From the NCBI GenBank assembly GCA_039831155.1, contig JBDONT010000043.1:96001-160000 (forward strand): a stretch of 64,000 nucleotides of DNA, read 5' to 3'. The translations under genes were made by a program, and so were the position numbers. The stretch's first letter is position 1. Each line of letters begins with the position of its first letter. The DNA is from Nautiliaceae bacterium. GTDB taxonomy: Bacteria > Campylobacterota > Campylobacteria > Campylobacterales > Nautiliaceae. The notes under the pieces were generated by a model. It ran no database searches. It was not told the origin of the DNA and saw only the letters and a program-made list of their open reading frames with translations. Positions 1 through 64,000 of this stretch are shown in pieces.

Positions 1-1590
1 GTTAGTGAAGCCGTTGTAAAAATTTTAGTCGCTTTTGCTTTTTATTTGGATTCAGCCGTTAGATATCAAAAGGTTAAGACCTTTTTTAAACGTTTGATGA
101 ACGATGATGATTATCTGCCAAAAAAAGCGTTTGATTTTTTTATGCTTTTTTTGGTTATAAGCAGTGTAGGGATTTTGCTTTATGATATTAAACACGAATT
201 GAATCCTTGGATAGAAAATTTCGATTTTTATTTTGTTACGATTATTTTTGCCATTGAATATATTATCAGGCTTTGGGTTTATAATGATGTTCATAAAATA
301 ATTTTAGAAGAGTATGAAGAGTCTACCTTTTTGGAAAGACCCTTTTTACTTAAAAAAGTTTTAAAAAAAATCCTATTAAAGAAATGGGAATATATTAAAT
401 CCCCTTTTGCGATTATAGACTTTTTGGCTATTTTACCAGGATTTAGGTCTCTTAGAATTCTTAGGATTTTTGTAATTTTTAGGCTTTTTAAAGTTTTACG
501 ATATACAAAAAGCATTAATACGTTTTTGGAAGTTTTAGCTAGTAAAAAATTCGAACTTACGATATTACTGTTGGCAGTAGGGTTTGTGACTTTCATAGGT
601 GGTGCTGTTATTTATGTTTTTGAAGCCCACGTAAATGAAAAGATAGATACGATTTTTGATGCAGTTTATTGGTCTTTAATTACTATTTCAACCGTAGGTT
701 ATGGTGATATCACCCCCGTAACGGAAGAGGGTAAAATCCTTACTATGATTTTGATTATAGTAGGGATTGGATTTATTTCGTTTTCAACTTCTATTATAGC
801 TTCCGCTTTTACGGAAAAACTAGAAGAATTGAAAGCCGATAGGGTATTTAGAATTATTAAAAATATGAACGATATTTATTTGATTTGCGGTTATTCGAAT
901 GAGGCTGAAATTTTATGCGAGAGGTTTAAAAAGGATAATTTAAATTTTGTAGTTGTGGATATGGATGAGGAAAAAGTTAATGAAGCCATATTGAAAGGTT
1001 ATATAGCCCTAAAAGGCGATATTACTCAAAAAAGCTTTTTGCAAGTTTTGGATTTTTCGAAAATTTCAAAAATATTTGTTTTGACAAACAACGATATAAG
1101 TAACGCTTTTATAGTACTTAGTGTAAAAGCATTTAGCAAAGGAGCTGAAATTATAGCTCTTGCTAATGATGAGAGAAACGTTAGTAAAATAAAAAAAGCC
1201 GGAGCAACTTACGTAGTAGTACCTTCTACCGTAACGGCACTTTTAACGGCAGAGTATATAGGTAACCCTATAACGTTTGAAGTAATAGACGCTATTCTTA
1301 CCGAAAGAAGAAACGCTATTATTGATGAGATTATAGTAATTAAAGATTCCATTTTAGACGGTAAACTGGTGGGTGATATCGATTTTGACAAGTATAAAAT
1401 TATTCTTTTTGGAGTTTTGAAGAAAAAAGAATCCTCTCTTTTAAACGAGACTTTACAGATTGAAAAGGGACACTTTTACTTTAACCCTCCTTTTGATTTA
1501 AAATTTGAAGAGGGGGATATTTTAGTAGTAATGGGGTATAGTGTGAGTGTTAATTATTTCAAATATCAGATAGAAAAGAGTAGTATATGA
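1..1590 (+). CDS. 6-TM potassium channel with C-terminal RCK (TrkA-N/TrkA-C) domains; 5' end probably lies before the window
   Basis: Selectivity filter TVGYGD, S4-like RSLRILRIFVIFRLFKVLR, RCK Rossmann ICGYS. Frame 1 is open from base 1 (VSEAVVKILVAF...), so the TTG at 46 is probably not the true start. Confidence 0.9.
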   Translation, partial: VSEAVVKILVAFAFYLDSAVRYQKVKTFFKRLMNDDDYLPKKAFDFFMLFLVISSVGILLYDIKHELNPWIENFDFYFVTIIFAIEYIIRLWVYNDVHKIILEEYEESTFLERPFLLKKVLKKILLKKWEYIKSPFAIIDFLAILPGFRSLRILRIFVIFRLFKVLRYTKSINTFLEVLASKKFELTILLLAVGFVTFIGGAVIYVFEAHVNEKIDTIFDAVYWSLITISTVGYGDITPVTEEGKILTMILIIVGIGFISFSTSIIASAFTEKLEELKADRVFRIIKNMNDIYLICGYSNEAEILCERFKKDNLNFVVVDMDEEKVNEAILKGYIALKGDITQKSFLQVLDFSKISKIFVLTNNDISNAFIVLSVKAFSKGAEIIALANDERNVSKIKKAGATYVVVPSTVTALLTAEYIGNPITFEVIDAILTERRNAIIDEIIVIKDSILDGKLVGDIDFDKYKIILFGVLKKKESSLLNETLQIEKGHFYFNPPFDLKFEEGDILVVMGYSVSVNYFKYQIEKSSI

Positions 1591-2273
1591 GAATAGCGAT
1601 TTTTGGGTTTGATGATTTCGGAGAGAGAGTTGCCAGGTTTTTAAATAAAAAAGATACAATTATCGTTGTTTTAGACGAGAAAGAAGAGGCGAGGGCTAGA
1701 GAAAAGCTTTATGATGTGGTTAAACTTCACAATATAGACGATGATGAAATAAAAAAAATAGATGAGTTTGATATAGCTATTGCAGTTTTGCACGATGAAG
1801 ATAAAAATCTGTTTTTATGTTTAACTCTTAGGGATTTGTATCCTCAAAAAAGAATTATCGCAAAAGTTGCGAATAAAGATAACGAATATAAATATAAATT
1901 AGCAGGAGTTAATAAACTTATCAATCCTTATGAGGTTACTGCTAATAGAATTATGACTATTTTAAAAAAGCCGCTTACTTTAAAAGTTATTGAAGAGATT
2001 ATTTTTCAAGATAACAGATTATCGTTTGCTGAAATTGTAATTCCTAAAAACTCTTTTTTAGACGGGAAATTTATTAAAGATGTTTTTAAAGATATTTCGT
2101 CTTTGTATAATCTTTTGATTATAGGAATGGTCGATAAAGAACTTTCCGAAAACGTTCAGTTTGTTACAAAAGGGTATAATCACAAAATAGACGCAGGAGA
2201 TGTGTTGATTGTTGTTGGGGATAAAGATGAGATAGAGAGATTTAAAGATGATTTAAATATCGTTAAAGGATAA
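1587..2273 (+). CDS. Stand-alone TrkA/RCK-family regulatory subunit
   Basis: N-terminal IAIFGFDDFG Rossmann fold and TrkA-C-like tail IDAGDVLIVVG; overlaps the channel stop codon. Confidence 0.85.
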   Translation: MRIAIFGFDDFGERVARFLNKKDTIIVVLDEKEEARAREKLYDVVKLHNIDDDEIKKIDEFDIAIAVLHDEDKNLFLCLTLRDLYPQKRIIAKVANKDNEYKYKLAGVNKLINPYEVTANRIMTILKKPLTLKVIEEIIFQDNRLSFAEIVIPKNSFLDGKFIKDVFKDISSLYNLLIIGMVDKELSENVQFVTKGYNHKIDAGDVLIVVGDKDEIERFKDDLNIVKG

Positions 2274-2276
2274 AAA

Positions 2277-3158
2277 ATGATAGGTATTATTGGAGCCGGT
2301 GCGTGGGGAAGTGCTCTTTTTTACGCTTTAAAAGAGAAAAATGAGTGTTTGATTACTTCTAGAAAAAGAAGAGATATTAAAGAGTTTGTAAGTTTAGAGG
2401 AAGTTTTAAAAAGCGAATATATAGTTATCTCAATTGCTGCTCAAGCTATTAGGGAATTTTTAAAAAAAGTGGATTTAAAAGATAAAAAAATTTTAGTGGC
2501 AAGTAAAGGGATAGACAATAAAGAGTTGAAATTTATAAATGAGCTTTTTGAGGAGTATGTAAGCAAAGATAATTTGGCATTTTTATCCGGTCCTTCATTT
2601 GCTAAAGAAGTTAGAGAAAAAAAACCGACAGCCCTTGTAGTTGCTTCTAAAAATATCAATCTAGCAGAAAAATTTGCCTCTTTTTTTCCTTCTTATTTAA
2701 AAATGTATACTTCTTTGGATGTTGAGGGGGTTGAGGTTGCCGGTGCTTATAAAAACGTAATAGCTATTGCAAGTGGAGTTTGTGAAGGGCTAAACCTTGG
2801 AAACAACGCAAAAGCCGCACTTCTTGCAAGGGGACTTGTGGAAATGGATAGATTTGGAGAAAAGTTCGGTGCTAAAAAAGATACGTTTTTAGGAGTGGCC
2901 GGAAGTGGGGATTTGTTTTTGACGGCAAATTCTACAATGAGCAGAAACTATAGAGTAGGGCTTAATTTGGCTAAAGGTAAGCTTCTTGAAGATATATTAA
3001 CAGAACTTGGCGAAGTTGCCGAAGGTGTTTATACAACAAAAGCGATTTATGAGATAGCTAAAAGAAAAAATATCTACACTCCGATTGCAAACGAAGTTTA
3101 TAGAATTATTTATGAGGGTAAAAACCCTCAAGAAAGCTTAAAAGATTTATTAAATTAA
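2277..3158 (+). CDS. gpsA: NAD(P)H-dependent glycerol-3-phosphate dehydrogenase
   Basis: GAGAWG, LSGPSFAKEV, GAYKNVIAIA, GDLFLTANSTMSRN motifs. Confidence 0.95.
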   Translation: MIGIIGAGAWGSALFYALKEKNECLITSRKRRDIKEFVSLEEVLKSEYIVISIAAQAIREFLKKVDLKDKKILVASKGIDNKELKFINELFEEYVSKDNLAFLSGPSFAKEVREKKPTALVVASKNINLAEKFASFFPSYLKMYTSLDVEGVEVAGAYKNVIAIASGVCEGLNLGNNAKAALLARGLVEMDRFGEKFGAKKDTFLGVAGSGDLFLTANSTMSRNYRVGLNLAKGKLLEDILTELGEVAEGVYTTKAIYEIAKRKNIYTPIANEVYRIIYEGKNPQESLKDLLN

Positions 3159-3280
3159 TCTTCTTTTTTTGCAGGTTGTACTTTAGTTTTTGCTCCAAGA
3201 GCGATTGAAAGCATCATTCCTGTTGCAATTACACACATTGCGATTGCAACGAATCCACCGAATGGTCCAGCGAAATCCAT
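3155..3280 (-). CDS. Unannotated 41-aa single-TM small protein (MDFAGPFGGFVAIAMCVIATGMMLSIALGAKTKVQPAKKED)
   Basis: AGGAG RBS just upstream of the ATG, extended -10 TGCTATAAT at 3306-3314 (minus strand), hydrophobic helix followed by a charged tail; below the ORF-track size cutoff. Confidence 0.75.
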   Translation of the reverse strand: MDFAGPFGGFVAIAMCVIATGMMLSIALGAKTKVQPAKKED

Positions 3281-3371
3281 AATTTCTCCTTTTTTGGTTT
3301 TGATTATTATAGCAAATTATGTGAATATGTGAATAAGTTTTGATAAAATTTTCTTAAAAAAAGAAGAAAAG

Positions 3372-4109
3372 ATGAGACTTGATTTGTATTTGGTAACAAA
3401 CGGCTATACATTTAGCAGAAACAAAGCCCAGGAACTTATAAAGAAAAGTTATGTAAAAGTTAATGAAAAAACAATTAAAAAACCTTCGTTTATGGTAGAA
3501 CAAGATGATAAAGTAGAGGTTTTAAAAGCTCAAGAGTATGTATCAAGAGCCGCTTATAAGCTTAAAAACTACCTGGATAAATACAGTCTCTCTTTTGAAA
3601 ATAAAAATGTGCTTGATATAGGTTCAAGTACAGGTGGATTTACTCAAGTTGCTTTGGAAAAAGGGGCTAAAAAGGTTGTTTCGGTAGATGTGGGAAATAA
3701 TCAGCTTCATTTTTCTTTAAGAGACAATCCTAAAATAGAGGTTTTTGAAAATACGGATATAAGAGACTTTCAATATCCTAAGAAGTTTGATATAGTAGTA
3801 AGCGACGTTAGTTTTATTTCATTACTTAAAATTTTGGATAAAATAGATTCTTTAATTGAAAAAGGGGAGATTATTTTGCTTTTTAAGCCTCAATTTGAGG
3901 TCGGGCGTGAAGTAAAAAGAGATAAAAGAGGAGTCGTAACCGATAAAGAAGTTATAAAAAAAGCAAGAAGTAATTTTGAAAAAGAGACAAAAAAACTTAA
4001 TTGGAAACTTTTAAGAAGTGAAGAGTCTAGTATAAAAGGAAAAGAGGGAAATATCGAGTATATTTACCATTTCGTAAAGGAAAATAATGATAAAAAGATA
4101 TCCGACTAA
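3372..4109 (+). CDS. tlyA: TlyA family rRNA 2'-O-methyltransferase
   Basis: S4 domain [45 protein letters not shown]. Confidence 0.95.
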
Positions 4110-5139
4110 AAAAATAAAAGTAGCAAATGTGGAAATTGGAGGAGACGCTCCTATTTCCGTGCAGTCTATGACATACTCTAAAACAAAAGATATTAAAAAC
4201 ACTTTAAATCAAATAAACGAACTCTATTTTGCAGGGGCTGATATAGTAAGAGTTGCCGTTTTGGATGAGGATGATGCAAACGCTTTAAAAGAGATTAAAG
4301 AAAAATCTCCTCTTCCTATAATTGCCGATATTCATTTTAACTATCGTTTAGGGTTAAAAGCTGCGGAAGTGGTTGACGGGCTTAGGATTAATCCCGGTAA
4401 TATCGGAGGGAAAGAGAGAATAAAAGCTATTGTGGATGTATGTAAGGCAAGAGGAATTCCTATAAGAATAGGGGTAAATGCCGGGTCTTTAGAAGAACAT
4501 CTTGAAAACAGATACGGACAAACTCCAAAGGCTATGGTTGAGTCTGCTCTTTGGCATATTAAGTTTTTAGAGGATTTGGATTTTACGGATATAAAAGTTT
4601 CTTTAAAAGCAAGTGACGTTCAAAGAACGGTTAAGGCGTATAGAATGCTTAGACCTCTTGTTGAGTATCCTTTTCATTTAGGGGTTACGGAAGCCGGTAC
4701 GAAATTTCACGCCACTATTAAATCGGCAGCAGCTTTTGGGGCACTTTTGCTTGATGGGATAGGAGATACGCTTAGGGTTTCCATTACCGGGGAACTTGAA
4801 GAAGAAATTAGAGTCGGGAAGGCTGTTTTAAAAGATTTGGGGCTTTTAAAAGAGGGGGTTAATATCATTTCTTGTCCTACTTGTGGAAGGATTGAGGTTG
4901 ATTTGCCACCTATTGTAGAAGCAGTTGAAAAGGCTGCTAAAGATATTAAAAAACCTTTAAACCTTGCCGTAATGGGTTGTGTGGTAAATGCTATAGGAGA
5001 AGCAAAAGAAGCGGATTTGGCTATAGCTTGTGGTAAAGGGTATGGGCTTATTATAAAAAAAGGTGAAGTTATAGGTAAGTATAAAGAAGATGAGCTGCTT
5101 GAAAGATTTTTGGAAGAAGTTAAAAAGGAGAGCGAATGA
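4087..5139 (+). CDS. ispG: 4-hydroxy-3-methylbut-2-en-1-yl diphosphate synthase
   Basis: [33 protein letters not shown]. Confidence 0.97.
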
Positions 5140-5435
5140 ATTCAGCAGGTTTGATAACGGTTGTAGTTTTAGGTGTGGCTTCTATGGCTTTTATTTTTAT
5201 GTTTTTAATTTTAAGGGAAGTTGAGGTAAATGAAGAGAGAATCGCTAAAATTTTGGGTAAAGATTTGGAAAAAATAAAAAAGGCAAAAGATGATGAAGAG
5301 TTAAAAGAGATTATAAGGTCTTTACCTAAAAATAAAAGAACAAAATTAAAAACTCTTTTTGAATCTCAAGATATAAGAGTAGCCGTTAATGAAATTAAAA
5401 AACATATCCTAAAAGTTAATCCTCCGGAAAATTAA
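5136..5435 (+). CDS. Hypothetical membrane-anchored protein
   Basis: ATGA overlap with ispG, AGGAG RBS, N-terminal hydrophobic helix. Confidence 0.6.
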
Positions 5436-5670
5436 TACGTAAATTAGGATCTGCTAGTACCTCATCGATAATAATTTCCAAATCTTCTTTTGCTTCTTTT
5501 AGGATGTTGAATTTGCCTTCGTTTTCAGATAAAATAACACCTATCTCAATAGGATTGTTTGAAGCTTTAAGCTCTTCTATTAGTTGTTCATCGTCTGTTT
5601 GAATGTATAGGCTTTTGTATTGCAGAGTCGCTATGGAATCTTTAAACGGATACGTGATTTTAATAATCAT
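5416..5670 (-). CDS. Hypothetical protein
   Basis: 84-aa ORF with AGG RBS, divergent from dnaB. Confidence 0.6.
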   Translation of the reverse strand: MIIKITYPFKDSIATLQYKSLYIQTDDEQLIEELKASNNPIEIGVILSENEGKFNILKEAKEDLEIIIDEVLADPNLRINFPED

Positions 5671-5713
5671 AAAAAACCTTTTTTTTATAATTTTAGCATA
5701 AAAGGAAAAAATT

Positions 5714-7114
5714 GTGGAACTTTATAATCTTGATATAGAAAGAGGAGTGCTTAGTGCCATACTTTTTGACGGAAAAGTTTATGAGGATGTCGCTTCTATT
5801 TTAAAGCCTCAAGACTTTTATCTGCCTTTTCATCAATACGTGTTTGAGGCGATGGAGGAACTTTATAAAAAAGATTATCCTATAGATGAAGTTTTTTTAA
5901 GGGATTTTTTAACTAAACAAAACAGATTTGATGAAGAGTTGTTTTTGGAAATTTTAGGAACAGCTCCTATAGAAGCCGTTGAAGCGTATGCAAAAGAGAT
6001 AAAAGATTTGGCCGTAAAAAGAGAACTTATTCATCTTTCAAATGAAATAAAAAAAATAGTTCTGGAAGAAGATAAAAGGGCTATTGAAGAGGTTGAAGAG
6101 ATTCAAGGGAAACTTTTTGCAATAGCCACTTCAAATTTGGCGGGGGATTTTAAAAACTCTTTTTCCATTGTTACGAAAACTTTAGAGTATATTGAAGAGC
6201 AGAAAAAGAAAAAAAACCAAATAGTAACAGGGCTTGATACCGGGTTTAGCGAACTTAATAGAATGACTAGCGGATTTGGAGAGGGGGATTTGATAATTAT
6301 TGCAGCAAGACCTAGTATGGGTAAAACGGCGTTTGCACTAAACTTAGCTTTAAACGTATTAAAACAAGACAAGGGTGTGGCTATATTTTCTCTTGAAATG
6401 CCGGCAGAACAGCTTATGCTAAGAATGCTTAGTGCCGCCGGGAATATCCCTTTGCAGGATTTAAGAAGGGGGAATTTGTCTCCGGAGGAGTGGAGCAAAC
6501 TTAGCGAACTTGCAGATGAGTTTAGCCAAAAGCCTCTTTTTGTGGATGATGAAGGGAATGTAAATATTCATACTATAAGAGCTAAACTTAGAAAACTAAA
6601 AATGCAAAATCCTAATTTGTCTTTGGCTATAATAGACTATTTGCAGCTAATCTCTTCGGACCAAAGAGAGAGGCATTTGGCTATTGCGGAAATTAGTAGA
6701 AGTTTAAAACTTTTAGCAAGAGAACTTCAAATTCCTATAATAGCACTTTCGCAGTTAAACCGGTCGCTTGAGAGTAGACCGAATAAGCGTCCTATGTTAA
6801 GTGACTTAAGAGAATCCGGTGCAATCGAACAAGACGCCGATATCATTATGTTTATTTATAGAGACGATGTGTATAAAGCTATGGAAGCCAGACAGAAACA
6901 AAAAGAAGCACTTGAAAAAGGAAAAGCCGTTGAGGTTAATTTTCAGGAAAAAGAAGTGGAAGATGCTGAAATAATTATAGGAAAACAAAGAAATGGACCT
7001 ACCGGAACGGTTGAGATGCTGTTTCATAAAAAATATACTCTGTTTACTGATAAATACAGTGAAGTTAAAGAGATTCAAATGAATGAAGCAGAAATAGAAC
7101 TTCCGCCTATTTAA
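5714..7114 (+). CDS. dnaB: Replicative DNA helicase
   Basis: AARPSMGKT, FSLEM, IIDYLQL, ALSQLNR, SDLRESGAIEQDAD, KQRNGPTG. Confidence 0.97.
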   Translation: MELYNLDIERGVLSAILFDGKVYEDVASILKPQDFYLPFHQYVFEAMEELYKKDYPIDEVFLRDFLTKQNRFDEELFLEILGTAPIEAVEAYAKEIKDLAVKRELIHLSNEIKKIVLEEDKRAIEEVEEIQGKLFAIATSNLAGDFKNSFSIVTKTLEYIEEQKKKKNQIVTGLDTGFSELNRMTSGFGEGDLIIIAARPSMGKTAFALNLALNVLKQDKGVAIFSLEMPAEQLMLRMLSAAGNIPLQDLRRGNLSPEEWSKLSELADEFSQKPLFVDDEGNVNIHTIRAKLRKLKMQNPNLSLAIIDYLQLISSDQRERHLAIAEISRSLKLLARELQIPIIALSQLNRSLESRPNKRPMLSDLRESGAIEQDADIIMFIYRDDVYKAMEARQKQKEALEKGKAVEVNFQEKEVEDAEIIIGKQRNGPTGTVEMLFHKKYTLFTDKYSEVKEIQMNEAEIELPPI

Positions 7115-8304
7115 TGAAAAAGGTAGTTGCTTTAATAGGGGTTTTAATTGTTTTTAGGGTTTTTGTCTCTTTTTTGGGGTATTTGGAGTTTAAATCTCAT
7201 AAAGTATTGGAAATTAACGCTAAAGTGGTAAATCAATATAAAAAGAAAAACCATTGGGTCTTAAAACTCAAAAACACTACCCTCTCTTTTTATACCACTT
7301 CAAAAGACAACTTAAAAAACCTCTTAAACGATAACGTAAAACTTGATATTATTACTTCAAAAGTCTCTTTTTTTGATTATCTTTTTACGTTTTACGCTCC
7401 CGGTTTTAATTTAAAGCTTTTACCTTTAAGTGAAGTTCAAATTTATATCGCTTCTCAACATAAAGATGAAAAACTCTCAAACCTTTTTAGGGCGTTGTTT
7501 TTGGGTGAAAGTATGGATTATAAGACTAAAAATGAATTAAGTACTCTTGGAATTTCTCATCTTTTTGCTTTAAGTGGACTTCATTTAGGGTTTATTTCTA
7601 TGTTTTTGTATTTTATTCTTTTGCCCGTTTATAAGATTTTTCATTCTAAATTCCCTTATAGAAACAGGTTTTTTGATTTGGGGGTGGTTGTTTTGGTGAT
7701 TGAGTTTTTGTATCTTTATTTTACTTCTTTTCCCCCTTCTTTGGTTAGAGCTTTTGTTTTGGAAGTTGTTGTTTTTTTATATATGGTGTATTTAAAAAAG
7801 CCTCTTTCGCTGGAAATTTTATTAACGGTTATTGTTATTTCTTTTATTGTTTTTGGTTTTAAGGTGTTTTTTTTGGGGTATTTTTTGAGTATTTTAGGGG
7901 TTTTTTATATTTATCTTTTTTTTAACCATTTTAAATTCGGATTTTTAAGTTCCGTTTTGCTTAGTTTTTATATGTTTTTAGTGATGTTTGTGATATCTCA
8001 TACGTTTTTTTGTAATTTTAATATGTACCAGCTTTTTTCGCCTTTTGTAAATATAGCTTTTTCACTCTTTTATCCTTTGGAGGTGCTTTTGCATTTTATG
8101 GGGTTTGGAGGTGTTTTTGATGAGGTTATTAAGAGTTATCTTTTACTGGGGGATAAGTTTGTTTGTATTAAGTTTCCTTTGATTTTCGGAGTTTTGTTTA
8201 TTTTGGTTAGTTTTTGGGCTTTTTTCTCAAAAAGAGTTTTTTTTGGTATAAATTTAATATCATTAATAGCAATATTTTATGCAATAGGAGAGAGTGTTGG
8301 ATAA
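7114..8304 (+). CDS. comEC: ComEC/Rec2 competence membrane protein
   Basis: GISHLFALSGLHLG and PSLVRA motifs; multiple TM segments. Confidence 0.9.
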   Translation: MKKVVALIGVLIVFRVFVSFLGYLEFKSHKVLEINAKVVNQYKKKNHWVLKLKNTTLSFYTTSKDNLKNLLNDNVKLDIITSKVSFFDYLFTFYAPGFNLKLLPLSEVQIYIASQHKDEKLSNLFRALFLGESMDYKTKNELSTLGISHLFALSGLHLGFISMFLYFILLPVYKIFHSKFPYRNRFFDLGVVVLVIEFLYLYFTSFPPSLVRAFVLEVVVFLYMVYLKKPLSLEILLTVIVISFIVFGFKVFFLGYFLSILGVFYIYLFFNHFKFGFLSSVLLSFYMFLVMFVISHTFFCNFNMYQLFSPFVNIAFSLFYPLEVLLHFMGFGGVFDEVIKSYLLLGDKFVCIKFPLIFGVLFILVSFWAFFSKRVFFGINLISLIAIFYAIGESVG

Positions 8305-10219
8305 GTTTAAAGACGTAAAAGAGTATGCGAATTATTTTAAAGAGTTGGTGGAAAAGGAAAGAATTGCCGAAAAAGAGTTTCATTTAAACGAAATTAAGCG
8401 TTTAAGTGGAGTTGAGAGACAAAAAAGAGGAAGAGCCGTCCTTGGGCTTAGGATGAAATTTGTAGGAGAGTTTTTAGATTTTAAGATTTATAAATTTAAC
8501 AGAAACAATATGCCAGAACATCAAATAAAAGTTGGCGATATCGTTTTGGTTAGTAAAGGCGAGCCTTTAAAATTTGCTAAAGAAGCAACGGTTAGCGGGG
8601 TTGGTAAGAATTTTATAGAAGTTTATTCAAAAGAGCCGATTTTCCGTTCTAAACTCTATAGGCTGGATTTATTTGTAAACGATATAACCTTTAAAAGAAT
8701 GATAAAAGCCCTAGAGAATGTGAAAAACGGAAACGTTCAAAACGACACGGATATTTTAATAGGTAAAAAACCACCTAAAATTGAAAAAGTGGAAGTAACA
8801 TCGGAAGTTTTAAACGAATCTCAAAATGTAGCCTTAAGAAAATCTATAAATTCGGATCTCTTTTTAATTCACGGGCCCCCGGGTACGGGAAAAACTACAA
8901 CTTTGGCCGAAGTTATAAAAAAACACATAGGAAAAAAACTTTTAGTTGCGGCAGACAGTAACGTAGCCGTTGATAATCTTCTTGAAAAGCTTAAAGACTA
9001 TAACGTAGTAAGAATAGGTCATCCGGCAAAAATGGATTCTAAACTTATGAAATACTCTTTAGATGTTAAAATAAGACGCGATAAAAGATATAAAGAAATT
9101 GAAAAGATTATTAAAAAAATCGACAATTTGAAATATCTTCAGGATAAAAAATATAAAAAACCGACTCCCGGAAGACGCAGAGGTTTAAGTGATGAAGAAA
9201 TTTTAAAATACGCTAAAGAAAACAGAAGTGCTAGGGGAGTTTTAAGAGAGTGGATGAAGGAGATGGCAGAGTGGATTAAAATTCAGAAAAACATCAATAA
9301 ACTTTATGACGAAAAGAATAAAAAAACAGAAATTATTATGAATGATATTTTGGATAAGGCAGAAATTATTTTCGCTACCAATTCTGCTTGTGGGGGAGAG
9401 TTTTTGGAAAATAGAACGTTTGATGTAGTTTTTATCGACGAAGCGGCTCAAGCTATGGAACCTAGCACCCTTATACCTTATACAAAGGCAAAAAGAGTTG
9501 TTTTTGCCGGTGACCATAAGCAGTTGCCACCTACTATTTTGAGTAATGACGAAAGATTGAAAATCAGTATGTTTGAGAGGTTTAGTGCCATTTATCCGTC
9601 TGCTATGCATACGCTGGGGGTTCAATACAGAATGAATAAAAAAATAAACGATTTTCCAAGTTGCGAATTTTATGATTGTAAGGTAAAAACCGATAAAAGC
9701 GTGGAGAATATAACTATTTTGGATTTGGGTATTAATATTGAAGATTACGGAAAAGAAGAGCCTTTGGTGTTTATAGATACGTGTGGGAAGTTTTTGGAAA
9801 AAAGCAAAAAAGATTCACCCTCAAAATATAACCCTTTAGAAGCCGAATTTGTAAAAGAGATGATTAAAAAGTTTTTGGAAAAAGGAAAAGAGGAGTTTAT
9901 AGGGGTTATTACTCCTTATAAAGACCACGAAGAGTATATAAAAACCATTCTTGAAAAAGAGAATATAAAAGATGTGGAAGTAAAAAGCGTTGACGGATTT
10001 CAGGGAAGAGAAAAAGAGATTATAATATTAAGCCTTGTAAGGGCAAATTCAAAAGAAGAGATAGGGTTTTTAAACGATATAAGACGTTTAAACGTAGCTA
10101 TTACAAGAGCTAAAAGAAAGTTGATTATCGTAGGGGATGCTAAAACGTTGAGCAGTAATAAAACGTATATGAATTTGATACAATATGTAAAAAATAACGG
10201 CTTTTATGAGCAGATTTAA
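8294..10219 (+). CDS. SF1 Upf1/IGHMBP2-like helicase
   Basis: LNESQ, HGPPGTGKT, SNVAVDNL, IDEAAQ, GDHKQLPP, QYRM, VDGFQGREKE, RRLNVAITRAK. Confidence 0.92.
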   Translation: MLDKFKDVKEYANYFKELVEKERIAEKEFHLNEIKRLSGVERQKRGRAVLGLRMKFVGEFLDFKIYKFNRNNMPEHQIKVGDIVLVSKGEPLKFAKEATVSGVGKNFIEVYSKEPIFRSKLYRLDLFVNDITFKRMIKALENVKNGNVQNDTDILIGKKPPKIEKVEVTSEVLNESQNVALRKSINSDLFLIHGPPGTGKTTTLAEVIKKHIGKKLLVAADSNVAVDNLLEKLKDYNVVRIGHPAKMDSKLMKYSLDVKIRRDKRYKEIEKIIKKIDNLKYLQDKKYKKPTPGRRRGLSDEEILKYAKENRSARGVLREWMKEMAEWIKIQKNINKLYDEKNKKTEIIMNDILDKAEIIFATNSACGGEFLENRTFDVVFIDEAAQAMEPSTLIPYTKAKRVVFAGDHKQLPPTILSNDERLKISMFERFSAIYPSAMHTLGVQYRMNKKINDFPSCEFYDCKVKTDKSVENITILDLGINIEDYGKEEPLVFIDTCGKFLEKSKKDSPSKYNPLEAEFVKEMIKKFLEKGKEEFIGVITPYKDHEEYIKTILEKENIKDVEVKSVDGFQGREKEIIILSLVRANSKEEIGFLNDIRRLNVAITRAKRKLIIVGDAKTLSSNKTYMNLIQYVKNNGFYEQI

Positions 10220-10227
10220 GGATAAAA

Positions 10228-11358
10228 ATGAAAGTGGAAATTAAAAAAGAGGGGTATTTAAAATTAAAAAAACGTTTGCCTTGGCTTTATAAAAACGAGA
10301 TTGTACAAATACCTAAATGCGATAAGGGAAGTATTGCGGATTTGGTTTATAAAGGTGAATTTGTTGCAAAAGCCTTTATAAATCCTTTAAGTAAGATTAC
10401 AGCTAGGGTTTTGAGTTTTGAGAATGAAAATATAGACAGTGAGTTTTTTAAAGAGCGTATAAAAAAGGCTGTTTATAAAAGAAGATTTAATAATACCGAT
10501 TCGTTTAGATTAATTCACAGTGAAGCCGATTTTTTACCGGGGCTTATCGTGGATAAATACGGAGATAATTTGGTTGTTAGTTTTACGAGTGCCGGAATGG
10601 ATAATTTTAAAGGTGTGATTATTCAGAGTCTTATTGATATTTTATCTCCTAAAGGAATTTATGAAAAAGGGGATAAAATAAGAGAGAAAGAGGGATTGGA
10701 GGTTGAATCTTATACGTTATACGGAGAAGTTGATGATGAGTTTGTGATTGTTGAAAATTCTAAAAAATTTTTAACTCATTTAAAAGAGGGGCAAAAGACT
10801 GGATTTTTCTTAGACCAGAGAAAAAACAGAGAAATAGTAGGAAATTACGGAAATAAAAAAACTCTTGATTTGTTTGCCAATGCCGGTGGATTTGGGATAT
10901 ATGCAAATGCCGAATATACTAAATTCGTAGAAATTTCCCCTCTTGCTTGTTCTCAAATAGAGAAAAACTGCGAATTAAATTCACTAAAAAACTATGAAAT
11001 TATAAAAGCCGATGTTTTTAAGTTTTTAGAGAGTGAAAAAGAAAAGTATGATTTAATTATAGTAGACCCTCCGGCTTTTGCAAAAAATAAAAAAGCAAGA
11101 ATAGGAGCTATTAAAGGGTGGAAATATTTAATAGTAAATTCTCTTAAACTCTTAGAAAAAGAAGGATATTTGGTTCTTTTTAGCTGTTCTCATTCTATTA
11201 CGAGTAAAGATTTGCTTGATTTGGCGTTAAGTAGCAGTATTATAGATAATAGTTATTTGGAAGTTGTTGAATTTTTAAAGCAGGATGTCGACCACCCTTA
11301 TATGTTAAATATTCCAAACTCTTTATATTTAACCGGTGTGTTGTTAAGAAAAGTTTAA
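10228..11358 (+). CDS. RlmI-like class I SAM-dependent rRNA methyltransferase
   Basis: PUA-like N-terminus, LPGLIVDKY, GQKTGFFLDQR, DPPAFAK, FSCS. Confidence 0.88.
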   Translation: MKVEIKKEGYLKLKKRLPWLYKNEIVQIPKCDKGSIADLVYKGEFVAKAFINPLSKITARVLSFENENIDSEFFKERIKKAVYKRRFNNTDSFRLIHSEADFLPGLIVDKYGDNLVVSFTSAGMDNFKGVIIQSLIDILSPKGIYEKGDKIREKEGLEVESYTLYGEVDDEFVIVENSKKFLTHLKEGQKTGFFLDQRKNREIVGNYGNKKTLDLFANAGGFGIYANAEYTKFVEISPLACSQIEKNCELNSLKNYEIIKADVFKFLESEKEKYDLIIVDPPAFAKNKKARIGAIKGWKYLIVNSLKLLEKEGYLVLFSCSHSITSKDLLDLALSSSIIDNSYLEVVEFLKQDVDHPYMLNIPNSLYLTGVLLRKV

Positions 11359-11367
11359 AGGAAGAAA

Positions 11368-11826
11368 ATGGAAGAGTTAAAAAACGATAAATTTACTCAA
11401 ATAGGGCTTTATTTTTTGTTTAAGTCTTATGATAAGAAAAGTTTAGAAGAATTTCTAAAAGAGTATTCACTAGAAGATTTAATAAAGTATTACGATAAAT
11501 TTAACACTTTGTATTTAGATGAAGATGAGCTTTTTAATTATTTTGACGGGGATTATGAAAAAGTGGCTAAAGATTTGGCTCTTTTTTTCGCTCCTTTTTT
11601 ACCGGAAGATTTTATAATGAGTAAAGATTTGGAAAAATTAAAATCCGATTTATCTAAAATTTACGGGGATGAAATAGCTGATGCCATTGTTAAGGCGTTG
11701 GAGATTTTGAGTTTGTTGGGAATGGATTATGATATTAAAGAAAAAAAGTATCTTTTAAAAGAAGTTTTTAAGATTATGCATCTTTTGGCAAAAATTTTAA
11801 AAATCTTAAAGGTAAATGATGCTTGA
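11368..11826 (+). CDS. Hypothetical protein
   Basis: 152-aa ORF with AAGGA RBS inside the operon. Confidence 0.65.
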   Translation: MEELKNDKFTQIGLYFLFKSYDKKSLEEFLKEYSLEDLIKYYDKFNTLYLDEDELFNYFDGDYEKVAKDLALFFAPFLPEDFIMSKDLEKLKSDLSKIYGDEIADAIVKALEILSLLGMDYDIKEKKYLLKEVFKIMHLLAKILKILKVNDA

Positions 11827-13606
11827 AAATTTGCAAAAATATATAAAAATAATTGATACCCCGCTTGATATTAATCTCGAAATCCCTCACCTTGCATATA
11901 TTGAAGCAAAAAAGAAAAATCCGAAAATTTTAATGTTTACAAACCCAATGAAAAATGGTAAAAAGTTTGATATTCCGGTTGTTATGAATATTTTTGCAAA
12001 CGATGAGGTTGTAAGAGATATTTTTGGAAGGGATTTAGAAGAGATTGCTAAAGAGATTGAAGAGCTTATAAAAATGAAACCGCCAAAAACTCTATCTGAA
12101 AAATTAAAAGCGTTTGGTAAGCTTTTTGCCATTAAAAACACTATCCCAAAAAGAGTAAAAGAAGCAGAGTGTCAGTATTATATTTATGAAGGTGAAGCGG
12201 CAACTCTTGATAAACTCCCAATTCTTAAAACTTGGGAACTTGATGGCGGTAAGTTTATTACAATGGGTCAGGTTTATACAAAAAGCCTTGATGGAAGTGT
12301 TAGGAATGTCGGGATGTATAGATTGCAAGTTTATGATAATAAACGCCTCGGACTTCACTGGCAAATTCATAAAGACTCAGCTCATCTATTTTGGGAGTAT
12401 AAAAAAGCTGGCCGCAAGATGCCTGTTAGTATTGCTATTGGAGGTGACCCTCTTTTTACTTGGTGTGCAACAGCCCCTATGCCTCCCGGAATTTTTGAAG
12501 TTATGCTTTATGGGTTTATAAGAAGAAAAAATCCTCGTCTTGTCAAGTGCATAAGCAATGACTTAGAAGTCCCAGCAGATGCCGATATTGTTATTGAGGG
12601 GTGGTGTGACCCAAGTGAAATGGAAATTGAAGGGATGTTTGGCGACCATACGGGATACTATACTCTTAAAAAACCTTTTCCAGTGATGCACGTTGAAACA
12701 ATTACAACTAAAAAAGACCCAGTGTATTACGCAACGGTTGTTGGAAAACCTCCACTGGAAGACAAGTATATGGGGTATGCAACTGAGAGGATATTTTTGC
12801 CGCTTTTAAAAACGACAGCCCCGGATTTAATTGATTATGCAATGCCAGAAAATGGAGTCTTTCATAATTTAATTCTTTGTAAAATAGCTCCAAGATATCC
12901 AGGACACAGCCTTCAAATTATGCATAGTTTGTGGGGAGTTGGGCAGATGAGCTTTGTAAAACACGCTATTTTTGTTAATGAAGATGCTCCGGACTTAAGA
13001 GATTATGAAAAAATAACCGAATATATTCTAAATCATTTTGACCCTAAAAATTTACTTATCAGTAAAGGAATAGTAGATGAGCTTGACCATTCAAGTATTA
13101 AAGAGCTTGTAGGAGGAAAGCTTGGAATTGATGCTACAAAAGAGGCAAAAGAGATTGATATTGAGATTTTAGATGATAAAGAGCTTTTTGGCAAAATTAA
13201 AGAGCTTGATGATAATGTGGAAGAGATTAAGCAATATATGACTCATACTAAAAATCCAATTTGCGTTATAAAATACAAAAAAACAAAAAGAGCCCGTGAA
13301 ATTTTTGATAAATTAAAAGCACTAAAAAGACATCTTAGAATTGTAGTGTTTATCAATACCCCTGAGACTTTTAACCCTTATATGTTAATTTGGAGAGTAA
13401 CAAATAATATTGATGCGTTGCGTGATGTGTGGATTGAAGAGATTATCGGGGTTGATGGGACAAATAAAGATAAAAACATTGATGATTTTGATAGAGAGTG
13501 GCCTCCTGATGTTGATACCACAAAAGAAGTGATTGAAAAATTAAAAAATCTTGGGCTAATTGAAGGGATAAGCGAAGAGGAGCTTAAGAGATATCAGGTT
13601 ATATAA
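11816..13606 (+). CDS. UbiD-family decarboxylase, menaquinone (futalosine pathway) type
   Basis: RNVGMYRLQ, HWQIHKD, EGMFGDHTGYY, VVGKPPLED, GGKLGIDAT, plus the long C-terminal extension. Confidence 0.9.
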   Translation: MMLENLQKYIKIIDTPLDINLEIPHLAYIEAKKKNPKILMFTNPMKNGKKFDIPVVMNIFANDEVVRDIFGRDLEEIAKEIEELIKMKPPKTLSEKLKAFGKLFAIKNTIPKRVKEAECQYYIYEGEAATLDKLPILKTWELDGGKFITMGQVYTKSLDGSVRNVGMYRLQVYDNKRLGLHWQIHKDSAHLFWEYKKAGRKMPVSIAIGGDPLFTWCATAPMPPGIFEVMLYGFIRRKNPRLVKCISNDLEVPADADIVIEGWCDPSEMEIEGMFGDHTGYYTLKKPFPVMHVETITTKKDPVYYATVVGKPPLEDKYMGYATERIFLPLLKTTAPDLIDYAMPENGVFHNLILCKIAPRYPGHSLQIMHSLWGVGQMSFVKHAIFVNEDAPDLRDYEKITEYILNHFDPKNLLISKGIVDELDHSSIKELVGGKLGIDATKEAKEIDIEILDDKELFGKIKELDDNVEEIKQYMTHTKNPICVIKYKKTKRAREIFDKLKALKRHLRIVVFINTPETFNPYMLIWRVTNNIDALRDVWIEEIIGVDGTNKDKNIDDFDREWPPDVDTTKEVIEKLKNLGLIEGISEEELKRYQVI

Positions 13607-13898
13607 GGATACCTTTTATATACTCTTCTAGTTTTTTTAGTTCTTCTTTGTCTTCACCTTCAAAAATCATTTCTATAATTATGTTGTTTGTTGTATAGAT
13701 AAAAATGCTAAATTCCGGTTTTATAGGATTTTGAAGGTTTCTTTTTACCGTAAAAAAGCTAATAGCATCTCTTTTTAGCTTCATCTCTTCTACTTCTTTA
13801 TCATCGATTTTTATGATAGAATTAATTTCACTTTCGTTGTTTGATTTAATAGAGAGTGCGTTTGGAGTTAAAAGTTCTATTAAATTGATATAATTCAT
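13599..13898 (-). CDS. Hypothetical protein
   Basis: 99-aa ORF with AAGGA RBS. Confidence 0.6.
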   Translation of the reverse strand: MNYINLIELLTPNALSIKSNNESEINSIIKIDDKEVEEMKLKRDAISFFTVKRNLQNPIKPEFSIFIYTTNNIIIEMIFEGEDKEELKKLEEYIKGILI

Positions 13899-13938
13899 TT
13901 CAAATCCTTTTTTTTAAAATTATACTAAGGAGTCGGAA

Positions 13939-14781
13939 ATTAAGCAAATAATTAATGAAATAGAAAAAATAATAAAAGGCAAAAGGAAAAAAATAGAGAT
14001 AATTCTTAGTGCCTTTTTTGCTTCGGAAAATGTACTTATAGAAGATGTGCCTGGGGTTGGGAAAACCACAATTGCAAAAACCATCTCAAAAGTTCTTGGG
14101 CTTGAGTTTAAAAGAATTCAGTTTACTGCAGATATGCTTCCAAGTGATATAGTAGGTGTTAACTATTTTGACGTAAATAAGCAAGAGTTTGTTTTTAAAA
14201 AGGGTCCTGTGTTTTCTGAAATAGTTTTAGCCGATGAAATAAACAGAGCCTCTCCGAAAGCCCAAAGTGCACTTCTAGAAGCTATGGAAGAGAAGCAAGT
14301 CAGTATAGACGGGGTTACTTATAAACTTCCGAAACACTTTTTTGTAATAGCCACTCAAAACCCTATCGAACACGGGATTTATCCTCTTCCTCTTTCCCAA
14401 ATAGACAGATTCGGAGTTAGTCTCTCAATCGGTTATCCTCAAAAAGAGTTTGAAAAAAAGATTCTTTTAAAAGAAAAAATTGAAGTCCAAAGCCTTGATT
14501 TAAATATAGACTTCATAAAAGAAAAAATAAAAAACGTATATGTGGATGAAAAGATTGTGGATATGATTTTGGGAATAGGGGAAATTAGCAGAAGAGAGTA
14601 TGAAATAGGTTTATCAACCAGAGCTTTGATTTCTATGCTTAATGTTTTAAAAGCTTATGTTTATATAAAAGAAAAAGAGTTTGCAATAGACCAGTATGTC
14701 GTTGATATATTGCCTTATTGTGTAAACCATAGATTAAAAGATGAAAATGCTCATAAAAAAATTATTCAAGCCCTCTATTAA
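13939..14781 (+). CDS. MoxR-family AAA+ ATPase, probable ATT start at 13939
   Basis: VLIEDVPGVGKT, RIQFTADMLPSD, LADEINRASPKAQSALLEAM, ATQNP. The frame is open back to a stop at 13915-13917, and AAGGAG lies 6 nt before the ATT. Confidence 0.85.
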   Translation: MKQIINEIEKIIKGKRKKIEIILSAFFASENVLIEDVPGVGKTTIAKTISKVLGLEFKRIQFTADMLPSDIVGVNYFDVNKQEFVFKKGPVFSEIVLADEINRASPKAQSALLEAMEEKQVSIDGVTYKLPKHFFVIATQNPIEHGIYPLPLSQIDRFGVSLSIGYPQKEFEKKILLKEKIEVQSLDLNIDFIKEKIKNVYVDEKIVDMILGIGEISRREYEIGLSTRALISMLNVLKAYVYIKEKEFAIDQYVVDILPYCVNHRLKDENAHKKIIQALY

Positions 14782-15487
14782 AGTTAGAAAAACCAAATAT
14801 TTTTATTTGGTTATTTTATTTATGCTTTTACTTTTTGGGGCTAGTTATGTTCATAACAATAATATAGCCTATATAGGACTTTTTTTGGTTTTTGGTGTAA
14901 GTTTTGTTTCGGTAATTATAGGTAGAATTAATATCAAAAAAGCAAAATATAAACCCCTGCCTCAAAGGGTTTTTACTAATTCTTGGGTGGATTTGAAGCT
15001 TATAAAAGATGGGGAGTTTTTTGCAGATGTAAAGAGTAGGGTGTTTTTAAAAAAAAGAGGATTTAATAAAATAAAATTAAAAGTAAAAAGCGACTATCCT
15101 TTGAAGCTGGCTTATTTTATAAAAGAGATAGAAGTTGAGTTGCTGGTTTATCCTCAGCTTAAAGGGAAATCTCTTTTATCTTACGGTAAAGATATGGAAT
15201 TTAGAGGGCTTAAGAAATATTACTACAACGAACCCAAATATATCCACTGGCCGTCTTTTGCCAAAGGAGATTTGCAAGTTAAGGTATTCGGAAGTGAAGG
15301 AGAGGGGGAGAGTGTTTTTTATTATGAAAAGATACCTGGAGATAAAGAGAGTAAAATTTCTCAACTTGCTTTATGGGCTTATGAAGGGTTTAAAAACGGA
15401 GTGAAATTTAAAATAATTTTTCCTGATAAGGAGATATCTTATAAAGAGGGGTTTGATGAAGTATTTAAAACACTTGCAACCTATTGA
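14741..15487 (+). CDS. DUF58-domain protein
   Basis: EFRGLKKY...KYIHWPSFAK motif, N-terminal TMs, follows MoxR. Confidence 0.8.
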   Translation: MKMLIKKLFKPSIKVRKTKYFYLVILFMLLLFGASYVHNNNIAYIGLFLVFGVSFVSVIIGRINIKKAKYKPLPQRVFTNSWVDLKLIKDGEFFADVKSRVFLKKRGFNKIKLKVKSDYPLKLAYFIKEIEVELLVYPQLKGKSLLSYGKDMEFRGLKKYYYNEPKYIHWPSFAKGDLQVKVFGSEGEGESVFYYEKIPGDKESKISQLALWAYEGFKNGVKFKIIFPDKEISYKEGFDEVFKTLATY

Positions 15488-17171
15488 TATTTTAATATTT
15501 TTGACTTTTTTTCCTTTTTGGTTTGTTTTACCTTTTTTGGTAAAAGTTTTTGCAATAGTGGGGATTTATTTGGTTTATAAAAAATCTACTGCTCTTTTGG
15601 CTTTTTTGGGGGCTTTTAGTATTATGTTGTCTTTTTACAATTTTTGGGAGCTTAGGGATTTTAGGGTTTATATTCTCTTTTTGGTTTCAATGCTTTTGTG
15701 GGGAGTTTATTTGCAAAGGACAAAAGAGGAGAATTTTTATTTAAGACTCTCTCCCGTTTTGTTTTTTTTAATGAGTGTAGTCTTTTTTCAAAATATTTAT
15801 ATGGCTTTTTATGTTGTTTTTGAGGTGTTTGTTTTTGTAGTGGTGGTTTTAACCGGATATATGGATTTAAAAAAGGCTTTAAAAAAAGCCGGGGTTATTT
15901 TTGCTTTTTCTTTTCCTATAGGCGTGGTGCTTTTTTTGGTGTTTCCCAGAATTCATCAGACTCATTTTGTATTTGGATTTGAAGATAAAAACGTTTATAG
16001 TGGATTTAGTAAGAATGTGGATACTTCTTTAAAAGATGTTAAGTTAAACAGTTTTTTAGTTGCCGAATTTAAACTCTCTAAAGATTATAAAAGAGTCTAT
16101 TTAAGAGGTAATGTTTTAAATGAGTTTAAAAACGGAATTTGGTATGAGGGAAAAAGCGTAAAAGATAAACTTATTAAAATCTCCGAACTTGAAGTATATT
16201 ACCTAAAACAGACTCCCACAAACGATAAGTATATTTTTGCAGTTGATTTACCGATAGAGAGTGATTACGGAAAAATTAATAAAAATTTTGTTTTAGTATC
16301 TAAAAGCGTAATAAAAAGACCTCTTTTTATTCAGATAACTTCTGCTATAAACCCTATATACGGGCCTGTTGTTTATCCTTATAACGATTTGGCTTATGAT
16401 AAAAGTAAAAACTTAAAAATACAAAAGCTTATAAAAAATATAAAATTAAAAAGCGATAAAGAAAAACTAAAAGAGATAATTAAGCTTTTTAAATCCCAAA
16501 AGCTAAAATACTCTTTAAAAGCTAATTTGGACTCTTTAAATATCGTTGATACTTTGTTTGAAAAAAAGAGAGGCTATTGTGTGCATTTTGCGTCGGCTTT
16601 TGCTATTTTAGCCAGAATGGTAGGGCTTCCTAGCAGAATTGTAAACGGATTTGTTGCTAAAAAATCTATAAACGGGTATTATAAGGTTTATTCAAAAGAC
16701 GCTCATACGTGGGTTGAAGTGCTTGTTGATAACAGATGGATAAGAGTTGACCCCACTCTTTTTACTTATAATCATAAATCTACAAAAAAACAAAAGAGTT
16801 TTTCAGTTTCTGAATATCTCTCTTATGTGAAGTTTTTATTGGAAGAGTGGATTTTAAGGTATGACGTTACGAAGCAAAAGAGATTTTTTGCGTTTTTTAA
16901 AATAAATTTTATTTATTTTTTTGGCTTGGTTGTTGTGGTTTTAGGGGTGTTTTTGTTGTTTAGAGGTTTTAAGAAAAAGTCTCTTTTAGAGCCTCTTTTT
17001 AAGAAGATAGGAAGACCTCATAAAGAGAGCATATATAGTTTCTTAAAAAGTTTCAATAATGAAAAACTTGACGAAATTAACGAACTTTATCATAAAATTA
17101 CATACTATAAAGCTACAAAAGAAGATATAAAAAAACTAAAAAAACTGATTAAGGAGTTTAAGTGGACTTAA
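15453..17171 (+). CDS. Membrane transglutaminase-like protein (TgpA type)
   Basis: RGYCVHFASAFAILAR, DAHTWVEV and WIRVDPT supply the Cys-His-Asp triad; N-terminal TMs. Confidence 0.88.
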   Translation: MMKYLKHLQPIDILIFLTFFPFWFVLPFLVKVFAIVGIYLVYKKSTALLAFLGAFSIMLSFYNFWELRDFRVYILFLVSMLLWGVYLQRTKEENFYLRLSPVLFFLMSVVFFQNIYMAFYVVFEVFVFVVVVLTGYMDLKKALKKAGVIFAFSFPIGVVLFLVFPRIHQTHFVFGFEDKNVYSGFSKNVDTSLKDVKLNSFLVAEFKLSKDYKRVYLRGNVLNEFKNGIWYEGKSVKDKLIKISELEVYYLKQTPTNDKYIFAVDLPIESDYGKINKNFVLVSKSVIKRPLFIQITSAINPIYGPVVYPYNDLAYDKSKNLKIQKLIKNIKLKSDKEKLKEIIKLFKSQKLKYSLKANLDSLNIVDTLFEKKRGYCVHFASAFAILARMVGLPSRIVNGFVAKKSINGYYKVYSKDAHTWVEVLVDNRWIRVDPTLFTYNHKSTKKQKSFSVSEYLSYVKFLLEEWILRYDVTKQKRFFAFFKINFIYFFGLVVVVLGVFLLFRGFKKKSLLEPLFKKIGRPHKESIYSFLKSFNNEKLDEINELYHKITYYKATKEDIKKLKKLIKEFKWT

Positions 17172-17797
17172 AAGAGATATTTTTATTTAAAGGTTTAAGT
17201 GAGGAGGAGTTAAGAGAGATTGAGAGTTTTTCTATTTTAAAACATCTTAAAAAAGATGAGGTGGTGTTTTATGAAAAGGAAAATCCGAGTTATTTACATC
17301 TTTTATTAAAAGGAAGTGCAAGGGTGTATAAAGTGGATAATAAAGGAAATGAACTTATTATCCATAAATTTATGCCGATTTCGTTAATAGCCGAACTTGC
17401 CAATTTCGAAAACATTCCTTATCCGGCTAACTGTGCTATGGATAGTGACGGAATGATTTTAAAAATAGAGTTTGAGAAGTTTAAAAAATTTATGAAAAGT
17501 GGGGATGTCTGTTTTTCCATAATGAGTTCTTTACTTAAAAAAATGAAATTTTTAGACGGGATTATCCAAGATAATCTTATTTTAGATACAGAAACAAAAA
17601 TCGCTAAGTTTATTTATGAAAACGAAAAACTTTTTTCTGAATTAAAACAGCATAATATAGCTGCTATTTTAAATATAAAGCCCGAAACCCTAAGCAGAAA
17701 ATTAAAAAAATTTAAAGAGTTGGGAATTATCGAAAATAGAGGCAGTAAGCTTATAGTAAAAGATAAAGAAAAAATTAAACAATATTTTAGTTGGTAG
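17162..17797 (+). CDS. Crp/Fnr-family transcriptional regulator (HcpR/NssR/Dnr-like)
   Basis: cNMP-fold AELANF..PYPA, HTH IAAILNIKPETLSR, no FNR-type N-terminal Cys cluster. Confidence 0.9.
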   Translation: MDLKEIFLFKGLSEEELREIESFSILKHLKKDEVVFYEKENPSYLHLLLKGSARVYKVDNKGNELIIHKFMPISLIAELANFENIPYPANCAMDSDGMILKIEFEKFKKFMKSGDVCFSIMSSLLKKMKFLDGIIQDNLILDTETKIAKFIYENEKLFSELKQHNIAAILNIKPETLSRKLKKFKELGIIENRGSKLIVKDKEKIKQYFSW

Positions 17798-18164
17798 CAT
17801 TTATCATTTTAAAAAATCCTGCTGTTACCGTATCTATGGTGTTTATATGGTTGTGAAGCCAAGGGATAAAGGTTTTTATTAGGTACTTTTTTAACTCTTC
17901 TTTATCTTCTGTATTTAGATTTTTTAATTCGTTTAAGATTCTGTCGTGTTCCGTTTTGTGAGGAATATAGGCAAAAAAATTATATTTTTGCATAAGATTT
18001 TCTTCAAACGCAAAGTGTTCTTTAACATCTTTTAAAAACTCTTCAAACGCTTTATTTACATCTAGATTTTTTTCTATAGCTTCTAGGAGATTTTTTAGAT
18101 ATGTTATTTCTCTTTGATGAATTTCGTTCATCGGTTCAAAAGCTACTAATGAAATTTCAAACAT
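17787..18164 (-). CDS. Bacteriohemerythrin
   Basis: H..E, HFAFEENLM, HKTEH and WLHNHI..ID di-iron ligand pattern. Confidence 0.88.
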   Translation of the reverse strand: MFEISLVAFEPMNEIHQREITYLKNLLEAIEKNLDVNKAFEEFLKDVKEHFAFEENLMQKYNFFAYIPHKTEHDRILNELKNLNTEDKEELKKYLIKTFIPWLHNHINTIDTVTAGFFKMINATN

Positions 18165-18217
18165 TTAAAACCTTTTTTTTAAATTGAGGCAAAAAGCCCC
18201 GAAGGAGGATTGCGTGA

Positions 18218-19639
18218 TTAACTAGCTAATTCTGTTCCGAAATCTTTGTGGATGTCTCCACTTATTACACCGAAATTGAAGTTTTCAACTAAGAAGTTTA
18301 CAATAGCTTCATCTGCAAATTGAGGAGCGTTTGGTCCGATTAAAATATCTTTTATTCCAAGGCTTAGCAATGCTAAAAGAATAATAATCGCTTTTTGCTC
18401 CATCCATAAAAGTGCAATTGATACCGGTAAATCGTTTACGTCTTCCACACCTAAAGTATTCGCCACGGCAAGTGCTATATGAACGGCTCCATTGGAATCG
18501 TTACATTGACCAAGGTCTATGTATCTAGGGATATCGGTACCAGGTACTGTTCCGAAGTCCACATCGTTAAATCTGAATTTACCACAGCTTGATGTAATGA
18601 TAATATGGTCTTTCGGTACTGCAAGAGCCAGTTCTCTAAAGTAATCTCTTTTTCTACCAGGTGCGTCACATCCGGCTATTACCCATACTCTTTTTAGTTT
18701 TCCTTTATTTATGGCTTCTAAAATTTTAGCTCCGTATACATCAAGAACGGTTTTATAATGATGTCCGGTTTTGATTTTTTCATCACTCTCAAACCCTGTT
18801 ACATCCGGAAGTTCTAAAGTATGGTCGATTAACGGGTCGAAATTGTCGTTTTCAATTTTTTTGGCACCTTCAATTCCTACGATTTTGTAAGTATAAAGTC
18901 TATCGATATAGTTTTTAACTTTTGGTGATTTTTCCGGTGGTACGATACAGTTGGTGTTTACTACACAAGTTCCGTTCCATTTAGAAAAAATATCTGTTTG
19001 GTCAAACCACGCTTTACCGATGTTACCTTTTAGGTTTTTGAATTTTCTAAGATGTGGATATCCGTGTGCCGGTAACATTTCAGAGTGAGTGTATACGTTT
19101 ATTTTATCGGATAAACCTCTCTCTTCAATTCTTTTTAGAAGTTTTTCAAGCATATCAAGGTTGTGACCTGAAACTAAAATTCCTTTTCCTTCAGCTTTAT
19201 TTTGAGTAACTTCTACCGGAGTTGGAATTCCTAGTGCTTTTGTGTGAAGGTCGGATAATAAATCCATAACTTTTACACCGGCGTTTCCTACTTTCATAAG
19301 CTGTTGAATGTGCTCATCAAAGTTGAAGTTTACGTTTGTTAGAGTAAAATATAAAGTTTCGCTTGTTACATCGTCGATTTCAAGCATTGTTTTCCAGTCG
19401 TTGTCATTACCGAATTTTTCGATAAGTTCTCTTGCGTGTTCTCTATATGCGGATAAACCTCTAAGACCGTAAGTCATTAAATCTTGAAGTCTTGCTTTTG
19501 TAGATGTTTTACCGCATACACCTTTGCTCTCACCATGGCTACCACATCCACCAGGTGCACTCATCTCACATTGCCAACATAAAAATTGTAAATCACAAGA
19601 TTTTGAAGGTTCTTCTTTTTTTCCGAATAATCCGAACAT
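18218..19639 (-). CDS. hcp: Hybrid cluster protein (short form)
   Basis: CWQCE...C...GVCGK, VSGHNL, YTHSEMLPAHGYP, AGCD, CGKFRFN, DLGQCND, WMEQKA. Confidence 0.95.
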   Translation of the reverse strand: MFGLFGKKEEPSKSCDLQFLCWQCEMSAPGGCGSHGESKGVCGKTSTKARLQDLMTYGLRGLSAYREHARELIEKFGNDNDWKTMLEIDDVTSETLYFTLTNVNFNFDEHIQQLMKVGNAGVKVMDLLSDLHTKALGIPTPVEVTQNKAEGKGILVSGHNLDMLEKLLKRIEERGLSDKINVYTHSEMLPAHGYPHLRKFKNLKGNIGKAWFDQTDIFSKWNGTCVVNTNCIVPPEKSPKVKNYIDRLYTYKIVGIEGAKKIENDNFDPLIDHTLELPDVTGFESDEKIKTGHHYKTVLDVYGAKILEAINKGKLKRVWVIAGCDAPGRKRDYFRELALAVPKDHIIITSSCGKFRFNDVDFGTVPGTDIPRYIDLGQCNDSNGAVHIALAVANTLGVEDVNDLPVSIALLWMEQKAIIILLALLSLGIKDILIGPNAPQFADEAIVNFLVENFNFGVISGDIHKDFGTELAS

Positions 19640-19670
19640 TTTTTGCTCCTTAAGTTTTTCTTACAGGAGC

Positions 19671-19712
19671 ATTGTAAACTATTTAAAAAATTAAATCATT
19701 GATTTTAATCAA
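19671..19712 (-). promoter_or_regulatory. FNR/Dnr-type box with class II promoter geometry upstream of hcp
   Basis: Perfect TTGAT-N4-ATCAA at 19699-19712 and -10 TACAAT at 19671-19676 on the minus strand. The box centre is about 41-42 nt from the inferred TSS near 19664. Confidence 0.8.
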
Positions 19713-19717
19713 TAGAG

Positions 19718-20317
19718 TTATTTTTTTATTCTTTTTAGTTTTTCTATCCCTTTTAAGTCTTCTTCATTCCATTGATAGTAAGTCCCGAAAATTCTATCCC
19801 ATATGTCGGTTGTAATTCCGTGGTTTAGTTTCGGTTTTTTGTGATGAACGAAATGAAACTCTTGCATATATCTCCAGTAATTGCTGGCAAATTCGCGTCT
19901 ATGCATAATGTGATGCATTATTCCGTAGTTAAAATACCCTAAAGTCATTCCTCCTACTATTGCAAAAGCATCGCTGCTTGGCATAAAAAAGTGAAACAGC
20001 CATGCAAAAAATGAGGCTATTACGGCACTCATAAAAAACGGCATTGCATCGTAACTAAAAGGGTTTTGATGATGGTGAGCGTGACCTTCTATAAAAATTT
20101 TTAGCGGATGTTCTTCATGAAATAGCCAAGCGTGAACGGCATATTCTAAAAACGTAAAAAATATTACCCCTACAATAAATAAAGCAAAACTAGCCCAAAT
20201 GTCTTTTGAATAGTATAAACTTAAGCCTAAAAACACTACTGCAGTTAAAAAATCGGTAAATAAACTTAAATAGTAATTCCATTTTGAAGAAGTTATTTTT
20301 AAGATGATTTCTTTCAT
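19718..20317 (-). CDS. Fatty acid hydroxylase / sterol desaturase superfamily membrane di-iron protein
   Basis: His boxes HAWLFH, HAHHH, HHIMH, HFVHH; NHGITTDIWDRIFGT. Confidence 0.88.
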   Translation of the reverse strand: MKEIILKITSSKWNYYLSLFTDFLTAVVFLGLSLYYSKDIWASFALFIVGVIFFTFLEYAVHAWLFHEEHPLKIFIEGHAHHHQNPFSYDAMPFFMSAVIASFFAWLFHFFMPSSDAFAIVGGMTLGYFNYGIMHHIMHRREFASNYWRYMQEFHFVHHKKPKLNHGITTDIWDRIFGTYYQWNEEDLKGIEKLKRIKK

Positions 20318-20410
20318 TTCTCTCTCCTTAAGAAGGACTTATAGGTAGTTATAATTTGTAATTATACCAGAAATAATGTTTCTTTTGGTATAATTTAGTA
20401 AAAAAAAGGA

Positions 20411-21058
20411 TTGTTAATGTTTAAAAATAGAGAGGAGGCTGGGAAGTTCTTAGCTCAAAGATTAAAAAAACTTCAAGAAGAAAAAAAAATCATAGACCCG
20501 ATAGTTGTGGCTATTCCAAGAGGGGGAGTGGCAGTAGGTGCTGAAATTGCAAAAGAGTTAAATGCTCCTTTGGATTTACTTTTTGTAAAAAAAATACCGG
20601 CTCCTAATAACGAAGAACTTGCAATAGGGAGTATTAGCGAAAACGGATTGGTGTTTTTAAATCAAGCGTTAGTTAATACGTTAGGGGTGGAAGAAAATTA
20701 TTTACAAGAAAGAGGAGTTGAAAAAATTCAAGAAATGGCAAGACTTAGAGACAAATATAAGCACGAACCTGTTTTGCTTGAAGAGAAGGATGTGATTTTA
20801 GTCGATGACGGTATAGCAACTGGTGCTAGTATGTATCTTGCTGCTCAAAGTATCGTAAGAGACAGACCAAGAAGCGTAATAATCTCAGCTCCCGTTATGC
20901 CAAATGATGAAACTATTATAAACACTTTAAAAAGCGTATCTCATCATATGGAAATTTTAAAAACTGCTGATAATTTTATGAGTGTAAGTAAGTGGTATGA
21001 GGATTTTCATCAACTAAGTGATAAAGAAGTTAAGGATATTTTAAAAGAATTTCAGTAA
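20411..21058 (+). CDS. Phosphoribosyltransferase family protein (start could be the ATG at 20417)
   Basis: FKNREEAG, AIPRGGV, VILVDDGIATGAS PRPP loop. Confidence 0.88.
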   Translation: MLMFKNREEAGKFLAQRLKKLQEEKKIIDPIVVAIPRGGVAVGAEIAKELNAPLDLLFVKKIPAPNNEELAIGSISENGLVFLNQALVNTLGVEENYLQERGVEKIQEMARLRDKYKHEPVLLEEKDVILVDDGIATGASMYLAAQSIVRDRPRSVIISAPVMPNDETIINTLKSVSHHMEILKTADNFMSVSKWYEDFHQLSDKEVKDILKEFQ

Positions 21059-21062
21059 TTAA

Positions 21063-21149
21063 TGGTGCGACGGGAGGGACTCGAACCCTCACGGGCTAAT
21101 GCCCACAAGGCCCTCAACCTTGCGTGTCTACCAATTCCACCACCGTCGC
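21063..21149 (-). tRNA. tRNA-Leu(GAG)
   Basis: GCGACGG acceptor stem, anticodon arm CAAGG-TTGAGGG-CCTTG, long variable arm, GGTTCGAGTCC, encoded CCA. Confidence 0.97.
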
Positions 21150-21173
21150 TTGGATTGAAATTATATCAAAAAT

Positions 21174-21599
21174 TTAAGCAAAATAGAAGTTTTTTATTTT
21201 TATCTCTTTTTTTATTTTTTCAATTTCGGATTTTATTTTTTTGTTTACTATTTCAAGTAAAGAATCTAGATATTTTTTAAGTTTTTTAGCCGTACTTTCG
21301 TCTAGTTCGTAATTTTTTACTATTTTTTCTATTTTTTGCAGTTTTATTAAAAGTTTTCCTTTTGAATTTATTATATTTTCTATTTCGGTATTGGGGTTAA
21401 AGATAGAAAAGTTTTTTACGTTTTTAGTAAGAATAATTGTGTTTTCGGATTTTACTTCTATATTACAGCCGTCTAATTTTAATATGGTTTTTACTTTTTT
21501 GTTTATATAAGTGGTGTTTAAGTGTAAAGTTGTTTTTTGAGAAGGTTTTAAACTGTTACATTGATTTATAAGGAGTGTAATAAAAGAAGTTAAATCCAT
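21174..21599 (-). CDS. Hypothetical protein
   Basis: 141-aa AT-rich ORF between atpE and tRNA-Leu; weak RBS. Confidence 0.45.
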   Translation of the reverse strand: MDLTSFITLLINQCNSLKPSQKTTLHLNTTYINKKVKTILKLDGCNIEVKSENTIILTKNVKNFSIFNPNTEIENIINSKGKLLIKLQKIEKIVKNYELDESTAKKLKKYLDSLLEIVNKKIKSEIEKIKKEIKIKNFYFA

Positions 21600-21600
21600 A

Positions 21601-21623
21601 AGAAAATCCCAAAAGAAGGGATT
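21601..21623 (-). terminator. Probable intrinsic terminator of atpE
   Basis: AATCCC-7nt-GGGATT hairpin followed by TTCT, directly at the atpE stop. Confidence 0.5.
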
Positions 21624-21930
21624 ATGCTCCTAGGAATGGGTTAGCGTAAAGAGCGATAAGTGCAAGTACAAGTGCGTAAATAACTTGTGCTTCGATCATC
21701 GCTAATGCGATGAACATTGTACCCATAAGTTTACCACCCATACCAGGGTTTCTAGCTGTACCAGCGATTGTAGCCGCTGCAGTGTGTCCCATACCGATTG
21801 CACCACCAAGTGCTGCAAGACCAAGACCGATTACTGCTGCGATTACGCTGTAAGCTTTAATCATTGTTTCACCATCAGCTGCGAAAGCGAATGCTGCGAA
21901 AATTGCCATAAGTGCTACGATTTTTTTCAT
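21622..21930 (-). CDS. atpE: F0F1 ATP synthase subunit c with N-terminal extension
   Basis: GLAALGGAIGMG, ARNP loop, AMIEAQVIY with the catalytic Glu. Confidence 0.96.
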   Translation of the reverse strand: MKKIVALMAIFAAFAFAADGETMIKAYSVIAAVIGLGLAALGGAIGMGHTAAATIAGTARNPGMGGKLMGTMFIALAMIEAQVIYALVLALIALYANPFLGA

Positions 21931-22009
21931 AGTACATCCTTTTTGTGATATTTTATTACGTTACGCCCGTTCGGCTTGCGTGTCCCTACTTAACACGTAA
22001 CGCGTTGAA

Positions 22010-22038
22010 ATTATAATTAAAAAATTTTTTTTTTGCAA
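22010..22038 (-). promoter_or_regulatory. Sigma70 promoter of atpE
   Basis: TTGCAA-17nt-TATAAT on the minus strand. Confidence 0.65.
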
Positions 22039-22050
22039 GTTAAACTTAAA

Positions 22051-23106
22051 TTAATTTAAAAATTTCTTAATTCTTTTTACTGCAATTTCCAGCTCTTTTA
22101 TATCTTTTGTATAGGCTATTCTTATAAAGTTTTTAAAATCTCCAAAATCAATGCCAGGTGTTACTGCCACTTTGGCTTTGGTTAAAAGTTCATTACAAAA
22201 TTTTAAAGCATCATTGCTATATTCGCTTATATCACACCAAAGATAAAAAGCTCCCTTAGGTTTTGTTATGGGGAAGAGTTCTTTTAATTCTCCGTATAAA
22301 AAGTCTCTTCTTTTTTTAAACTCTTTTTTAATTGACTCTAAATAGTTGTAATCAAACGCGTCAAGGGCTGCATATTGGGAGAGAGTAGGGGCTGAAATTA
22401 AGATGTTTTGGGCTATTATTTCGGCTTCTCTTAAAAGCTTATCCGGCACTATCATCCATCCTATTCTAAGCCCGGGCATACAAAAAAACTTACTAAAGCC
22501 GTTTATTACTATTGCGTTTTTATTGTATTTAACGGCACTCGTATAATCTTCTTCGTAAATTAATCCGTGGTAAAGTTCGTCGCTTATTAAGGTAATGTTG
22601 TTGTTTTGGCAATATTCGCATATCTCTTTTAATTCGTTTTTATTGTAAACGCTACCTGTAGGGTTATTTGGGAATGAAATTAACAGAGTATCGATATTTT
22701 GTGGTATGTCTTTAGGGGTTAATTTATAAGTTTTGGTTTTTATAAACTCTTTGTTTTCAAGTTTTGCGAAATTTTCATAGCAAGGATAACCGGGAGTCTG
22801 GGTTGCTATTTTGTTTGAAAAATATAGAGCGATTAAAAAGGCTGTAGAGGTTCCGGTTGTTATTAAAATATTGTTTGGGTTTATGTCTATATTGTAAAAA
22901 ACTTTATAATGAGCGGCTATTTTTTCTCTTAATTCCGGTAAACCTTTGGACTGGGTATAAAAAAATTTGTTTTTATCTATGGCTTTTTGAAGTGCTTTTT
23001 TTACACTGGGAGGTGGCAGTAGGTCCGGTTCTCCTATTTCAAGATGAATTACATCTTCAATTTCTTTAGCTTTTTTTACGATATCCATTACGATGAAAGG
23101 TTTCAT
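22051..23106 (-). CDS. PLP-dependent aminotransferase class I/II
   Basis: HLEIGEPD, PNNPTG, SDELY, GFSKFFCMPGLRIGW. Confidence 0.92.
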   Translation of the reverse strand: MKPFIVMDIVKKAKEIEDVIHLEIGEPDLLPPPSVKKALQKAIDKNKFFYTQSKGLPELREKIAAHYKVFYNIDINPNNILITTGTSTAFLIALYFSNKIATQTPGYPCYENFAKLENKEFIKTKTYKLTPKDIPQNIDTLLISFPNNPTGSVYNKNELKEICEYCQNNNITLISDELYHGLIYEEDYTSAVKYNKNAIVINGFSKFFCMPGLRIGWMIVPDKLLREAEIIAQNILISAPTLSQYAALDAFDYNYLESIKKEFKKRRDFLYGELKELFPITKPKGAFYLWCDISEYSNDALKFCNELLTKAKVAVTPGIDFGDFKNFIRIAYTKDIKELEIAVKRIKKFLN

Positions 23107-23115
23107 TGTTTTCCT

Positions 23116-23802
23116 TTAAAGAAGAGGTTTATAGGGAGTTGCGTAAGCTTTTTTCGCTTTTACTTCTACTATTTCGTATTCGTATGGTTTTAGGGTGTTT
23201 GGGATAATTACGGCTGATAATTTGTTTCCGTATACGCACCCCGTATCAATTCCTAAGGAATTTTTCTTTTTGTAAGGATTTTTAAAAGGGGTGTGACCGT
23301 ATACTATAAAGCTTTCGTGCCCTTTGTATACATCCGCCCAAAAGTATCCTTTTTTATTGTGATTCAGAGGTAAAAAATTATCGTTTTTATCCACTTCTCT
23401 GGTAAAAAGCAGCAAATTTAATTGATGAAAAGAAGGGTTGTTTAAATGGATTTTATTTGTTATACCGGCGTGTATTACGGTTAGACGGTTGGTTTTAAAA
23501 AAATATGGCATAGAAGAGATAAACTCAAAATCCTCTTTTTTTAATTTAGGATAAATTTTTTGTTGGTCTTCATCAAGAATGACTTTTCTTCCCCACCATT
23601 TTCTAAGGTGTTTGTATTCGTGGTTTCCTAGAAGGGAGAAAATTTTGTTTTTTTTTACGTATCTTAAAGTTTCAACGCAAAAAGGGCCTTTATCTAAAAT
23701 ATCTCCTACGCATATTTCAAAAGAGTTTTTGGGAATTAATTTTCTTAATTCCTCAAACTCTTCCAAACATCCGTGAATATCACCGTATATTACATATTTC
23801 AT
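23116..23802 (-). CDS. Metallophosphoesterase (PrpE/ApaH-like)
   Basis: GDIHG, GDILDKG, GNHE, HAG, GHTP, IDTGCVYG. Confidence 0.9.
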   Translation of the reverse strand: MKYVIYGDIHGCLEEFEELRKLIPKNSFEICVGDILDKGPFCVETLRYVKKNKIFSLLGNHEYKHLRKWWGRKVILDEDQQKIYPKLKKEDFEFISSMPYFFKTNRLTVIHAGITNKIHLNNPSFHQLNLLLFTREVDKNDNFLPLNHNKKGYFWADVYKGHESFIVYGHTPFKNPYKKKNSLGIDTGCVYGNKLSAVIIPNTLKPYEYEIVEVKAKKAYATPYKPLL

Positions 23803-24197
23803 TTGAACTGTTTTAGATAATTACACGCAGATTTATTGCCTAATTTACAAGCTTTTTTTAGTAAAAGTACGGCTTTATTTGTATCTTGTTTTACGATGTT
23901 TCCTTTATAGTAATAATAAGCCAAAAGAGTGCAGCTGTCCGCATCATTTAGTTTGCAACCTTTTTTATAGAATGAAACCGCTTTATTTAAATCTTTTTTA
24001 GTACCGATTCCTTTGTTGTACATATATCCTACCATTCCACACGCATAAGCGTCGTTTTTTTTACATCTTTTTTCAAAACCTTCAAAAGATTTTTTATATT
24101 CACCTTTTAAATAAAGTTTTAAATCCGGGTCGTTTGTAGTTCCGTGTTGAGCAAATAAGAAAACTGCACTTAAAAGTGTTAAGATAAATTTTTTCAT
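23799..24197 (-). CDS. Secreted Sel1-repeat protein
   Basis: Signal peptide and Cys-containing SLR repeats (KKGCKLNDADSC, KKACKLGNKSAC). Confidence 0.88.
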   Translation of the reverse strand: MKKFILTLLSAVFLFAQHGTTNDPDLKLYLKGEYKKSFEGFEKRCKKNDAYACGMVGYMYNKGIGTKKDLNKAVSFYKKGCKLNDADSCTLLAYYYYKGNIVKQDTNKAVLLLKKACKLGNKSACNYLKQFK

Positions 24198-24232
24198 TTT
24201 TAGTCCTTTTTTTCAAATTATATCAAAAGTAT

Positions 24233-24247
24233 CTCCGAACCTCGGAG
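24233..24247 (-). promoter_or_regulatory. Putative bacterial SECIS hairpin
   Basis: CTCCGA-GGT-TCGGAG; the stem starts 13 nt and the loop 19 nt after the TGA of the OsmC gene. Confidence 0.55.
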
Positions 24248-24254
24248 CTTTGTT

Positions 24255-24734
24255 TTAGCTTCAAGCTACGCAACCAAAGCCGTCGTCATCTTCTTCGAAA
24301 TCGTGTGAGTGGTTGTCGTTTCCTGATATAATGCTTTCTTTAAAGGCGATAGCTTCGCCGTTATTGTAAATTGAATAGTAAATTTTACTTGTGTTTCTTA
24401 CGGTGTTTATAGTGCTGCAATACGTTTCAAGAGAACTTAATACCCATCTCCTTGCAGTCATAGCGTCTGCGTTTGATTCGAATTTATAAATAAAATGAAA
24501 CTCCGTAAAAATTCTAGGGTATGTCTCTTTTCTTTTATATTCGATTTCTAAAGTAAAGTTTTTTAGTTCGTACCCTTTGTTTTTTGCCATTTCCACAACG
24601 TCATAAGCCGAGCAGTTTCCAAGCCCGGTTATGAAATAGTCTATAGGGGTGTATTTTTTAGGGTCTATTATAATTACGTCTTTTCCGTTTGTAGCTTCGT
24701 ATAAGTGGTTGTTAAGGTGTCTTATTTTAATCAT
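24255..24734 (-). CDS. OsmC-family protein, probably a selenoprotein ending ...GCVA-U-S (TGA at 24261-24263 recoded)
   Basis: OsmC Cys pair ([14 protein letters not shown]) and YPRIFT. Tail TGC GTA GCT TGA AGC TAA plus the downstream hairpin. The family call is firm; the Sec extension is inferred. Confidence 0.8.
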
Positions 24735-26103
24735 TATTCTCCTTTAAAAACTTTTCGAAATATTTTATTTGTTCTTCAACCCTGCTAGGAGATGTGGCAC
24801 CGTAACTTTTTCTGCTTTTCATTGAGTTTTCAAGACTTAAATCCACATCATTTCCTATTCTTTCATCTATGCTTTTTAACTCTTCAAGGCTTAAATCGCT
24901 TAAATCAACTCCCTTTTCTTCTGCTAACGCAACTGCACGTCCTGTTATATGGTGGGCTTCTCTAAAAGGTATTCCTTTATTTACCAGATAATCGGCTAAA
25001 TCGGTAGCCGTTAAGTGACCTTTTTTACAAGCTTGTAGCATTTTGTCTTTGTTGATAGTCATAGTTTTTAAAGTTTCATTTAAAATAGTTATTGAAATAA
25101 GAGCTGTTTTTACGCTGTCAAATACTCCTTCTTTATCTTCTTGAGTGTCTTTGTTATAGGCTAGAGGAAGTCCTTTCATTACGGTCAGTAAAGCCATTAA
25201 ATTCCCGTAAGCTCTTCCCGTTTTTCCTCTTATAAGTTCCGGTACGTCCGGATTTTTCTTTTGAGGCATAATAGAACTTCCGGTTGAATATTCGTCACTT
25301 AATGTAATAAAGCCAAATTCACTTGTCGACCAGATAATAAGCTCTTCACTGATTCTGCTTGCGTGCATCATAAGCATTGAGATGTTAAATAACAGTTCAA
25401 GTGCAAAATCTCTGTCACTTACCGTATCAAGACAGTTTATTGTAGGTTCGTCAAATCCTAGGGCTTTTGTGGTTTCGAATCTGTCTATGTTATGAGGAGT
25501 ACCGGCAAGTGCCGCACATCCTAAAGGGTTTTTGTTGTTTCTTTTATAGCTTTCGATAAATCTTTCGTAATCTCTTTTAAACATACTGGCGTACGCTAAC
25601 ATATGATACGCAAAACTGATAGGCTGGGCGTGCTGAAGATGAGTCATTCCCGGAAGTAGGGTGTGTTTGTGTTCTTTTGCTATATTTACGAAAGTTTTTA
25701 TTAATTCTTTGATTTTATCTGCAATTTCTAAGTTTCTTTTCAAACTCCATCTTCTGAAATCCACTGCCACCTGGTCGTTTCTGCTTCTTGCGGTATGGAG
25801 CTTTTTACCGGTATCTCCAATTAATTCGATAAGCCTTTTTTCTATAGCCATATGCAAGTCTTCATCGCTTATATCCCACTTAAATTCGCCTTTTTCTATC
25901 TCTTCTTTTATTTTTAAAAGACCTTCTTTTATTTTTTCAGCTTCTTCTTTAGTTATGATTCCTTGATTGGCTAGCATTTGAGAGTGGGCTATACTGCCTT
26001 CTATGTCTTCTATGTAAAGTTCTTTATCAAACATTATAGATGCATTAAATTCGTCTAAGAGTTTAGCGGCACTTTTAGAGAATCTTCCTCCCCATAACTT
26101 CAT
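24727..26103 (-). CDS. argH: Argininosuccinate lyase
   Basis: MKLWGGRF start at 26103, [21 protein letters not shown]. Confidence 0.97.
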
Positions 26104-26168
26104 AAGCGTTCCTTTTTTGGTAGAATTATACAATAATGAAACTTTAAGGCAAAACAAAGGAGTCCGGG

Positions 26169-26441
26169 ATGATGATAAACAATATAAATTCTCTTCAAGC
26201 ATATCAGACTTTAATTGATGTAAACGCAAACAATATAGCTAACGTAAATACCGAAGATTTTAACTCCACCGATGCCAGAATAGTTGATAAACTTGATATT
26301 TCTTCCTATCAAGAAGAGGGAGTAAACATCACAAAAGAACTTACGAACCAAATAGTAATTGAAGACGGATTTAAAGCTCAACTTCCAGCTATAAAAACTC
26401 AAGAAGAGATGGATAAAACCATTTTAGATATTAAGGCTTAA
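26169..26441 (+). CDS. Small flagellar basal-body-rod motif protein
   Basis: ANNIANVNT motif and C-terminal VNITKEL...KTQEEM..TILDIKA typical of rod/hook D0 helices. Confidence 0.75.
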
Positions 26442-26443
26442 AA

Positions 26444-27583
26444 ATGACAAAAAAAATGATAAATCTTCTCTTTGCCACTGCTTCTATTGAAAGATGGAAT
26501 GATTTACCAAGGCCCGTTAAGTTTATAGAACTTGACAAACAGGCTCATAAAATGATAATCGCTTATTTTTTGGCTCATTTTGAAAAGGACGTGGATTTTT
26601 ACAAACTTATTAATTTGGGTATAGCGGAGGTTTTATACAGAGCTATTTTAACGGATTTAAAATCTCCGGTTTATCACTATTTAAGAGAAAAAAACGGTGA
26701 AGCTTTAGATAGATTTGTTTTGGAGAATTTGGATGATGCAATTGATGACGAGTTAAAATATTATGTTAATGTATTAAATACCGATTCTTCAAAAGAGAAA
26801 CATATTTTATCCGCTGCCGGTTATTTAGCTAGTAAATGGGAGTTTGATATTATTTATAATTTTGCACCTAATATTTATGGTATAGAAGAAACTAAAAGAA
26901 ATTTGGAAAATTCTCTTGAGGATTTTTATGATTTGGAAGGAATGAAAGTACTTTCTTTAAAAAAGAAGAGTTATGATTTTATTTCTTTATGCGGTAATTT
27001 AAGATTTCAAAAGAGATGGGCTTATGTACCTAGAATTCCGGAAACTTCAGTGCTTGGACATATGCTTTTTGTTGCGATTGTCTCTTTTTTATTTACTAAA
27101 GAATACGGAGGTAATAAGCAAAAAGCATGTTATAACTTTTTTACGGGGCTTTTTCACGATTTACCGGAAGCCTTAACAAGAGATATAGTGGCACCCGTTA
27201 AGCATAACGTAAAAGGTTTGGATAAGATTTTAAAAGAGTATGAAAAGATGCTAATAGAAGAGAAAATTTTACCTTTGCTTCCTAAACATATACAAAAAGA
27301 ACTTAGGATTTTAATAACCGATGAATTTGCGAATAAAATTATTACCGAAGACGGATATGAGATAGTTGATTTTGTAAATAAAGATGTAGTGGGAATTGAC
27401 GGAAGTTTGATAAAAGTAGCGGATAATTTTGCCGCTTTTGTAGAAGCTTTAAAAAGTATTAAATACGGTATTAAGGCACCGGAACTTAAGAGAGCGGTTG
27501 AGTCTTGGCAAGAAAAATATAAAAATTTAAAATTATACGGAATCGATTTTTCAAAATATTTTAACGAAAAGTTTATAGAATGA
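26444..27583 (+). CDS. HD-domain phosphohydrolase (tandem YfbR-like domains)
   Basis: RW..PETSVLGH, LFHDLPEALTRDI, KVAD; degenerate N-terminal repeat RWND...KQAH. Confidence 0.85.
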   Translation: MTKKMINLLFATASIERWNDLPRPVKFIELDKQAHKMIIAYFLAHFEKDVDFYKLINLGIAEVLYRAILTDLKSPVYHYLREKNGEALDRFVLENLDDAIDDELKYYVNVLNTDSSKEKHILSAAGYLASKWEFDIIYNFAPNIYGIEETKRNLENSLEDFYDLEGMKVLSLKKKSYDFISLCGNLRFQKRWAYVPRIPETSVLGHMLFVAIVSFLFTKEYGGNKQKACYNFFTGLFHDLPEALTRDIVAPVKHNVKGLDKILKEYEKMLIEEKILPLLPKHIQKELRILITDEFANKIITEDGYEIVDFVNKDVVGIDGSLIKVADNFAAFVEALKSIKYGIKAPELKRAVESWQEKYKNLKLYGIDFSKYFNEKFIE

Positions 27584-28287
27584 AATGGGTAATTTTTTTA
27601 ACGCTTTTTTTATATGCCGATGTAAAAATTTATGTTTATACTATAAAAATGAATTATGAAGAATTTACAAATTCTTCTTTGCTGGATAAAGATTCGACAT
27701 ATTTATTCGATTTAAACGGTATAAGAGTAAAGTATTATAATGTTCGATATTTTTTAAATATGGAGTTTGCTTACGGAAGGAGTGTTTATCAAGGAAAGAC
27801 GTGGAGTAATAAAGATTTAAGATTAGTTCAAAAAGATGTTAATATTTTTAATATTAAAGGAGCTTATTTCTTAAATAAAAAGTTTTATTTATTGGGAGGG
27901 TATAGAAGGTGGAATAGAGGAAAAAGCGATTATGAAGGAGATTATAATGAAATTTATTATTGGAGTTATATAGGCATAGGAAAGTTTTTTCGTATAAAAA
28001 ATTTAACGGCATCGATAGAGTATCAATATGCTATCAACCCTAAGTTAAGAGTTTTGTTAGGTAACGGAGCTCTTTTGAAATTAGGAGAAACGAATGGATT
28101 ATCGGGAGAGGTTAGATATTCTTTTTTAATTAATGATATTGTTTGGGAAATTTTTTACAGATGCTGGATGTGGTTTGTTGATAAAAGCAATACTTCAGAA
28201 ATTACTCTTAAAAATTCATTATATAATATTTATGAACCTGCAAGTCTTACCATTAATCAATATTTCGGAATAGGAATAAGGTATTAA
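27580..28287 (+). CDS. Putative outer-membrane beta-barrel protein
   Basis: Short signal peptide, aromatic-rich alternating strands, C-terminal YFGIGIRY. Confidence 0.6.
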   Translation: MKWVIFLTLFLYADVKIYVYTIKMNYEEFTNSSLLDKDSTYLFDLNGIRVKYYNVRYFLNMEFAYGRSVYQGKTWSNKDLRLVQKDVNIFNIKGAYFLNKKFYLLGGYRRWNRGKSDYEGDYNEIYYWSYIGIGKFFRIKNLTASIEYQYAINPKLRVLLGNGALLKLGETNGLSGEVRYSFLINDIVWEIFYRCWMWFVDKSNTSEITLKNSLYNIYEPASLTINQYFGIGIRY

Positions 28288-28302
28288 GGGAAAGTCCCTT
28301 AA
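28284..28302. terminator. Hairpin between convergent genes, probable bidirectional terminator
   Basis: TTAAGGGA-AAG-TCCCTTAA inverted repeat. Confidence 0.5.
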
Positions 28303-28305
28303 GGG

Positions 28306-30243
28306 TTAGTTAATAACCCCAATAATAGCTTCTACTACGCTTGGGTCTTCTAGAGTTGAAGTGTCTTGTGTGATTTCTTCTCCTTTTGCAATGCTTCTTA
28401 GGATTCTTCTCATAATTTTTCCGCTTCTTGTTTTCGGAAGTCCCGGTACAAACGCAAAATTATCAACTTTTGCAATAGCTCCTATCTCTTCTTTTATAAT
28501 GTCGTTTATCTCTTTCGTAATTTCAATCTCTTCTGCTATTGTGTCGTTTTTTAAGACGATATAAGCAAAGATACTCTCACCTTTAATATCATCCGGCTTT
28601 CCTACTACCGCTACTTCCGCTACGTGAGGATGTTTTTTTATAGCAGCTTCGATTTCAGCAGTCCCTAGTCTGTGTCCCGAAACGTTTATAACGTCATCCA
28701 CTCTTCCGGTAATCCAAATATATCCGTCTTCGTCGTATACCGCCCCGTCACCTGAGAAGTATACCGGTTTTCCGTTCTTTTTGGCAGTTGAGAAGTAGCT
28801 TTTTACAAATCTATCTGGGTCATTCCAGATTGTTCTAATCATACTAGGCCAAGGTCTTGTAATACATAAAAGACCTTTTTCACCTGTTTGCATTTTGTTA
28901 CCTTCTTCATCGATAATTTCTGCAAAAATCCCAGGTAGTGGGAATGTGGCACTTGCCGGTTTAATTGGAGTTGCAGCCGGAAGAGGACTTATCATATGAC
29001 CTCCGGTTTCCGTTTGCCACCAGGTATCCACAATAGAACATCTGCCGCCTCCCACAACATCATAATACCATTTCCAAGCCGGAGGGTCGATAGGCTCTCC
29101 AACAGTTCCAAGAATTCTAAGTGAGCTTAAATCATATTTTTTAGGTTCATCCGCTCCCATTTTGTTAAGAAGTCTAATGGCAGTTGGGGCCGTGTAGAAC
29201 TGATTAACTCTATAATCTTCTATCATTTTCCAAGCACGTCCGGCATCCGGATAAGTAAGTACTCCCTCAAACATAACTGTAGTAGCCCCGGCTGCAAGAG
29301 GACCGTAAACTATATAGGTATGACCTGTAATCCATCCGATATCTGCAGTACACCAGAACGTATCGTTATCTTTTATATCAAATACCCATTCCATTGTAAG
29401 TTGAGCCCATAGAATATATCCGGCTTGAGAGTGTTGTACTCCTTTTGGTTTTCCGGTACTTCCGGAAGTATAAAGTAAAAATAGAGGGTCCTCGCTATCC
29501 ATAATTTCCGCTTCGCATTTACTGCTTTGATTTTTTATAAGTTCGTTATAACTTACGTCTCTACCTTCAACCCATTGAATTTCTTCATTGTTTCTTTCAA
29601 CTACTATTACTTTTTCTACACATTCAACTCCTTCAATAGCTTTGTCAACTACCGGCTTTAGCATATAAGGTTTGCCTTTTCTGTATGCTCCGTCGGCTGT
29701 AATTACCACTTTTGCTTTAGCGTCAAGAATTCTGTCTTTTAAAGCTTCTGCACTAAACCCTCCGAATACCACACTGTGAATAGCTCCTATTCTAGCACAC
29801 GCAAGCATTGCAAACGCAGCTTCCGGAATCATAGGCATATAAATTACGACTCTATCGCCTTTTTTTACTCCTAGACTTTTTAATAGGTTTGCAAATTTAT
29901 TTACTTCTTTATATAATTCAAGATAAGTGATAACTCTTTTTTCTCCGTTGTCACCTTCCCAAATAATAGCGGCTTTGTTTTTTTTGGTATCTAAGTGTCT
30001 GTCGATACATTGATGGGCGACATTTAGTTTTCCACCTATAAACCATTTATAAAAAGGAGCATTACTTTCATCTAAAACTTTTGTAAAAGGTTTTTCCCAT
30101 TTTAGTTTGATTCTTGCGAGTTTTCCCCACGTTTTTTCGTAGTCTTTTTCAAACTCTTCTACCATTTCTTTGTATTCACACATATTTTTAAACGCCGGAT
30201 TTTTAAATAGTTCTTTTTTTGGATAATAAACTTCTTTTAGCAT
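28306..30243 (-). CDS. acs: Acetyl-CoA synthetase
   Basis: [44 protein letters not shown]. Confidence 0.97.
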
Positions 30244-30370
30244 CTTATCTCCTTAAGGCTTTTTATTTTATAATAGTAAAAAATCGTGAAAATTTTACTA
30301 GAATTAAAAGATAAACAATTTGAAAAAAGTTTTATGTGTAAATTTGTAACAAAAGAGGAAGAAAAAGAGA

Positions 30371-30889
30371 TTATTTGTAGTTTTCTATAGCTTTTTTAAT
30401 AAGTTCAATCGCTTTTTCTCTTCCTTCATATCCTGTAACTTTAACCCATTTTCCGGGTTCAAGGTCTTTGTATGTTTCGAAGAAATGTTTGATTTGGTTT
30501 AGTTCAATTTCCGGTAAATCACTTAAATCGTTAATTTTTGCCATTTTAGGGTCAAGTTTTAGAGTAGGTACCGCTACTATTTTTTCATCTTTTCCACTCT
30601 CATCTTCCATAATTAATACACCTATAACTTTACTTTTAATTACAGTCCCAGGTACTACACTCTCACTTGATAGAACTAAAATATCAATAGGGTCTCCGTC
30701 ATCTGCAAGTGTGTTTGGTACAAATCCGTAGTTTGCCGGGTAAAATTGACTCCCGTAAAGAATTCTATCAAGGAAAACCGCTCCGCTTTCTTTGTCAAGT
30801 TCATATTTGATGTTGCTTCCTTGAGGAATTTCAATTACTGCGTTTACCGCTTCTTCAGGGTTTCCAGGTTTGATTTTTGTTATATCCAT
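30371..30889 (-). CDS. ppa: Family I inorganic pyrophosphatase
   Basis: KYELDK, YPANYG, DGDPID, HFFETYKDLE. Confidence 0.97.
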   Translation of the reverse strand: MDITKIKPGNPEEAVNAVIEIPQGSNIKYELDKESGAVFLDRILYGSQFYPANYGFVPNTLADDGDPIDILVLSSESVVPGTVIKSKVIGVLIMEDESGKDEKIVAVPTLKLDPKMAKINDLSDLPEIELNQIKHFFETYKDLEPGKWVKVTGYEGREKAIELIKKAIENYK

Positions 30890-30977
30890 TAAGTCTCCTT
30901 TTTTGTGGAATTATATAATAATTTATACAAAAATTTTACGTTTTATTAAAAATAAGTTAATTTTTTGAAAAAAATTC

Positions 30978-31006
30978 TTGTTTTCTTATGGAAGTGTTGT
31001 TATAAT
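30978..31006 (+). promoter_or_regulatory. Sigma70 extended -10 promoter of the hydrogenase operon
   Basis: TTGTTT-17nt-TATAAT with TG directly upstream (TGTTATAAT). Confidence 0.6.
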
Positions 31007-31013
31007 CGCCTTA

Positions 31014-31126
31014 AGGAAAAGGTATATTTTAATATTGAATTTTGAATTTACGTGAATTTACAATTCAGTATTATTTTTTTCAGTATTTTTAATATATCTT
31101 TTCCTATCAATAAAAAAAAGGAAAAG
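31014..31126 (+). promoter_or_regulatory. Structured 5' leader with alternative anti-SD pairing
   Basis: Long imperfect hairpin 31014-31105 containing G-U pairs; its 3' arm CTTTTCCT is also complementary to the RBS AGGAAAAG at 31119-31126. Confidence 0.55.
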
Positions 31127-31128
31127 TT

Positions 31129-32655
31129 ATGAAGTTATCTATAGATCCCGTAACACGTATTGAAGGACACTTGAAAGTCGAAGTTAAAATTAAAAACTCC
31201 AAAATAGTTTCGGCGAAGTGTTCGGCCGATATGTACAGGGGGCTTGAAAAAGCCTTAAAAGGTTACGATTATTTAACGGCTATACAAATAACGCAAAGAA
31301 CGTGCGGGTGCTGTCCTTACGCTCATGCGGAGGCGGCGGCTCTGGCAATTGAAGACGCACTTCAGATTGAGCTTAACAAAAACGCGAAACTTTTAAGAAA
31401 CATGGTAATAGGGGCGTATAAGCTTAAAGATTACCTTTTGCATTTTTATACGCTAAGTTCGCTTGATTTTATCGATTTGAAAAAAATACTTGATTATACG
31501 GGCGACGATTTTAAAATGAACGAACTGAAAAACTATATATTAAAAGAAATATCCTCGAAAAAGGTTTTTCCGTCTCCTCTTTTCATTCAAAGATACAAAA
31601 ACGTCTACACCCAAAACGAAAAATACAACATAACGATGATAAGGCACTATCTAGAAAGTTTCGAAATTATGAGAAAAGTTTCCGAAATGGTTAAAATTTT
31701 CGGTGCCAAAGCCCCTCATATGACAACCATAGAAGCCGGGGGAATTACGACAAGACCTACGGCTGACAGACTTGTTAAATATATAAATCTTGCCGAAGAT
31801 GTAAGGGAGTTTATTCATAAAAAATATTTCGAAGACGTTTTAAATACTGCAAAACAGTATAAGGAATATTTTAAAATAGGAAGAGGGGTAAATAATTTCC
31901 TTACATTCAACACATTGCTTAATCTTGACGGTAGTTATATGTTCGTTGCTGGATTCAGTAAGGATTTCAGGTTTGAAGAAGGCGTTGAGCCTTATGAGAT
32001 TGTGGAATACAACAATTACGCGTATTATAAAGAAAACGGCGGCTATAAACCTTTGGAGCTTGACGATTTGCATCCGGTAGATTTGAATGAATTTGAAAAC
32101 AGCGACAAATATTCGTGGTCAAGGGCTCCGAGATACAAAGGAAACGTGGTTGAAGTTGGACCGGCGGCGATTGTTATCAATACTTATTTAAGCGGAAAAA
32201 ACGAAAAACTAAACGCACTTGTGGATGAGGTCAATGAGAAGCTGGGCATAACGATCAAAGATTACAATACCGTTATGGGAAGACACCTTGCAAGAGCGAT
32301 AGTCAGCAGGCTTATAATAGACAAATTAATCGACGACGCTTTAAAAGTGGACGAGGGTGTTTTAGGGTTTACTCAGTTGAAACAGCCGCCTTCAAACGTA
32401 AAAGGAGTAGGGCTTACCGAAGCTACAAGGGGAGCGCTTGCCCATTTTATAGACATAGGCGATAACGGGTTTATAAGAAATTACGAAATGGTCGTACCTA
32501 CGACATGGAATATTTCCCCTAAAGACAACAGGGATATCCCGGGGGCGCTTGAGAGTATGCTTATAGGTACGCATATCAAAGATGAAAAAAATCCTATAGA
32601 AATCGCAAGAATAATAAGAAGCACCGACCCGTGTCTTGCGTGTGCGGTGCATTAA
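31129..32655 (+). CDS. [NiFe]-hydrogenase large subunit without a cleavable C-terminal extension
   Basis: IDPVTRIEGH, L1 QRTCGCCPYAH, EATRGALAH, VVPTTWN, L2 RSTDPCLACAVH followed directly by TAA. Confidence 0.96.
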   Translation: MKLSIDPVTRIEGHLKVEVKIKNSKIVSAKCSADMYRGLEKALKGYDYLTAIQITQRTCGCCPYAHAEAAALAIEDALQIELNKNAKLLRNMVIGAYKLKDYLLHFYTLSSLDFIDLKKILDYTGDDFKMNELKNYILKEISSKKVFPSPLFIQRYKNVYTQNEKYNITMIRHYLESFEIMRKVSEMVKIFGAKAPHMTTIEAGGITTRPTADRLVKYINLAEDVREFIHKKYFEDVLNTAKQYKEYFKIGRGVNNFLTFNTLLNLDGSYMFVAGFSKDFRFEEGVEPYEIVEYNNYAYYKENGGYKPLELDDLHPVDLNEFENSDKYSWSRAPRYKGNVVEVGPAAIVINTYLSGKNEKLNALVDEVNEKLGITIKDYNTVMGRHLARAIVSRLIIDKLIDDALKVDEGVLGFTQLKQPPSNVKGVGLTEATRGALAHFIDIGDNGFIRNYEMVVPTTWNISPKDNRDIPGALESMLIGTHIKDEKNPIEIARIIRSTDPCLACAVH

Positions 32656-32664
32656 GGAGCTGGA

Positions 32665-33594
32665 ATGGACAGAAGGGAATTTTTAAAAACGGCACAAGGT
32701 TTGCTGGCAACTGTTTTTGGCAGTTCTTTTATCAGTATCGAAGAGCTTGACGCTATGGAAACGTCCGAAAACAAACCGGATTTGATATGGATTCACGCTA
32801 TGAGCTGCGACGGGTGTTCGACAGCGTTTTTAAATGCGGAAGTGCCTTTGGTTGATATTTTAAGCAGGTTTGTGAATATTGTTTTTCATCCGACGATTAT
32901 GGCAAGCGACGGAAAACTGAGTATGGAAATACTTAAAAAATACGAAAACAGTGAAAACGAATTGATTTTGGTTGTCGAAGGTGCTATTCCTAGTAAAGAG
33001 ATGCCGCATGTGTGTATGATGGGGGAAGAATTTATAAGGGATACTATCATAAAAGTCGCAAGAAACGCATCGCTTGCGATTGCTGCCGGTACGTGTGCCA
33101 CATTCCTCGGGATATGTGATATGAAAGGCATGCATACGAATGCGGTATCGCTTCATAAATGTTTCGAAGAGGAGGGAATTGAAACGCCTCTTATCAATCT
33201 TCCGACCTGTCCTATGAAGCCGAACCATTTGTTATATACGGTTTTTTATTATATGAAGCACCAAAAACTTCCGCCTCTGGATTTGACGCACAGGCCGCTA
33301 AGGTTTTTCGGTAATACCGTTCATGAAAGATGTATTTACTACAACGATTATCAGGAAAAAATTTTTGCCAAAAAAATAGGAGACAGGGGTTGTCTGTTTA
33401 AACTCGGATGTCAGGGACCGGTTACCAAGTGTGACTGTATTAAAAGCAGTAATGATTACGATAAATACAACTGTATAAAAAGCGGGCATCCGTGTGTGGG
33501 GTGTGCGAGTGAAAACTTCCCTAGAAATATACTCTTTAAACGTTATGACGATGAGAGACCCCTTGTAAAATACAAAGATTTTAAAAGGATATAA
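32665..33594 (+). CDS. [NiFe]-hydrogenase small subunit with twin-arginine signal
   Basis: [50 protein letters not shown]; no C-terminal TM. Confidence 0.94.
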
Positions 33595-33596
33595 CT

Positions 33597-35366
33597 ATGA
33601 AAGATTTTATAAAATCCTCGCTTTTTTTTAAACTTATCGTTATTCCTATAGTTTTATTAGGTGCCACGATAGCCGGGATTATGATTTATCTGCAGGCGTA
33701 CGGTAATAAAATTGTAGAAAAAAGTGCTCAAGAATATACTAAAAAAATCTTAAAATCATACATTACGTTTTCGAAAAGTTCTATTGAAAAAGGACAGAGA
33801 TTTTCATTTCAGGAAGTTGTGGACGGAATGAAAACCCTTGAAGGTGTAAAAAACGTTTACAGTTTCAGTGCGGACGGGTTTATGATGTATAAAGACGGAG
33901 AAAAAAGCGTGGGGCTTCCTTTTGTAAGAAAAAACGGAAAATTTTACAATCCGAATATCAAATATTACGATAAAAGCAACGGTCTTTGGATGAGGGACGA
34001 CTGGTTTTATAAATATATTAAAGATTCCATTATAACGGAATGTATGTATAAAAAGCTGCATCCGGGAGATAGGAATTGTGCCAGATGTCATTATATGATT
34101 CCTCAGAATTTAAAATTTAATAATAGAGAGGCTTTTGTAGTAAATAAAAACGAAGTGACGGCTTATTATAAATTACCGGTTGATAATAGTTGTATTAAAT
34201 GTCATACTCATTGGAATATAAACGGAATCGGAGGATATTTAGGTGTAAAAATAGACTTGAGCGGAGAAAAAGCTAAAATAGAGTCTATAATAAATAAACT
34301 CAAATATGCTTTGATGTTTTTATCTGTTATAGGATTGGCTATATTTGTATATTATATTTTTGTTGTGGGTAGGTTAAGAGGTAATTTAATCAAACTTAAA
34401 GATATTACGGCGGATTTAGCCGAAGGCGAAGGGGATTTGACTAAAAGAGTAAATATAAATTCTAAAGACGAAGCGGCTGATATCGCTAATAATTTAAATA
34501 AATTTATAGAAAAAATTCAAGATATTGTAGAACAACTTAAAGCTTCCATACGTTCTTCTTCAAGTACGGCTAATGAAGTTTCCAATGTCGTTCATATTAT
34601 AGAAGATACGTTGAAAACTCAAAAAAAACTTATTGCAAAAAATAGAGAATGTACCGATTTTATAAATCAGGATTTGGCATCTGCGGAAGCAAGTGTTATT
34701 TCTACTGCCGATGATATTACCGAAACACAAAAAGTATTGGATGAAACGGTAGAGACTCTTTTAAAAGTTATTGAAGAAATCAAAAATGAAGCGGAAGCGG
34801 AGTCGGAATTATCGGATAAAGCTACCAATCTTTCTCAAAAAAGTACTCAAATAAAAGAAATATTAAAAATTATTAAAGAAATTGCCGATCAAACTAATTT
34901 GCTTGCTTTAAACGCTGCAATAGAAGCGGCAAGAGCAGGGGAACACGGAAGAGGTTTTGCAGTTGTTGCGGACGAAGTTAGAAAACTTGCCGAAAAAACT
35001 CAACAAAGTTTGAATGAAATAGATAGTGTGGTTAGTTTGATATTGCAAGATATTCAAGAAATTGAAACCAGTATTCAAAAAAATTCTCAAAAAGCTTTAT
35101 CAATTTCCGATATTACAAAGAAACTTGCTTCTAAAACTGATGAGACTAAAAAATCTTTAGACGAAACTATAAAAAGAGCTTATATAGCTACTAAAGAAAC
35201 TACTAAAATAAATGTAAAAGTTAGAGAACTTACCGAAAATGCCGATCAATTAACAAAACAGGCGAATGAAAGTGAAGAAGTGGGGAATAAGCTTAAAATG
35301 GTATTTAGCAATTTAAATAAATTGATTAGTTCTTTAAAAAATGAGACGGATAAGTTTAAAACTTAG
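33597..35366 (+). CDS. Methyl-accepting chemotaxis protein with di-heme c periplasmic sensor domain
   Basis: Two TMs flank CARCH (34077-34091) and CIKCH (34191-34205); HAMP GDLTKR..DE; signalling hairpin [38 protein letters not shown]. Confidence 0.93.
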
Positions 35367-36163
35367 TCCTTTTCATTTTTTTTATTAAATCTAATTAAAT
35401 ACATTCCGCTAATATAAATTATCCAGTTTATATAAATCCAAAGGAACAGAAACATTAAAATAGAAATTGATCCGTATAGGCTTTCATAAGTTTTGTTGAT
35501 TAAAGTGTATTTGATAAATACGTTTTTTGAAATAAAAAATATTAGAGTTATAAAAAAAGAAACTGTAATTATAGGAGAGGTTTCTTCTTCCAGGAGAGTT
35601 ATTTTGTAAAATAAAAAAAATATCAGCCATATCATTAAAAAAGGAGCAAAAGTTGCAAGATGTATCCAAGAAGTATAATTCCAGTGATTTAAAATAATTT
35701 GAAATTTAACGGATAAATATGTCGCACTTGCAAAGAGAATGGGAAAAAGAGTGAGTATGGTCCAATATAATTTTATTTTTTCCCATAGGTTTCTTTTTTT
35801 TTGATTAAAAATTTTTGAAACGATGGTTTCATAGTTATCAAAAAACAAAATAGATGTTATTAAAATATAAAATCCTCCTAAGAATCCTGTTTTATCGGAA
35901 TTATTCAAAAAGTTTTTTAAATATTCGGATATTATTTGAGCGTTACTAGGAAGTAGATTGGAACTGATGAAATGTTCCGTTTTTATATAAAATTCCGTAA
36001 AAAAAGGTGTATTGGCGAATATAGTTAAAATGATTAATAATAAAGGAACAATAGAAAAGATTGTGTAAAAGCTAAGTGCCGCTGCATATAAAGTTATATT
36101 ATTTATAGTATCTTTAACTTTAAGAAAGTCTATGTTTTTTATAAATTTTTTAATTCTATTCAC
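35363..36163 (-). CDS. YihY/BrkB family membrane protein
   Basis: [14 protein letters not shown] and YESLYGS...LWIY motifs. Confidence 0.88.
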
Positions 36164-38087
36164 TCTCTAACATCTCCTTTTTCTCTTCAAGCTCAAGATA
36201 TCTTTCTACTTTTTCTTCGTATATTTTTTTTATCTCTTCAAGCTCTTCGCTTAACGTTACAAGTCCTTTTTCCTGGTAACAATTAGGATTTGCAAGACAC
36301 TCTTCGATTTCTAAGATTGTATTTTCAAGTTCTTCAATCAGTTTTGGCAACTCTTCAAGTTCTCTTTGTTCTTTGTAGCTTAATTTTTTCTGTTTTTTCT
36401 TCGGTTTTTCTTTTTTTGTTTCCACTTTTGTAACTTCTTTTTCAAGAAGTTTTAGCTCTTTTTCTATTTCAAGATATTCAGTATAAGGAATATGGCTCTC
36501 TTCTATAATTCCGTCACCTTTAAAAATAAAGAGTTTTTTTGCGACTTTATCTACAAAATATCTATCGTGACTTACAAAAATTACGCTTCCCTCAAAATCA
36601 ATTAAATACTCTTCTAAGATATTAATAGTAGGGATATCAAGGTCGTTTGTAGGTTCGTCTAAGATTAATACGTCAAAATCTTTTGTAAATAAAAGTGCAA
36701 GGGCTACTCTTGTTTTTTCTCCTCCACTTAAAACACCTATTTTTTTGGTTAAATATTCAGGTGGGAAAAGAAACTCTCTTAAATATCCGTATACGTGCAT
36801 ATTTCTGCCTCTTACGTTTACGTGGTCACCACCTTGAGGACAAAATGTTTCAATTAAGTCTTTATCATCACTAAGCATAGATTTTCTCTGGTCAAGATAT
36901 CCTATTTTTATATTTTCTCCTACTTTGATAATTCCACCGTCTGCTTTTTCTTCTCCTATTAAAAGTTTAAGAAGGGTAGATTTTCCGGCTCCGTTTTTTC
37001 CGACTATTGCGATTTTGTCTTTTTGTAAGATTCTTGTGGTAAAGTCTTTTATTAAAAGTTTGTTTCCAATTGATTTAGAGATATTTTCGATTTCAAACAT
37101 TACCTTTTTTTTATTGATTTTCTCTTCTTCTTTTGCGAGAAGTTCGCGTTTTAACTGCATTTCTATTTTTCTAATTTCGCTTCTGTCTTGTTTTACTTTT
37201 TCTCTAAGCTCAAGCACTCTTTTTTTTCTACCTTCATTTCTTTTTAGTCTTGCTTTAACTCCACGCCTTAGCCACTCTTCTTCTCTTTTTAAAAGCCTAA
37301 GTTCGTTTTCGTATTCTTTTTCTTTAGCTTTTAGAAGTTCTTCTTTTTGACGGATATAATCGGCATATCCTCCTTTAAAACTTCTTAATTTGCAGTTTTC
37401 AAGTTCAATAACTCTTGTTGCAATTCTATCTATAAAGTATCTATCGTGGCTTACTACTAAAAACGTAAACTTCTCTTTTAAAAGTATTTCTTCTAAAAAT
37501 TCAGTCATATACACATCAAGATGGTTTGTAGGCTCATCAAGAAGCAAAACGTCTGGTTTTTGCAAGAGTAAACTTGCAAGTGCCACTCTTCTTTGTTCTC
37601 CACCACTAAGAAGAGATATATCTTTGTTTTCGTATTTTTTTAAATCAAACTCTTGTAAAACCCTCTCAATTCTGTCATCAAGGTTCCACGCGTTATGAAA
37701 ATCGAGAAATTTTGTAATTTTGTCTATTTCGTTTTGTAAAGTTTTATTATTCGGATTTTGACTAAACTCTTGAGTTAATTTAAGATACTTTTCATAAGAT
37801 TCTTTAAATTCTGTAAGTTCATTTTCAATAGCTTCTCTTACGCTTATCCCTTCTTTAAATTTCGGTTGTTGTAAGAGTCGTTTTATTTTTATTCCGTTTT
37901 TTGTAATGACTTCACCTTTATCGGGTTCTATTGTTTTATCTATTATTTTCATTAAAGTAGATTTTCCACTTCCGTTTTTCCCAATAAGAGCGACCCTTTC
38001 TCCTTCGTCTAAGTGAAATTCCACATCGCAAAGTATTTTTTGAGCTTCAAAGTTTTTGCTTACGTCTATTAAGTCGATTAATGCCAT
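36156..38087 (-). CDS. ABC-F family ATPase (Uup-like)
   Basis: Two ABC cassettes (GKNGSGKS and GKNGAGKS, LSGGE, DEPTN), WLRRGVKAR linker, KLSYKEQRELE C-terminal domain. Confidence 0.92.
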   Translation of the reverse strand: MALIDLIDVSKNFEAQKILCDVEFHLDEGERVALIGKNGSGKSTLMKIIDKTIEPDKGEVITKNGIKIKRLLQQPKFKEGISVREAIENELTEFKESYEKYLKLTQEFSQNPNNKTLQNEIDKITKFLDFHNAWNLDDRIERVLQEFDLKKYENKDISLLSGGEQRRVALASLLLQKPDVLLLDEPTNHLDVYMTEFLEEILLKEKFTFLVVSHDRYFIDRIATRVIELENCKLRSFKGGYADYIRQKEELLKAKEKEYENELRLLKREEEWLRRGVKARLKRNEGRKKRVLELREKVKQDRSEIRKIEMQLKRELLAKEEEKINKKKVMFEIENISKSIGNKLLIKDFTTRILQKDKIAIVGKNGAGKSTLLKLLIGEEKADGGIIKVGENIKIGYLDQRKSMLSDDKDLIETFCPQGGDHVNVRGRNMHVYGYLREFLFPPEYLTKKIGVLSGGEKTRVALALLFTKDFDVLILDEPTNDLDIPTINILEEYLIDFEGSVIFVSHDRYFVDKVAKKLFIFKGDGIIEESHIPYTEYLEIEKELKLLEKEVTKVETKKEKPKKKQKKLSYKEQRELEELPKLIEELENTILEIEECLANPNCYQEKGLVTLSEELEEIKKIYEEKVERYLELEEKKEMLESE

Positions 38088-38845
38088 TTATATCCTTTAA
38101 AATAGTTTTTTGTATAAGTTATATCGGTGTTTATTTGAGATTTTAGTTCTTTTAGGTCTTTGAATTTCTTATTCTCCCTTAAAAAGTCTAAAAACTCTAT
38201 TTTTATTAATTCGTCTTCTTCAAAAGAGTCTAAAATATGAGTTTCTATTGAAAAGTTGTTATCGGTTGAACGTTTGCCGATGAAAGTTAATGAAGGGTGG
38301 GAATTTGTTTTGGTTATATAAACTCCTGCTTTGGGTAAGGAGTAGTTTTTTAAAAGGTCTATATTTATAGTGGGTACTAATTCTTTGCTGCCAAGACCTT
38401 GACCTTTTATTTTTAAGCCTTTTATTTTGTAGGTATGTCCTAAGAATTTTGTCGCTTTTTTTATGTTTCCTTCTTTTATAAACTCTCTTATAACTCTTGA
38501 GTGAACTCCTATATTATCAATTTTTATCTCTTTTATAACATTAACCTTAAAGTATTTTTTTAAAAGGTTTATATCTCCTTTTCTCTCTTTTCCGAATTTA
38601 AAATCTTCTCCTATAACGATTTGTGTAGTGTTTAGTTTTTTTAATATATTAATAAATTCGTTAGCATTTAGGTGTTTAATCTCTTTTAGATTAAAAAACT
38701 TACAAGGTAAAGTCGTGTATTCGCATCTGTCAAGCCCCGGTGTTAAATTTGAGTTTTTTTCTATAACGATTATAAATTCGGCTCTTTTTATAAGCTCCTG
38801 ATGAGCTATATGCATTCCGTCAAATCCACCTATGGTAATTATCAT
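38078..38845 (-). CDS. ribF: Bifunctional riboflavin kinase / FAD synthetase
   Basis: IGGFDGMHIAHQ, GEDFKFG, GQGLG..VPTIN, IETHIL, FLREN.KF. Confidence 0.93.
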   Translation of the reverse strand: MIITIGGFDGMHIAHQELIKRAEFIIVIEKNSNLTPGLDRCEYTTLPCKFFNLKEIKHLNANEFINILKKLNTTQIVIGEDFKFGKERKGDINLLKKYFKVNVIKEIKIDNIGVHSRVIREFIKEGNIKKATKFLGHTYKIKGLKIKGQGLGSKELVPTINIDLLKNYSLPKAGVYITKTNSHPSLTFIGKRSTDNNFSIETHILDSFEEDELIKIEFLDFLRENKKFKDLKELKSQINTDITYTKNYFKGYKWH

Positions 38846-38871
38846 ATTCTAAATTCTTTTTTTATCGAATT

Positions 38872-40671
38872 TTATCTAAAATTTAATTCTTTAAAATATT
38901 CAATAATATTTTTTGCGTCTTTTTCGTTTAAAATTTCTTTTAACTCTTCAAAAGACGCTTTTTTTATATTCTCAAACGTACCGAAGTAGTTTAGTAGTTT
39001 TGTCATTTTTGCTTTTCCTATACCTTTTATTTTTAGAAGCTCTATTTCTTTATCTTTTTTTATTTTGATTTTTCTATGAAAACTAATAGCAAATCTATGA
39101 GCTTCATCTCTTAACATTTGCAAAAACTGAAGCCTTTTATCGTTTTCGCTAAGCTCCATTTTTCCTTCTTCAAAAAATATTTTATCTTTTGCTTTTCCTT
39201 TTGCCCGGTTGGCTTTTGTATTTATTTTTTCTTTTGAAATTGCTAAAATATCTACATTTACACCGGTTGAGTTTATTATCTCTTTTGCTATATTAAATTG
39301 CCCAGCCCCTCCGTCAATTAGCCAAAGTTCAGGTGGAGGGTCTTTATCAAAAGATTTTGCTCTTCTTGTTAGAAGTTCTCTCATTTGAGAATATTCATCT
39401 TTTCCTTGAAGATGGTGATGTCTATACTCTTCTTTTTTAAATTTTCCATTCTCCCATACAATCATTGCTCCAACTATTGCTTCTCCTTGCATGTGAGAAG
39501 TATCGAAAATTTCGATTTTATAAGGGATGTTTTGTAGATTAAATAGTTTTTTAAGTTCTATTAAGATAGTGTTTTCTTTTTGGTTTTTAATAATCTCAAG
39601 GGCGTTTATTTTTGCTAAGTTTATTAAATTTTTTCTCTCTTTTGTGGTTGGTGTTAGTATTGATATTTTTTTGTTAAATTTAGTGCTTAAAACTTTACTT
39701 AGCCACTCTCTCTCTTCAAAATCATCCCCTACTAAAATTTTAGATGAGGTAAAAGGAGTTTCGTTAGAATAAAATTCTAAAATAGCCCTTGTATAAATTT
39801 CGCCTTTTTCAGGAGTTGTTTGAGAATTTATTATATTGTGAGAACTTGCTACTACTTTTCCGTTTCTTACAAAAATTCTAATAACTACTGCTTTTTTATC
39901 AAAAATTTCTACTACAAATATATCTAAATCTTCAAGTTTTGCTAAATCTACGTTTGAGTAGATTTGTGCGTTTTCTATGGCTTTTATTCTATCTCTAATT
40001 TCTGCTGCTTCTTCAAATTGTAAATTTTCGGCATATTTTTCCATTTTTTTATAAAGAATTTCTAAGAGCTTTTCTTTATTTTCGATAAGTTCTATAGCTT
40101 TATTTACTATTTGTTTATATTCACTTTTAGTTATTTTTCTTTCACAAGGGGCAAGACATCTTTTCATTTGATAATAAAGACAAGCTTTTTTTCCTCTAAG
40201 ACACGATTTACTCTGAACTAAAGGAATCTCTTCATAAATTGTTTTTAAAATAGCGTTTGCTCCACTGCTAAAGGGTCCGAAATATTTTATATTTTTTCCT
40301 TTTACTACTTTTCTTGTAATTTGAGGCATTGGAAAGTCTTCTGATAAGTTTATGTAAATATACGGATAGGTTTTATCGTCTCTTAAGAGAATGTTATATT
40401 TTGGTTTTAGCTGTTTTATAAGTGAATTTTCTAAAATAAGAGCGTCGTTTTCACTCTCTACTACTATGTAATTTAGGTCTTTTGCTTCGGTTATCATTTT
40501 GTAAATTCTTGGGGATAGGTTTTGGGCTGGACGAAAAGGATTAAATCTAAAATAACTTTTTACTCTTTTTTTTAAACTTTTAGCTTTTCCTATATAAAGA
40601 AGTTTTCCGTTTTTATCAAAGTATTGATAAACTCCCGGTTTATCCGGCAGGTTTTTTATTTTTTCTATCAA
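38872..40671 (-). CDS. uvrC: Excinuclease ABC subunit C
   Basis: PGVY, YIGKAKSLKKRV, KPKYNILL, IDGG.GQ, RDEAHRFAI, HhH tail. Confidence 0.96.
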   Translation of the reverse strand: MIEKIKNLPDKPGVYQYFDKNGKLLYIGKAKSLKKRVKSYFRFNPFRPAQNLSPRIYKMITEAKDLNYIVVESENDALILENSLIKQLKPKYNILLRDDKTYPYIYINLSEDFPMPQITRKVVKGKNIKYFGPFSSGANAILKTIYEEIPLVQSKSCLRGKKACLYYQMKRCLAPCERKITKSEYKQIVNKAIELIENKEKLLEILYKKMEKYAENLQFEEAAEIRDRIKAIENAQIYSNVDLAKLEDLDIFVVEIFDKKAVVIRIFVRNGKVVASSHNIINSQTTPEKGEIYTRAILEFYSNETPFTSSKILVGDDFEEREWLSKVLSTKFNKKISILTPTTKERKNLINLAKINALEIIKNQKENTILIELKKLFNLQNIPYKIEIFDTSHMQGEAIVGAMIVWENGKFKKEEYRHHHLQGKDEYSQMRELLTRRAKSFDKDPPPELWLIDGGAGQFNIAKEIINSTGVNVDILAISKEKINTKANRAKGKAKDKIFFEEGKMELSENDKRLQFLQMLRDEAHRFAISFHRKIKIKKDKEIELLKIKGIGKAKMTKLLNYFGTFENIKKASFEELKEILNEKDAKNIIEYFKELNFR

Positions 40672-41087
40672 AGTTCTCCTTTTAAGATTTTTTTTATTTT
40701 TTCAAAATGTGCTCTTATTTTAGGGTTTTTTGCCTTTATTTCAAAATCTTTGGCTTCTTTTAAATAAAATTTAATCTCTTTTTGAGGTTTTGGTTTGTAT
40801 TTATAATTGGTAATAATTTTTTTTGGAGTTATTTCTTTGCACATATTTGCAGAGTGCATAGTGTTTATTATTGAAAAGATAAGGTTTTTATTGTAAAAAA
40901 GTTCTTGCTTTATTGCCGGATGAGAGACGTTTATTATTAAAAATTCCCCTTTTAAATGTGCTGAAATTATATATTTATTGTATTTTTGAGGCAGTAATGC
41001 TATAATTTTTTTTAAACAACGCTCTTGTTGTAATTTATCCTTATAAGGACTTAGTAAATGTTCGATTATTGTGTTCGCTTTTTTCAT
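40668..41087 (-). CDS. Probable DciA/DUF721-like protein
   Basis: LIINVSHPAIKQELFYNKNLI resembles the DUF721 core. Confidence 0.55.
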   Translation of the reverse strand: MKKANTIIEHLLSPYKDKLQQERCLKKIIALLPQKYNKYIISAHLKGEFLIINVSHPAIKQELFYNKNLIFSIINTMHSANMCKEITPKKIITNYKYKPKPQKEIKFYLKEAKDFEIKAKNPKIRAHFEKIKKILKGEL

Positions 41088-41225
41088 ATTGTAATTATAT
41101 CTATTTTTTTAGCCGGTTGTGGATATAAAGCAGACCCCGTATGGCCGGGAAAAGACAACAATAAAACAATAAACAAGAGTGATTTGAAAATAATAGACAT
41201 CAACTCTACGTTGGAGATTAGATAG
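41058..41225 (+). CDS. Unannotated 55-aa lipoprotein (MFDYCVRFFHIVIISIFLAG-CGYKADPVWPGKDNNKTINKSDLKIIDINSTLEIR)
   Basis: AAGGA RBS, hydrophobic core, LAGC lipobox, CGxK..P start resembling YifL/LptM-type lipoproteins; the stop overlaps the nadB RBS. Confidence 0.7.
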   Translation: MFDYCVRFFHIVIISIFLAGCGYKADPVWPGKDNNKTINKSDLKIIDINSTLEIR

Positions 41226-41232
41226 GAGTGAA

Positions 41233-42660
41233 ATGAAATTTGATTGTATCATTATAGGAAGTGGGATAGCCGGGATTTGGAGTGCTAAATTTTTAAATGA
41301 CGCCGGTTTAAAGACGTTGATTATCACTAAAAACCAGGTATGGGATGCTAACAGTTTTTATGCTCAAGGTGGGGTAACTATGGCTTTGGATGAAGAGGAT
41401 GTCGCTTTGCATATAGAAGATACCCTAAAAGCCGGAGTATTTCATAATAAAAAAGGAATGGTTGAAATTTTAAGTAAATTTTCTTTAAAACTTAAAGAAG
41501 AAATCATTAATTACGGCTTTTCTTTTGATAAAGAGATAACAAAAGAAGCCGCTCACAGCGTAAATAGGGTTTTTCACGCCGGAGGCGATGCGACGGGAAG
41601 AGAACTTCATAGGTTTTTATTAAAAAAAGATAAAAGCTATCTTTTGGATGAAGCGGTTGTTTTTGATTTACTTATAAAAGACGGGGTTTGTTACGGTGTT
41701 AGCGTATTTAAAAATTCTAAAAAATTCAATATTTATGCCAATAACGTAATTATCGCAAGTGGAGGAATAGGAGCTTTATATAAATTCGACACCAACGCAA
41801 GGACTATATCCGGAGATATTCAGGGAATTGCGATTGAAAAGGGAATAGAAGTTAACGATATGGAGATGACTCAATTTCATCCCACCGTTTTTATAGAAAT
41901 GAAAACTTCTCAAAAAATGTTGTTAACGGAAGCTTTAAGAGGAGAGGGTGCTTATATTGTGGATGAAAACGGAGAGAGGTTTGTGTTTGAGTATGATAAA
42001 AGAGGCGAACTTGCCGGACGTGATATCGTAAGCAGGGCTATTTTTATGCATCAGCAAAAAGGGCATAAAGTCTTTTTGAATGTCAGTATGTTTGATGAAG
42101 AGTTTTTTAAAAACCGTTTTCCCACCATTTATAATAAATTGAGAGATTACGGAATTGAAGTTCCTTATGAAAAGATACCTATATCTCCGGCATTTCATTA
42201 TTTTATGGGAGGGATTTGCGTAAATAAAAACTCCAGGGTAAAAGGGTTTAAGAATTTATATGCAGTAGGAGAAGTGGCAAATACCGGCGTTCACGGAGCT
42301 AATAGACTTGCAAGTAACTCTTTGCTTGAGTGTTTTGTATTTGCAAGGCTTGCTGCTAAGGATATTATAAAGAATAACTTCAAAACGGACGATATAGAGT
42401 TTGAAATTTGTTTAGAAGAGCTTTTTAAAGATAACGACAAAGTTTATAAAAACCTTTTAAGAGAGCAAATGTGGAGAAATGTTGGTATAATTCGAAAAGA
42501 GAGCGGCTTAAAAGAGGCTTTGAGTTTTGTTGAAGATACGCTTCCTAAACTGGGAAGAGTGGCGAAACTTAGATTTTTAACGGCAAGGGAGATTATTCTT
42601 GCCGCTTTAAAAAGAAAAGAGTCTTTAGGAGTTCATTACAGAAAGGATAAAGATGAATGA
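41233..42660 (+). CDS. nadB: L-aspartate oxidase
   Basis: GSGIAG, SFYAQGG, EAAHS..RVFH, QFHPT, TEALRGEG, HYFMGG, GVHGANRLASNSLLE. Confidence 0.93.
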   Translation: MKFDCIIIGSGIAGIWSAKFLNDAGLKTLIITKNQVWDANSFYAQGGVTMALDEEDVALHIEDTLKAGVFHNKKGMVEILSKFSLKLKEEIINYGFSFDKEITKEAAHSVNRVFHAGGDATGRELHRFLLKKDKSYLLDEAVVFDLLIKDGVCYGVSVFKNSKKFNIYANNVIIASGGIGALYKFDTNARTISGDIQGIAIEKGIEVNDMEMTQFHPTVFIEMKTSQKMLLTEALRGEGAYIVDENGERFVFEYDKRGELAGRDIVSRAIFMHQQKGHKVFLNVSMFDEEFFKNRFPTIYNKLRDYGIEVPYEKIPISPAFHYFMGGICVNKNSRVKGFKNLYAVGEVANTGVHGANRLASNSLLECFVFARLAAKDIIKNNFKTDDIEFEICLEELFKDNDKVYKNLLREQMWRNVGIIRKESGLKEALSFVEDTLPKLGRVAKLRFLTAREIILAALKRKESLGVHYRKDKDE

Positions 42661-43966
42661 AGAGATGCTGATTCACGATTTTACCCATACGTGGGTTGGA
42701 TATTTGGTTTTAGTTATTTTTGTTGTAGGGTATTATTTTATTGCAACGGAAGAGAAGTTTGAGATAAATAAAGCGAAACCGGCTTTATTTATAGGTACTT
42801 TTTCTTTTATGTTAATCGGGATTTATTTTGCTATTAATGGTCTTGATCCGACTCCACTTCATCACGAAATGCAAAAGCTTATTTTGGAAATTGCAGAAAT
42901 TTTCTTCTTTCTATTTGTGGCTATGACTTATATTGAAAGTCTTATTGAAAGAGGTGTTTTTGACGCTTTAAAATATAGGCTTATTTCAAGAGGATATAGC
43001 TATAAAAAGCTTTTTTGGATTACTGGGACTCTTGCTTTTTGGATTTCACCGGTAGCCGATAACTTAACGACGGCTTTAATTTTATCTACGGTTTTATATA
43101 CTATAGATAAACACAACAAAGAATTCTTAGTACCGGGTGCTATTAACATAGTAGTCGCCGCTAATGCCGGTGGAGCGTGGTCTCCTTTTGGAGATATTAC
43201 GACTCTTATGGCTTGGACTGCCGGAAAGGGTGAGTTTATAGATTTTTTAGCTCTTTTCCCGGCTTCTATTTTAGGATGGCTTTTAACGGCTTGGCTTTTA
43301 AGCCTTTTCGTTCCTAAAGGAGAACCTCATTTTGATGCACTTACAACACCTAAGGTTGAAATAAAAAAAGGTGGTATGACTATTGTATATCTTGGTATTT
43401 TAACTATCGTAATCGCAGTACTGGGTCATATTTTCTTACACTTCCCGGCAATGTGGGGAATGATGTTCGGACTTGCGATACTTCAACTTTATACCTTTTA
43501 TCATAAAAGAAAACACAAAGAGCGTATAAATATTTTTGTAAATATGCAAAAAGTAGAAAACGATACTTTGCTTTTCTTTTTCGGGATTTTAAGTGCCGTA
43601 GGTGCTTTATATTTTCTTGGATGGTTGATGTATGTTACGAAACTTTATGAGGTTATAGGTCCTACATACGGAAATATAGGAGTAGGGTTTATAAGTGCTA
43701 TTGTAGATAACGTACCGGTAATGGCTGCAATCCTTAAAGCAAATCCTCCTATGGGTGCCGATGAGTGGATGCTTGTAACTTTAACTGCCGGAATCGGTGG
43801 TAGTATGATAAGTTTCGGAAGTGCCGCCGGGGTTGGTGTAATGGGTAGAATGAGAGGAATTTATACTTTTAACTCTCATATGAAATATGCTTGGACGGTG
43901 GTACTTGGGTACTTTTTAAGTATAGCTATATGGTATTTTCAATTTGAAATTTTGAAGTTATATTAA
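42653..43966 (+). CDS. nhaD: Na+/H+ antiporter, NhaD family
   Basis: EEK..INKAKPA, DNLTTAL, AANAGGAWSPFGDITT, SAIVDNVP, GSAAGV. Confidence 0.9.
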   Translation: MNEEMLIHDFTHTWVGYLVLVIFVVGYYFIATEEKFEINKAKPALFIGTFSFMLIGIYFAINGLDPTPLHHEMQKLILEIAEIFFFLFVAMTYIESLIERGVFDALKYRLISRGYSYKKLFWITGTLAFWISPVADNLTTALILSTVLYTIDKHNKEFLVPGAINIVVAANAGGAWSPFGDITTLMAWTAGKGEFIDFLALFPASILGWLLTAWLLSLFVPKGEPHFDALTTPKVEIKKGGMTIVYLGILTIVIAVLGHIFLHFPAMWGMMFGLAILQLYTFYHKRKHKERINIFVNMQKVENDTLLFFFGILSAVGALYFLGWLMYVTKLYEVIGPTYGNIGVGFISAIVDNVPVMAAILKANPPMGADEWMLVTLTAGIGGSMISFGSAAGVGVMGRMRGIYTFNSHMKYAWTVVLGYFLSIAIWYFQFEILKLY

Positions 43967-43978
43967 ATAAAAAGGAGA

Positions 43979-45517
43979 ATGATGCAAGTTGAAATATTAA
44001 TTTTGGATTTTGGTAGTCAATATACACAATTAATCGCAAGACGTCTTAGAGAAGAAGGTGTATATAGTGAGATAGTGCCTTATTTTGACGGGCTAAAAGC
44101 AGCAAAAGAAAAAAAACCAAAAGGTATAATTTTTAGTGGAGGTCCTGCGAGTGTTTATGAAAAAGACGCATATAGAGTTGATAAAGAAATTTATGAACTT
44201 GGACTTCCGATTTTAGGTATTTGTTACGGAATGCAGTTAATTACGGTTGATTTTGGTGGAGAAGTTGTAAGAGCCGACCATCACGAATACGGAAAAGCAG
44301 AGTTGTTTATAGATGAACCTCATAAACTTTTCGATGATGTAAGTAATCCTACAATCGTATGGATGAGTCACGGAGACAGAGTGGAAAAACTAGCTCCCGG
44401 ATTTAAAAGAATCGCTCATACTTCAAACGCTCCTTATGCGGCTATTGTGAATGAAGAAAAAGAGATTTATGCGATTCAGTTTCACCCGGAAGTTACTCAC
44501 AGCGTAGAAGGTGCTAAAATTCTTAGAAACTTTGCAAGAAATGTTTGTGGAGTTACAAGTAAATGGGATATGGCACATTTTGCAAAAGAGCAAATCAAAA
44601 AAATCAGAGAACAGGTTGGAGATAATAAAGTAATTTGTGCTTTAAGTGGAGGGGTTGACAGTAGTGTAACTGCTGCACTTTTACACGAAGCCATCGGTGA
44701 TAAACTTATTCCTATTTTTGTTGATACCGGTCTGCTTAGAAAAAATGAAAGAGAAGAGGTTGAACACGCTTTTAAAAATGTCCTTCACGTGCCTTTAATT
44801 ACGGTTGATGCTAGAGAAAAATTCTTAAGTAGACTAAAAGGTGTAATTGACCCTGAAGAAAAAAGAAAAATTATAGGTCATACATTTATCGAAGTGTTTG
44901 ACGAAGAAGCAAAAAAACATAAAGACGCTAAATTTTTAGCTCAAGGGACTTTGTATCCGGATGTTATTGAGAGTGTGAGTGTAAAAGGTCCTTCTAAAAC
45001 AATTAAATCACATCATAACGTAGGTGGACTTCCGGATTGGATGAAGTTTGAACTGATTGAGCCTTTAAGAGAACTGTTTAAAGATGAAGTTAGAAAACTA
45101 GGACTTGAACTTGGTCTGCCAAAAGACTTGGTGTATCGTCATCCGTTCCCGGGACCTGGACTTGCTATTAGAATTATGGGTGAAGTAAATGGAAAAGACC
45201 TTGAAATTTTAAGAGAAGCCGATGCGATTTTAATTCAAGAGCTTAAAGCTTGGGGACTTTATGATAAAGTATGGCAAGCGTTTGCAGTGCTTTTAAATGT
45301 AAGAAGTGTAGGGGTAATGGGAGATAACAGAACTTATGACAATACGGTGGCGATTAGATGTGTAAGTTCGACTGACGGAATGACGGCGACATTTTCTCAT
45401 TTACCACACGAATTTTTAGAAAGAGTTAGTACTAGAATTATTAATGAGGTTGACGGAATAAATAGGGTTGTTTATGATATTTCTTCTAAACCTCCTGCAA
45501 CAATTGAATGGGAGTAA
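43979..45517 (+). CDS. guaA: GMP synthase (glutamine-hydrolysing)
   Basis: [42 protein letters not shown]. Confidence 0.98.
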
Positions 45518-46171
45518 TTGTTGAAAAATTTAAAACTTCCTATTTATGTATTAACTGAAGAGAAATATGAAGGGGCTTTGAATTACCCGGTTTTAAAAAT
45601 TAACTTTTTCTCCCCTTCCGTTTCATTTGAAGGGGTTGATTTTCTTTTATTTACTTCTAAAAACGGAGTTAGGGCTATTGACAATATTACTGATGAGTGG
45701 AAAAAAATTCCTTCTTTAGCTATAGGCAAAGCTACTGCCAATGAAATAAAAAAAAGAGGTGCTGTATTGGAATATGTGGCAAAATCTTCTTATGGAGAGG
45801 ATTTTGCAAAAGAAGTTATTAAAAGATATCATAATAAAACTTTTCTTTTTTTAAGAGCTAAAAAGATTATAAGTGATATAAAAGGGATTTTTGACTCTTC
45901 TTCAAATAGGCTGATAGAAAAGATTGTTTATGAGAGTGTTTGTCAAAAGCCTGACGGCTTTATTAAAAAACCGGCTTTTGTTATATTTTCTTCTCCTTCG
46001 ACGGTTGAATGTTTTTTGAAAGTGGAAGATATGGAAAATATTATTCCTATAGCCATAGGAAAAAAGACAAAAGAGGCTTTAATTAAACATAAAATAACCT
46101 CTTATCTTATGCCGAAAATACCTAGTATAAAAGAGTCTATTTTACTTGCAAAGAGCGTGAAATTTAAGTAA
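45518..46171 (+). CDS. hemD: Uroporphyrinogen-III synthase
   Basis: FTSKNGV, AIGKAT, VYES, FSSPSTV, AIGKKT. Confidence 0.88.
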   Translation: MLKNLKLPIYVLTEEKYEGALNYPVLKINFFSPSVSFEGVDFLLFTSKNGVRAIDNITDEWKKIPSLAIGKATANEIKKRGAVLEYVAKSSYGEDFAKEVIKRYHNKTFLFLRAKKIISDIKGIFDSSSNRLIEKIVYESVCQKPDGFIKKPAFVIFSSPSTVECFLKVEDMENIIPIAIGKKTKEALIKHKITSYLMPKIPSIKESILLAKSVKFK

Positions 46172-46221
46172 AATATAAAAAGTGTTTTTTAAACTTTAAC
46201 TAGTTTATTTAAAAAAGCTTA

Positions 46222-46250
46222 TTGAAAAACACTCACTTTTATGATATAAT
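46222..46250 (+). promoter_or_regulatory. Sigma70 promoter of the 6S RNA
   Basis: TTGAAA-17nt-TATAAT with extended TG. Confidence 0.7.
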
Positions 46251-46253
46251 TCC

Positions 46254-46428
46254 AACTCCTGGGAGGAGCGCTACCCGCACATTTTGGGGCCCTACAACTA
46301 ATCTTCTAGAGGAGACGGTAGGGTGGGGGTGTGTGGCGATATGGTTTCGCCCCTAAACCCACCCTCCTATCCTCACTTTGTGGCTTTCGGGAGCCCAAAG
46401 TCACTGCGTGAACGCCCTCCTGGGGTTT
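46254..46428 (+). ncRNA. ssrS: 6S RNA (probable)
   Basis: About 175-nt GC-rich rod. Termini AACTCCTGGGAGGAGCG and CGCCCTCCTGGGGTT pair; TTTGGG/CCCAAA closes a central bubble (TACAACTAATCTTCTA); apical stem AGGGTGGG/CCCACCCT; it has its own promoter. Confidence 0.8.
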
Positions 46429-46713
46429 AAAACTTCTATCTTTTAAAAATATCTAAGAATTTAAATTACTTCGTTAAATTCATATAGCGTTGTAATACTT
46501 CTTTATATTCTCATTGCTACTTTTACTCCTTATTACAAAAAGATAAAAGTAAAACCAAAATTCTGATTTAGAGAAAAAGAGCAAAAAGGGATACTTGGTA
46601 GTTATGATATGTTAAATCGTTTTAAAACCGAGAGGTATTGAGAAAATATTCAATACTATTAGATTTAAGTATCTGATTAAAAAGTATGTTGATTTGTTTG
46701 GTAAAATGTTTAA

Positions 46714-46989
46714 ATCAGAAAAGTAATTTATACCACCATTAATGTTATTGAATCCGTCCATAGACAATTTAGGAAATTCACTAAAACCAAAGGTGCTTTT
46801 CCAAATGAAAACAGTTTACTTAAATTACTTTATATGGGAATCCAAAATGCTGAAAAAAAATGGACTATGCCGATTAGAAACTGGAATCTGACACTGTCTC
46901 AGCTGGCAATTTTCTTTGAAGGAAGACTGGATGGGGCTTTAAATCTATGATATAATTTTCTTAGCTGACACGGAATTATGAACGGTCTC
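46714..46989 (+). mobile_element. IS256-family remnant: transposase C-terminal fragment (46714-46950) plus right end
   Basis: [40 protein letters not shown]...[10 protein letters not shown]...[10 protein letters not shown], followed by TGACACGGAATTATGAACGGTCTC; no start codon. Confidence 0.88.
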
Positions 46990-47112
46990 ATTAAAGAGGG
47001 GGATTTTGCTCGTGCCGCAGAAGAAGCTAAAAACAGCAAGTGGTGTAAGCAAGTAGGCAGCAGGTGCGAGGACGTTTATGAGATATTTTTAGGTAGATTT
47101 AATAGTTTATAA
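46990..47112 (+). pseudogene. C-terminal fragment of a T4-type (GH24-like) phage lysozyme
   Basis: IKEGDFARAAEEAKNSKWCKQVGSRC matches the T4-lysozyme-like AA....SxW..Q...R motif and begins exactly at the IS end. Confidence 0.7.
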
Positions 47113-47116
47113 AGTA

Positions 47117-47158
47117 TCAGTAAAATTGTCAGTAAAAAGCCACTAAAATCCACTGACA
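47117..47158. repeat. Short direct and inverted repeats next to the tRNA 3' end (possible integrase arm sites)
   Basis: TCAGTAAAA at 47117 and 47129, variant CCACTAAAA at 47140, inverted ACTGACA at 47152. Confidence 0.4.
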
Positions 47159-47210
47159 TTTTTAATTTTGAGTTTTAAAAAGTCCCTAAATTTCGGAGTC
47201 TTTTGAGCAT

Positions 47211-47287
47211 TGGCGTCCCCGGCGCGATTTGAACGCACGACCCCCACCTCCGCAGGGTGGTGCTCTATCCAGCTGAGCTACGGGGAC
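47211..47287 (-). tRNA. tRNA-Arg(GCG)
   Basis: GTCCCCG acceptor stem, TAGCTCAGCTGGATAGAGC D-arm, CCACC-CTGCGGA-GGTGG anticodon arm, encoded CCA. Confidence 0.97.
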
Positions 47288-47327
47288 TAAATATGAAAAA
47301 GGGGGGATTGAAATTATATCAAAAAAA

Positions 47328-47669
47328 TTATTTTAATACAATAACAGCAGCTATAGCGTAATTTCCATCGTGAGAAATAGATAAGTCGGCATTTTTTAAG
47401 TTAAATTTTTTAAGAGTTTTATTAGAAAAATAGGGTTTATTTTTTTCATCTTTTAATATTTCTATATCTAAAAAATTACATTCTTTCCCTATACCGGTGC
47501 CTATTGCTTTTGAGAAAGCCTCTTTTGCCGCCCAATACCCGGCTATGGATTGAGAAGATTTTAGAAGTTTTATTTCTGTAGGAGACAAGAATCTATTCAA
47601 AGCTTTGTCTCCGAATTTTTCTATCATTTTTTCTATTCTTTTAATATTAACTATATCAATTCCTATCAT
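47328..47669 (-). CDS. acpS: Holo-ACP synthase
   Basis: IGIDIV, AAKEAFSKAIGTGIG, SISHD. Confidence 0.95.
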   Translation of the reverse strand: MIGIDIVNIKRIEKMIEKFGDKALNRFLSPTEIKLLKSSQSIAGYWAAKEAFSKAIGTGIGKECNFLDIEILKDEKNKPYFSNKTLKKFNLKNADLSISHDGNYAIAAVIVLK

Positions 47670-48190
47670 TGAATAACAAACTCCGTAAAATATACGTTTC
47701 TTATTTCTCCGGTGGATAATATTTCATTTATTTTTCTTTTTATTTCTTCTTTTAGTTTTTCTTTTCCTTTTGCCGTTTGAATTTCTTCTACGCTTTTACT
47801 TGAAAGAATTCTGATTACCAAATCTCTAATTGCCGGAAGTTTTTTATCCACTTCTTGTTGCAATTCCGGAGAATCTAATTCCAGGTCTATTTTGCATTTT
47901 AAGTATCTGTTAGCGTTATTTGAAACAAGGTTTACGATAAATTGGTCTAATGGATAAATAGGACCTATTTCAGTCATATTTTTAACTTCTCTTTTTTTCT
48001 CTACTTTTTGAGTTTCTTGAGGTTGTTCCGGATTGTCATCTCCACTAAGTAGAAAATAAGCCACTAAACCTCCTACTATCAGTAAAATTAAAAGTAAAAC
48101 AATAATAACAATTAAAAGTAACTTACTATTATTTCCTTTGTTTTCGGATGATTCTTCTTGATTTTCTTGATTTTCTTTTTCTTCAGCCAT
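47666..48190 (-). CDS. fliL: Flagellar basal body protein FliL
   Basis: Single TM, FIVNL, IRD....LSSK, GKEKLKEEI, VYFTEFVIQ. Confidence 0.95.
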   Translation of the reverse strand: MAEEKENQENQEESSENKGNNSKLLLIVIIVLLLILLIVGGLVAYFLLSGDDNPEQPQETQKVEKKREVKNMTEIGPIYPLDQFIVNLVSNNANRYLKCKIDLELDSPELQQEVDKKLPAIRDLVIRILSSKSVEEIQTAKGKEKLKEEIKRKINEILSTGEIRNVYFTEFVIQ

Positions 48191-48240
48191 TTTTACCCTT
48201 TATTTAAGTTGTGATATAATTTTAACAAAAAAGGCTAAAA

Positions 48241-49020
48241 TTGATAAATAACTTTTTCTATTTTATAGGTAAAAATGTTTTGAATTTTTTTGAATCTTTA
48301 GGAAACTTTTTTTTATTTCAATTAAGGGTAGTTCCTCTTTTTTTTAAAAAGCCTTTTAGAGTTAAGCAAATTATAGAACAAGTTTATTTTATGGGATTCG
48401 GAAGTTTAGGAGTTATATTTTTAACTTCTTTTTTTACCGGGCTTGTGGAAGCGGTTCAGCTTTATAACGGTTTTCATAAATTTGGGGTAGAGGATTTTAT
48501 GGGATATACTATTTTTATTTCTATTTGTAAAGAATTAGGTCCTGTTTTTACTTCTTTAATGGTTATTAGTAGAGGAATTAGTGCATATGCAGCAGAACTT
48601 GGAAGTATGAGAGTAACCGAACAAATAGACGCTCTTGATGTAATGGCTGTAAATTCAAAACAATATCTTATAGTGCCAAGGATACTTGGTACTATGATTT
48701 CTTTGCCTTTATTGATTCTGTTTTTTGATACGGTTGCTAATATAGGAGCTTATTTAATTTCGATTTGGACATTGGATGTAAATGGATTTACTTATATAGA
48801 AAATATAAAACAATTAGGAGAAATAAGGGATTTTTCGGAAGGAGTTGTAAAGGGAGTGGTATTTGCTTATTTGATAAGTGCTATAGGTACGTATATAGGA
48901 TATAATACAAAAGGCGGGGCAAAAGGGGTAGGAGTGAGTACGACTAAAGCCGTAGTAGTTTCTTCTATTATTATTTTTATAACGGATTATATTATTTCAG
49001 CATTATATCTTATAATATAA
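48241..49020 (+). CDS. mlaE: MlaE family lipid ABC transporter permease
   Basis: ELGPV, AAELGSMRVTEQIDAL, GGAKGVG..TTKAVV. Confidence 0.92.
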   Translation: MINNFFYFIGKNVLNFFESLGNFFLFQLRVVPLFFKKPFRVKQIIEQVYFMGFGSLGVIFLTSFFTGLVEAVQLYNGFHKFGVEDFMGYTIFISICKELGPVFTSLMVISRGISAYAAELGSMRVTEQIDALDVMAVNSKQYLIVPRILGTMISLPLLILFFDTVANIGAYLISIWTLDVNGFTYIENIKQLGEIRDFSEGVVKGVVFAYLISAIGTYIGYNTKGGAKGVGVSTTKAVVVSSIIIFITDYIISALYLII

Positions 49021-49030
49021 AAAAGAAGGA

Positions 49031-50137
49031 TTAATCCTTCATTCTTCTAAGATAAGCCGGAGCATCTAAAGAATTAGGGTCTATCTCTATTCCACCTGAA
49101 ACTTTTTTTACAAAATTTTGCATAATTTCTTCTTTTTTCTCTTCAACCGGCTTTTTTTCGTTTTTGCTTTTTTCAAATCCGGTTGCAACTATTGTGACTT
49201 TAATTTCATCCGGTGCAAGAGAATTATCGGTTGTTGTACCGAATATTATATCAGCATTCATATCTGCTTTTTCATAAATTGTATGCATACCTTCGTCGAT
49301 TTCCGCTAGAGGATAATCGTCGTGCAGTGTAAAGTGTACAAGCACACCCATTGCTCCGTCAATTGAAAGATTATCAAGCAGAGGCGATTCAATAGCTTTT
49401 TTAATAGCGTTTAATGCGGCGTTTTCACCTTTATCGCTACCCATACCCATTAAAGCCAGACCTTGGTATGACATTACTGTTTTTAGGTCGTTAAAGTCTA
49501 CGTTAATATCGTTTTCAGAGTAGCTAATTACCATATTCGAAATACCGCTTACAGCTTGATACAATACATCATCCACTAAAGCAAAAGCGGCTCTTCTTCC
49601 GGCTTTTCTATCAATAATAGTTAAGAGTTTTTCATTTGGAATAACAACTATTGAGTTTGCTTCTTTTTTAAGTTCTTCCGTTCCTTCTTCTGCCAGTCTT
49701 TGTCTTTTAGGTCCTTCAAACGGGAAAGGCTTTGTAACAACACCTACGGTTAAAGCTCCGACTTCTTGAGCGGCTTTTGCTATTACCGGAGCCGCTCCGG
49801 TACCTGTACCTCCACCCATTCCGGCAGAAATAAATACTAAATCAGCTCCGTTTAACGCTTCTTTTATCTCTTCAAAACTCTCTTCTGCAGCCTGTTTTCC
49901 GACTTCCGGTTTCATTCCGGCACCAAGTCCGTTGGTTAGTTTTGCACCTAATTGGATTTTTTTGTGTGCTTTGCTTGTTTTTAAAGCTTGAATATCAGTG
50001 TTTGCAGCTATTAGTTCTACACCTTTTATCTCTTTTGAAGCAATATGATTTATCATATTGTTTCCACCACCACCTACACCTATTACTTTTATGTTTGGTC
50101 CGTCGATTGTTTCGTTTATTTTAAATAATTCGCTCAT
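49031..50137 (-). CDS. ftsZ: Cell division protein FtsZ
   Basis: [32 protein letters not shown] tail. Confidence 0.98.
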
Positions 50138-50147
50138 TGTTCACCCC

Positions 50148-51461
50148 TTAAAATAGATTATTTAGCCAGTTTATAAATTTTTTAATCGGATTGATGTCTT
50201 CTTTTTGTGCTATTCTTGCTAGGTCCTCCTTTTCGTTTTTTTTAGCTTCTTGTTGTACAACTATTTGAGGTTGTTGAATCTCTTCAATTGTTTCTGTGAC
50301 AAATTGTTGATTTGAGTCTTTTTCATATTTGCTGCTTTTACCGGTAGCATACATCAGTAAACCTATAACGGTTGAAAACTCCGGTTTTTGAAGGTTTTCA
50401 ACCAGTCCGTTTATAATTTTCGGTTTTCCAAGTCTTACCGGATGTCCTTCAAAAAATTGAGAGGCTATTTCTTTTACGTTATAAAAATTCGTAAACCCTC
50501 CTGTTAGTACGATACCGGCACCTATTTGAGATTCTAAACCACTTCTTTGAATTTCTTTGTTTAGAAGTAAAAACGTCTCTTCAATCCTTGCACTTATTAC
50601 TTGAGTGATTGTACTTAAAGAGGCTTTTTGTTTTTCGTTGTCGCTTCCTATTACCGATATTTCGATTAAATCTTCGCCACTTTTGATAAGTTCTTCAAAG
50701 TGGGTTTTTATATATTCGGCTTCGCTAGGTTTTGTATGTAAAGCCATTGATAAATCACTTGTAATATGATGGCTTCCTACTGCTAAGAAGTCTATATGTC
50801 TTAGGGCTTTATTTACAAATATAGCCATATCGGAAGTTGATGCACCTATGTCTATTACTGCAACGCCTAGTTCTTTTTCGTCATCGTTTAAGACCGCAAG
50901 TGCACTGGCATATCCTGCATTTACTATATTTAAAATTTCTATACCGGCTTGTTGGAAAGTTTTTTTTAGGTTTTCCATTCCGGATTTTTTAGCCAAGATT
51001 ATATGTAAAGAGACTTCAAGTCTGCTTCCCGTCATTCCTTGTGGATCGTCTATTTCCGTTAATTCGTCCACTTTAAAATTATAAGGAATCGCCTGTAATA
51101 CTAGATAATCTTGAGGTATGTCAGCATTATATAAAGCGTTTTGTATAGCTCTGTTTATCTCTTTTAGATTTATTTCGTTTTCCGGAATATTTACAACGCC
51201 GTTACTTGTGATGCTTTGGGTGTAGGCAGAAGATATCGAAACTATCGCTTTATTGATATCGATTCCTGCGATTCTTTTTGCGTGGGCTACCGATTCTTTT
51301 ATAGATTTTACGGTTTCGTCTATATTTACTATAGCTCCTTTTTTTACTCCGTTTGATTTGGAAATTCCTACTCCACTTATTGAAAGTTTTTCTTTGTCAT
51401 AGTTGGCAATAACGGCTATTGTTTTAAAACTTCCTACATCAATGGCTAATATTTGTTTCAA
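50148..51461 (-). CDS. ftsA: Cell division protein FtsA
   Basis: IDVGSFK, GVKKGAI, IDIGA, GIVLTGG, C-terminal amphipathic helix. Confidence 0.95.
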   Translation of the reverse strand: MKQILAIDVGSFKTIAVIANYDKEKLSISGVGISKSNGVKKGAIVNIDETVKSIKESVAHAKRIAGIDINKAIVSISSAYTQSITSNGVVNIPENEINLKEINRAIQNALYNADIPQDYLVLQAIPYNFKVDELTEIDDPQGMTGSRLEVSLHIILAKKSGMENLKKTFQQAGIEILNIVNAGYASALAVLNDDEKELGVAVIDIGASTSDMAIFVNKALRHIDFLAVGSHHITSDLSMALHTKPSEAEYIKTHFEELIKSGEDLIEISVIGSDNEKQKASLSTITQVISARIEETFLLLNKEIQRSGLESQIGAGIVLTGGFTNFYNVKEIASQFFEGHPVRLGKPKIINGLVENLQKPEFSTVIGLLMYATGKSSKYEKDSNQQFVTETIEEIQQPQIVVQQEAKKNEKEDLARIAQKEDINPIKKFINWLNNLF

Positions 51462-51471
51462 TTTTATTCCT

Positions 51472-52923
51472 TTATTTAAAATTCACCTGACGTACGGTTG
51501 TGATATTTAATTTTTTTGATAAATCGTTTATTAAATCATTAAATAATATGGCGTTTAAAATCTCTTCTGCTTTTTTTTCTATTTGACGTTTATATTTTTC
51601 ATATTTCTTTTTATCCAGCAATTTTTGTTCCTTAATGTTGTATAGAACTGCTTTTAGAGGTTTACCCGGTGTTTGTACTATAATATAGTCTTTTGATTTT
51701 TGAGATTCGAATTCTTTAAATAAAAACATAACGGCTTCTTGAGGAGATAATCCTTTTATTTTATTGAAATCATACTTTGTTACGAATCCTATATTTTTAC
51801 CTTTAAAATCTTTTAGCATTTCTTGAGCCGTTTTTTTAAGATTGTTTATCGATTTTTGAGCCATTAGTTCTTTAATTACGTAAGGTTTCGCTTTTTCATA
51901 AGCAAGGGGTTTTGGTTTTATTTCTTCTACCAATTTTGCACTTATATATTCATTATCGGCTATAAACGGTTTTAGGTAACCTTTGCTTATAAGAGTTAAC
52001 ATTTTATCAAGAGGAATCGTTTCGTTTTGTAAAGGCAGAGTTACTAATTCATAATTCTCTTTACCTTCTTTTAATTTTTTATACGCTAAAATCGCCGTTT
52101 TTCTGTTTTTTTGTGCAAGTACGTCAAATTTTACTTGGTTTTTTGCTTTTTCAAAAGGAAGAATTTCCCCTTTTTCGTTTTTATATTCGTTTTTGTGTTC
52201 TTTGTAGTATGTTTTTAGTTTCTCTTCGCTTACTTCACCTTTTAAAGGAGTTTTAACTATTGCTATTTTAAACATTTGAGGAGATTTGAACTTATCTTTG
52301 TTTTTTTCCCAGAAAGATTTTATTTCGTCTTCGCTTAATTCCACTTTTATGGAGTTTTGGTTTATTATTTTGATATCTAGATTGTCTGCGTTAAACAAAG
52401 CACTTGCGTTTGATATTAAAAACGTTTTTGAAGGTTTTAGGTGTAAAGAGTTTAATAATTTTTGAATTAAAAGGTCTTTTTTTAAGTTAGCTTCGAAAAT
52501 AGCCGGTTTTTCTCCTATCGATTTTAGATAGTTAAAATAGTTTTGCTTTGTTTTGAAAGTATTTAATATATATTCGGCTACTTCTTTGTCCGTTATGTAT
52601 AAGCCTATATCTTTTGCAAAGGCTCTTAAAATTCCTGCTTGTATGGCTGCTTGGAAGGCTTCTTTTTTTAGTCCCATTTTTTCTGCCGTCGCTTCATCCA
52701 GTTTGCCGTTTAGTTTTTGGTTTTCAAGGGCGAATATTTTATTGTATTCTTTTTGTACGTCCTGGATAGAAACCTCAACGTCTCCTATTTTTACCAGGGT
52801 TGAAGATTTAGAACCGAATTGAAACTGCCCCCATCCTACAAAACCTGCACCTATAAAAGCTATAGTTGCTATCCAAATAGTAATTACCATCCATTTTCTA
52901 TGTGTTTGCATCCACTCAATCAT
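51472..52923 (-). CDS. PpiD/SurA-N-like periplasmic chaperone
   Basis: MIEWMQTHRKW..ITIWIATIAFIGAGFVGWG N-terminus; lies upstream of ftsA as in Campylobacterota. Confidence 0.85.
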   Translation of the reverse strand: MIEWMQTHRKWMVITIWIATIAFIGAGFVGWGQFQFGSKSSTLVKIGDVEVSIQDVQKEYNKIFALENQKLNGKLDEATAEKMGLKKEAFQAAIQAGILRAFAKDIGLYITDKEVAEYILNTFKTKQNYFNYLKSIGEKPAIFEANLKKDLLIQKLLNSLHLKPSKTFLISNASALFNADNLDIKIINQNSIKVELSEDEIKSFWEKNKDKFKSPQMFKIAIVKTPLKGEVSEEKLKTYYKEHKNEYKNEKGEILPFEKAKNQVKFDVLAQKNRKTAILAYKKLKEGKENYELVTLPLQNETIPLDKMLTLISKGYLKPFIADNEYISAKLVEEIKPKPLAYEKAKPYVIKELMAQKSINNLKKTAQEMLKDFKGKNIGFVTKYDFNKIKGLSPQEAVMFLFKEFESQKSKDYIIVQTPGKPLKAVLYNIKEQKLLDKKKYEKYKRQIEKKAEEILNAILFNDLINDLSKKLNITTVRQVNFK

Positions 52924-53036
52924 TGTATTCCTTTTGTTACGAAAATCTACTCAATAAATGTAAACGTTAGTTTTTTATTTATTTTCATGTTTATGATATT
53001 ATAATAAAAAAAAACCTCACAATAAAGGGAATTTGG

Positions 53037-54329
53037 ATGAAAAATGCAGAAATTATGCAAAAAGATTTAAAATTTAACTGGCACCCTTGTACTCAAATGA
53101 AAGACCACGAGGTTTTACCTATTATTCCTATTAAAAAAGGTAAAGGCGTTTATCTGGAGGATTTCGAAGGCAACAGATATATAGACGCTATAAGCAGCTG
53201 GTGGGTAAATCTTTTCGGGCATTCGAACGAATATATAAATCAGAAAATAAAAGAGCAGTTAAATACCCTTGAGCACGTAATTTTTGCCGGGTTTACACAC
53301 GAAGGTGCCATAAAGCTTAGTGAAAGGCTTTGCAAGTTAACCGGGTTTGATAAAGTTTTTTATGCCGATAACGGAAGCAGTGCCGTAGAGGTCGCTATAA
53401 AAATGGCTTTTCATTATTGGAAAAACAAAGGTAAGATTAAGCCTCTTTTTTTCAGTTTGGAAAATTCGTATCACGGAGAGACGATAGGAGCTTTGAGTGT
53501 AGGAGATGTAGGGCTTTATAAAGATACTTATAAAGAGATTTTAATTAAAAACATTACAATTCCCATTCCTAAAGACCAGAGTGAAGAGGAAGCCGATGAG
53601 GCGTTGAAAAAAGCTAAAGAAATTTTTGAAAAACACCATAAGGAGGTCTCTTCTTTAATAATAGAACCTTTAATTCAGTGTGCCGGTTATATGAAAATGC
53701 ATTCTCCTTTGTTTATTAAAGGCTTAAAGAGTCTGTGTGAGGAGTTTGATATTTTGATGATAGCCGATGAAATTGCAGTGGGGTTTGGAAGAAGCGGGAG
53801 TATGTTTGCGTGCGAACAAGCCAAAATCAAACCCGATTTTATGTGTCTTAGCAAAGGGTTAACGGGAGGGTATCTGCCTCTTAGCGTGGTTCTTACTACG
53901 GATGAAGTGTATAGGGCTTTTTATTGTGATTATAAAGAGCTAAAAGCCTTTTTACACTCTCACTCTTATACGGCTAATCCTATAGGTATTGCAGCTGCAA
54001 ACGCTACTTTGGATATTTTCGAAAAAGATAACGTAATAGAAAAAAACAAGCAAAAATCAAAGTATATCTGGGAGAAAATGCAAAAATTTAAAGAGTTAAA
54101 AAACGTAAAAGAGATTCGTCAAACGGGAATGATTGGTGCCGTTGAGATGATAGATTATCCGTGGTGGGAGAGAAAGGGGCTTGAAGTTTATAAATATGGA
54201 CTTAAAAACGGGGTTTTACTAAGACCTCTAGGAAACGTTATTTACTTTATGCCTCCTTATGTGATAAATTATGAAGAGATAGATAAAATGATAGAAGTAG
54301 CCTTTGATGGAATTAAGAGGTTAAAATGA
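53037..54329 (+). CDS. bioA: Adenosylmethionine-8-amino-7-oxononanoate aminotransferase
   Basis: WHPCTQM, DAISSWW, GSSAVEVAIK, YHGET, DEIAVGFGR, SKGLTGG, HSHSY. Confidence 0.95.
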   Translation: MKNAEIMQKDLKFNWHPCTQMKDHEVLPIIPIKKGKGVYLEDFEGNRYIDAISSWWVNLFGHSNEYINQKIKEQLNTLEHVIFAGFTHEGAIKLSERLCKLTGFDKVFYADNGSSAVEVAIKMAFHYWKNKGKIKPLFFSLENSYHGETIGALSVGDVGLYKDTYKEILIKNITIPIPKDQSEEEADEALKKAKEIFEKHHKEVSSLIIEPLIQCAGYMKMHSPLFIKGLKSLCEEFDILMIADEIAVGFGRSGSMFACEQAKIKPDFMCLSKGLTGGYLPLSVVLTTDEVYRAFYCDYKELKAFLHSHSYTANPIGIAAANATLDIFEKDNVIEKNKQKSKYIWEKMQKFKELKNVKEIRQTGMIGAVEMIDYPWWERKGLEVYKYGLKNGVLLRPLGNVIYFMPPYVINYEEIDKMIEVAFDGIKRLK

Positions 54330-55831
54330 AAGAAGCTATAAAAAATTCCCTTTTAAATCCCATAAAACATTTTAAACTTAGACATCTGCCTCTTTTAATG
54401 ATTTATTTTGCTTATGGGGCGAGTGGAATTAGTGGGGTTGCCACTACATTTTGGGTAAAAGAGGAGCTTAATTTATCGGCGACCGCTTTAATTAGCTTGG
54501 GCGTTTGGCTTAGTATTCCATGGACTATAAAGATGGTTTTTGGGCAGCTTGTGGATAGTGTGGTGATTTTCGGGTCTCAAAGAAGAGTTTATGTTTATAT
54601 AGGTGCTTCTTTGATTGCTCTTGGGACTGTTTTATTAATAGGGCTTGCCGGGGATTATAAGTGGATAAAATTTACTTCCAAAGAAAATGTGTATATTATT
54701 TCTTCTTTTTTAACGGTTATAGGGTTTGTACTTCAAGATGTCGTGGCAGATACTATGAGTACGGAGGTTGTGGATAGGAATCAGCCTAAGGAAAAAGTGG
54801 AAGAGGAGTTGGCTTACGTTCAGATTTTGGGGCGTTTGGCTATTTCTCTTGCCGGGGTGATGGTCGCCGGACTTAGTGGATGGCTTGCTCAAATATATTC
54901 CTATGAAACGGTTTTTAAAATTTCTCTTATAGTGCCTTTAATTTCCATTATAGGTGTTAGTATAGTAAAACTTGATGTTGCGAAACCGAGTCCTATTAAT
55001 TGTAAAATTTTGTGTGGAGGACTTGTTTTTGCCGTTTTTGTTGTTTTTATGGGATATGCAGAGTATCAGCATTGGGATAATAGAGTGTTAAATTTTATAT
55101 TTAAACATTCCCAAGAGGTTGTATTGGTTGTTAGTTTGGGCGTTATAGTTTATATGTTAGGTTTGATTTTAAAAGATGTAAAAGAGAGTGTAAGAAAGTT
55201 TATTATAAAAACTGCCGTTATTATATTTGTGTATAGGGCTATGCCTAGCGTAGGTCCCGGGCTTCAGTGGTGGGAGATAGACGTTTTGCATTTTGACAAA
55301 GCTTTTTTCGGGACTTTGTCTCAAATAGGGGCTATACTATCTATTCTTGGAATGTGGCTTTTTAGTGATTTTATCGCTAAAAAACCGGCTCATTATACGT
55401 TGATTTGGTTAAGTGTTATTACCACTATACTCTTTTTACCGATTATAGGGCTTTATTACAATATTCCTCAAAGTTTTGGAATAGACCCTAAAACGGTTGC
55501 TATTATAGATACGGCACTTGAATCGCCTTTTGCCCAGCTTAGTATGATACCTCTTTTAACTCTTATTGCAATTTACGCACCCGAGGGTAAGAGGGCTACC
55601 TGGTTTGCTTTGATGGCAAGTTTGATGAATCTTGCCTTAACGGCAGGGGGAGTCTTTACCAAATATTTAAATGAAATTTTTGTCGTAAGCAGAGAAGTTG
55701 TGCAAAACGGTAACATCTTATCTCACCAGGACTATTCTCAACTTGGGATTTTGATGATTGTTGTTACAATTTTAAATGTAACGATACCAATCGTAACAAT
55801 TTTTTATCTGATGATAAGAAATAAAAATTGA
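54326..55831 (+). CDS. MFS transporter, BT1 (folate/biopterin)-like
   Basis: About 12 TMs, PWTIKMVFG..VD...IFG..RR.Y, DVVAD, APEG..AT.FALMAS..N. Confidence 0.75.
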   Translation: MKEAIKNSLLNPIKHFKLRHLPLLMIYFAYGASGISGVATTFWVKEELNLSATALISLGVWLSIPWTIKMVFGQLVDSVVIFGSQRRVYVYIGASLIALGTVLLIGLAGDYKWIKFTSKENVYIISSFLTVIGFVLQDVVADTMSTEVVDRNQPKEKVEEELAYVQILGRLAISLAGVMVAGLSGWLAQIYSYETVFKISLIVPLISIIGVSIVKLDVAKPSPINCKILCGGLVFAVFVVFMGYAEYQHWDNRVLNFIFKHSQEVVLVVSLGVIVYMLGLILKDVKESVRKFIIKTAVIIFVYRAMPSVGPGLQWWEIDVLHFDKAFFGTLSQIGAILSILGMWLFSDFIAKKPAHYTLIWLSVITTILFLPIIGLYYNIPQSFGIDPKTVAIIDTALESPFAQLSMIPLLTLIAIYAPEGKRATWFALMASLMNLALTAGGVFTKYLNEIFVVSREVVQNGNILSHQDYSQLGILMIVVTILNVTIPIVTIFYLMIRNKN

Positions 55832-55888
55832 CTTAAAACCGGCTATTAGCTATAATACTAAAAAAACTTGAGTAAAGGAGTGTAAAGT

Positions 55889-56767
55889 ATGGCGTTTGTA
55901 ATGCTTATTTTAATGAACTTAGCCGTAATGGCTTCTATTTATTTGACTATATTTTTGGTTGAGACGTTTTTTCACATCAGACTTGACGGAGGGACTATTA
56001 ACGGACTTTTGATTTTATCTTTAATTGTAGGGTTTAGTGGTAGTTTAATTTCTCTGTTTATGTCTAAGTGGCTTGCGAAAATGAGTGCAGGGGTTAGAGT
56101 AATAGAAACTCCTAGCAGTGAGGCAGAGGTTTGGCTTGTGGAGACGGTGGCGAAACTTGCAAAAGAAGCAGGTATCGGAATGCCGGAAGTCGGGATTTTT
56201 GACGGACCTCCGAATGCTTTTGCTACGGGATGGAATAAAAACAACGCTTTGGTTGCAGTGTCTATCAGTTTATTTGATTTAATGGATACAAAAGAGATTG
56301 AAGGTGTTTTAGCACACGAAATCAGTCATATAAAACACGGAGATATGGTTACTATGACGCTTGTTCAGGGTGTGCTTAACTCAATTGTATTTTTCATATC
56401 AAGACTTATAGCAAATATCGTAGCACCAAAAGATGAAGAAGGTAATCCAAACCCTTTTGCGTATATGGCTATTAGTTTCGCACTTGAAATGGCTTTAAGT
56501 ATTTTTGCGACAATGATAGCTATGTGGTATAGCAGATACAGAGAATATAAAGCCGATGAAGGTGCTGTTAGACTAGACGGACCGGAGGGGATTTATTACG
56601 CTCTTGCAAAACTCGGAAACATCCCGAAAGAACAAGTAGCACTTCCGGCAGAAATGAAAGCGTTTGGGATTGTAGGATTTTTAGATTTATTCAGCTCTCA
56701 CCCTCCTATTGAAAAAAGACTTGAGCATATTAAAGAAGTGGCAAGAAAAATGGGTTATAATGTTTAA
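55889..56767 (+). CDS. htpX: Zinc metalloprotease HtpX
   Basis: PNAFATG, AHEISH, GDMVTM, SRYREY.AD, SHPP. Confidence 0.95.
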   Translation: MAFVMLILMNLAVMASIYLTIFLVETFFHIRLDGGTINGLLILSLIVGFSGSLISLFMSKWLAKMSAGVRVIETPSSEAEVWLVETVAKLAKEAGIGMPEVGIFDGPPNAFATGWNKNNALVAVSISLFDLMDTKEIEGVLAHEISHIKHGDMVTMTLVQGVLNSIVFFISRLIANIVAPKDEEGNPNPFAYMAISFALEMALSIFATMIAMWYSRYREYKADEGAVRLDGPEGIYYALAKLGNIPKEQVALPAEMKAFGIVGFLDLFSSHPPIEKRLEHIKEVARKMGYNV

Positions 56768-57515
56768 CGAAATAAAAGAGATTATCTTAAAAGCCGGGAA
56801 GATATTTAAAGAGGGGTTTTACTCCTCTAAGGATATTACCCTAAAAGGTAAAAAAGATTTAGTAACGGAATATGACGTAAAAGTTGAAGAGTTTTTAAAA
56901 GAGAGTTTTTCTAAGTTTGATTATTCCATTATTGCAGAAGAGTCGGTTAAGGATGAATTTAACAATTCTATCATAATAGACCCGATTGACGGGACTACCA
57001 ATTTCGCTCATCAGGTTCCTCACTGTGCTATAAGTGTCGGGATTTATGAAGAGAAAAAACCTAAATACGCTTTTGTTTACAATCCGATTTTGGAAGAGTT
57101 TTTTTATGCAATTAGAGGTGAGGGTGCTTTTTTAAACGAAGAGAAGATAAAAGTGAGTGGAGGAGATTACTTTCAAAGGGCTTTAATCGCTACCGGGTTT
57201 CCTTATTCAAGTGCCGAAAATAAAGAAGACTTGGAAATAGTTATAAATAGACTTCATAATATACTTCCGGCTTGTCAGGATATTAGAAGATTAGGGAGTG
57301 CCGCACTTGATTTATGCTATGTAGCAAGTGGGAGATTTGAAGGGTTTTATGAGATTAATCTAAAGCCTTGGGACGTTAGTGCCGGAATTTTAATAGTTGA
57401 AGAAGCCGGAGGGGCTGTTAGTAATGAGTTTGGGAAAGAATATGATATGTTTAAAGATAAATGTATCGTTGCAAGTAACGGAAAAATCCATAAAGAGTTT
57501 TTAAGTTATCTTTGA
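56760..57515 (+). CDS. Inositol monophosphatase family protein (SuhB-like)
   Basis: DLVTEYD, IDPIDGTTNF, RRLGSAALDL, WDVSAG; the ATG at 56760 overlaps the htpX end. Confidence 0.92.
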   Translation: MFNEIKEIILKAGKIFKEGFYSSKDITLKGKKDLVTEYDVKVEEFLKESFSKFDYSIIAEESVKDEFNNSIIIDPIDGTTNFAHQVPHCAISVGIYEEKKPKYAFVYNPILEEFFYAIRGEGAFLNEEKIKVSGGDYFQRALIATGFPYSSAENKEDLEIVINRLHNILPACQDIRRLGSAALDLCYVASGRFEGFYEINLKPWDVSAGILIVEEAGGAVSNEFGKEYDMFKDKCIVASNGKIHKEFLSYL

Positions 57516-58006
57516 TAGATTATATCCACGTCATCCGGGAATTTAGGAGTAAAAATTTCCGGGTTTATTTTTTCGGTTGAAACATCTTTGAAATTAATTA
57601 CCACTTTATTACCTATATCATCCGTATACCACGCTTTTTTTAAGGTTTTATCGTATATGAAATGGATTGTTTTATTATCTATTTTCGCTATGTAGCCTTT
57701 TTCGGTTTTTTTTGCTTTTTTTATCGCTTCAAAAAGATTTAGTTTTGGTTTTTTAGATATTGTAACTTGTAAGAGGTCCGATTCGTATACGTAGACTTTG
57801 TCGTTTATCCATATCTCTTTTGTATTGGGGTAGGTATATTTCCAAAAAACTTGCTTTGAATTAGTATAGATTTCGCCTTTGTAGGTTAGTGTTTTTTTAT
57901 CCGAGTAGATTTTTTGAATGAATTTTGCGTGGAAATAGTGGGGCAAATTTAAAGCGTGCAGGTTTATTACCATAAGTAGGAGAATTTTTAGCTTTAGGTT
58001 TTTCAT
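57506..58006 (-). CDS. lolA: Outer-membrane lipoprotein chaperone LolA
   Basis: Signal peptide, F.Q....Y.G, WKYTYP, LLQVT; divergent from secA. Confidence 0.85.
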   Translation of the reverse strand: MKNLKLKILLLMVINLHALNLPHYFHAKFIQKIYSDKKTLTYKGEIYTNSKQVFWKYTYPNTKEIWINDKVYVYESDLLQVTISKKPKLNLFEAIKKAKKTEKGYIAKIDNKTIHFIYDKTLKKAWYTDDIGNKVVINFKDVSTEKINPEIFTPKFPDDVDIIYQR

Positions 58007-58067
58007 TTAACATTCCTCTTAGTGAATTTATGTTATTATAACAAAAAACTTTGCAAAGGCTTTTTGT

Positions 58068-60713
58068 ATGGTAAGAAAAATATTTAGAAAAATATTCGGG
58101 ACGAAAAATGACAGAGAATTGAAAAGATATTTTGCTAGAGTAAAAGAGATTAACGAATTAGAACCGAAATATGAAAAATTGAGTGATGAAGAATTAAAAG
58201 GGGAGTTTAATAAAATCAAATCTAAAATTTTAGAAGAGATACAAAAAGAAGACTCTCAAACCATTTTAAATAAATATTTAAACGATGTATTCGCAATGAC
58301 AAGAGAAGCTTCCAAAAGAGTGCTGGGTATGAGGCACTATGACGTTCAGTTGGTAGGTGGTATGGTTTTGCACGAAGGTAAAATCGCAGAGATGAAAACG
58401 GGAGAAGGTAAAACGCTTGTTGCGACTTTACCGGTGGTTTTGAATGCGATTTTAGGAAAAGGGGTTCACGTAGTTACGGTAAATGACTATCTTGCCCAAA
58501 GAGACGCAAATGAAATGGGAAAACTTTATGAATTTTTCGGGCTTACTACCGGGGTTGTGATAAACGGTATGGAAGATTATGAAAGAAAACAGGCTTATGC
58601 TTGTGACGTAACGTACGGGACGAATTCGGAATTTGGGTTTGATTATCTTAGAGACAATATGGTGTTTGATATAAACGATAAGGTCCAAAGAGGGCATTAT
58701 TATGCTATTGTGGATGAGGTTGACAGTATTTTAATCGATGAAGCCAGAACTCCTCTTATTATATCAGGACCGGCGAATAAAAGAGTGGAAGATTACGTAA
58801 AAGCCGATAAAGTAGCAAAACAGCTTGTAAAAGATAAACATTTTACGGTAGATGAAAAAGACAAAGTTGTGCTTTTAACGGAAGAGGGTATAAAAGAGGC
58901 TGAAAGGCTTTTTGAGGTGGATAACCTTTATACTCCGGAAAATGCAGTATTGGCTCATCACTTGGACCAGGCTTTAAAGGCTAATTATCTGTTTCAAGAA
59001 GGTAAAGATTATATAGTGAGAAAAGGTGAAGTTTTAATTGTAGACGAGTTTACCGGAAGAATTGCAGAAGGGAGACGTTTTAGCGAGGGGCTTCATCAGG
59101 CATTGGAAGCGAAAGAGGGAGTGGAGATTCAAGAAGAGTCTCAAACTTTTGCCGAAACCACTTATCAAAACTATTTTAGATTGTATGAAAAATTAGCCGG
59201 TATGACGGGTACTGCCCAAACCGAAGCTACCGAATTTATAGAAATTTACGGACTTGAGGTTATATCTATTCCTACAAACAAACCGGTAGCCAGAATCGAT
59301 AAAAACGACCTTGTTTATAAAACGGAAGAAGAGAAATTTGAAGCGGTTGTAAAAAAAGTAAAAGAGCTTCATAAAAAAGGTCAACCGGTATTAATAGGAA
59401 CTACTAGCGTTGAAAAGAGTGAATATGTAAGCAGACTTTTAAAACAAGAAAAAATCCCTCATACCGTTTTAAACGCTAAAAATCACGAAAAAGAGGCTCA
59501 AATAATTGCAGAAGCCGGGAAAAAGGGAGCCGTAACGGTTGCTACCAATATGGCAGGTCGTGGGGTTGATATTAAAATAGACGATGAGGTAAGAGAACTT
59601 GGAGGACTTTATATTATAGGTACCGAAAGACACGAAAGCAGAAGGATAGACAATCAGCTAAGAGGACGTTCGGGGCGTCAGGGAGACCCGGGAGAGAGTC
59701 AGTTTTATTTATCGCTTGAAGATGATTTATTAAGAATCTTCGGAAGCGACAGAATCAAGACAATTATGGATAAGCTTGGTATCGAAAGAGGGGAGCATAT
59801 TGACTCTAAAATCGTTAGCCGTGCTATAGAAAACGCTCAAAAGAAAGTTGAGAGTATGCATTTTGAAGCAAGAAAGCATATCTTAAAATACGACGACGTT
59901 GCAAACGAACAAAGAAAAGTGGTATACGCTTTTCGTAATCAAATCTTAGACCTGAGTTATGATATTAATTCTAAAATAGATGAGATGAGAGAGGATTTTG
60001 TGGAATATATTCTGGCAGAATCGGATATCTATCCTCATTCATTGGAAGAGGATTTTGATTTGGATAATCTGATAGCTCATTTAAAAGAGTATACCGGTAT
60101 AGAGTTTAGTAAAGAGGAACTTAAAAATAAAGATTATGAGAGTTTAAAAGAGTATCTGATTAAGAGATTAAAAGAAGAATATGAGAAAAAATTTGAAGAA
60201 GCTTCACCGGAAGATAAAGAAAGGATTCAAAGACAGCTTATCTTACAAATACTTGATGAGTCGTGGAGAGACCATTTATATATGATGGATATCTTAAAAA
60301 CGGGAATAGGACTTAGAGGTTATAACCAAAAAGACCCTCTTGTGGAATACAAAAAAGAGAGCTTTAATCTTTTCCAAGAATTGATTGAAAGAATTAAAAT
60401 AGAAAGTATGAAAGTTTTACATAATCTTCAAATCGAATATAAAATCCCGGAACTTGACGAAGATATGAACGAGTTTTTAAAGGCGTTAGAGGGGAAACAT
60501 ATAGATGAAATTATGCAAAATATGCCGCAAATCCCTAAAGAAATGGAAAATAAAAGCGTAGATGAGATTATGCAAGAGCTTGAAGCCCAAACGGAAATGT
60601 TAAAAGCCGAATTTGAAGCCAAACAGAGAAAAAAAGTAAAAAGAAACGAGCCTTGTCCTTGCGGCAGTGGTAAAAAATATAAAGACTGCTGCGGGAAAAG
60701 CCCTAAATTTTAA
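58068..60713 (+). CDS. secA: Preprotein translocase ATPase SecA
   Basis: [64 protein letters not shown]. Confidence 0.98.
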
Positions 60714-60919
60714 GGTAAATAATGTTTATTTGTAATGAGGAAGGTAAAACTTTAAATCAACGTTTTAAGGAGGTTTTACTTTTAGTCTCTCAATATGGAT
60801 ATGCTGGAGAGGTTTTTTTTGAAAACTTTTAAAAGAATCGAAAAAAGAAGGGATTGGTTTTATAGAAACTGAAACGTAAAAAATCTAAAGTTTGATATAA
60901 CTATTAAAAAAGGTCTAAA

Positions 60920-61264
60920 ATGGCTATAGCAATAAAGCAAAATTTCGGTTTTGGTTTTATTTCTTTATTTAATGATTTTCTAAGAGAAGCTTTAAATAAT
61001 TTTAAAAATAAAAGAGAATTAATTAGAATTTTAAAAAGAGCCGATAGATTAGTAAATTTGATATATACTTTAAACGAAAAATTAGAACAATATATAAAAG
61101 ATGATGAGTTTGAAAAAATAGAAGATAAGCTTATTGATATGAAATTTTTATTAGAAAATCAAATGGATAGCTTACCGAAAGAATTAAAACCTTCTCTTGA
61201 AAAATTATATGAACTTTTGGTAATGATAATATTTAATCTTTCTATGTATCAGGCAAGAGATTGA
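60920..61264 (+). CDS. Hypothetical protein, candidate antitoxin
   Basis: 114-aa helical ORF with AAGG RBS; its stop overlaps the start of a toxin-like remnant. Confidence 0.55.
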   Translation: MAIAIKQNFGFGFISLFNDFLREALNNFKNKRELIRILKRADRLVNLIYTLNEKLEQYIKDDEFEKIEDKLIDMKFLLENQMDSLPKELKPSLEKLYELLVMIIFNLSMYQARD

Positions 61265-61387
61265 AAATTATAAAGACCGATATATAAGTTTTGTTATTTG
61301 ACTTGTAAACCGGAAGTGGCAATATTTGCTTGGATAGGAAGTCATAGAGATTATAAAATAATTATTAAAAATTTAAAAAAACTGTAA
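61261..61387 (+). pseudogene. RelE/HigB/YafQ-superfamily toxin remnant with internal deletion
   Basis: TTG-start MKIIKTDI* followed in another frame by ...EVAIFAWIGSHRDY...; the middle of the toxin is missing. Confidence 0.55.
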
Positions 61388-61473
61388 GAATTACATTTTT
61401 GGATGAGAAGAGATTAAGAATTTTTTGCAAATTGCTTAATGATTTATCAAAAAAATATAAAAAGGAAACATAA

Positions 61474-62667
61474 TTGAACAAAAAATTCGTAAATTTTATA
61501 ATAAGAAGATATCTTAGATTTGACAAGAAGCACCCGTTTATTTATATAAGTTTTATTTTGGCATTTCTTGGAATTATGACGGGGGTTGCGACTTTAATGA
61601 TAGCTATGGGGATAATGAACGGAATGGATAAGGAGTTTGAGAAAAAACTCAAAGTTATGAATTATCCCATTACCGTATACTCTTCGCTTGTAAATGTGGA
61701 TGAGAGACTCTTACATAAACTTCAAAAAAAATTTCCTAATTTCAAATATTCCCCTTATATTGAAAGCAGTGCCGTAATTCAGAGTGGAGGGTTGTATGGA
61801 GTTATGCTTTATGGGGTTGATTTCAAAAAAGAGTCTGAAATCAACTACATATTCAAAAAAGCCGTAAAAAACATAAAAACTCCTAAACTTTTCGATGTGG
61901 TGGTGGGTAGCAGACTTTTTGCAGATTTGGGAGTCGGGAGAGGGGATAAGGTTGTTATGATATTTTCCAAGATGACCCCTTTAGGATTTGGCGTCTCTCC
62001 TATATTGAAAAAAGTAAGAATAGCCGGAGTTTTTAACAGTGGGCTTGTAGCGTATGATAAGGGGATAGCTTATATGAATATTAAAGGTCTTCAAAGGATT
62101 CTTCATCAAAACTATTACAGTGGTATACATATTTGGAGTCCTAATCCTTTTAAGGATATAGAAAAAATCAAAAAAGCAGTGCCTCCGGGTGTAGGCGTTA
62201 TAGGTTGGTGGGAGCAAAACGGCAACTTTTTTGCAGCCCTTAAAATGGAAAAGAGGGCTTTGTTTTTGGTGCTTATGCTTATTATTATAGTTGCCGCTCT
62301 TAATATTATAAGTTCTCTTCTTATGATGATAATGAGTAAAAGAAAAGAGATAGCACTTATGCTAAGTCTGGGGGCTTCTCCTAAGGAGATAAAAGCCATA
62401 TTTTTAAAACTGGGAACGTTTATAGGCGTAATCGGAATTATCAGTGGGGCTATACTAGGAGGTATCGGTATTTGGGTTTTAAAAACGTTTGATATTATTA
62501 AACTTCCGGTTGACGTATACGGGGTTAGCAGACTGCCGGTTGATTTGAGTTTGGTTGATTTTGGGGTGATTATTGTCGGTGCTTTTGTAATAGTGATATT
62601 CTCTAGCATATATCCGGCTGTAAAAGCTAGCAAAACCGATGTGCTTGAGACGCTTAGATATGAATAA
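61474..62667 (+). CDS. Lipoprotein-releasing ABC transporter permease (LolC/E family)
   Basis: RRYLR, GIMNG, AALKMEK, VAALNIISSL, YPA.KAS....LRYE. Confidence 0.92.
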   Translation: MNKKFVNFIIRRYLRFDKKHPFIYISFILAFLGIMTGVATLMIAMGIMNGMDKEFEKKLKVMNYPITVYSSLVNVDERLLHKLQKKFPNFKYSPYIESSAVIQSGGLYGVMLYGVDFKKESEINYIFKKAVKNIKTPKLFDVVVGSRLFADLGVGRGDKVVMIFSKMTPLGFGVSPILKKVRIAGVFNSGLVAYDKGIAYMNIKGLQRILHQNYYSGIHIWSPNPFKDIEKIKKAVPPGVGVIGWWEQNGNFFAALKMEKRALFLVLMLIIIVAALNIISSLLMMIMSKRKEIALMLSLGASPKEIKAIFLKLGTFIGVIGIISGAILGGIGIWVLKTFDIIKLPVDVYGVSRLPVDLSLVDFGVIIVGAFVIVIFSSIYPAVKASKTDVLETLRYE

Positions 62668-62703
62668 TTTATTATGATATAATTACGTAAAAAAGGACAT
62701 TTT

Positions 62704-63570
62704 ATGCAAGGTGCGATGACTGCTCTTATAACTCCGTTTAAAAACGGAAAAGTTGATGAAGAGACCTATGCAAAACTTATACAAAGACAGATTGATAACG
62801 GAATTGATTGGGTGGTGCCGGTTGGGACAACGGGAGAGAGTGCCACTTTAACTCACGACGAACATAAAAGATGTATAGAAATTGCCGTTGAGGTGTGTAA
62901 GAATACAAATACGAAAATTTTAGCCGGTGCCGGAAGTAACTCTACGCATGAGAGTATAGATTTAGCTAAGTTTGCCGAAAGTAAAGGTGCCGATGCGGTG
63001 CTTAGCGTTTCTCCTTATTATAACAAACCTACTCAAAGAGGGCTTTACGAACACTATAAAGCTTTGGCGAATTCGATTGATATTCCGGTGGTGCTTTATA
63101 ACGTACCGGGTAGGACTTGTAGTAATATAGAAGTTGAAACGGCTATAAGACTTTTTAACGATGTGGAAAATATTATAGCTATTAAAGAAGCGACAGGTAA
63201 AATAGAAAACGTAGTAGCCCTTTGTGCTAAAAGCGATATTGCAGTAATTAGTGGGGATGACGCTATTAATTATCCTATTATGGCAACAGGTGGTAGAGGT
63301 TGTATTTCGGTAACTTCTAATTTACTTCCCGCAAAAATAGCGGATTTAATTCATACGGCTTTAAAAGGGGACTTTGATACAAGTAGAGCTATTAATGAAG
63401 AGTTATATGAGCTTAATAAAGTTCTATTTATAGAAAGTAATCCTATTCCTATTAAATACGCAATGTATGAAGCCGGGCTTATCCCGACGCTTGAATACAG
63501 ACTTCCTTTATGCGAACCTAGCAACGAGAGTAAAGAAAAAATAAAAAAAGTTTTAGATAAATATTTATAA
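62704..63570 (+). CDS. dapA: 4-hydroxy-tetrahydrodipicolinate synthase
   Basis: [39 protein letters not shown]. Confidence 0.97.
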
Positions 63571-63596
63571 AAAAAATCAACATATGGAGTAAATAG

Positions 63597-64000
63597 ATGA
63601 AAACATTAGTAATTAGTGGAGCGACAAGAGGTATAGGAAAGGCTATAGCAGAGCGTTTTGCAAAAGATGGTATCAATATCGCTTTTACTTATAATTCAAA
63701 CGAAGAAGTTGCAAATAATCTTGCAAAAGAGTGGAGTGAGAAATACGGCATTAAAGCAAAAGCGTATAAATTAAATATTCTTGAGCCGGAAACTTATAAA
63801 GATTTATTCAAACAAATCGATGAAGATTTTGATAGGGTTGACTTTTTTATCTCTAATGCAATTATCAGTGGAAGAGCAGTTGTAGGGGGATTCGGTCCTT
63901 TTATGAGACTAAAACCTAAAGGTATTTGTAATATCTTTACGGCTACCGTAAACGCTTTTGTAGTAGGAGCTCAAGAAGCAGCAAAAAGAATGCAAAAAGT
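63597..64000 (+). CDS. Short-chain dehydrogenase, FabL-like enoyl-ACP reductase (runs off the window end)
   Basis: MKTLVISGATRGIGKAIA...FDRVDFFISNAIISGRAVVGGFGPF; GGAG RBS; follows dapA. Confidence 0.85.
   Translation, partial: MKTLVISGATRGIGKAIAERFAKDGINIAFTYNSNEEVANNLAKEWSEKYGIKAKAYKLNILEPETYKDLFKQIDEDFDRVDFFISNAIISGRAVVGGFGPFMRLKPKGICNIFTATVNAFVVGAQEAAKRMQK

Follow-up and report, generated by a model that had tools for sequence, protein, structure and literature searches.

An OsmC-type protein of a hydrothermal-vent bacterium with a very probable selenocysteine in its C-terminal tail

In a small, antioxidant-like OsmC-type protein of a hydrothermal-vent bacterium, an in-frame TGA codon is very probably decoded as selenocysteine (Sec), giving a product whose tail ends in Cys-x-x-Sec-Ser. 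The gene lies on the reverse strand of the window (the whole stretch of DNA analysed, 64,000 nucleotides), and its features are collected in Table 1. When the TGA is taken as a stop, as in the list of open reading frames (ORFs), the ORF spans 24261..24734 (reverse strand) and specifies 157 amino acids. Its 3' end encodes GFGCVA and is followed by TGA, AGC (24258-24260), and TAA. The preliminary description of this DNA had claimed that read-through of the TGA would give CVAUS, with a TAA one codon further on, and the sequence agrees. It had also predicted that standard annotation would miss the Sec form. This is the case: public records list the product under the name "OsmC family protein", with 156-157 residues that end before the TGA.

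In the mechanism proposed here, a hairpin would recruit SelB carrying Sec-tRNA(Sec) to the UGA at codon 158. Since the UGA is followed by a single sense codon (Ser) and then by the UAA, this hairpin would be situated in the 3' untranslated region (UTR). Sec would then be inserted, Ser added, and translation ended by the UAA; when Sec insertion fails, the 157-residue form present in the databases would result.

Table 1. Positions in the window of the OsmC gene, its proposed Sec-related elements, and the adjacent genes
Feature	Position	Strand	Basis
Predicted OsmC-fold selenoprotein, coding sequence (159 amino acids with TGA read as Sec)	24255..24734	-	ORF and translation; Pfam OsmC; AF2 model; fold match
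OsmC gene, start codon ATG	24732-24734	-	
OsmC gene, proposed true stop codon TAA	24255-24257	-	
TGA, very probable Sec codon (residue 158)	24261..24263	-	TGA/Cys conservation; tracks Sec machinery
Codon of core Cys41 (long helix; first OsmC cysteine)	24612..24614	-	Aligns with Cys of TM0919 and Aq_1549
Codon of core Cys106 (motif SLETYCS; second OsmC cysteine)	24417..24419	-	Aligns with second Cys of TM0919
Disordered C-terminal tail, residues 138-159	24255..24323	-	Variable His/Asn stretch, acidic run, GFG, Cys155-Val-Ala-Sec158-Ser
SECIS-like apical hairpin in the 3' UTR (CTCCGA-GGT-TCGGAG; 6-bp stem)	24233..24247	-	Folding; covariation; likeness to selD SECIS
Possible lower stem of the hairpin	24248-24252 / 24224-24228	-	
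argH (argininosuccinate lyase), upstream	24727..26229	-	ORF list
Secreted, cysteine-rich Sel1-repeat protein, downstream	23799..24197	-	Pfam Sel1, 66.7 bits

The TGA codon, its orthologues, and the Sec machinery

If the TGA were an ordinary stop, the TAA would serve as a back-up stop and the hairpin would be either an intrinsic terminator or a stem that stabilizes the mRNA ahead of the Sel1 gene. The public annotation at 156-157 residues fits this reading, as does the makeup of the source genome, in which TGA is the terminal codon of 353 of the 1373 long ORFs (26%) and a second in-frame stop is present 2-3 codons past the TGA in 83 of these 353. A strict scan of the 1.53-Mb genome for a TGA followed by a hairpin yields four matches, which is not an enrichment over the 0-6 found in five mononucleotide shuffles. 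Three of the four are the OsmC gene, the Sec codon of selD, and a second gene, whose C-terminal TGA aligns with Cys; the scan is thus of value only for the identity of its matches, not for their count. Within the source genome alone, the TGA pattern does not go beyond chance, and its significance rests on comparison with relatives.

Of 30 genomes from the same bacterial family, 26 carry one OsmC orthologue each. The conserved TGA or aligned Cys that the preliminary description had suggested looking for in homologues is found in all of them. Fourteen orthologues end C-[VIA]-A-TGA-(S/G/N/GG)-TAA and are followed by a hairpin (a divergent member, L045, has GF before the TAA), and the in-frame TAA behind the TGA is retained in every one of the 14. 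The remaining 12 end G-C-x-C-C-x-x-TAA, with a Cys aligned to the TGA and without such a hairpin. The distance from the stop codon to the next ATG is 9-10 nt in 8 of the 12 Cys-type loci versus 49-67 nt in 11 of the 14 TGA loci. When 98 database homologues are aligned with MAFFT, the Sec column is occupied by Cys in 50. Of the other 48, 2 have a TGA that others have called W, 32 are truncated at C-x-x, the tail is shorter in 13, and 1 has Ala. A tree of the core domain, from which the tail columns were excluded, follows genera, and a single genus clade (support 97/94) contains both a Sec subclade (five members) and a Cys subclade (four members), which implies at least two switches between Sec and Cys. 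Three distant homologues that end in TGA (L046, L050, and L053) were also considered as Sec forms and judged to have ordinary stops: two of the genomes are without selB above the cut-off, and in the third the TGA abuts the next ORF.

The search for Sec machinery that had been proposed as a further check was positive. A tRNA-Sec with the anticodon TCA is detected in the source genome (67.7 bits; ARAGORN also calls a tRNA-SeC (TCA)), together with selA (519 bits), selB (320 bits), and a selD (356 bits) that contains one in-frame TGA, so that all four genes (selA, selB, selC, and selD) score above curated cut-offs. Sec machinery is present in 14 of 14 TGA-type genomes (selA in 13, and a TGA-containing selD in the 14th, which is 55% complete). 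Among the 12 Cys-type genomes, selA is found in one, and 6 of the 11 genomes without it are at least 91% complete; the exception (G004) combines Sec machinery with the Cys form. This association is given as raw counts, behind which stand two phylogenetically independent contrasts between Sec form and selA, both in the same direction but too few to reach significance (n=2; sign test, p 0.5). An ordinary stop leaves unexplained both this distribution and the presence of Cys in the TGA column of all 12 orthologues that do not have the TGA.

Formate dehydrogenase had been suggested as the source of a comparator SECIS. No Sec-type formate dehydrogenase is found above the cut-off in the source genome, nor one with an internal stop, and the selD SECIS was used in its place. 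The second gene with a Cys-aligned TGA has the same architecture as the OsmC gene (...PAG-U-S-stop), encodes a secreted product, and adjoins selA and tRNA-Sec. If these assignments are correct, the OsmC protein and the secreted ...PAG-U protein would be among the few selenoproteins seen so far in the source genome, and the OsmC protein would help to explain why the costly Sec machinery is maintained by these vent bacteria even though no Sec-type formate dehydrogenase was found in the source genome.

A SECIS-like hairpin behind the stop codon

The hairpin has the 6-bp stem and GGT loop originally described; the distance of 19 nt past the TGA given at that time holds for the start of the loop but not for the stem, which starts at 13 nt. 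Measured from the T of the TGA, the loop starts at 22 nt. The consensus bacterial SECIS (bSECIS), as set out in section 5 of PMC13188914, has a loop of 3-9 nt with a G in its first two positions, an upper stem of 4-16 bp, a UGA-to-loop distance of 16-37 nt, and an MFE of -7.5 kcal/mol or lower. The hairpin of the source genome (GGT loop, 6 bp, 19 nt, -8.2 kcal/mol) agrees with this model on every count. When the 14 TGA loci are compared with the same model, the geometry agrees in all 14 and the MFE in 8; the other 6 hairpins are weaker than the limit, at -3.9 to -7.1 kcal/mol. Several weak hairpins among the relatives would be expected more readily of an ordinary stop. The organisms with these hairpins are from vents and may be warm-growing.

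The hairpin is found at each of the 14 TGA loci, where the distance from the U of the UGA to the start of the loop is 20-23 nt. The first base of the loop is invariably G and the second is G or T. Compensatory changes are seen at six of the six stem pairs, and 97.4% of the cells are paired across the 14 loci, although the register of the hairpin was picked by maximizing pairing and the pair counts therefore lean towards structure. The selD SECIS elements of the source genome and 11 relatives resemble this hairpin: they too are short GC hairpins, 9 of the 12 have the loop sequence GGA, and nt 20-21 are GG.

The preliminary description had also stated that the hairpin is not directly followed by a U-run. 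ATAC does precede the TTTT that follows the stem, and to this extent the statement stands; however, the hairpin together with ATACTTTT passes a loose terminator-like scan, which flags it on both strands. A T-run (at least 5 T within 8 nt after the stem) is present behind only 2 of the 14 orthologous hairpins, which counts against the ordinary-stop reading. RNA-library contigs from one sample span the OsmC gene and continue through the hairpin into the gene downstream; this is a weak hint in the same direction, because the ends, strand, and level of transcripts cannot be read from contigs and carry-over of DNA is possible. The fixed spacing, the invariant loop G, the scarcity of T-runs, and the restriction of the hairpin to TGA-type loci together favour a SECIS-like element over a plain terminator, as had been claimed. 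The reading of the TGA as an ordinary stop, which leaves unexplained the retention of the TAA in 14 of 14 loci, the loop G, the 20-23 nt spacing, and the six covarying pairs, is very improbable.

An Rfam scan of positions 24100-24400 with E up to 10 returned four matches, all at chance level and far below the gathering scores; a model for the hairpin was not among them. A TGnTATAAT-like motif can be seen by eye after the hairpin; it is absent from the promoter-scan output.

The OsmC core, its tail, and possible roles of the Cys/Sec pair

The protein matches Pfam OsmC (PF02566) at 48.1 bits, compared with a cut-off of 27.5, which places it in the OsmC superfamily. The AF2 model has a pLDDT of 82.5, and its best Foldseek match is 1VLA/TM0919 (E 1.2e-9). 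Judged from sequence and model, the protein is predicted to consist of an OsmC fold of the YhfA/TM0919 branch, with a C41/C106 core, to which an acidic tail of ~22 residues is added. The nearest solved relatives, YhfA, TM0919, and Aq_1549 (1ML8, 1VLA, and 2E8C), are found with profile E values of 3.7e-17 to 1.5e-9 and match the fold with TM scores of 0.61-0.69; none of them contains Sec. Because these structures are 132-150 residues long and are matched no further than profile positions 118-125 (of 160), the tail is without a counterpart in them. The score against the YhfA-type model NF008009 is 39.5 bits, below its cut-off of 138.

Both core cysteines had been described as retained, and Cys41 and Cys106 are indeed present and aligned with the Cys pair of TM0919; in the alignment with Aq_1549, both are aligned as well. 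Among the 98 database homologues, Cys41 is invariant and the position of Cys106 holds Cys in 92 and Ser in 6; the six-member subclade with Ser retains Cys41 as well as the tail cysteines. Glu103 and Arg68 are also invariant among the OsmC homologues.

The tail (residues 138-159) has a pLDDT below 50 in the AF2 model. Cys155 within it is invariant in 98 of 98 homologues, and Sec-type tails retain just a C-x-x-U pair. The gain of Sec accompanies the loss of the middle tail Cys (C-x-C-C to C-x-A-U), which leaves a two-residue redox motif. In the wider family, which 48 of the 401 genomes sampled from the phylum contain, the conserved state is a single Cys on a flexible, Gly-rich linker, 2-4 residues before the C-terminus.

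We tentatively favour, at somewhat short of even odds, a role of the tail as a swinging redox arm. In such a role, the Cys155/Sec158 pair would form a selenenylsulfide, and the arm would resolve or re-reduce oxidized Cys41 (a sulfenate or a Cys41-Cys106 disulfide) after the reduction of a hydroperoxide. The arm would then be reduced in turn by a cellular reductant. The disordered tail, the invariant Cys155 and Cys41, the subclade of six that has Ser for Cys106 but retains Cys41 and the tail cysteines, and the exact C-x-x-U pair count in favour of this role; the single tail Cys of distant relatives, which would suit a carrier equally well, counts against it. Animal thioredoxin reductase has a flexible C-terminal Gly-Cys-Sec-Gly arm, whose Cys and Sec form a selenenylsulfide; by way of this arm, electrons pass between a buried dithiol centre and a partner. 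This enzyme also has a UGA-truncated product without the selenol. The proposed arm of the OsmC protein would be similar in concept, as both have a C-terminal Cys/Sec pair. However, animal thioredoxin reductase is a flavoprotein of unrelated fold with a vicinal Cys-Sec, whereas here an OsmC protein carries C-x-x-U. The thioredoxin reductase arm is also cited in the discussion of PMC4607533.

A lipoyl group is the reductant of Ohr, according to the title of PDB entry 6EBG. At the cut-off, lipA, GcvH, and a canonical thioredoxin reductase are not found in the source genome, which is 96.7% complete, and with lipA and GcvH not found, the lipoyl reductant used by Ohr may be unavailable. It is conceivable, but rather doubtful, that the protein acts as a selenium-dependent hydroperoxide reductase complete in itself, with the tethered Cys-x-x-Sec arm replacing the lipoyl swinging arm of Ohr/OsmC. 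If so, the supply of selenium would switch the cell between a 157-residue thiol form and a 159-residue selenol form.

Alternatively, Sec could be inserted and the tail could bind and deliver a soft metal rather than act as a redox relay for the OsmC site. The preliminary description had named both a built-in reductant and a metal site, and either would be compatible with the data. Tails of the source genus have HxH and an acidic run ahead of the Cys/Sec cluster, and many Cys-type tails end C-x-C-C-N-H, features that would suit a metal site; furthermore, Sec may be a metal ligand in several families with C-terminal Sec, as noted in a 2026 review (PMC13188914). However, His is not conserved in Sec-type tails and is absent from all five TGA-type tails of one genus, more distant relatives have their single tail Cys without an acidic or His stretch, and the core Cys41 is invariant. 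The loss of the middle Cys upon Sec gain, with a classic two-residue redox motif remaining, also speaks against metal binding, which we consider unlikely.

The C-terminal Cys arm of SoxY provides a model for the other alternative, a tail with Sec that acts as a covalent carrier of sulfur (persulfide or polysulfide) or of selenium, loaded or unloaded by the OsmC domain. The near-terminal Cys on a Gly-rich linker that is conserved across the wider family is suited to this task, and the named homologues come from sulfur-metabolizing vent and sediment genera. Nevertheless, no sulfur-relay genes are located beside the OsmC gene in 11 loci, and the retention of the OsmC catalytic pair, as of the invariant Glu103/Arg68, is consistent with a peroxidase-type site; a carrier arm is improbable.

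More generally, no redox or sulfur partner is found near the OsmC gene in the 11 related loci, where the only recurrent neighbours are argH and the Sel1 gene. The stop of argH overlaps the OsmC start by 8 nt, and an argH-type ORF is directly upstream in 7 of the 11; in the window, the true start of argH is probably ~42 codons inside the listed ORF, which begins with TTG. The Sel1 gene also follows the OsmC gene in Cys-type loci, 9-10 nt past the stop. These neighbours are uninformative for the function of the OsmC protein.

Relation to known selenoproteins

Selenocysteine has been described before in the same superfamily fold (PF02566). An OsmC-like selenoprotein with a UxxT motif was reported from marine metagenomes by Zhang et al. 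2005 (PMC1088965, Table 3) and is included in a 2026 catalogue (PMC13188914, Table 1). The corresponding model, NF041052 ("OsmC-related (seleno)protein"), places Sec in UxxT, whereas the protein described here has Cys at both core positions and carries its Sec on an additional tail, two residues from the C-terminus. The score against NF041052 is 23.5 bits with a cut-off of 95, and the protein is therefore not a member of the known OsmC-like selenoproteins.

The position of Sec is shared with other families. DUF466/KCU-star of the Campylobacterales and UXX-star have a C-terminal Sec preceded by Cys, and both have homologues ending in Cys (PMC4607533; PMC13188914, Table 1). Since Sec is at or next to the C-terminus in these proteins and in the OsmC protein, the SECIS hairpin comes after the stop codon. 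DUF466 has ~70 amino acids and ends in CU; in the OsmC protein, the arm is attached to a 137-residue OsmC enzyme domain and has the motif C-x-x-U-x. The KCU-star/UXX-star models (NF033934, NF041114, and NF041211) are absent from the results of an NCBIfam scan with E up to 1, and what is shared is architecture only, with no sequence relationship.

The cited parts of the 2026 catalogue (PMC13188914), which covers 119 selenoprotein families, contain no OsmC protein with a Sec tail, and OsmC, Nautilia, and Caminibacter do not occur in PMC4607533. The form was likewise not found in the literature on selenoproteins of OsmC, Nautilia, and Caminibacter, although the supplementary tables of large screens may contain it. 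As judged from PMC13188914, in which the OsmC entry has Sec in the active site, the catalogue would thus gain a selenoprotein that has an enzyme fold and bears its Sec on a flexible tail.

The orthologues form a natural, matched set of Sec and Cys proteins in which the two residues were exchanged at least twice, once within a single genus, and could be used to test the advantage of Sec over Cys; the same set is suited to asking how a very small hairpin in the 3' UTR recruits SelB. BLAST-type and annotation pipelines readily overlook genes with a C-terminal Sec (Cravedi et al. 2015, PMC4607533). Where Sec is near the C-terminus, genes are missed systematically, because the product seems whole and the final residues are left out by alignment tools. 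For this family, the annotation can be corrected by extending the members that end C-[VIA]-A through the TGA.

The in-frame TGA of the OsmC gene and its orthologues

The OsmC gene of the window encodes a protein that matches the Pfam OsmC family at 48.1 bits (cut-off 27.5) and ends in ...[19 protein letters not shown]. Translation of its TGA as selenocysteine (Sec158) would give the end C-V-A-U-S-stop. Reading of the sequence bears out the preliminary description as to the ORF end, the TGA, the CVAUS read-through and a hairpin downstream (see table). The 19 nt given there as the distance from the TGA to the hairpin holds for the start of the loop; the stem begins 13 nt past the TGA, and a short lower stem may form as well. 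The first 45-50 nt fold with an energy of -8.2 kcal/mol.

Features of the OsmC locus and of related loci (window positions unless a contig or locus is named)
Feature	Position	Strand	Remark
OsmC ORF, ATG to TGA	24734 to 24261-24263	minus	157 aa; ORF list
AGC, then TAA, after the TGA	24255-24257 (TAA)	minus	sequence reading
Hairpin CTCCGA-GGT-TCGGAG	24233-24247	minus	
Overlap of upstream argH stop with OsmC gene	24727-24734		8 nt
Downstream gene, secreted Sel1-repeat protein	23799-24197	minus	signal peptide; Pfam Sel1 match
TG-n-TATAAT-like motif	24217-24225		by eye
Secreted protein, PAG-U candidate	G000 contig C32, ~39255-39604 (= L001:1072-1419)	plus	116 aa; between selA and tRNA-Sec
Divergent OsmC member L045	G002, ~1390-1890	minus	

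Exactly one orthologue is present in 26 of 30 representative genomes of Nautiliaceae, and all 26 C-termini were read from the DNA. In 14 of these (TGA type) a TGA occupies the same codon and is followed by one or two sense codons (S, G, N or GG; GF in L045) and then, in 14/14, by TAA. The other 12 (Cys type) end in G-C-A-C-C-N-[S/T/A] (11 orthologues) or G-C-C-C-A-H (one), with TAA as the stop in 12/12. MAFFT aligns C-V-A-U-S on C-A-C-C-N-S, and thus Sec falls on Cys; a conserved TGA or an aligned Cys is what the preliminary description had proposed to seek among homologues.

A database search at E <= 1e-10 returned 106 proteins, or 98 after removal of 8 fragments. Truncated gene calls with a C-x-x end account for 32 of the 98, and C-x-C-C is found in 49; in two metagenomic proteins (P0004 and P0018) the TGA has been called as Trp (...GFGCVAWG), the same short extension being present in other samples, and the remaining proteins carry one or two Cys close to the C-terminus. 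Records from Nautilia, Lebetimonas and Caminibacter are named "OsmC family protein" or "putative redox protein". Standard annotation does miss the predicted Sec, as had been anticipated: named TGA-type records stop at 156-157 aa, and Sec is annotated in none.

Two outlying homologues deserve mention. L045 (43% identity, long branch) ends in ...SCGGG-TGA-GGG-TTT-TAA, which gives a C-x-x-x-U variant; a GGT-loop hairpin follows at unchanged spacing, and the L045 genome has selA and selD. The distant homologue L053 ends in ...GVCCRS-TGA in a genome (G096) with selB above the cut-off; this TGA was treated as an ordinary stop, as a YchJ-like (SEC-C motif) ORF follows in frame without a gap.

The predicted C-x-x-U OsmC protein is a real feature and represents a new selenoprotein subfamily. 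The only OsmC selenoprotein in the tables of the 2005 Sargasso paper (PMC1088965) and in Table 1 of the 2026 catalogue of 119 families (PMC13188914) has a UxxT motif; the window protein falls below the model for that form (NF041052; 23.5 bits vs 95). PMC4607533 describes DUF466/KCU-star of Campylobacterales, in which Sec is C-terminal and the SECIS lies past the stop; its authors foresaw further such families, and the UXX-star families are another case. No C-terminal-Sec form of OsmC was found in the literature searched on OsmC, Nautilia or Caminibacter selenoproteins, and PMC4607533 does not mention any of these three names.

Sec machinery and a second C-terminal candidate

The assembly that holds the window (G000, 96.7% complete) contains the Sec machinery on which the proposal depends, all of it above the cut-offs: tRNA-Sec (67.7 bits, cut-off 47; anticodon TCA by ARAGORN), selA (519.4 bits, cut-off 267.9), selB (319.9 bits, cut-off 242.25) and selD (356.3 bits, cut-off 125), the last with one in-frame TGA inside. 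In G000, the search for a formate dehydrogenase alpha subunit containing an internal TGA was negative (best match 125 bits vs a cut-off of 814, no internal stops); consequently, the machinery needs other clients, and it seems to serve SelD and two C-terminal-Sec proteins.

The second of these, a probable selenoprotein, is a secreted protein for which there is no Pfam or NCBIfam family. Its gene ends in ...GKLPAG-TGA-AGC-TAA and has a GGT-loop hairpin at the spacing seen in the OsmC gene. The arrangement ...PAG-TGA-(AGC)-TAA plus hairpin recurs in at least 9 distinct relatives' sequences, each from a genome that has selA or, for G026, a TGA-containing selD. Genomes without Sec machinery have ...PAGC[S/G]-stop. 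A Cys end is also seen despite the machinery in G002 and G004, and in second copies in G023 and G024. The candidate indicates that the Nautiliaceae lineage has more than one gene in which a 3'-UTR hairpin serves a C-terminal Sec codon.

The TGA form of the OsmC gene is likewise associated with the machinery. Thirteen of the 14 TGA-type genomes have selA, and the 14th, 55% complete, carries a TGA-containing selD; only one of the 12 Cys-type genomes (G004) has selA, selB and selD, and six of the 11 selA-negative ones are 91-99% complete. Within genus g4, all five selA-positive genomes have the TGA form; of the five selA-negative genomes, four have the Cys form and the protein is unmatched in the fifth. 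When a maximum-likelihood tree is built from the core domain without the tail columns (35 rows, 9 of them outgroups), it tracks the genera, and the Sec and Cys genes of g4 share one clade (support 97/94). The tree calls for a minimum of two Sec/Cys switches. Sec form and selA agree in both phylogenetically independent contrasts, a number (n=2) with which significance is impossible.

The G000 genome alone does not place the pattern beyond chance. TGA is the stop of 353 of its 1373 long ORFs, and a second stop lies two or three codons on in 83 of those 353. A strict scan required a TGA, a 6-bp stem that begins 14-17 nt from the T and contains 3 or more GC pairs, and a G[GT]N loop; it gave 4 matches in 1.53 Mb vs 0-6 in five shuffles. 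Its informative part is the identity of the four sites: the OsmC gene, the Sec codon already known in selD, the PAG-U candidate and one site without an ORF.

The hairpin downstream of the TGA

A 6+3+6 hairpin is present in 14/14 TGA loci, with its start 14-17 nt from the T of the TGA and its loop starting at nt 20-23. When the 14 loci (13 distinct) are aligned without gaps and the register is set by maximal pairing, double-sided changes occur at 6/6 stem pairs. The share of paired cells is then 97.4%; shuffling gives 52%, and a shift of the partner column by one position gives 58-62%. Every loop (14/14) opens with G, and its second base is G or T. In 12 Nautiliaceae genomes, the selD SECIS resembles this element: it is a short GC hairpin with GG at nt 20-21, and its loop is GGA in 9/12. 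The window hairpin conforms to the four criteria that define the bSECIS consensus in PMC13188914. However, 6/14 hairpins fold more weakly than -7.5 kcal/mol.

The hairpin might instead be a plain terminator: ATAC-TTTT adjoins it in the window, and a loose terminator-like scan accepts it. However, at least 5 T among the 8 nt past the stem are found in only 2/14 hairpins. No such hairpin is present at the Cys-type loci (2/12 show a 5-of-6 stem, at other positions), and the distance from the OsmC stop to the ATG of the Sel1-repeat gene is 9-10 nt in 8/12 of these vs 49-67 nt in 11/14 TGA loci. Thus, the hairpin-bearing spacer comes and goes with the TGA. RNA-library contigs (one vent sample, two runs, zero mismatches) span the Sel1 gene, hairpin and OsmC gene, and are compatible with read-through transcription rather than proof of it.

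All that SelB-dependent decoding requires is present, and the comparative signature of a Sec codon is complete; insertion of Sec at the OsmC-gene TGA is well supported bioinformatically and very probable.

Two minor features of the spacer were seen. GGAG precedes the Sel1-repeat gene start in Cys-type loci (window 24198-24254 compared with L028-L041), and four g1 loci contain the TG-n-TATAAT-like motif, unlisted by the promoter scan.

The C-terminal tail and the gene neighborhood

The AF2 model, built with 98 sequences, has a mean pLDDT of 82.5. It shows a confident OsmC fold, most 10-residue blocks of residues 1-137 averaging >90, and then a disordered tail (residues 138-159, pLDDT <50). The nearest solved structures, TM0919 (1VLA), Aq_1549 (2E8C/2EGT) and YhfA (1ML8), have chains of 132-150 residues and sequence matches that end at profile positions 118-125 of 160, and thus contain no counterpart of the tail. 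C41, E103 and the tail C155 are invariant in 98/98 proteins, R68 is present in 96 and C106 in 92; the six with Ser at 106 (P0019, P0022, P0023, P0025, P0026 and P0028, a subclade) retain C41 and a C-G-C-C tail. Homologues occur in 48 of the 401 phylum genomes sampled. The 23 phylum loci inspected all have a Gly-rich linker and then one or two Cys placed 2-4 residues before the end, and they lack the acidic run. The ancestral feature is thus a flexible C-terminal thiol, to which Nautiliaceae added the acidic run together with either Sec or a second or third Cys.

A plausible role for the tail is that of a redox arm, in which a swinging Cys155/Sec158 pair would resolve or reduce the Cys41 center. 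This proposal draws on the C-x-x-U motif, the joint invariance of C41 and C155, the fact that C106 can be dispensed with in proteins with a Cys-rich tail, the loss of the middle Cys on Sec gain, and the tail disorder. Dihydrolipoamide is the electron source of Ohr (PDB 6EBG, title). The proposal also draws on three genes not found in the 96.7%-complete G000: lipoyl synthase lipA (best 26.6 bits vs 310), GcvH (no match) and a canonical thioredoxin reductase (best 45 bits vs 343). Alternatively, the tail may be a metal site, or a sulfur or selenium carrier arm.

An argH gene lies directly upstream of an OsmC-like gene in 7/11 related loci checked, from two bacterial families (L028, L036, L047, L050, L057, L058 and L064, listed beside the window locus); the linkage is conserved, and its functional meaning is not obvious. 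On the other side, the Sel1 repeats of the downstream protein contain paired cysteines, and this protein is reminiscent of the Helicobacter cysteine-rich proteins.

Follow-up and report, generated by a model that had tools for sequence, protein, structure and literature searches.

The window analysed here, a 64,000-nucleotide stretch of a contig from a Nautiliaceae bacterium, carries three tightly packed genes for a [NiFe] hydrogenase large subunit, a hydrogenase small subunit and a methyl-accepting chemotaxis protein (MCP) (Table 1). This gene order, with gaps of 9 and 2 nt, had been read in the initial annotation and is borne out by the ORF coordinates, the large-small subunit junction being TAA-ggagctgga-ATG and the small subunit-MCP junction TAA-ct-ATG. 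Genes lying at most about 5 kb away encode a pyrophosphatase (divergent), an acetyl-CoA synthetase, a BrkB-family protein (convergent), an ABC-F ATPase, RibF and UvrC. Within this distance of the operon we found no gene for a cytochrome b or c, an endopeptidase, a histidine kinase or a GGDEF protein, in agreement with the earlier statement that cytochrome b, maturation protease, histidine kinase and diguanylate cyclase are not adjacent.

Table 1. Features of the hydrogenase-MCP operon, in positions of the window
Feature	Position	Strand	Length or residues	Basis or remark
Intergenic region 5' of the operon, presumed promoter region	30890-31128	+		Sequence read; common to the divergent pyrophosphatase gene
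[NiFe] hydrogenase large subunit ORF	31129-32655	+	508 aa	
Hydrogenase small subunit ORF	32665-33594	+	309 aa	
Tat signal peptide of the small subunit	32665-32754	+	residues 1-30	Cleavage inferred after conserved L-x-A at residue 30
MCP ORF	33597-35366	+	589 aa	
MCP membrane helix 1	33621-33692	+	residues 9-32	Hydropathy; no His
Periplasmic sensor domain, predicted single-Cache fold with insertion	33693-34304	+	residues 33-236	AlphaFold2, VIA-align, alignments
First CxxCH motif, CARCH	34077-34091	+	residues 161-165	In insertion absent from monoheme relatives
Second CxxCH motif, CIKCH	34191-34205	+	residues 199-203	Before last beta strand; common to monoheme relatives
MCP membrane helix 2	34305-34373	+	residues 237-259	Hydropathy; no His
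HAMP domain	34365-34523	+	residues 257-309	Pfam
MCP signalling domain	34809-35279	+	residues 405-561	Pfam

The promoter scan around the operon returned 19 matches where 17.5 were expected, and since these promoter-like matches are at chance level no promoter was assigned. Separate transcription of the MCP gene had been named as a result that would speak against a joint system; the scan detected no terminator-like site inside the operon and is uninformative on transcription. Contigs of two RNA-seq libraries (X1 and X2) from one vent sample span all three genes, the large-small subunit junction being bridged by X1 record 2 and X2 record 11 and the small subunit-MCP junction by X2 record 12, a variant with 15 differences; such contigs are proof neither of transcription nor of a single transcript. 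The three genes are presumably cotranscribed. Positions 30903-31103 are uncovered by the X1 and X2 contigs and are covered in a DNA run of a relative, and the sequencing runs X3-X8 gave small shares only.

The hydrogenase subunits and their export signal

The large subunit matches PF00374 (Pfam, 2.9e-126) and retains all four Ni-Fe cysteines, in CGCC (59-62) and CLAC (502-505); its L2 motif is STDPCLACAVH, with Cys and not Sec at the active site. It terminates at His508, the last active-site histidine, and the same end is found in nine of nine orthologues examined. A C-terminal extension cut by a dedicated endopeptidase is a defining feature of group 1 large subunits, and respiratory HoxG extends 15 residues past its final His whereas regulatory HoxC does not. 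The sole HycI-type endopeptidase gene of the genome adjoins the other group 1 enzyme, and the large subunit, used as a single-protein query against a collection of genome contigs, found two loci only. Identity to HoxG is 30% (234 bits) and to HoxC 26% (192 bits), while the best PDB matches (up to 294 bits) place the Desulfovibrio-type [NiFe] and [NiFeSe] enzymes nearest; the [NiFeSe] small subunit match reached 162 bits, and NCBIfam NF033181 481 bits, under its cut-off of 600. By these bit scores and identities the large subunit resembles group 1 enzymes most and is nearer to their respiratory members than to the sensor HoxC.

The operon nevertheless lacks features expected of group 1, namely a linked cytochrome b/c or a small-subunit anchor, and an extension on the large subunit. 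With group 2b it shares the extension-free large subunit, but HoxC/HupV are not its closest relatives and its small subunit is not of the cytoplasmic type. In the available text of PMC4853749, group 2 hydrogenases are cytosolic and the L2 consensus of group 2c is SFDxCLVCTVH; at this locus the motif given above and a Tat signal stand instead.

The small subunit matches PF01058 and PF14720 (Pfam) and begins with MDRREFLK. Residues R3, R4, L28 and A30 are invariant in all 25 aligned small subunits, and so are the 12 ligands of three FeS clusters (C48, C51, C144, C182, H220, C223, C243, C249, C258, C270, C277 and C280). In its last 60 residues the maximal 19-residue hydropathy is 0.36 and the tail is short and basic; the protein therefore has no membrane anchor. 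The RREFLK signal and the missing transmembrane anchor had both been recognized earlier, and a cytoplasmic hydrogenase, which would have contradicted the periplasmic reading, is at odds with a twin-arginine motif conserved in 25 of 25 sequences. The genome also encodes TatC and a cytochrome c synthase.

The sensor domain and its predicted contact with the hydrogenase

The MCP has two membrane helices, a HAMP domain, also matched in Pfam, and an MCP signalling domain (PF00015, 3.9e-37), and CheA, CheW and CheV genes are present in the genome. The two CxxCH motifs that the initial annotation had placed between the membrane helices are indeed there, and both are conserved without exception (33 of 33 sensor domains); each probably carries a covalently bound heme. 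No second invariant His or Met was found across these 33 domains. An open heme coordination site, as the alignment may indicate, would suit gas binding as much as electron transfer.

The AlphaFold2 model of the sensor domain, built on a 33-sequence alignment, has a pLDDT of 87.8; an earlier model from 12 sequences reached 63, and its Foldseek matches were all above E 0.03. The best VIA-align match of the new model is WalK (Z 10.0, rmsd 3.8, 132 aligned), with KinD at Z 9.4 and Tll0287 at Z 7.6 (rmsd 3.4, 115 aligned), and WalK is also the top Foldseek match (E 1.3e-3). The predicted fold is thus that of a single-Cache domain. No Pfam family scored above threshold for this domain: PF11845 gave weak matches (E 0.9-1.3) for the sensor domains of two relatives and was unlisted for the domain of the window. 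When the sensor domain was used as a profile query against PDB sequences, nothing significant came up (best E 0.31), and for the monoheme relative P0105 the only PDB matches were MCP cytoplasmic domains.

Sub-threshold matches to the c7, c3, NapC and MtrC heme families span both motifs. Together with a small subunit that has no anchor of its own, they would fit a periplasmic domain whose main role is to hold the hydrogenase at the membrane and to pass electrons on to other acceptors in the manner of a c-type cytochrome, signalling being secondary or absent. We give this explanation very little chance, since the output domains (MCP, GGDEF or histidine kinase) are intact and conserved and the membrane helices of the MCP hold neither heme b ligands nor another quinone route.

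Modelling the small subunit with the periplasmic domain of the MCP had been proposed with the initial annotation. The prediction, run with small subunit residues 31-309, the sensor domain and two hemes, gave a median score of 0.43 (runs 0.01, 0.43 and 0.56), the best of three controls being 0.00. Among solved complexes 116 of 157 reach the mark applied, as do 2 of 215 mismatched pairs; 18 of those 157 complexes and both passing mismatches lie at 0.60 or under. The runs share at least 58% of contacts, and partner pLDDT is at least 85. The pair stands apart from its controls, but with a weak score and one of three runs at 0.01, and the prediction weakly supports an association of the small subunit with the sensor.

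Conservation of the pairing and alternative readings

Gene neighbourhoods, whose survey had also been proposed, show the linkage in other genomes, high-GC ones included. A full-length MCP orthologue occurs in seven of 40 related genomes, with the small subunit gene directly upstream in all seven; the large subunit gene is visible in six, and the contig of the seventh ends first. Among 36 metagenome loci with the sensor domain, which range from 26 to 69% GC, the small subunit gene lies directly upstream on the same strand in 35, several of them near-duplicates and so not 35 independent cases. The large subunit gene is visible in 30 of these, five being cut by a contig end. In a 401-genome sample of the phylum the large subunit clade and the sensor were each found in 8 genomes; of the nine genomes with either part, seven have both, and there they are adjacent. 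Chance adjacency was considered and is ruled out by the 35 metagenome loci and the seven genomes with both parts.

The output attached to the sensor varies. At two loci (L021 and L053) the small subunit gene is immediately followed by a fusion of the domain with GGDEF, and the best 47 profile matches comprise 33 MCPs, 3 GGDEF proteins, 5 histidine kinases and 6 output-less proteins or fragments, some relatives of the sensor domain being hybrid histidine kinases. This modularity points to signalling and not to respiration. Each of the 51 proteins newly listed above E 1e-30 contains exactly two CxxCH motifs, about 39 residues apart; judging from these sequences, a second heme motif occurs only in the hydrogenase-linked family.

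The two parts also occur separately. One complete genome (G103) has the hydrogenase clade, here following a molybdopterin oxidoreductase, an FeS protein and a TorD-like chaperone, and lacks the sensor domain; enzymes of this clade can thus serve other partners. This molybdoenzyme operon would fit an ordinary soluble periplasmic uptake hydrogenase that works in respiration with an unlinked periplasmic acceptor, the MCP being a co-regulated neighbour that senses something unrelated. Both subunits score best against periplasmic Desulfovibrio-type [NiFe]/[NiFeSe] enzymes, and two genome papers describe the orthologue as a periplasmic uptake enzyme in their available text (PMC2628731, PMC10092268). 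We nevertheless regard this as quite improbable: the sensor domain occurs almost only beside this hydrogenase and keeps its position when the output switches to GGDEF, no acceptor gene is linked, and the complex prediction scores weakly but above its null controls.

Conversely, a genome rated 100% complete in 90 contigs (G188) carries a sensor MCP 61% identical to that of the window. The 361 nt upstream of it, up to the contig end, contain no small subunit gene, and the best large subunit match of this genome is only 34-35% identical, so that the sensor can exist without this hydrogenase. Such a case, like the lack of an invariant sixth ligand in the 33 sensor domains, would suit hemes that sense an oxidant or gas (NO, O2, sulfide, polysulfide) or ambient redox, the hydrogenase only keeping them reduced or resetting them; the signal would then be the H2-acceptor balance or the acceptor itself, and not H2 as such. 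According to the available text of a preprint (PMC12889525), Cache-heme domains with a single heme that are joined to signalling modules act as NO sensors. An entire dedicated hydrogenase directly upstream in 35 of 36 loci from very different genomes argues against this reading, as does the confinement of the second heme motif to the hydrogenase-linked family, and we hold it to be unlikely.

A possible route from external H2 to behaviour

We consider it probable that H2 oxidation by the periplasmic hydrogenase sets the redox state of the MCP hemes, the pair forming an extracytoplasmic H2-sensing module. Both subunits would mature in the cytoplasm and be exported by Tat through the signal of the small subunit, giving a soluble periplasmic [NiFe] hydrogenase without a quinone-reducing partner. 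Electrons from H2 would run through the three FeS clusters and on into the periplasmic domain of the neighbouring MCP, a single-Cache sensor with two putative c-type heme sites, of which one may be ancestral and the one in the insertion is probably the electron entry. The heme redox state might then track the local H2 level, weighed against ambient oxidants, and alter the Cache conformation; the change would reach the MCP signalling domain by way of membrane helix 2 and HAMP, and that domain would steer swimming through CheA/CheW. Electron transfer from hydrogenase to heme, the receiving heme and the sign of the behavioural response are all presumed in this scheme.

The sensory part of the initial reading, in which the hydrogenase signals to the MCP, is favoured by the linkage, the GGDEF and histidine-kinase fusions and the extension-free large subunit; those of the proposed computational checks that were carried out all came out in its favour. 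Its restriction to chemotaxis does not stand: since the same hydrogenase and sensor feed diguanylate cyclases in other genomes, the module appears to be a general H2 input.

HoxBC of Cupriavidus necator and HupUV are group 2b H2 sensors, located in the cytoplasm and signalling via the kinases HoxJ/HupT. As in these systems, a dedicated hydrogenase lies beside a signal transducer, some relatives of the sensor are histidine kinases, and the large subunit ends, like HoxC, at the last active-site His. In contrast to HoxBC, the enzyme studied here has a Tat signal, its large subunit is encoded first (the small subunit comes first in pHG1), and its partner is a transmembrane protein with periplasmic heme motifs instead of a soluble kinase. 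The best sequence matches are to the periplasmic group 1 [NiFe]/[NiFeSe] uptake enzymes of sulfate reducers, whose electron acceptor is cytochrome c3; these are likewise soluble, Tat-exported and without cytochrome b. They too donate to c-type hemes, whereas the acceptor here would be a heme module within a signalling protein; the large subunit gene standing first is a further difference.

On the sensor side, the sCache_heme family (DUF3365/Tll0287) includes Geobacter GSU0582 and GSU0935 and is fused to MCP, GGDEF and kinase outputs, as stated in the available text of PMC12889525. The present domain shares with it an extracytoplasmic Cache fold, as predicted, and a CxxCH directly before the last strand, but it carries a second heme motif, placed in an insertion; PF11845 gave no more than the weak matches of two relatives noted above. 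The hydrogenase linkage is absent from the main text of that preprint, where the words 'hydrogenase', 'diheme' and 'two heme' have 0 occurrences. Putative sensory classes in HydDB, as given in the available part of PMC5037454, are [NiFe] 2c, linked to diguanylate cyclases, and the chemotactic [FeFe] C2. Both resemble the proposed module as H2-sensing hydrogenases signalling via c-di-GMP enzymes or MCPs, but [FeFe] C2 is cytoplasmic and has a different catalytic centre from the [NiFe] enzyme with a Tat signal described here. The earlier remark that no characterised system of this architecture is known needs qualifying: we found no description of the hydrogenase-heme MCP pairing in the open-access literature, while the concept of an MCP-signalling hydrogenase exists for the putative cytoplasmic class [FeFe] C2 (PMC5037454, available part). 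Among the literature found, behavioural evidence of H2 taxis concerns only an archaeon (PMC3817446, available text), and in the open-access literature we found no described bacterial receptor for it.

Recurrence of the pairing in many unrelated bacteria suggests what is probably an uncharacterised way to sense H2 from outside the cytoplasm. On the wider claim, that of a widespread and unrecognised class of extracytoplasmic sensory [NiFe] hydrogenases, we are evenly divided. Its marks would be a large subunit encoded first and free of extension, Tat export and no respiratory partner; in a two-heme Cache sensor equilibrated with the H2/H+ couple, heme redox poise would reflect the H2 partial pressure, and this reading would cross the membrane to chemotaxis, c-di-GMP or two-component outputs. 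Such a class would explain bacterial H2 taxis at the molecular level, and it would be the first case where an enzyme serves a chemoreceptor as its ligand-recognising half by way of electron transfer.

H2 is among the main fuels in vent, sediment and gut habitats, and the H2 sensors known to us are cytoplasmic and control transcription. If the proposed H2-sensing module is real, Cache-domain sensing would gain a cofactor-relay mode, and a hydrogenase taken in genome papers for a second uptake enzyme would have to be redefined; its modular sensor could also be put to use as an H2 biosensor. The module would offer a testable molecular route from external H2 to decisions on swimming, biofilm formation and gene regulation.

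The three genes and their conservation

An ORF listing confirmed the three ORFs at the positions assigned by the initial annotation (see table), and the gaps between them are, as it had stated, 9 nt (with GGAG within) and 2 nt. The Ni-Fe cysteine pairs of the large subunit are CGCC (residues 59-62) and CLAC (502-505), and its C-terminal residue is the active-site His508. The claims that the small subunit has an export signal without an anchor and that the MCP has two CxxCH motifs between its membrane helices also held. Indeed, the small subunit starts with MDRREFLK and has a short, hydrophilic C-terminus (maximum hydropathy 0.36 over the last 60 residues), and CARCH (161-165) and CIKCH (199-203) lie between hydrophobic helices at residues ~9-32 and ~237-259 of the MCP. 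A sequence scan of 30700-35700 found no terminator-like site. The operon is flanked by housekeeping genes, upstream a divergent pyrophosphatase and an acetyl-CoA synthetase, downstream a convergent BrkB-family gene, then ABC-F ATPase, RibF and UvrC; these being all of other kinds, no cytochrome b, endopeptidase, histidine kinase or GGDEF gene lies nearby, as had been noticed.

Coordinates of the operon's genes and of two local sequence features (window positions)
Feature	Position	Strand	Basis
[NiFe] hydrogenase large subunit	31129-32655	+	PF00374 match, 2.9e-126
L1 motif of the large subunit	31303-31314		
Hydrogenase small subunit	32665-33594	+	Both small-subunit Pfam domains matched
Basic tail of the small subunit	33520-33591		Conserved, after last FeS ligand
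MCP	33597-35366	+	HAMP and MCP signalling domain (Pfam)

Two RNA-seq libraries from the same hydrothermal-vent sample, X1 and X2, contain 82% and 67% of the words sampled from the stretch, and their contigs together cover all three genes. The junction between large and small subunit is bridged by X1 record 2 (31170-33410) and X2 record 11, and that between small subunit and MCP by X2 record 12 (33069-33650, a variant with 15 differences); such contigs are proof of neither transcription nor a single transcript.

The gene pairing on which the initial annotation had built its reading recurs in other genomes. A full-length MCP orthologue (49-90% identical) is present in 7 of 40 related genomes (G001-G005, G017, G034), each time with the small subunit immediately 5' of it; the large subunit end is seen in six, the seventh contig stopping within the small subunit. 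Metagenome contigs scanned with a pattern from the sensor-domain alignment yielded 36 loci, 35 of which have the small subunit directly upstream on the same strand, although these are not 35 independent events, as there are near-duplicates among them and loci that match genomes counted above. The large subunit precedes in 30 of the 35, and the other five are cut by the contig end. Since the GC content of the sensor loci ranges from 26% to 69% (52-69% in L066, L067, L068 and L070), the arrangement occurs well beyond the low-GC Campylobacterota. Across 401 genomes sampled evenly from the phylum, relatives of the large subunit (E<=1e-100) were found in 8, the sensor domain (E<=1e-20) in 8, and both, adjacent, in 7.

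The remaining metagenome locus, L072 (68% GC; 3811-5426), is a degraded chimera of large subunit, sensor and EAL fragments: a single 327-aa frame fuses the first two, with the EAL fragment next. It looks, from its sequence, like the remains of a hydrogenase-sensor-GGDEF/EAL system. In another metagenome locus, L068 (57% GC), the sensor MCP is followed directly by a HupE/UreJ nickel-transporter gene, and divergent hypA and hypB genes are found upstream; the module travels with nickel supply genes in that organism.

Hydrogenase and sensor are usually together, not always. The complete genome G103 has both subunits (55% identical, large subunit first, RR signal intact), and the sensor domain is absent from anywhere in it. 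Its hydrogenase pair (locus L030, G103:C1:139000-154000, ORFs 2751-8803) is preceded, within a single gene string, by a molybdopterin oxidoreductase, a 4Fe-4S protein and a TorD-like chaperone, an arrangement that may couple H2 directly to a molybdoenzyme in the periplasm.

Type of hydrogenase

Compared with solved structures, the large subunit scores best against Desulfovibrio-type periplasmic [NiFe] enzymes (291-294 bits), followed by [NiFeSe] enzymes (~274-282 bits), the Allochromatium-type 3myr (275 bits), E. coli Hyd-2 (244 bits) and Hyd-1 (~214 bits) and the mycobacterial-type Hydrogenase-2 (146 bits). The best structure match of the small subunit is a [NiFeSe] small subunit (162 bits). 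The best NCBIfam model, NF033181, gives 481 bits, under its cut-off of 600. Of the two pHG1 enzymes of Cupriavidus necator, the respiratory HoxG (30% identity, 234 bits) is closer to the large subunit than the regulatory HoxC (26%, 192 bits). The second group 1 large subunit of the host genome is 30% identical; the large subunits of sensor-linked loci share 47-98%. These scores and identities point to a distinct clade nearest group 1. A large subunit from an uncultured Nautiliales bacterium is 98% identical; relatives of 500-540 aa that are 48-73% identical include those from Hydrogenimonas, Sulfurimonas, Sulfurospirillum and Arcobacteraceae, as well as from Desulfurivibrionaceae, SAR324 and one gammaproteobacterium.

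The clade stands out by three features. The large subunit comes first in every locus of the clade, in contrast to both pHG1 operons, where the small subunit does. Moreover, its last residue is the final His, in the window as in all 9 orthologues examined, and the same is true of HoxC, whereas HoxG extends 15 residues further. Third, there is no linked gene for a respiratory partner. In regulatory hydrogenases, lack of the C-terminal extension accompanies maturation that is independent of an endopeptidase. The host assembly (1.53 Mb, rated 96.7% complete, the window being its contig C20) contains several further hydrogenase loci, and its only HycI-type endopeptidase gene adjoins the second group 1-type large subunit on contig C38. 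That region, outside the window (G000:C38:83350-88645), comprises a 390-aa large-subunit-like frame, the group 1-type large subunit (583-aa frame) and the endopeptidase gene; in the available parts of two papers, the Nautilia equivalents of its enzymes are named a cytoplasmic 'sensing' enzyme and a membrane-bound uptake enzyme (PMC2628731, PMC10092268).

The L1 motif is CGCC in Nautilia-type loci, CGVC in Sulfurimonas-type loci and CGTC in locus L021; in Desulfovibrio enzymes this position lines the gas channel at its end, and in regulatory hydrogenases it is bulkier. The basic tail of the small subunit reads DDxRxIxKYKxFKRI in Nautilia-type sequences, with D296 and R298 the same in all 25 sequences, and could serve for docking to the sensor or to the membrane.

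The putative heme sensor domain and its outputs

No Pfam family was above threshold on the periplasmic sensor domain of the MCP (residues 33-236). Weak matches over the two CxxCH motifs were to the c7, c3, NapC and MtrC heme families, with others to sCache_4 (E 9e-4, in one relative) and Tll0287-like (E ~1). A confident AlphaFold2 model from a 33-sequence alignment (pLDDT 87.8, pTM 0.85) was compared with structure representatives, and the top matches were extracytoplasmic Cache/PDC sensors only: WalK (Z 10.0, rmsd 3.8, 132 aligned), KinD (Z 9.4), a formate chemoreceptor (Z 8.4), Tlp3 (Z 8.3) and the heme protein Tll0287 (Z 7.6, rmsd 3.4, 115 aligned, 15% identity). Foldseek agreed weakly (WalK at E 1.3e-3).

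A sensor profile run against 1.84 billion representative proteins gave 182 matches at E<=1e-3 and 54 at E<=1e-30; all 51 newly listed proteins better than E 1e-30 have exactly two CxxCH, ~39 residues apart. The weaker matches are mostly MCPs of ~470-560 aa with a single CxxCH near residue 149, whose alignment with the profile is confined to its N-terminal and C-terminal parts. One of these proteins, P0105, has the EKGQRxTFQ-like start and the C..CH.W...G.L end of the sensor domain and lacks the middle section. By comparison with such single-CxxCH relatives, the second motif, CIKCH, just before the last strand, is the ancestral heme site, and the first, CARCH, lies in an insertion specific to the hydrogenase-linked family. 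A 'sCache_heme' family with its CxxCH just before the last strand is described in a 2026 preprint, the accessible text of which mentions neither hydrogenases nor two-heme forms (PMC12889525).

The output-domain scan covered the 47 top profile matches, after exclusion of four short fragments and three proteins known as MCPs. The outputs were MCP in 33, GGDEF in 3 and histidine kinase in 5 (3 of them hybrid kinases with receiver and Hpt domains); 6 had no output domain or were fragments. Immediately 3' of the small subunit in loci L021 and L053 is a gene for the same helix-sensor-helix unit, with GGDEF in place of the MCP module. Such swapping of outputs with the hydrogenase kept upstream would be expected of a signalling input module, not of a respiratory complex.

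Both CxxCH motifs are invariant across 33 sensor domains, and no further His or Met is invariant among them. This lack of a constant candidate for a sixth ligand keeps alive the main rival explanation, in our view rather improbable, of hemes that respond to an oxidant or a gas, with supply of reductant as the hydrogenase's only role. The same holds for an orphan sensor MCP in genome G188 (two-heme type, 61% identical; locus L075, G188:C58:29000-35401, MCP 4269-6041, - strand). No small subunit is present in the 361 nt between this MCP and the contig end upstream, and no hydrogenase of the operon's clade was found in the G188 genome, where large subunit matches show only 33-35% identity in long alignments and, in one case, 45% over residues 3-122. 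Downstream are a PAS-like 194-aa gene and another MCP. Resembling the Nautilia type more than its host's relatives, the G188 MCP may have been acquired by gene transfer.

Proposed H2 signalling

It is likely that H2 oxidation by the Tat-exported enzyme reduces the hemes of the receptor, which signals via its Cache domain and MCP module to CheA. The soluble enzyme would oxidize H2 and reduce first the inserted heme, through which, or directly, the ancestral Cache heme would be reduced; the heme redox state would then change the conformation of the Cache domain, and the MCP would pass this change on to CheA. Since [NiFe] enzymes are reversible, low-potential hemes could be in equilibrium with the H2/H+ couple; a separate sink for the sensor's electrons would then be unnecessary. 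The host genome encodes TatC, a cytochrome c synthase-family protein (823-aa frame) and a CheW-domain gene cluster that includes an 817-aa CheA-sized frame; thus, it is equipped for export, heme attachment and chemotaxis signalling.

A single complex prediction of the small subunit (31-309) with the sensor domain (33-236) and two hemes, run with three controls, scored 0.01, 0.43 and 0.56 (median 0.43) vs 0.00 for the best control. Of 157 solved complexes, 116 attained this mark, as did 2 of 215 mismatched pairs; with scores of 0.60 or under, however, just 18 of the 157 did so, along with both of the mismatches that passed. At least 58% of contacts are common to the runs, with a partner pLDDT of at least 85. 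This modelling gives a small push in favour of contact between the two proteins but is no proof of it.

The likely orthologue in Nautilia profundicola (GAmH_0978/0979) has been described as a second, soluble periplasmic uptake hydrogenase, and the available part of that paper mentions no MCP beside it (PMC2628731). In Nautilia sp. PV-1, C3L23_RS02955-RS02960 was called 'a periplasmic ... uptake [Ni-Fe] hydrogenase'; the annotation supplement lists the adjoining RS02965 as an MCP, a link that the accessible portion of the article does not discuss (PMC10092268). The sensory classes in the HydDB table are 2b (kinase-linked), 2c (diguanylate cyclase-linked, putative) and [FeFe] C2 (chemotactic, putative), and it has no periplasmic sensory [NiFe] class (PMC5037454). 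We found no description of a hydrogenase paired with a heme-MCP in the open-access literature.

To conclude, the feature is conserved and real, and very likely functional. In contrast to the known pairs of H2-sensing hydrogenase and signal transducer, sensing would here take place in the periplasm, the partner would be a transmembrane heme-Cache transducer, and the proposed link between the two is electron transfer to the receptor hemes.
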